Below are positions 1 to 20,000 of a DNA stretch of 20,000 nucleotides, piece after piece. Location: assembly GCA_023645945.1 (NCBI GenBank), contig JALAIB010000002.1, forward strand, positions 48,397 to 68,396, read 5' to 3'. Origin of the DNA: Diploschistes diacapsis (Eukaryota). The notes under the pieces are model-generated. The model had not been told where the DNA came from, made no database searches, and saw only the letters and a list, made by a program, of their open reading frames with translations. The position numbers were made by a program, and so were the translations under genes. How positions within the stretch are numbered: position 1 is the stretch's first letter; every line of letters begins with the position of its first letter.

Positions 1-975
1 ATTAAAACTAAAAGCTGGGTTGTTGTCATTACCAATATGACCGCTTTTGCTATCGTCAACACCATGGGCGTCATCACTATCGTTGGATCCGTGATAGCTG
101 TCGTTGGGACCGTCGCCACCTCCAATGCCATTACCGTCCTCGTTGGCGCCGTCATCACCTCCATCGTCATCCGTTGGTGTAGCCCCATCATCTCCAAAGA
201 TAGCATTACGGATTGCTTGGTATATATCCTGAAAATTCTCAAGGCTGTCGTTAGTCAAACTCAAATAATTCAGTAGCACATAGGTATGGCTCTGAAAGGC
301 CAACAGTTGGTGAACACGTACCGCTGGACTCATTGACTTCGGATCGTCTCCGGAATCTTCACCGTCATCCGGTGGTGTGTCTGCACCAACACAAGGAGAT
401 TCAGGGCCAAGGTATGAAGGTTCCGGACCAGAGCCTATAGTTACAGTCAAGGTTGTAGAGTGTGCAGGTGATCTAAGCGTATTTGCAGTTGACGGCGTGT
501 CAGCGATGCTCCAAGGCGTCCTTGTCTCGGTCCATCTCTCGGTCCATCTCTCGGTCCATCGATTCGGGATCATCGAGCTGGTGGTTGACGACGACTCACC
601 TGTACCTAGATATGGGTCGGAGTCCGGTTCAGGAGCGACTGAATAGACCACATGGGGGTGGAACTCTGTGCTCGAAGTTGAACATGAAGCTTCGGTGGTC
701 GACGTTGTGCACGACTCAGTGAGTGAGCCTTCTGGGCCAGCATAAGATGGTTCGTCCGTGGTTGAGCAAGGAGATTCTGTAGCCGGAGTTTTATGGACGG
801 GAACGGTTTGAGCCTTGATTGAGCAGTAGCCCTGTATTATAAAATGTCAGCATAATATAATATGACAAGGGGCTTAACTGACATCTGCAGAGTGTAAATG
901 ACCTGTTTCCTCTGCAATGCCAGGAGCAGCCAACGCTAGGACAGTGCATATGGAGATAGGAGCAGTGAGCTGCAT
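1..975 (-). CDS. Secreted Ser/Thr-rich then Asp/Gly-rich protein (cell-wall/effector-like); 3' end beyond the window
   Basis: ATG at 975; exons 975-883, 831-322, 228-<1; introns 882-832 (GTCAGT..GCTGAC..CAG) and 321-229 (GTACGT..CTAAC..CAG). Translation MQLTAPISICTVLALAAPGIA/EETGHLHSAD|GYCSIKAQ..TESCTTSTTEASCSTSSTE..KSMSPA|DIYQAIRNAIFGDDGATPTDDDGGDDG.. has a signal-peptide-like N-terminus and is open to the window edge, which explains its absence from the ORF track. Confidence 0.8.
525..560. repeat. Perfect 3x12-nt tandem repeat (TCTCGGTCCATC), coding RWTE-RWTE-RWTE on the minus strand
   Basis: Copies at 525-536, 537-548 and 549-560, read directly. Confidence 0.95.
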
Positions 976-2069
976 AGCGGAAAGCAGATATTCCAGCTAG
1001 TGCGGCGGCTGGTGGCGAGATTGAACGGTTTTCAAACAGTCTGTCAAGCTGTCGACAGCTGCGAGAGCAAAAGAAGTAGAAGAAGATAGGAGAGAGATAG
1101 GGAGAGTCGAATGTTTCGAGGTTCAGAAGCCTTCTCAAAGCTATCGAGAGCAATAGCAAACGGGGTGGCACAATACAGTGCTAAAAATGCTGACAATGAC
1201 AGTGAGGAGAGGCGAAGGAAGAAGAGAGAGAAGACAATGAGGAAGGGAACTTATAGGAGGGAAAAGCGTAGCGATGATGCTGTTTGCCGGAAACCTACGA
1301 TAGCCCTGGAGAGCCCTGGAGACGGGCTGCAATCGGACAGAGAAGGCACGCTGGAGCTCACCAGGAGCATCTTCTGGTGAGTAATCTGAGATAAAAAGGA
1401 AAGAGACATGCAGAGAAGAGCACATAAAGATGGCAAGGCCTGATCAGAGAAGAGCCCAAGCCGTGCTTTCCAAAATGAAGATTTTGTTGCCACCTCTGGA
1501 GCCGCTGTGGCCCTTTCGTAAGGGGCTCGATGGTAATACTGGAGTTCAAGACGTTTGACACTGACTGCTTATGGTCTTGATGGGATGAAGCACCAAGCCT
1601 GCAAAAAAAATAATTTCTCACTGAAGAATGGCCTGTGGCTATATTCGAGTTCTATTAGTATATTTGTTCTAGCTCAAGTGCTTGGAATTAGCACACGGGA
1701 GCGTATTCGGCTCAGCAGGCTTCTTAAGCCTACAATTCAATGGATACACTACACGAAAGTCAAAGTGGGCAGTCCACATGGCTATGAGAGAGGACCAGTC
1801 GGGGATGAACGCCAAATAGCAATGCAAGTGACAAGACCCTTAGAGATGCCCAGCAAGAGGCGGTCGTCACCTTGTCCTTTCTTGAGAATCCTTGACTCCA
1901 ATGCTCACATCATCAATGCAAGAACCCAACCGACAGACTTGACAGACTTGCTTCCCTTGCGCAGTAGTCAACCTTTGCTATTGGGGAATTGACTTCCAAT
2001 GCTCCTCCGTACCTCTCAAACAGATCTTATCTCGCGTGCGGCGGCGACAGAGACAATCGCTGAAGGCAC

Positions 2070-5000
2070 TCATCTCCACCTCCCGGCTTCTCGTTCTTGC
2101 TCAACTCGCCTAGCATCTAGTCCGTCTTCGTCTTCATACTTGTAACTCACACGCCTACTGGGTTGCTTTGTACCGTCACCCTTCCGCTTCGGAGCACCAA
2201 ACGCTCGGCGTTGCATCTCGCGTTGGAGACGTTCACGATCACGAGCTTCGCGCTCTAGTGTATGGACATCCTTCTCCGCTTTGTTTGCTGGAGCTTTTGG
2301 AGCCTCCCTCTCTCGCTCCTTAGCGCGCTCCACCGGTCTACTTTGCTGCATGCTTGCACGTGGACCAGTTGGGATCGGTTTGGCCAGTACCGGAACTTGG
2401 ACTTGAGAGGTACCATTGATTGCCATAGACCCGCGGCGAGAGGCTGAAGAAGGGCCGTGGAAGCTGGGCGTGATCGGAGTTTGGGGCTTAGAGCTCTCAT
2501 GGCTACGTGAATGACGGTCAGAGACTGTCTCATAGTTCGGTGAATGTCCACGGCGAGAGCGCTTCCTTTCGTGGCGTTCTCGTTCGTCCTCTTGGCCATA
2601 GTCACGGTCCCGTCGTTTCCGTGAATTGTGCCCGTCGTAATCGTCGGTCAACTCGTGTGCATATGGCGTGGTTGGTGTTGGATCAACGGAGTATTCTTGA
2701 GACCTCGAACGTTTCCTGCGGTGCTTTCGCTCTCCCTTGTAAGTATCCTCACGATGGCGGTGTTTCTCCTTTACTACTGTTCTGTCTGGTTCCCAATCAC
2801 GGTCTGGGCTCCGACTCTGGGAACGGGCCCGGTGTCGGTGACGTTCCGAGTGATCCGTCTCCTGATCGTGGCGACGATGAGAGCGGTGAGAAGAGCGTTT
2901 AGTATCGGGTGCTTCGATGGCGTCTTCTTCCTCATAACGGTGAGAGCGGCGATGGCGCCTTTCTTCTCGCCTTTCTTCCCGCTTTCCATTGCGCCGGTCA
3001 TCATGTCTCTCCTCCCTTCTTGACTCGCTAGGCTCACTTGTGAAGGCATGGTGCTTACTTCCATGGTTGTTCATGTGACGAGGAGCAGGCGACCTTGAGC
3101 TGGAGCATGAATGCGAAACTTCTTGGTTGTGGATAGGGGACCGGCTATTTGCAGTCAGCTTGCAACCAAACGGTAAGTTATAGATGCTGCCATATTTGAC
3201 CTACCTTCGTGAGCGGCCCCGAGCATCGCTGCCCACGGGCTCGGGTATGATGGGCTTATCTGAGCCCGCGAGGCCCCAGCCACTTCGTCCCGTATTGCGC
3301 AGTCCCTGACGCAGAGCCCGTGGACCTGTGGGCGCACCTACAACGCCGACAGCTTTAGGTTCGGCAACAGCTATATCTGTGTTTTGAGACGCATCGCTAG
3401 GTGTTCGTCCACCGTGACTATGGCTTTGTACTCGGCCTGGGAATTGCGACGCTGGCCCTACAGAGGTAGTTGAAGCGGGAGGAGGCATAACATTGCGTGA
3501 ACGGGGCTCGTCCGAGATAAAGGTCTGGATGGGTCGAGGAGTCGGATCTGCGACTTCACCAAGGTCTTCTAATCCCTGCGCTTCACTGTGTTGTTGCTGC
3601 CTCTCCGTTTCGGAAGGTACTGTGTTTGCTGATTTCTCAACCGTGGCAAAAGACTCATCGGGAAGTATCATTTTACCACAGTCTTGCTGTTCATCATGGA
3701 CAATACTTTCGGAGCCATCATTAGCTTTAACATCTTGCTCAACTGTCGCTTCAGTTGGCAATGTCTCTTTCGAGTTTGGACTAATGCTAGAGTCTGCATT
3801 TTCTGTATCAACCCAAGCGTTCTTCGAATCTTCATCGACGGATGGCTTTCTCCCCAATTCCTCATCAAAATCGTGTTGCCCACCAGGCGCAAGTTCCTTC
3901 ATCATCTGCGCCTCTGCTTCTGCTGCGGTCATGCTACTCTGAGCAGGCTGGCCTTCGGTCGTACTTTCAAAGTTCTGGTTTGTGAGCTGCTCATTCTGTG
4001 AATGTGGATACAAATTCTGCGTAGGACCATTGTGGTTAGCATACCCACGCTGATTACCTTGATACGATTGATTGTAATTGTTTCGGCCGTAGCCTCCATT
4101 GTAGTATCCACGCCGACCGCGGCGGTTCTGAAAACCTTGACGGCCATGACCACGTTGGAAATCATTGTTTGCATATGATTGATCATTCATCTGGTTGTTA
4201 TTGCCGGACATGTTATATCCACCTTGATTACCAAAGCTGCCATTGCCAAATGAATTGTTATTGTACGAATCTTGGCCGGCCATCCAAGGACTGCCAAATT
4301 GGTTTTGGCCGTTCAATCCCATTCCCATATTCATTGCATTCATGTTCATGCCCATGTTCGAGCCGTCGAACCCGCCAAACATTTGTGACATCATCGAAGG
4401 CATCATCCCCATACCTGTGCACTTTCGTTAACAAACAATTGGACATCAATAAAGGAGGAATCCTTACCCATCATGTTTGGGAATCCGCTCATAGGCATCA
4501 TGCCGCCGCCGGACATCATAGAATTGAAATCCATGGGGAAGGTGCTGTTCATATGATTCATACCGTTTAATCCGACAGCGCCGTTCGGGAGGCCTTGGCT
4601 AGTACTGCTTCCGGCAGCCCATTGATTCACATCTTCGCCTATCTTGCTTTCGTCAAAATCTCTATTTTTTGGGGGACCTTCCTTTTCTTTGATTCCATCC
4701 CCTAAGCTCGCCGCATCTGGTTTATTTGGCACATATGGTTCAGTAGACTGAAACGGGTCAGCTGGGGGGGCTCAGTTGTGAAATGCTAATGCTTGCAGAG
4801 ACGATAACTAACCTCCGGCAGTGTTTGCTTTTCACCTCTGCGAGAGCCTGCCGATCCGTGTGACCTGGCAGAAACTGACTTCTCCATATGCAGTGCTGTC
4901 GGTTCATTCTGACGGACCTGCACAGCATCGCCACCATACTCTTCATCTTTCTCGTCGCTAACGCCATCTTCCTTGCCACTGATAGCTTCGCCAGGAGTCC

Positions 5001-5481
5001 CGCCCACTGCTTCCTCTTCCTTTACTGCTTTAGCAGCTTCTGCAGCTTGGCGCTTCATGCGCGTATCGAACTTATTCTTGAGCAAAGCTCTGATGGTCGT
5101 ACGCATAGACTTGTTCGCCGTACAGATACTCTTATCCAATGGGCTGTGGTGGCAGAGAACGCATTCTTCCGAGTCGTCCGGCAGCTCTGTCTTAAAGCCT
5201 TGGATTTTGTCAGAGGTAGGCAAAGTATGGGGAGGCTGCTATACGTACAGTTTTCGCAAATGTTAGTTGAGCAACATGGCAGCCTGATAGTATTGTATGC
5301 GATCAAGTCACATATGCCACATCGCAGCTTAGCTGGAATTTCTCGTGTAGTGAGAGATCTATCACGAAGTTAGCGCCAGAGTTTACCTCAGGCGAGTGGA
5401 ACCTTACTTTCCCAGCTCTTCCAGTTCGGCTTCCGTTGGGACAACCGTTGGGAACTTAGCGGAGAGAGACCTGGAGGCCAT
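2070..5481 (-). CDS. RING-like zinc-finger protein with Met/Gly/Asn-rich, RGG and Arg/Ser/Glu/His-rich low-complexity regions (RBBP6/Mpe1-like RING; probable nuclear RNA-processing or E3 factor)
   Basis: Six exons join in frame: 5481-5408, 5358-5249, 5198-4813, 4747-4468, 4414-3205, 3144-2070, all with GT..AG introns of 49-65 nt. Cys pattern LRCGIC..RLPCCSTNICENC..ECVLC; RRGRRGYYNGGYGR; RS/RE-rich tail ending RRVSYKYEDE..RRVEQEREAGRWR. The function is inferred. Confidence 0.8.
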
Positions 5482-5955
5482 GTTCAAGCCAAAGACTTGG
5501 TATGGTGAGAAAAAGGACTGCCAGCTGCTATAGCTGAATTGAGGGGCACTGTATCTGGAAAGAGAAGAGGTAGGCACAGAAGAATCAGAAGTCGTCAGGT
5601 TGGTGGATGTTTCATGATGGAAAGAAGGCCGAAATGCAGTGGCACAGACTAAAGAACAACAGGTGTTTGAATCAACCGGCTCAGATATCTGTTATGATCT
5701 AGATTGCAGTCAAACTTGGGCATTTCATGAAGTTGGAAAGTTTCAGTTCATGAGAGCTTACCTAAGGAATGAAAAGGTATAACTTAAAGTTGTGCAAGAA
5801 AGCATAACTCCACTATGCCTAGCTCTTTGCTACCGGTAGATACTGATGTCAATATTTTACAATATCAAAGGCTTTCCTGTTGTTAATGTTTTCAGTATTG
5901 TGCTTCTCGTCTGTATTGTTAGATTGTATACGATAGATAGCGGAAGGAGGTTACC

Positions 5956-7304
5956 ATGATTCTGGGCCCTATTGCTTACATAGACTGCATGGTGTTTGTT
6001 GTTCTTCTAATACCACAACTACTTTACCGAGTAAACTGGAGTAAACTGCTCCTTACAGGCTTGAAAGCACTGCCTTATCTATGTATGAATTTCCCAGAAA
6101 ACTCATTGGAGATAACTAATCAACTGCAAAATAGTTATATTTATTCCGTATTCGTTCATTGCCGAACGCTATTACACACCCAAAAGAGACCAATCCCCTC
6201 ATGTTCAGCGCTCACGGCCGTTCCAAGACTTCGTCACGCGCTCTGTCAAGTATGCATTCGCAAATATGTCAGCCGACATTGGGCGTATCTTCTTCTCCAG
6301 AGAAGTTGCATTACCATTCACACGTTTCCGTATGCTCCGTAATGGCATTTTCCGTTCACCTGTCAAGTGGGCAGAGGTAAGGATACAAGGGAAGGAGAGG
6401 TATGCTGACGTGAAAGTATGCTCTGACAAAGATACTGAAGTGTGTAGTGTACGCGGTCTGCTAATGAAGGCTGATCCCTCGAAAGAGGCAGACATGGTCG
6501 TCTACTACTGCCATGGTAAAACGCTAGCCCCATGGCCTTCACCTTCTGATCTGACCTAAAACAGGTGGCGGCTTCTCCATGGGCTCACCCTACTTCTACC
6601 TGGAGCCGCATCTTGTTCTGCTATCGTTACTTCAGAGACATTATCAGAACCCGGCCGTTTTCTCGCTGGATTACGATCTGGTCCCAGATCGAAAATGGCC
6701 TGTTCAATTGGACCAAGTAACGGCTGGCTACCAGTTCGCCCTTTCGGTAGCCTCTGGCGATTCCGCTCGAGTGTGCGTGGCTGGCGATTCTGCAGGCGGC
6801 ACGCTTGTATTGAGTCTCCTCTTAGCCCTTGCAAAAAAGGTAGGGGTCAACGGAATTAAGCCCGGATATGCAACTCTATTGAGCCCTTGGGTAACGCTCG
6901 TGTCTCCAAGCAATAAGGACACGAAGAGCGACTTTCTCAATTTCGATACTTTACATTTGTATGCAGGTGAATATGCCGGTACGACCGACAATCTCTACAA
7001 TCCTTTAATATCACCCGGCTGTTGTAAGGACTTGCAGTGGTGGGCATCCGCCGCGCCATTGAATGGATTTTACTTCAGCTTCGGGTCCGAGGAAGTTCTT
7101 TCTTCAGAGGCGAAGACATTAATCCAGCTTCTGCGAAAAGCCTCTGTTCCGGTTCGTGTAAGGGAGGAGCCAGGAGGAGTACATGCATGGGTCATTGCAA
7201 ACTTATTTCTGTGCAATACATTCGAAGAAAGGATCTTCGGAATGCAAGAGGTGGTAAAAGCGATAGTTTCTAATATCCCTCCGTCAGCGAAACTAAAAAA
7301 TTAA
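5956..7304 (+). CDS. Alpha/beta hydrolase, HSL family (Say1/steryl-deacetylase-like) with N-terminal hydrophobic segment
   Basis: Exons 5956-6082, 6135-6399, 6448-6515, 6565-7304 (intron 2 boundaries least certain). Oxyanion motif YYCH-GGGFSMGS is restored only after splicing 6516-6564; nucleophile GDSAGG; LLSPW; GSEEVL acid; GGVHAW His. Confidence 0.9.
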
Positions 7305-7540
7305 GTCGCTGCGACCACTGTCTTGGGCTAACTGTAGAAATGAAGAAATCATGATAACATGCCTCGCCTAGAGCCTGTCTTGCCTTTCATGATTGTCCTT
7401 GTAAGCGAACAAAAACATCGAGGAAGTTGCCGCAGAAAACCGAAGCGTAACTTCCTGACGCTAGTCCGCAAAAAGAGGCCAACCGTGATTTCAACATCTT
7501 CTGGAGGTTCAGAAGCATCAACTAACACAAAGACATCACA

Positions 7541-8998
7541 ATGCTTACACGTGCTCTGAGGCCAGGCCAAAGACTACCTCTACGGAGGAATGCAGTGACC
7601 AGTCTCTCCCGACGGTTAGTCACGACAGATGCTGCATCAGCACATGCGGACAAGGAAAGCGTACCGACAGTAAGTACTCGAGAAGCAATTTAATGAGATG
7701 CAGAGTTTGATAGGCTGGGCAGGAAGATGACAAGCCATTTGAAGTCAAGCTCTCCGATGAAAGCTTCGAAACATACGAGCTTGATCCTCCTTCATATACC
7801 TTGAACACTACGAAAAAGGAGCTGAAGCAGATGTACCGTGACATGGTCACGATAAGGTGAGATTGAGCCCTGTATGAAGATTAGTTCGTCCTCGCTGAGT
7901 GTTTCAATGCAGGCGCATGGAAATGGCTGCCGATCGTCTCTACAAAGAAAAGAAAATCCGAGGTTTCTGCCACTTATCGACAGGACAGGAGGCTGTTGCA
8001 ACCGGCATCGAGCACGCTATTACCAAGGAAGACTCTGTGATCACTGCGTACCGATGTCATGGCTTTGCTTTGATGCGCGGTGGAACTGTCAAGTCCATTA
8101 TCGGGGAACTGCTCGGCCGAAGAGAAGGTATTGCTTACGGGAAGGGCGGATCGATGCATATGTTCTCGAAAGGCTTTTTTGGCGGCAACGGCATCGTCGG
8201 CGCTCAAGTGCCTGTTGGCGCTGGGCTTGCATTTGCACAACAATACACGGGAAAACAGAATACCACGCTCGCCTTGTACGGCGATGGTGCGGCCAACCAA
8301 GGTCAAGTTTTCGAGGCGTTCAACATGGCCAAGCTATGGAACCTACCTATTATTTTTGGATGTGAAAGTATGTTCTTCTTCCGTCCTTACCGCAACATCC
8401 ATTTGTCGCATTACTAACAGATGCGCCAGACAACAAGTACGGCATGGGCACATCCGCCAACCGCTCCTCCGCCCTGACCGACTACTACAAGCGCGGGCAG
8501 TACATCCCCGGCCTGAAGGTCAACGGTATGGACGTCCTCGCCGTCAAAGCCGCCGTCCAATACGGCAAAGCCTACAATCTCGCCGGCCACGGCCCCCTCG
8601 TCTACGAATACGTCACATACCGCTACGGCGGGCATTCCATGTCCGACCCGGGCACCACCTACCGCACTCGCGAGGAGATCCAGCGCATGCGCAGCACCAA
8701 CGACCCCATCGCGGGCCTGAAGCAGAAGCTGCTCGACTGGGGCGTCACATCCGAGGAGGAGCTGAAGACCATCGACAAGGACGCCCGCAAGTACGTCGAC
8801 GACGAGGTGGCGGAGGCGGAGAGGATGGACGTCCCGGAGCCGACACCCAAGGTTTTGTTCGAGGACATGTACGTGAGGGGCAGCGAGCCGCTGTGGGTGA
8901 GGGGCCGGACGCCGGATGAGACGCACTACTTCGACGACCTGGGCGTATCGAAGGAGGGATCGACGCAGAGGTTTGATAAGGAGAGGGCGATGGCTTGA
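7541..8998 (+). CDS. PDA1: Pyruvate dehydrogenase E1 component alpha subunit, mitochondrial
   Basis: Exons 7541-7669, 7723-7856, 7913-8367, 8430-8998. Arg-rich presequence [47 protein letters not shown] motif [18 protein letters not shown]; phosphorylation loop [14 protein letters not shown]. Confidence 0.98.
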
Positions 8999-9449
8999 GG
9001 AGTCTGTATAAAAATGTTGGTAGCAAGGCGTATCTTAGAAGCGTTCAAGGGCATTGTAGTTTGGTTTTAGAAGGTTCAGCTTCGTCCGAATTTTGCTTTT
9101 CGCTCAATCGACCCAACGTGCAACCGACTCAACTAGTGTGATATCCATCGCAGCTCAGCCCAGCAAGCAACCGGCTATGGGGAGCTCGCGATGCTCCGTA
9201 GCTCCAAGCGCCCCAGAAACGCCAGTGATCCCTAAACGCCTAAACATCCCCAAGCCAAAGGTTCATCACCAACCTTTTCCATGCTCGCTAGCCGTGAGCG
9301 CGCCCACCCCTGTACTGGCCTTGAACACACTCTCCTCTACTCTGCGCTACCCCTGGAGCACTCCCGCGTCAGTCATACTCAGGGTATCTCCGCCGGGTCT
9401 TTGCCAAGCATGGCAAAGTCCGCGTTCATGCCCACGGTGGGTATGTGCG

Positions 9450-9705
9450 TGTCTGTGGAGAGACTTCGGCTTCTTTGTGGCTCCCGTGCTGCTTCTCCCC
9501 TGGCACTTCCGTTTCCCCCCTTGCCCCATCTCGCCAATACGCGATCCCTCCTTTTTTCCCTGCCCCCGTCATCGCCCAACACGCGATCCCTCCTTTCCCC
9601 CTTCTTTTGCGCCATCGTCTCTCTCCACCTTCCCGCCTCCCCCCCCGTTAAGCTCGGTCGTGTCTGTGCTAATCTTGGGCTTCTTCGCGGCTCCCTGCTC
9701 CTCAT
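9450..9705. repeat. Degenerate internal duplications at the HAT1 3' end
   Basis: 9531-9560 tcgccaatacgcgatccctccttttttccc matches 9572-9600 tcgcccaacacgcgatccctcctttcccc. About 9450-9490 gtgtctgtggagagacttcggcttctttgtggctccc matches about 9660-9696 gtgtctgtgctaatcttgggcttcttcgcggctccc. Confidence 0.8.
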
Positions 9706-11343
9706 CCGACTCCTCGTCTTCGTCGTCCACAATCTTTCTCTTCCCCCTCCCACTTCGGGCTCTGCTAGCGCTCTCGTTTTGCGCTGGCCCATTATCGCCC
9801 GCACTTTCCGCCCCCTGCTCCTCATCCCTCGGACCCTGCTCCATCTTCCCTAGCAGCCGCTCATAATCCTCCCACTGCCGGGCCAGCGTCTGCTCCAGCT
9901 TCTCCACCCTCTCGTCCCCCTCAATCTGTATCAGCAGATCCTTGTGCTGCCGATATATCCTCTGCTTGACCAGCAGCCGCCAGTAGTAGAACGCCCTGTC
10001 TCCCTCGTCGCTCGCCCAAGCCTTGCGCGTCAGCCGCGTCGTATTCGCCTGCCGCGTGTACTGCGGGATCTGCGATAGGAGGTGCATCTCCACCAGCCGC
10101 GCGAACTGGCGCGGGGCAAGCTTGTTCTTCGTACGCAGGGTTTCGAGGAGGGGCTTGTCGAGGAGCTTGGAGGTGGGGACACAGACTCGGGGGCGGCGCA
10201 CGGTGAGCTTGGGCTCGAGGTTCACGTTCAGCTTGATTTGGGAGAAGGTGCCGTTTGCGGAGAGGCGAGCGTAGTCGCAGAAGTCGCGGAGGTCGTCGAA
10301 GTGCTCGTTAGGGTCCTCGACGGTGATCTCTATGCAGGCGGGATCGGAGAGGATGGAGGAGATGGCGGCCTTGTAGAGGTGGCGCCCGTGGCCCCGGCCT
10401 TGGAAGGGGGGGAGAATGAGAAATTGGGAGATGCGGGTGCGGTTGGGCAGGGAGGTGAGAGAGATAGGGTCGGGTGGGGGAAAGGAGAATGATCGAGGGG
10501 AAGAGGCTTGTGCGGTTGCGTGAGTGGAGCTGGAGGTGAAGAGGGAGGAGGTGGAGGGCTGGTAGGTGAGGAAGCCATAGGCCGTGCTGTAACCGACAAG
10601 GGAGTAGGGGGAGTAGATGAATTCAGTGGTAGGGAGTTTTTCAAAGCTGGTAACCATAAGCAGCGTAGTGTGTATGCGAAGGCGATGGCTTACATGAACC
10701 AGACTCGCCAGCGCGCGGACGACCACTCCGGATCGTCCATAGGTATCAGGACGCCACCATCGATAAAGAAGGGTATTAGGATCTGGACTCGCTCGATAAG
10801 CTTCGCAACGCTGGGATCGGAGAGTTCTCCAGCCCATATCTCATAGTCGTGCCCTTCGAGAGCATAAGAGCTCATGCATTTTCCAGGCGGTTTGAATGAG
10901 CCTGCCTTCTCGGCATTGCGGAGTCGGCTATCGAAGTCTTCCGGACTATTGAAGGCGTCTTGGGCATGATATTAGCTTTGTAAATATGGAGAAGTCGCAT
11001 GATCGCACATGGTGGCAAATACTCCTTGAAGATTTTCTTCAGATCCACCGCTCTTGTATCTCCAACAGCCTTCCATTTATCGCTATACGTGATGTCTAGG
11101 TTCGGATATACGTCATGCGCTGTGAAGCGAAGTTTCACGTCCAGGTCTTTGTAACCAAATATCGATTGATCTTGCCCAAAAAATTGCTCGGTATACTCGG
11201 GATTGAAGGAGTAGATCTGCTCGGGGCCACCTTTAGAAGGCTGGCTTATGGTGATCTGGATAGCTTCATTGGCGCTTGTAGACCCTGTTGATCTGTCAGA
11301 CGTAATTGCTAGCATGTGAAACTAGCATACATTCTTCGTCCAT
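9569..11343 (-). CDS. HAT1: Histone acetyltransferase type B catalytic subunit
   Basis: Exons 11343-11331, 11284-11009, 10958-10694, 10646-9569. MDEEWSTSANEAI; FNPEYT..FG..SIFGYKDL; PFFIDGG; GNAT motif A RISQFLILPPFQGRGHG; EITVEDPNEHFDDLRD. The extreme C-terminus is uncertain (see findings). Confidence 0.95.
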
Positions 11344-12202
11344 GACTGCTTCTGTCAGTGTTTGATCGCAAGTTGCGATGAACAGGCGCAAAGCACGCTC
11401 AGCTTTCAATGTCAGTGATACGGAGTACTAGGACGCGCCGTATCGTGTAGCCGCCGCGCTAAGGAGATGCGCATGGACCCAGTGGTATACTTGATGGATA
11501 ACGTATAACTTAAAGAGACCTCACTTCAACGAATCTCTGAGTGATCTGGATTTTGGTGCTTGAATCGTGTGCAACAAGGTGGCACCAAATGTCCAGTTTC
11601 TTCGTCAAAGTCGATACTATTTGTAATGTTATTAATACCAGTGCTTCATTGATCATTCCCAGACAGGCTGCAATATACTACTATATCCCTACCATATCAA
11701 AAGCATGGAGGGATAGATAATAATCCAATAGGGTTGAATGCTACTTGAGGTGTATGCAGTACTGGTGGAAAGACTCTAAGTGAGTATAGGCTTTGCGCTG
11801 CTATTGGAAATAGCCCATCGAAACTTGGTTCTGCTACATCTTTATTAATGAGTGCCTTATACCTGCTCCTGGATTTATAATGCGTCTTTGTCGACCCCGA
11901 GGTTGGTCTGCATTCTGAATTTGAAGACTCCATACCGCGCCCCTGCTCAAAGAGAAGACGCTATTGTTACCCCTTTCAGGGCCCATGGCTGCCTTAGCAT
12001 CTGGGGAGATTCGCGTAAACCATACCCTCGATCTTTGCCTCCTCCATAGTCTCCCGTCCCAGCTTTGTACAGAAGCCTTCCGACCTTGAGACTGTCTGCA
12101 CAAAACGAGCTCATTCTCCAAGCTGTAGTTTTGCAAAACGTATTCTACAATACCACGCCGCTGTAAGTCAGGCTTGACGTAAGACTCCCGTAAAGACTCC
12201 CG

Positions 12203-14211
12203 ATGACTGCGAAAGGTTCAATGCATTGCTGGTGCAATGCACTTTGTTTGATCCGTGCCAACCACCCCACCATTTCCAAAAAACATCAGAGGAGAGGAGA
12301 GACGACGGGAGATGAGGTCGTCCAGGAGATCAAGCCAGAACAAGCAAGTCGTTGCGATCTGTACGATGTTATCGTTCAAGATGCCTACACAGAAATGAAC
12401 TGGACCGAAACCTTGAATGATAAAGTTATAGGGGCGAGAGACTACTCTTTGAAAGAGATGGCCGATGTTCGCAGTCTCCAAGGCTGACACGTACTAGGGA
12501 ATGGTACGGAGGATAGCTCCGAAGATGGCTCGGAAAATGGTTCGAAGATGATTCTGAAGACGATCTGGGCGATGAACTAGTTAATGACCTGGAAGAGGGC
12601 CCAGACGACAACATGGAAGACGGGTTGAGCAACGACTTGGGGAGCGATTCGAAAGAGGAACTCAAATATCAGCTTTGGGCATGTGCTTACTGCTCTGATA
12701 ATTACCTAGGTACGATTCGCTAACCTTTAATAAGGAGTTCAACTTTACGCTAGCAATAGAAATCCTAACGACTAGAAAGCTGACTTCGTTGCTGACGATG
12801 TTCGCTCTCACTGGCAGGAAGCACGTCAGTTGACAGAAGAAAATCAGCATCTCTTGGGCTCCATTTTATTAGATGAGAAGATGCGCCAGTCAATCCTCAA
12901 GATGCATATCGAGTTCTGGTGTAAGAAATATTCTATCTTCTCAGATTATTGGCTAATCTGTTGAAGCTTGGAAACGTCAGAAGCAAAATCGACCTGCAAA
13001 CATACGACTCGTTGGGCTCAAGTGCATCGGCCCAATGCCATTGGAAGGAAAGAGTGTAGCGACAGAGGAAAATCACTGTGCTTTTCAAACCATTTTGGAC
13101 CTTGACAATTCATACCTACCCATGAGCACCTTAACCAAGAGCGATTCACACACCATCAAGCTCAGCAAAAGATGCGTGCCTTGCTGGGCTCGTCATCGAC
13201 TCACAGTGGTGTTGGCAACTCGACAACTCTTCGCTAGTACAGAGGATCAACAGCGCACCTACGCCAAGAATGGTTGCTTCCAGACAGGATGGTTCGGCAC
13301 TCGATACTGTTACCGTCATGCCGACGATGAGTTGGGCACAAATTGGCATCCAGTGCCACGATATGATCCGGCCCAATCAGCTCTGAGTTCCGAGGTCGAC
13401 AATCGCATTTCATGTCAGCAGCTTCAAAACAGTGGACCAGTAGCGAAGACATTCAGCTTGCGATGTCTCTTGCCGCGGAAATTAGAGCAGGTCATCGACA
13501 AGGCACTGACTTGGTTATCTTGGACATTGAGTTCAGTCGAAGTGGTCAGGTTAAGGGGGTTGCTCTTATCGAGTACGTATCCGGACGGGTCCTCTTAGAC
13601 ACATTGGTCAAGCCCCTAGCACCTCCGGAGCTCTCTCAATTGAAGCTGGCTTGGAGAAGAGGTTTAATCGATCACTTGTGGTCCAGGAAGCTCGATTCTT
13701 CTGGTACAAACACTGATCAAGATCTCGATGTCTGGGCTATCGCAGAGGTCCTTGAAGATTCTGGAGTTACAAAAGATTCCGTCATTTTGGTCTGGCATTC
13801 AACGTATTACGATTTGACCTTATTGGACACTTTCTTGGAAACTGCTGGAGCTAATTCGGCGCTACCCATCCGAGGGCAAACTGTGTTCGCCTGGTGCCTC
13901 ACGTTCGCGCCAATGTGCCTCCTCACAACGGGAAACCCTTCCCTGCGGCTCTATCAACAATATTTCCCATTCTATTTCCCAGCCATGAATTGGTTGGGCG
14001 TAATCATCGAGCCTTAGTGGATTGTCAGCAAACCCGACTTATCATGACGGTGTTCGAAGAGTTTGCCAAAAAACCAATCGGCAGTCCTGGAAGGCTAGAA
14101 TTATCTGAAGTTAAACCCACTCAGCAGACTCTGGAGAACTGGTTGGTTGACCCAACTCTGGTCCCCAATCACCAGGAAACCCAGAATCGGGGCCGATGGA
14201 CTGACATCTGA
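12203..14211 (+). pseudogene. Frameshifted multi-exon gene: acidic tract, Cys/His-rich segment, C-terminal DEDDh (DnaQ/RNase T-like) 3'-5' exonuclease domain
   Basis: ExoI LVILDIEFS (D 13523, E 13529); ExoII ILVWHSTYYD (13793-13813); ExoIII NHRALVD (H 14005, D 14020) in another frame. Frameshifts near 12541, ~13380 and ~13870. Clean intron 12921-12966 (GTAAGA..GCTAAT..AAG) joins IEFW-S-WKRQK. The 5' limit is uncertain and may extend to ~11700. Confidence 0.75.
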
Positions 14212-14559
14212 CTGAATGGGAGCGCTTTAGTGTGTAGAGCGTGCAACTCAGCGGAGAGGTTTGCACAGCTTTTACTCGTTTGAGTCCATCTCGAAGACCA
14301 TCTTCGACCCATGTACATGTCCTTCTCGTATACCTATTCTCTCGCCGAAACTGTTCATGGAAGCAGCTTGTCACGTGTGAGCTTGTTTTGAACGAGAAGC
14401 CCCAACTAATTTTGCATTTTGCTCCAATGTAGCAGCGGCGGCCTGATTTTCGCGCGGAAACAGATGTGATTTTGAGAGCGCGATAGGTGTTTACAAATCA
14501 ATGAGAGCGTCGGGAGATGATATCGATTGAATGGAGAGAATCCCTCGGCTAGGAAATGT

Positions 14560-15958
14560 CTAAATACAAGGTCTACATTTCAAAGTTTTTTCAGAACAAA
14601 GCGTATTCTCATGCCATACTAGTGTTATGGATCTGGGATCCACTTCAGATCCTAACAAGGGTATGGGGTGAAGCTACGGACTTTAGTAGCTCTACTGAGA
14701 AGAATACCGTTCTCGGAGCATTCAATAAGCTGTTGAGGTAGAATGCTTCACAAACCAAGGTATGGCCACTTGTCCTTACTTCGGTACATTTCGACTGCTT
14801 AGTCCAGTCCTGGCTTTGTTGTATGATATACCTCTGGAGAAGATGACCAGAGCTGGAAAGGTTCATATCTCTGGTTTGTTCCGATACCTCATGTGGTACA
14901 TTTGGTTTTGCAGATCTGGCAGAACGTGCACGCGACAGGCTCGAACAGGATGTTCAGCCTCTGAAGCCAACCCAAGGCCGTGTATAATTTTTCGTTTTTC
15001 TGGGTTCTCCGTCCGCCAGCCGTATGGTATTGGGAACAGAGGTATGGTAAATGGGAGGAGTTCATTTGATTAAATACGAGTAGGGTGTTCATGGCCCTAA
15101 AGCGTTTTAGAAGGACGTAAAGCGTATTGGCCGTCCGGCCGTTCAGAGTCGGTCTCACAACCTTCAATTGGGTTTCAATATCTCTTCTTGGTTGGTCTCT
15201 GTCAAGAGCTGTCCGTAATTATTCGATTTTGGCCGTCTCGGCTTTGGCGTAAGTGTTACAGGAATGCTTGTAGATGCGCATGTAAGGTCGGCGCCGCCGA
15301 CATCGCTCGAGCAGCCTCCCAATCTCGGTATAAGACCGGGGCAGATCCTGTTAAATACGTGCGAAGTAACACCGGTGGACCACCCGGTGCTTTGAACTCG
15401 TCCGCACAGACGGACCTAGGTGCTATGATCAGTAGGGTGACAATGATTTGGCGGGCTTGTTCGAACCATGCTCACGTCTTGCAGCTTGTTGGATCCTGTA
15501 ATAGAGTGTCTCGAGCGCCAAGCTTCTGTCTCACGATAGTCCTGACGGCCTCCTCAGGAGTATGATCAACGAATTCATCTGATAAAGTTTTGTGACCAAC
15601 CGGACACTTCTTCGCTTTTGTTTACATACGCATTAACGTATTCCGTGATCGACATACGAGGCCGCCCAAGCAACCCTCTTGAGAGGACATTAAAGCTTGT
15701 CTCGTTTCTTCCAATATTATATCCCACTCCTGAATACCCTCTTTTATCCATTAAGCTGCTCAAGGAGCCTTTCATATGATTAGTCACTTCTGCAGCTGAT
15801 CTCCCAAAAACTAGAGCGGCATTATGGTTGAAGGTCATTATCCGAACATTGGAGACCGTTTGAGACAGGAAACCTTTTGACCGAAAGGCTTCCGACTTTA
15901 AATAGTTCCAGGTGCTGAAAACCTCGCCGCCCAGGCCGTAGACTGTGACGGTATTACG
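14560..15958 (-). pseudogene. Relic of an NLR-like gene: SesB/DUF676-like alpha/beta hydrolase - patatin - NB-ARC - TPR, heavily deleted
   Basis: 15952-15740 TVTVYGLGGEVFSTWNY..GFLSQTVSNVRIMTFNHNAALVFGRSAAEVTNHMKGSLSSLMDKR (SesB-like start). 15670-15283 LGRPRMSITEYVNAYVNKSEEV / DHTPEEAVRTIVRQKLG..SCKT|SVCA..PVLLRTY..WEAARAMSAAPT (patatin; intron 15475-15416). 15054-14971 PFTIPLFPIPY..EKRKIIHGLG (approach to the NB-ARC P-loop). 14834-14781 EVYH/QQSQ/LD*AVEMYR (TPR-like). The first two calls are strong and the last two weaker. Confidence 0.72.
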
Positions 15959-16421
15959 ATAAGGTTTCTGTCAGCAATCCGTCTCGATTCATTGTCTGGC
16001 AAGGGTTCGGACGTGAGCGATTTAGTCCAAGAAGGCCGGCGTGGTAATGTCTCTTGGAGAATACCCGATAGACGACAACATAACAAGAAGGTTTCCTTAA
16101 GAAAGAAAAGATCCAACGGAGAATGGAAGGCGTTGGCGGCAGCAGGGGTTGCTAGTTTGTTGGGCAATTAAAGGCCTTCTGGAAAGTAAACCATAAATAC
16201 CATTGGAATAGTATTATACCTTTCACGCCTAAAATAGGTTGTGAGAAAGCCTTCGAAAACGGCGTGCAGTCCATCGCGAATCGGGCGCGCTTTCACCTGC
16301 ACACGGAATATGCGCGTTCGAAAGAGAGAAAGCTTGGCTCAAGCAGGGGAACTTCTATAGAACTACTACATACTCGACGCCAGCATGGAAGGGCGCACCC
16401 CGTGAGGTGGTCGCTGTATAG

Positions 16422-19404
16422 ATGTCGCTAGAGGACGGCGACAATGGGGAAGGAGCCTCCGTGCCCCTTCGCATTGTAGAACCCGCCGAGGCGCAGCCAG
16501 AAGATGGCAGCGAGCTGGAAGACGACCCGGTACTGGCGCGCAATGCAGACAGTGCTCTGCTCGCAGAGGAGGACTTTTTGTCCGATAATGCCACAGCCCA
16601 GTACTACTGATGCTCCGTCTTTGAACGTTCGTCACTGACCATTACTAGGCTATCTTTCAAGCGTAAGCAGAAGCAACCAGCTAGGATCTTCCTTCCCAAA
16701 TTTCTCCAACCACTACCAATAACCCCGGTCCGTTCGGCTGGCACTGGCACACCGCTATCGTCTGCTCGAATACGGAGATTGAGAGAACAATCATCCCAAA
16801 ATAACTCCGACGTCGCCCTTTCCGAACCCCACGGTCACGCTGTTGGCGCGAATGGAGATATAGAAACTACAAAAGAGGGGGGGCCACTGGACTGGTATGG
16901 GGATGGGCCACGGCGAAGAGTTGGGTATGATGATCTAACAGCGATCGATTGGATCTTTGAGTACACGAAGGAGCGTCAGCGTCTGCGAATGCTATCCTCA
17001 AGAGCTTCGGGTCTACTTGGTCAGCTAAACCAGCTCTGGGATGCTAGCCAGGTATGGTTCATCCTAGTTGCAACTGGCGCCTTGTCAGGTATGCTGGCTG
17101 CCGCAATAGACATTATAAGCGACTGGCTAGGGGATATACGGACTGGCTTCTGCTACGGCCAGGATGGCGCTCGACAGTTCTACCTTAGCCAGGCATTCTG
17201 CTGCTGGGGACATGACCGTGAGTCTGAACGGGAGCTGCTCGCTCAACTCTTTGACTTATTCAGGGTTATCTGACTGCGTCGATTGGACTTTTTGGGGGGA
17301 TGCCCTTCGGATTGGCGTTGTAGGTGGCCGATTCGTGGTGGAATACATCTTCTTCGTTCTTCTCTCTGTCAGCATTGCCGCCCACTCTCCATGAGTTTTT
17401 CTGATTATAATTTAGGTCGCCTTCGCTGTCTGCGCAAGTGTCTTGGTCCGAGATTACGCCCAGTACGCTAAGCAGAGTGGTATTCCGGAAATCAAGACAG
17501 TGCTGGGAGGTTTCGTTATCCAGCGTTTCATGGGCGCTTGGACTTTAGTAATAAAGTCTATTGGCCTTGTAAGTGGAGAGAGTGTGCGCGACGACCTCGT
17601 GCTGAACATGCATGCAGTGCCTCGCAGTGTCTTCCGGTTTATGGCTGGGAAAGGAAGGCCCACTTGTTCATGTTGCATGCTGCTGTGCAAATCTTCTCAC
17701 CAAACTCTCCAGTAGCATCAGTGGAAGCGAAGGTATGCCCGGCTCATTGCTCGTCTGTATAAATGGTGTTCACGTATCTCAGCTAGGAAGCGTGAAGTGC
17801 TATCCGCTGCTGCCTCGGCTGGCATATCTGTAGCTTTCGGATCTCCCATCGGCGGTGTGCTCTTTAGTCTTGAGGTATTGGGAGCCTCCATCAAACTTTG
17901 ATTTAAAATTGCTAATATCGTGCAGCAACTGTCATATTATTTCCCCGACACTACAATGTGGCAAAGCTTTGTCTGTGCCATGGTTGCAGCAGTCACTTTG
18001 CAGCTTATAAACCCATTCCGTACGGAACAGCTTGTACTGTATCAAGTCAGCTATTCTACTGGTTATCACGGCTTCGAGCTTGTGCCTTTTGCGGCGCTCG
18101 GTATCCTTGGTGGCATTTATGGAGGTCTCTTTATCAAGCTCAACATGAAAGTCGCAAAATGGAGACGATCTACCAGGGTCGCTCGGTATCCTGTGCTCGA
18201 AGTCTTTTTCGTTGCTACTGTCACCGCGGTAATCAACTTTCCGAATAAGTTCATGCGAGCCCGCCCCGCAAAGCTTGTCCATATCCTGTTCGCCGAATGC
18301 GACCCGAACAAGTTCGATGCTTGGGGCATCTGTCGACTCGATGGCCAGTACACAAGCACCATCATCCAGCTTCTTTCGGCGTCGGCGCTCGGGTTTTTGT
18401 TCGCTTCAGCCACGTTTGGCATGAAGATTCCTTCCGGAATAATATTGCCTTCTATGGCAGTCGGAGCATTGTATGGCCGAGTCATTGGAACCGTCGTCCA
18501 AACCATCCAACAGGGTAATCCGGGCTCGATATTCTTCGCCAACTGCGAGCCTGATAGAGAATGCGTTACGCCTGGAACCTATGCTATCGTTGGAGCTGCC
18601 GCAGCCCTTGGCGGTGTCACGCGAATGACGGTCTCTATTGTCGTGATCATGTTTGAACTCACTGGCGCGCTCACCTATGTCCTGCCAATCATGATTGCTG
18701 TCATGTTAAGCAAATGGATAGGGGACGCTTTCGGTAAACGAGGCATTTACGAAAGCTGGATTCACTTCAACGAATATCCGTTCTTGGACAACAGAGACGA
18801 TCAGCAACCACCAGATATCCCCTCTTCCCAAGTAATGACAAAAGTTGACGAGCTTGCCACCCTACCCGCCGCCGGGCACACACTGAAGAGCCTTCGAGAG
18901 TTTCTGTCGGCGCACCAATACCGTGGCTTTCCGATTGTGGTGGACCACGTGAACAATATCTTCCTCGGGTACATTACCCGGACCGAGCTTACGTATGCCA
19001 TCAAGTCTTCCATGGCCGAACCAAGAAGAATGCCGCCGGAGACACCCGTCTTCTTCTCCCATCAACCACATGCCAATCCCCTCGCCACGGTCGATTTCAG
19101 GCCTTGGATGGATCAGACTCCCATTACTCTCAACGGCAGATCCACCTTTCAACTGACTGTTGACCTCTTCCTTAAGCTGGGACTCAAATACGTACTCTTC
19201 CTGGACAAAGGCTCACTCCGGGGCTTGCTTACCAAGAAAGATGTCTGGTATGTCTTGAATAGTGTGGAAGAAGAAGGAGTCGGCGAGGAAGTCGTGACGC
19301 CTAGGTCGAGCAGAGGATACTCGTGGTCTAGTGATAGAAGAGTTCTTCTTACGCCAAGAACGCCCGGTATTGCCGGACTGGACAGTGCATTCGAGGATGG
19401 ATAG
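16422..19404 (+). CDS. CLC-family chloride channel/transporter (ClC-3/Gef1-like) with two C-terminal CBS domains
   Basis: Exons 16422-16600, 16649-17217, 17264-17367, 17416-17568, 17618-17732, 17783-17874, 17926-19404, all in phase. Motifs [64 protein letters not shown] segments YRGFPIV and LRGLLTKKD. Confidence 0.96.
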
Positions 19405-19584
19405 CACCTGCTGTAGTATATATAGACTTTAGATGATCTCTGATGCCGCCTTTACCAATTTTTCCGTTGCAAAATTTCATAACAGCCTCTATACTGAGCC
19501 TAACCGCCCACTCGCTATGCAGACCCACCATACCTCCCAACCAAGAAAGAAAACCCAAGGCCCATCACCCCCTTCCCCGACTCT

Positions 19585-20000
19585 CTAAAACCTCGTCCCG
19601 TTAACCCCAACAACCCCCCTCCCCAACTGCTCCGCCACAACCGTCGCCTCCCTCACCGCCCTCGCCACCGTGCCCCACACCCACCCCTCCTCCATAACCA
19701 GCAGCCCGCCAATCGTGCACCCGCCCGGGGTGGTAACCGCATCTCTCAGCAAGGCGGGGTGCTGGCCCTCCAACACCAGTCCCGCGGTCCCCTTCATCGT
19801 CTGCGCCGCCATCAGCTGCGCCTCTCTCCTGGGCAGGCCCATGGCCACGGCGCCGTCGATCATCGCTTCCAGCATCAGGGAGAAGAAGGCCGGGCCGGAG
19901 CCGCACAGGGCCGTCGAGGCGTCCATGAGCGAGGGCTTGAGGAAGACGACGCGCCCGATGCGCGAGAAGATCCAGGATGTTAGGGAGTGGAGGTCTGGGG
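19585..20000 (-). CDS. PRO3: Pyrroline-5-carboxylate reductase, 3' part (gene enters from beyond the right edge)
   Basis: MDASTALCGSGPAF, DGAVAMGLPR, AAQTMKGTA, HPALLRDAVTTPGGCTIGGL are P5CR dimerisation-domain motifs; stop at 19585-19587. Confidence 0.95.
   Translation of the reverse strand, partial: PDLHSLTSWIFSRIGRVVFLKPSLMDASTALCGSGPAFFSLMLEAMIDGAVAMGLPRREAQLMAAQTMKGTAGLVLEGQHPALLRDAVTTPGGCTIGGLLVMEEGWVWGTVARAVREATVVAEQLGRGVVGVNGTRF

Follow-up and report, generated by a model that had tools for sequence, protein, structure and literature searches.

A probable chimeric pseudogene of SesB-like hydrolase and patatin origin in the lichen fungus Diploschistes diacapsis

Introduction

Fungal NLR and cell-death gene families undergo rapid birth, death and domain reshuffling. 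When pieces of two effector domains lie one behind the other on the same strand, it may be asked whether they descend from one receptor or from separate genes. A stretch of 20,000 nucleotides from Diploschistes diacapsis (the window), which comes from a lichen metagenome assembly, raises this question. A first-pass annotation had read minus-strand peptide fragments at 14560-15958 as the relic of a single fungal NLR carrying two lipase-type effectors, one SesB-like and one patatin, ahead of NB-ARC and TPR domains. Every peptide string that it cites can be found on the minus strand, in the order given, and SesB-like and patatin domains do each serve as N-terminal effectors of fungal NLRs. Here we report that the minus strand at about 15283-16081 is probably a non-functional chimeric pseudogene derived from two separate genes, one SesB-like and one patatin. 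The remnant sits between two housekeeping genes (the HAT1-CLC interval) and adjoins the CLC gene.

Results

The SesB-like part

The minus strand at 15728-16081 corresponds to exons 1 and 2 of a SesB-like (DUF676) gene and both introns can be read directly from alignments, the second together with the junction zone reaching to 15678 (Table 1). The SesB-like string (VYGLGGEVFSTW ... RIMTFNHNA ... SLSSLMDKR) lies within a 131-residue stop-to-stop ORF at 15578-15970. An exhaustive HMMER search of 1.84 billion representatives with this ORF gave 91 matches at E≤1e-3, 15 of them at E≤1e-10, always spanning ORF residues ~5-90 and with the best functional relatives at E 4e-15; a word-indexed search with the same ORF for longer proteins had given no match. 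A SesB profile built in this analysis scored 77.7 bits on the relic against at most 7.4 bits in 20 shuffled windows, so the SesB-like fragment of the first-pass annotation is a true relic. Elsewhere in the window this profile found no SesB segment other than a doubtful 7.6-bit match at 12019-12174 on the other strand. The Pfam DUF676 domain is carried by 10 of the 26 SesB matches scanned, and the fragment itself stays below Pfam significance. When 10 stop-to-stop ORFs of the interval were scanned against Pfam (hmmscan, E≤10), only an irrelevant DUF4836 match (E 0.072) was returned, a silence on the lipase fragments explained by their being too short or too degenerate.

What is preserved is the N-terminal strand-helix region (HGLGG…W…FLP…RIxTFGYNA). 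The nucleophile elbow (GxSxG) and the downstream Asp/His region are absent, homology breaking off at 15694-15678, short of the AHSLGG nucleophile stretch present in P0012, P0065 and P0067. Exon 1 was placed by tblastn with P0012 residues 4-14, by tblastx to L030/L031 at 16016-16102 and by DNA alignment to exon 1 of four relatives, and it sets the 5′ start of the relic at the ATG of this N-terminal exon (16081-16079), upstream of the annotated limit. Exon 2 aligns with relatives at 47-54% identity; in these it terminates at DKREExE and is followed by GT.

SesB-like (DUF676)-NB-ARC-TPR NLRs (P0067, which is KAI9764687.1 from a Geoglossum umbratile MAG, P0088, and L003/L007/L024) are homologous to the relic over their N-terminal ~97 residues at 35-54% identity, and loci of this type have both intron positions in common with it. 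In contrast to these genes, the relic keeps exons 1-2 only, lacks the nucleophile motif, the remaining hydrolase fold, NB-ARC and TPR, and has mutated splice sites. Pa_2_10340 of Podospora anserina is likewise given as SesB-like-NB-ARC-TPR in PMC4986451. The 5′ part is thus the promoter-proximal end of a SesB-like gene, and in relatives such genes usually continue into NB-ARC and TPR: 15 of the 19 loci with at least 2.5 kb downstream of the SesB exons do so, a count that overstates independence because many are near-identical copies of a single gene from sister assemblies (L007-L017). Of the long matches to the SesB part, the best is P0012 (XP_007739472.1, Cladophialophora psammophila), a stand-alone DUF676 protein of 394 residues with 47% identity and an alignable N-terminal exon. 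This protein is intact and single-domain, and the exons retained in the relic do not separate a stand-alone from an NLR-linked ancestry.

The patatin part

The minus strand at 15283-15673 corresponds to residues ~66-177 of a patatin-like phospholipase (tblastn E 8e-24 with P0002/P0095), and the strings LGRPRMS, CKT/VCA, PVLLRTY and WEAARAMSAAPT align colinearly with these residues. A patatin profile built in this analysis scored three consecutive ORFs at 31.6, 15.4 and 7.3 bits, above a shuffle maximum of 5.3, confirming the annotated patatin fragment as a true relic as well; it spans positions 64-178 of that profile, with piece A at 64-87. P0002 itself matches PF01734 at 5.7e-24. The position of the patatin intron is conserved, and P0003 and P0097 were called from just behind it. 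Neither tblastn nor the patatin profile found a further patatin segment in the window. One possible weak continuation past 15283 was rejected: a single alignment, that of P0162, extends to 15139 (E 0.031), and a DG is correctly spaced, but neither P0002/P0095 nor the profile bore it out.

The patatin piece is most closely related to stand-alone PNPLA/patatin proteins from lichen fungi (P0095, P0002, P0003 and P0097). P0095 (KAL2053385.1) is an annotated Lepraria finkii protein of 397 residues whose gene lies on a contig of 450 kb; its patatin domain begins near residue 12. Outside the intron, 49 of 81 aligned residues (96-176) are identical to the stand-alone proteins, which also have the intron after CKT in common with the relic; piece C reaches 77% identity to P0003 over 43 residues. 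Compared with these proteins the relic lacks residues 1-65 and 178-397, and with them all three catalytic motifs as well as the Q/G/N-rich C-terminal tail that is conserved in the family. The GGGxRG oxyanion, GxSxG nucleophile and DGG/DGA Asp motifs (in P0095 DGGGIRG at ~15-21, GTSTG at ~56-60 and IDGG at ~192-195) thus all fall outside the retained residues. A search for an amyloid signalling motif in the tail of the stand-alone proteins (residues 335-397) yielded nothing usable (ESM Atlas scores ≤0.78, TM <0.5).

PLP-1-type NLRs, with the architecture patatin-NB-ARC-TPR (PMC9815663, S1 Table A), belong to the same Pfam family (PF01734) and have the LGRxRMS and WEAARATSAAPT stretches in common with the relic, which lacks NB-ARC and TPR. 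Their score on it is however about half that of the stand-alone proteins: 116-118 bits were obtained with P0002/P0095 and at most ~62 bits with longer proteins (best 120 of 1869), counting patatin-domain segments only. On these scores the patatin piece belongs to a family that is stand-alone in lichen fungi.

Table 1. Coordinates of the relic and of the adjoining interval in the window
Feature	Position	Strand	Basis or remark
SesB-like exon 1	16026..16081	-	ATG 16081-16079; reads MLSSIGYSPRDITTPAFL + 2 nt
SesB intron 1 relic, 72 nt	15954..16025	-	alignment to relatives; branch-like TTGCTGAC kept
SesB-like exon 2 (…TVTVYGLGGEVFSTW…RIMTFNHNA…SLMDKRGYSG)	15728..15953	-	P0012 residues ~20-97, before nucleophile motif
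SesB intron 2 relic and junction zone	15678..15727	-	donor GTGGGA 15727-15722; 26 and 9 relatives compared
Patatin piece A (LLGRPRMSITEYVNAYVNKSEEVSGWSQNF)	15584..15673	-	P0002/P0095 residues 66-~95; tblastn 35-38 bits within colinear set
Frameshift, one extra base (15583) between frames of pieces A and B	15582..15584	-	gap too short for intron
Patatin piece B (SDEFVDHTPEEAVRTIVRQKLGARDTLLQDPTSCKT)	15476..15582	-	P0095 residues ~98-133; profile 15.4 bits
Patatin intron, 60 nt (GTGAGC … CTACTGAT … AG)	15416..15475	-	splits Thr codon of CKT
Patatin piece C (SVCADEFKAPGGPPVLLRTYLTGSAPVLYRDWEAARAMSAAPT)	15283..15415	-	P0095 residues 134-177; profile 31.6 bits
Interval first annotated as NB-ARC and TPR	14560..15282	-	treated as unassigned, decayed or intergenic DNA

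The junction between the two parts

The junction lies at, or at most ~5 codons from, the SesB intron-2/exon-3 boundary, and it can be read in either of two ways. In the first, intron 2 is complete at 50 nt and terminates in AAG at 15680-15678. In the second, SesB exon 3 (EIxRPL) has already begun here, 15680-15694 (TTTAATGTCCTCTCA) being its opening five codons less one deleted nucleotide. Under both readings SesB homology stops between 15694 and 15678. The junction is in frame and the 131-residue ORF is open across it. At locus L026, SesB homology stops at the same intron-2/exon-3 boundary and is followed by unrelated DNA; in P0068, SesB exon 2 with intron read-through leads into an NPHP3_N/NACHT start, again at this boundary.

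The remnant could be a frozen effector swap, an abortive N-terminal domain exchange like those inferred for fungal NLRs, in which ectopic intron-mediated recombination attached the patatin piece to intron 2 of a SesB-NLR, directly after exon 2 and that intron, and the failed product decayed and lost its 3′ part. We consider this unlikely, though it accounts for several features. In one alignment, the stretch of 50 nt downstream of the exon-2 donor agrees with intron 2 of the relatives in length (50 versus 51 nt) and in branch-site position, patatin homology begins within a few bases of the acceptor, and L026 and P0068 break at the same place; NLR pairs with 80-99% identical NOD and different N-terminal domains are moreover recorded in Table 2 of Dyrka et al. 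2014 (PMC4986451), which shows that such exchanges occur. However, the alternative alignment puts 15680-15694 in exon 3, with 14 of 15 bases matching L030 and a GTCCTCTC core common to most relatives, so that the break would not be exactly at the splice site. Nor does any NB-ARC or TPR come after the patatin piece, which begins mid-domain and past the nucleophile, as no productive swap would, and the three or four boundary cases are chance finds rather than a systematic count. It is also rather improbable that intron 2/exon 3 of SesB-type genes is a recurrent recombination point and that the chimera is a fossil of killing-domain exchange among fungal NLRs, that is, a failed lipase-lipase effector swap. 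If true, a 5′ module (promoter, exons 1-2 and intron 2) would have been coupled to foreign coding sequence.

Receptor domains and a two-lipase ancestor

The interval 14560-15282 shows no detectable homology to NB-ARC, TPR, the remaining patatin or the remaining SesB domain. Five minus-strand ORFs containing the strings RKIIHGLG, EVYH..LD*AVEMYR and LGSE.DPRSI gave nothing in Pfam at E≤10, and tblastn of four SesB-NLRs and 120 longer patatin proteins against the minus strand of the interval gave nothing better than E 1.4. A TPR-unit profile (543 units) reached at best 4.1 bits in the window, at 6056-6115, with shuffles reaching 9.2 and none of its top 15 matches within 14560-15282; an NB-ARC profile (138 sequence stretches) reached at best 1.6 bits, outside the interval, with shuffles reaching 4.8. 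RKIIHGLG, which had been taken for a Walker A motif, lacks the GKT of the NB-ARC P-loop (GxGGxGKT), TPR_10/TPR_12-type repeats were not detected in the window, and with Pfam, tblastn and profiles all negative the NB-ARC and TPR assignments of these strings are not supported. The relic first delimited as 14560-15958 accordingly stands for 15283-15958, with its true start upstream at 16081, and loses the remainder. NB-ARC and TPR domains decayed past recognition would need far stronger decay than the adjoining lipase pieces, which are 47-77% identical to living relatives.

We also searched for a protein carrying both lipases. None of the 34 metagenome loci related to the SesB exons contains a patatin match at E≤1e-4; a comparison of the entire window with these loci by tblastx and blastn returned, beyond the SesB exons, only compositional matches in GC-rich stretches, and a 23-residue match at 12590-12658 was rejected as low-complexity (E 0.08). 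With the SesB profile at E≤10, no SesB-like domain was found in 120 longer patatin proteins (the best 120 of 1869 matches, from a search scoring the 8000 candidates that share most words), against 4 of 4 SesB-NLR controls. Among the 91 SesB matches both parts are spanned only by P0004, which is the same relic, and a double-effector NLR with SesB-like and patatin on one protein was not found in relatives. A survey of fungal NLR N-termini reports double N-termini with Goodbye-like domains and no SesB+patatin class (PMC9815663, S1 Table A); among the rows listed in its per-protein table there are no 'SESB-LIKE PATATIN' entries and one 'PATATIN SESB-LIKE' entry, a NACHT-ANK model of 2581 residues.

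These results make it very unlikely that the remnant descends from one ancestral NLR with SesB-like, patatin, NB-ARC and TPR domains, reduced by internal deletions and decay. The in-frame junction and the same-strand, colinear order of SesB then patatin would also be expected from such a tandem protein after an internal deletion, double N-termini exist for other pairs of domains, and the SesB-exon relatives are mostly NB-ARC-TPR genes. Yet the receptor signal is absent, the patatin piece falls in the stand-alone clade, and SesB-like and patatin fragments match separate proteins only. The first-pass annotation had itself named a lack of NB-ARC/TPR similarity, and hydrolase and patatin fragments matching separate proteins, as findings that would speak against it; both were obtained. 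Since 0 of 34 loci and 0 of 120 longer proteins (best 120 of 1869) combine the two domains and the patatin piece is closest to stand-alone proteins of 396/397 residues, we favour two separate gene origins.

Decay and conservation of the remnant

Several lesions are directly visible. The intron-1 donor is CT here and GT in 4/4 relatives, the acceptor AA here and AG in 3/3 relatives, and retention of intron 1 would bring in an in-frame TAA at 16024-16022. With these mutated splice signals there is no intact, spliceable SesB coding sequence. The fragments lie in different frames in part because of three introns and only in part because of damage. One true frameshift is at 15583, and the ORF of the relative behind P0004 stops at the same place. 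We regard the relic as dead on account of the intron-1 splice mutations, the frameshift at ~15583 and the location of the catalytic motifs of both enzymes outside the retained pieces.

The same arrangement is seen in relatives. Contigs from two other studies, X3 (14650-16317) and X4 (15061-16095), bridge the junction colinearly at 90-95% identity to the window, with no joints reported, and P0004, the same relic in a relative, was called across the junction in another data set. A 1-nt deletion at 15836, private to X3, falls within the 131-residue ORF and explains the frame switch in P0004; X3 further has two indels, of 2 nt and 3 nt, at 15043 and 15109. These changes point to neutral drift. X3 also carries extra DNA at 14620/14650, where its contigs of 11.8 kb and 2 kb break.

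Continued use of the remnant, for instance through a short protein encoded by the 131-residue ORF or through a regulatory transcript beside the CLC gene, is highly improbable. This ORF does read through the junction, and P0004 is 91% identical to it over 85-86 aligned residues; however, this identity is about what drift would be expected to give at ~6% DNA divergence, the ORF is broken in X3 by the 15836 deletion, P0004 accordingly beginning in another frame, and no in-frame start codon supported by relatives comes after the mutated intron 1. A misjoined SesB-patatin junction, conceivable in a metagenome assembly, is extremely improbable, as X3, X4 and P0004 all cross it.

Discussion

The chimera is an ordinary pseudogene in decay, common to related lichen fungi, and nothing in it points to receptor domains or to a receptor ancestor with two lipases. 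As to its probable origin from two separate genes, we infer that the parents were neighbours and that events took the following order. Most likely the two genes lay close together on the same strand, within one of the fast-turnover cell-death/immunity gene clusters known from filamentous fungi. Either a deletion or an illegitimate recombination event would then have taken out everything between the SesB and patatin nucleophile regions, and a second break would have taken out the patatin 3′ half and whatever came after it. The remnant yields neither enzyme and has probably drifted neutrally since.

A decayed remnant between housekeeping genes is the expected residue of turnover in such families and has little weight by itself. 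It does show that colinear fragments should not too readily be taken for the remains of a single ancestral protein: some of the frame changes come from introns, and each piece has closest relatives of its own. It also puts on record a pseudogene that several related lichen mycobionts share and that can be dated. Finally, the break coincides with the SesB intron-2/exon-3 boundary, as it does again in two unrelated records, a modest clue to how effector domains are exchanged.

Identity and gene structure of the two lipase pieces

The window is fungal DNA, found at full identity in one lichen metagenome run and as related copies in three others; the closest named protein to its patatin piece is P0095, from the lichen fungus Lepraria finkii (KAL2053385.1). 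On the plus strand, the ORFs 12957-13598 and 13367-14017 overlap and together resemble a single gene with an intron (13100-14200). The pair matches no Pfam family, and we take its DLVILDIE … WH..YDL stretch, by eye, to be reminiscent of a DEDD-type exonuclease.

Features located in the window
Feature	Position	Strand	Basis or description
Abhydrolase_3 ORF	6579-7304		Pfam
HAT1	~9569-11321	minus	Pfam HAT1_C_fung
Patatin intron between pieces B and C	15475-15416	minus	canonical, 60 nt, GTGAGC … CTACTGAT … AG
Patatin piece B	15582-15476	minus	P0095 alignment
Patatin piece A	15673-15584	minus	P0002/P0095 alignment
CLC chloride channel gene	~16779-19404	plus	Voltage_CLC 1.4e-45

The first-pass annotation had read minus-strand fragments as SesB-like lipase, patatin, NB-ARC and TPR domains of one ancestral receptor. 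Its quoted peptide strings are all present on that strand in the order given, and both lipase assignments hold. Separate stop-to-stop ORFs of the interval have no Pfam match, and the 131-aa ORF (15578-15970) gave no match in a word-indexed search. Exhaustive HMMER search of 1.84 billion representatives returned 91 matches for this ORF at E≤1e-3 (15 at E≤1e-10), all covering its residues ~5-90; one, P0063, was rejected as an unrelated bacterial repeat protein. DUF676 was present in 10 of the 26 matches scanned with Pfam, which also placed NB-ARC after the SesB part in P0065, P0067 (Geoglossum umbratile), P0087 and P0088, with TPR too in the last three. Against our own SesB profile the relic scored 77.7 bits (maximum in shuffles, 7.4).

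SesB homology reaches upstream into an N-terminal exon with its ATG at 16081-16079, as seen with P0012 (a DUF676 protein of Cladophialophora psammophila) and by tblastx with the metagenome loci L030 and L031. DNA alignment with four relatives shows a conserved 72-nt intron 1 separating this exon from the VYGLGG exon. The donor is GT(G/A)AGT in 4/4 relatives and CTAAAT in the window, and the acceptor is AG in 3/3 and AA in the window, so both splice signals have been lost; a branch-like TTGCTGAC is retained, and retention of the intron brings in an in-frame TAA. Short database matches are mostly first-exon gene calls ending in DKREExE then V, the V being a GT donor read through. In the 26 loci compared, an intron of ~50 nt follows DKREExE and the next exon begins EIxRPLIFIAHSLGG; the window still carries the intron-2 donor, GTGGGA, at 15727-15722.

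Two faint SesB-like matches lie elsewhere in the window. One (12019-12174, plus strand, opposite to the relic and 3.6 kb from it) aligns with C-terminal profile positions 205-244 around an H…CKF stretch, and at 7.6 bits may be chance, 20 shuffles having reached up to 7.4. The other (7573-7737, minus strand; WLxxFLPS … RVxTxG) was hit weakly by many SesB-like fragments in tblastn (E 0.007-1.7), spans an internal stop and gave no match to our SesB profile, and is probably either fortuitous or a remnant of great age.

For the patatin piece, a straight translation of 15259-15621 in frame 1, the single TGA taken as X, matched two patatin proteins: P0002 (E 3e-14) and P0003 (77% identity, 36% of the query covered). 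By tblastn, P0002 residues 66-97 fall at 15673-15578 and residues 96-176 at 15588-15286, the second match having a 20-codon insert and hence an intron. Our patatin profile gave 31.6, 15.4 and 7.3 bits (maximum in shuffles, 5.3). Pieces A and B are offset by one base, which against P0095 is a short frame-shifting deletion rather than an intron. The intron that follows interrupts the Thr codon of CKT, and the gene calls of the stand-alone patatins P0003 and P0097 begin immediately behind its position. Homology stops after SAAPT at ~15283, beyond which neither P0002/P0095 nor our profile found a patatin segment. The GGGxRG, GxSxG and DGG motifs seen in P0095 all lie outside the kept residues 66-177.

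The stand-alone lichen patatins P0002, P0095, P0003 and P0097 share a conserved Q/G/N-rich twin motif in their C-terminal ~35 residues, QITQGGSxFQ … GxSQ(F/L)QGNF(V/I)G, a region absent from the window. We presume a resemblance to fungal amyloid signalling motifs; an ESM Atlas look-up of the C-terminal tail (residues 335-397) gave no usable match.

The junction

The SesB-patatin junction can be aligned in two ways. In the MAFFT alignment, the 50 nt from donor to AAG (15680-15678) are the entire intron 2, which is 51 nt long in L030; TTTAAT occupies the branch-site position, and patatin homology starts a few bases past the intron end. By eye, TTTAATGTCCTCTCA (15694-15680) corresponds to the first exon-3 codons of L030, with 14/15 bases identical and a core, GTCCTCTC, common to most relatives, which would move the break to five codons inside exon 3 and imply that ~20 nt were lost from the intron. 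In both alignments SesB homology ends between 15694 and 15678, directly before the nucleophile motif; patatin homology begins at 15673, directly after its own. An assembly artefact is ruled out by bridging contigs of two other studies, from metagenome runs X3 (14650-16317) and X4 (15061-16095), which are colinear across the junction at 90-95% identity with no joints reported.

Origin of the relic

The NB-ARC and TPR readings of 14560-15282 were not borne out by Pfam, tblastn or our own profiles. The five ORFs holding the quoted strings have no Pfam match at E≤10. On the minus strand of the interval, no match better than E 1.4 came from tblastn with four SesB-NLRs or with 120 longer patatin proteins, almost all of the latter having NB-ARC and/or TPR in their precomputed Pfam annotation. 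A profile of 543 TPR units, run unfiltered on the window's 873 six-frame ORFs, reached at best 4.1 bits, outside the interval, with none of its top 15 matches inside (maxima on 20 shuffled windows, 3.1-9.2). The NB-ARC profile (138 sequence stretches) likewise peaked outside, at 1.6 bits (shuffle maxima, 0.9-4.8). The same procedure strongly recovers both lipase relics. Matches in tblastx against 34 metagenome loci related to the SesB exon, many with full NLR genes, were confined to the two SesB exons.

The two lipase pieces also match separate proteins. None of the 34 loci has patatin at E≤1e-4. Where 2.5 kb or more of downstream sequence is present (19 loci), NB-ARC/TPR follows in 15 and is absent in four (L001, L026, L029, L032); the independent number is lower, because L007-L017 come from sister assemblies as near-identical copies. 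Conversely, the best 120 of 1869 longer P0095 relatives (E≤1e-5) include no DUF676-type family in their family lists and no match to our SesB profile at E≤10; the profile gave >340 bits on each of four SesB-NLR controls. Against P0002/P0095, both stand-alone, the patatin relic reaches 116-118 bits; against the patatin-domain segments of any of those 120 it reaches at most ~62 bits. P0095 is an annotated 397-aa protein on a 450-kb contig, its patatin domain starting near residue 12. SesB-like-NB-ARC-TPR and patatin-NB-ARC-TPR are distinct canonical architectures in the available portions of Dyrka et al. (2014, PMC4986451) and of a Sordariales study (PMC12258605). In the portion available of Wojciechowski et al. 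(2022, PMC9815663), the double N-termini listed are C2, PUP and SesB-like, each paired with Goodbye-like, with no SesB-patatin class; the per-protein table there has no 'SESB-LIKE PATATIN' row and one 'PATATIN SESB-LIKE' row, a 2581-aa NACHT-ANK model.

The best-supported reading is a dead chimera with two separate parent genes. One, a SesB-type gene that was probably an NLR to judge from its relatives, would have contributed its start, and the other, a patatin gene of the stand-alone type, its middle. These parents may have been same-strand neighbours joined by a deletion. Both catalytic cores would have gone in the fusion, with the remainder truncated. A receptor ancestor with both effectors in tandem is very improbable: no result speaks for it, and the interval's lack of NB-ARC/TPR similarity and the separate matches of the two lipase pieces, the outcomes that the first-pass annotation had itself named as refuting it, both speak against it.

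It seems doubtful that the break marks, at the intron-2/exon-3 boundary, a site of repeated recombination through which effectors are swapped. Similar truncations were met as incidental cases that give no count. In L026, SesB homology ends within ~10 nt of this boundary, a few bases into exon 3; its relic (5444-5653) is a second SesB-like one, of exon 2 only, 71% identical to P0012 residues 25-94, and the ~9 kb downstream hold no SesB, NB-ARC or patatin. In the gene call P0068 (220 aa, 1260-nt contig), a degenerate SesB exon 2 is followed by intron 2, read through, and then by an NPHP3_N/NACHT start; it lacks the SesB catalytic part, so its boundary is that of the window. Separately, P0069, an annotated SesB-like model from another lichen fungus (Pycnora praestabilis MAG, 242 aa), goes directly from DKRE to what follows the nucleophile stretch, without the RPxIFxxHSxGG block.

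Age and decay

Both X3 contigs covering the region break off from the window at 14620/14650 and continue for 2 kb or more in sequence unlike it, and an X4 contig also ends at 14620; a third run, X2, stays colinear with the window across this point. Either those relatives have gained an insertion here or the window's lineage has undergone a deletion. P0004, a relative's copy of the relic, comes from a 2000-nt contig in a separate data set; with 91% identity, it crosses the same junction and terminates at the same stop past the frameshift. A 1-nt deletion at 15836 is private to X3 and explains the different frame in which P0004 begins; X3 also has indels of 2 nt at 15043 and 3 nt at 15109. One further deletion, of 1 nt at 15963, is common to X3 and X4. 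Given the shared junction and the lineage-specific lesions, the chimera is older than the split of these lineages and has decayed independently in each since.
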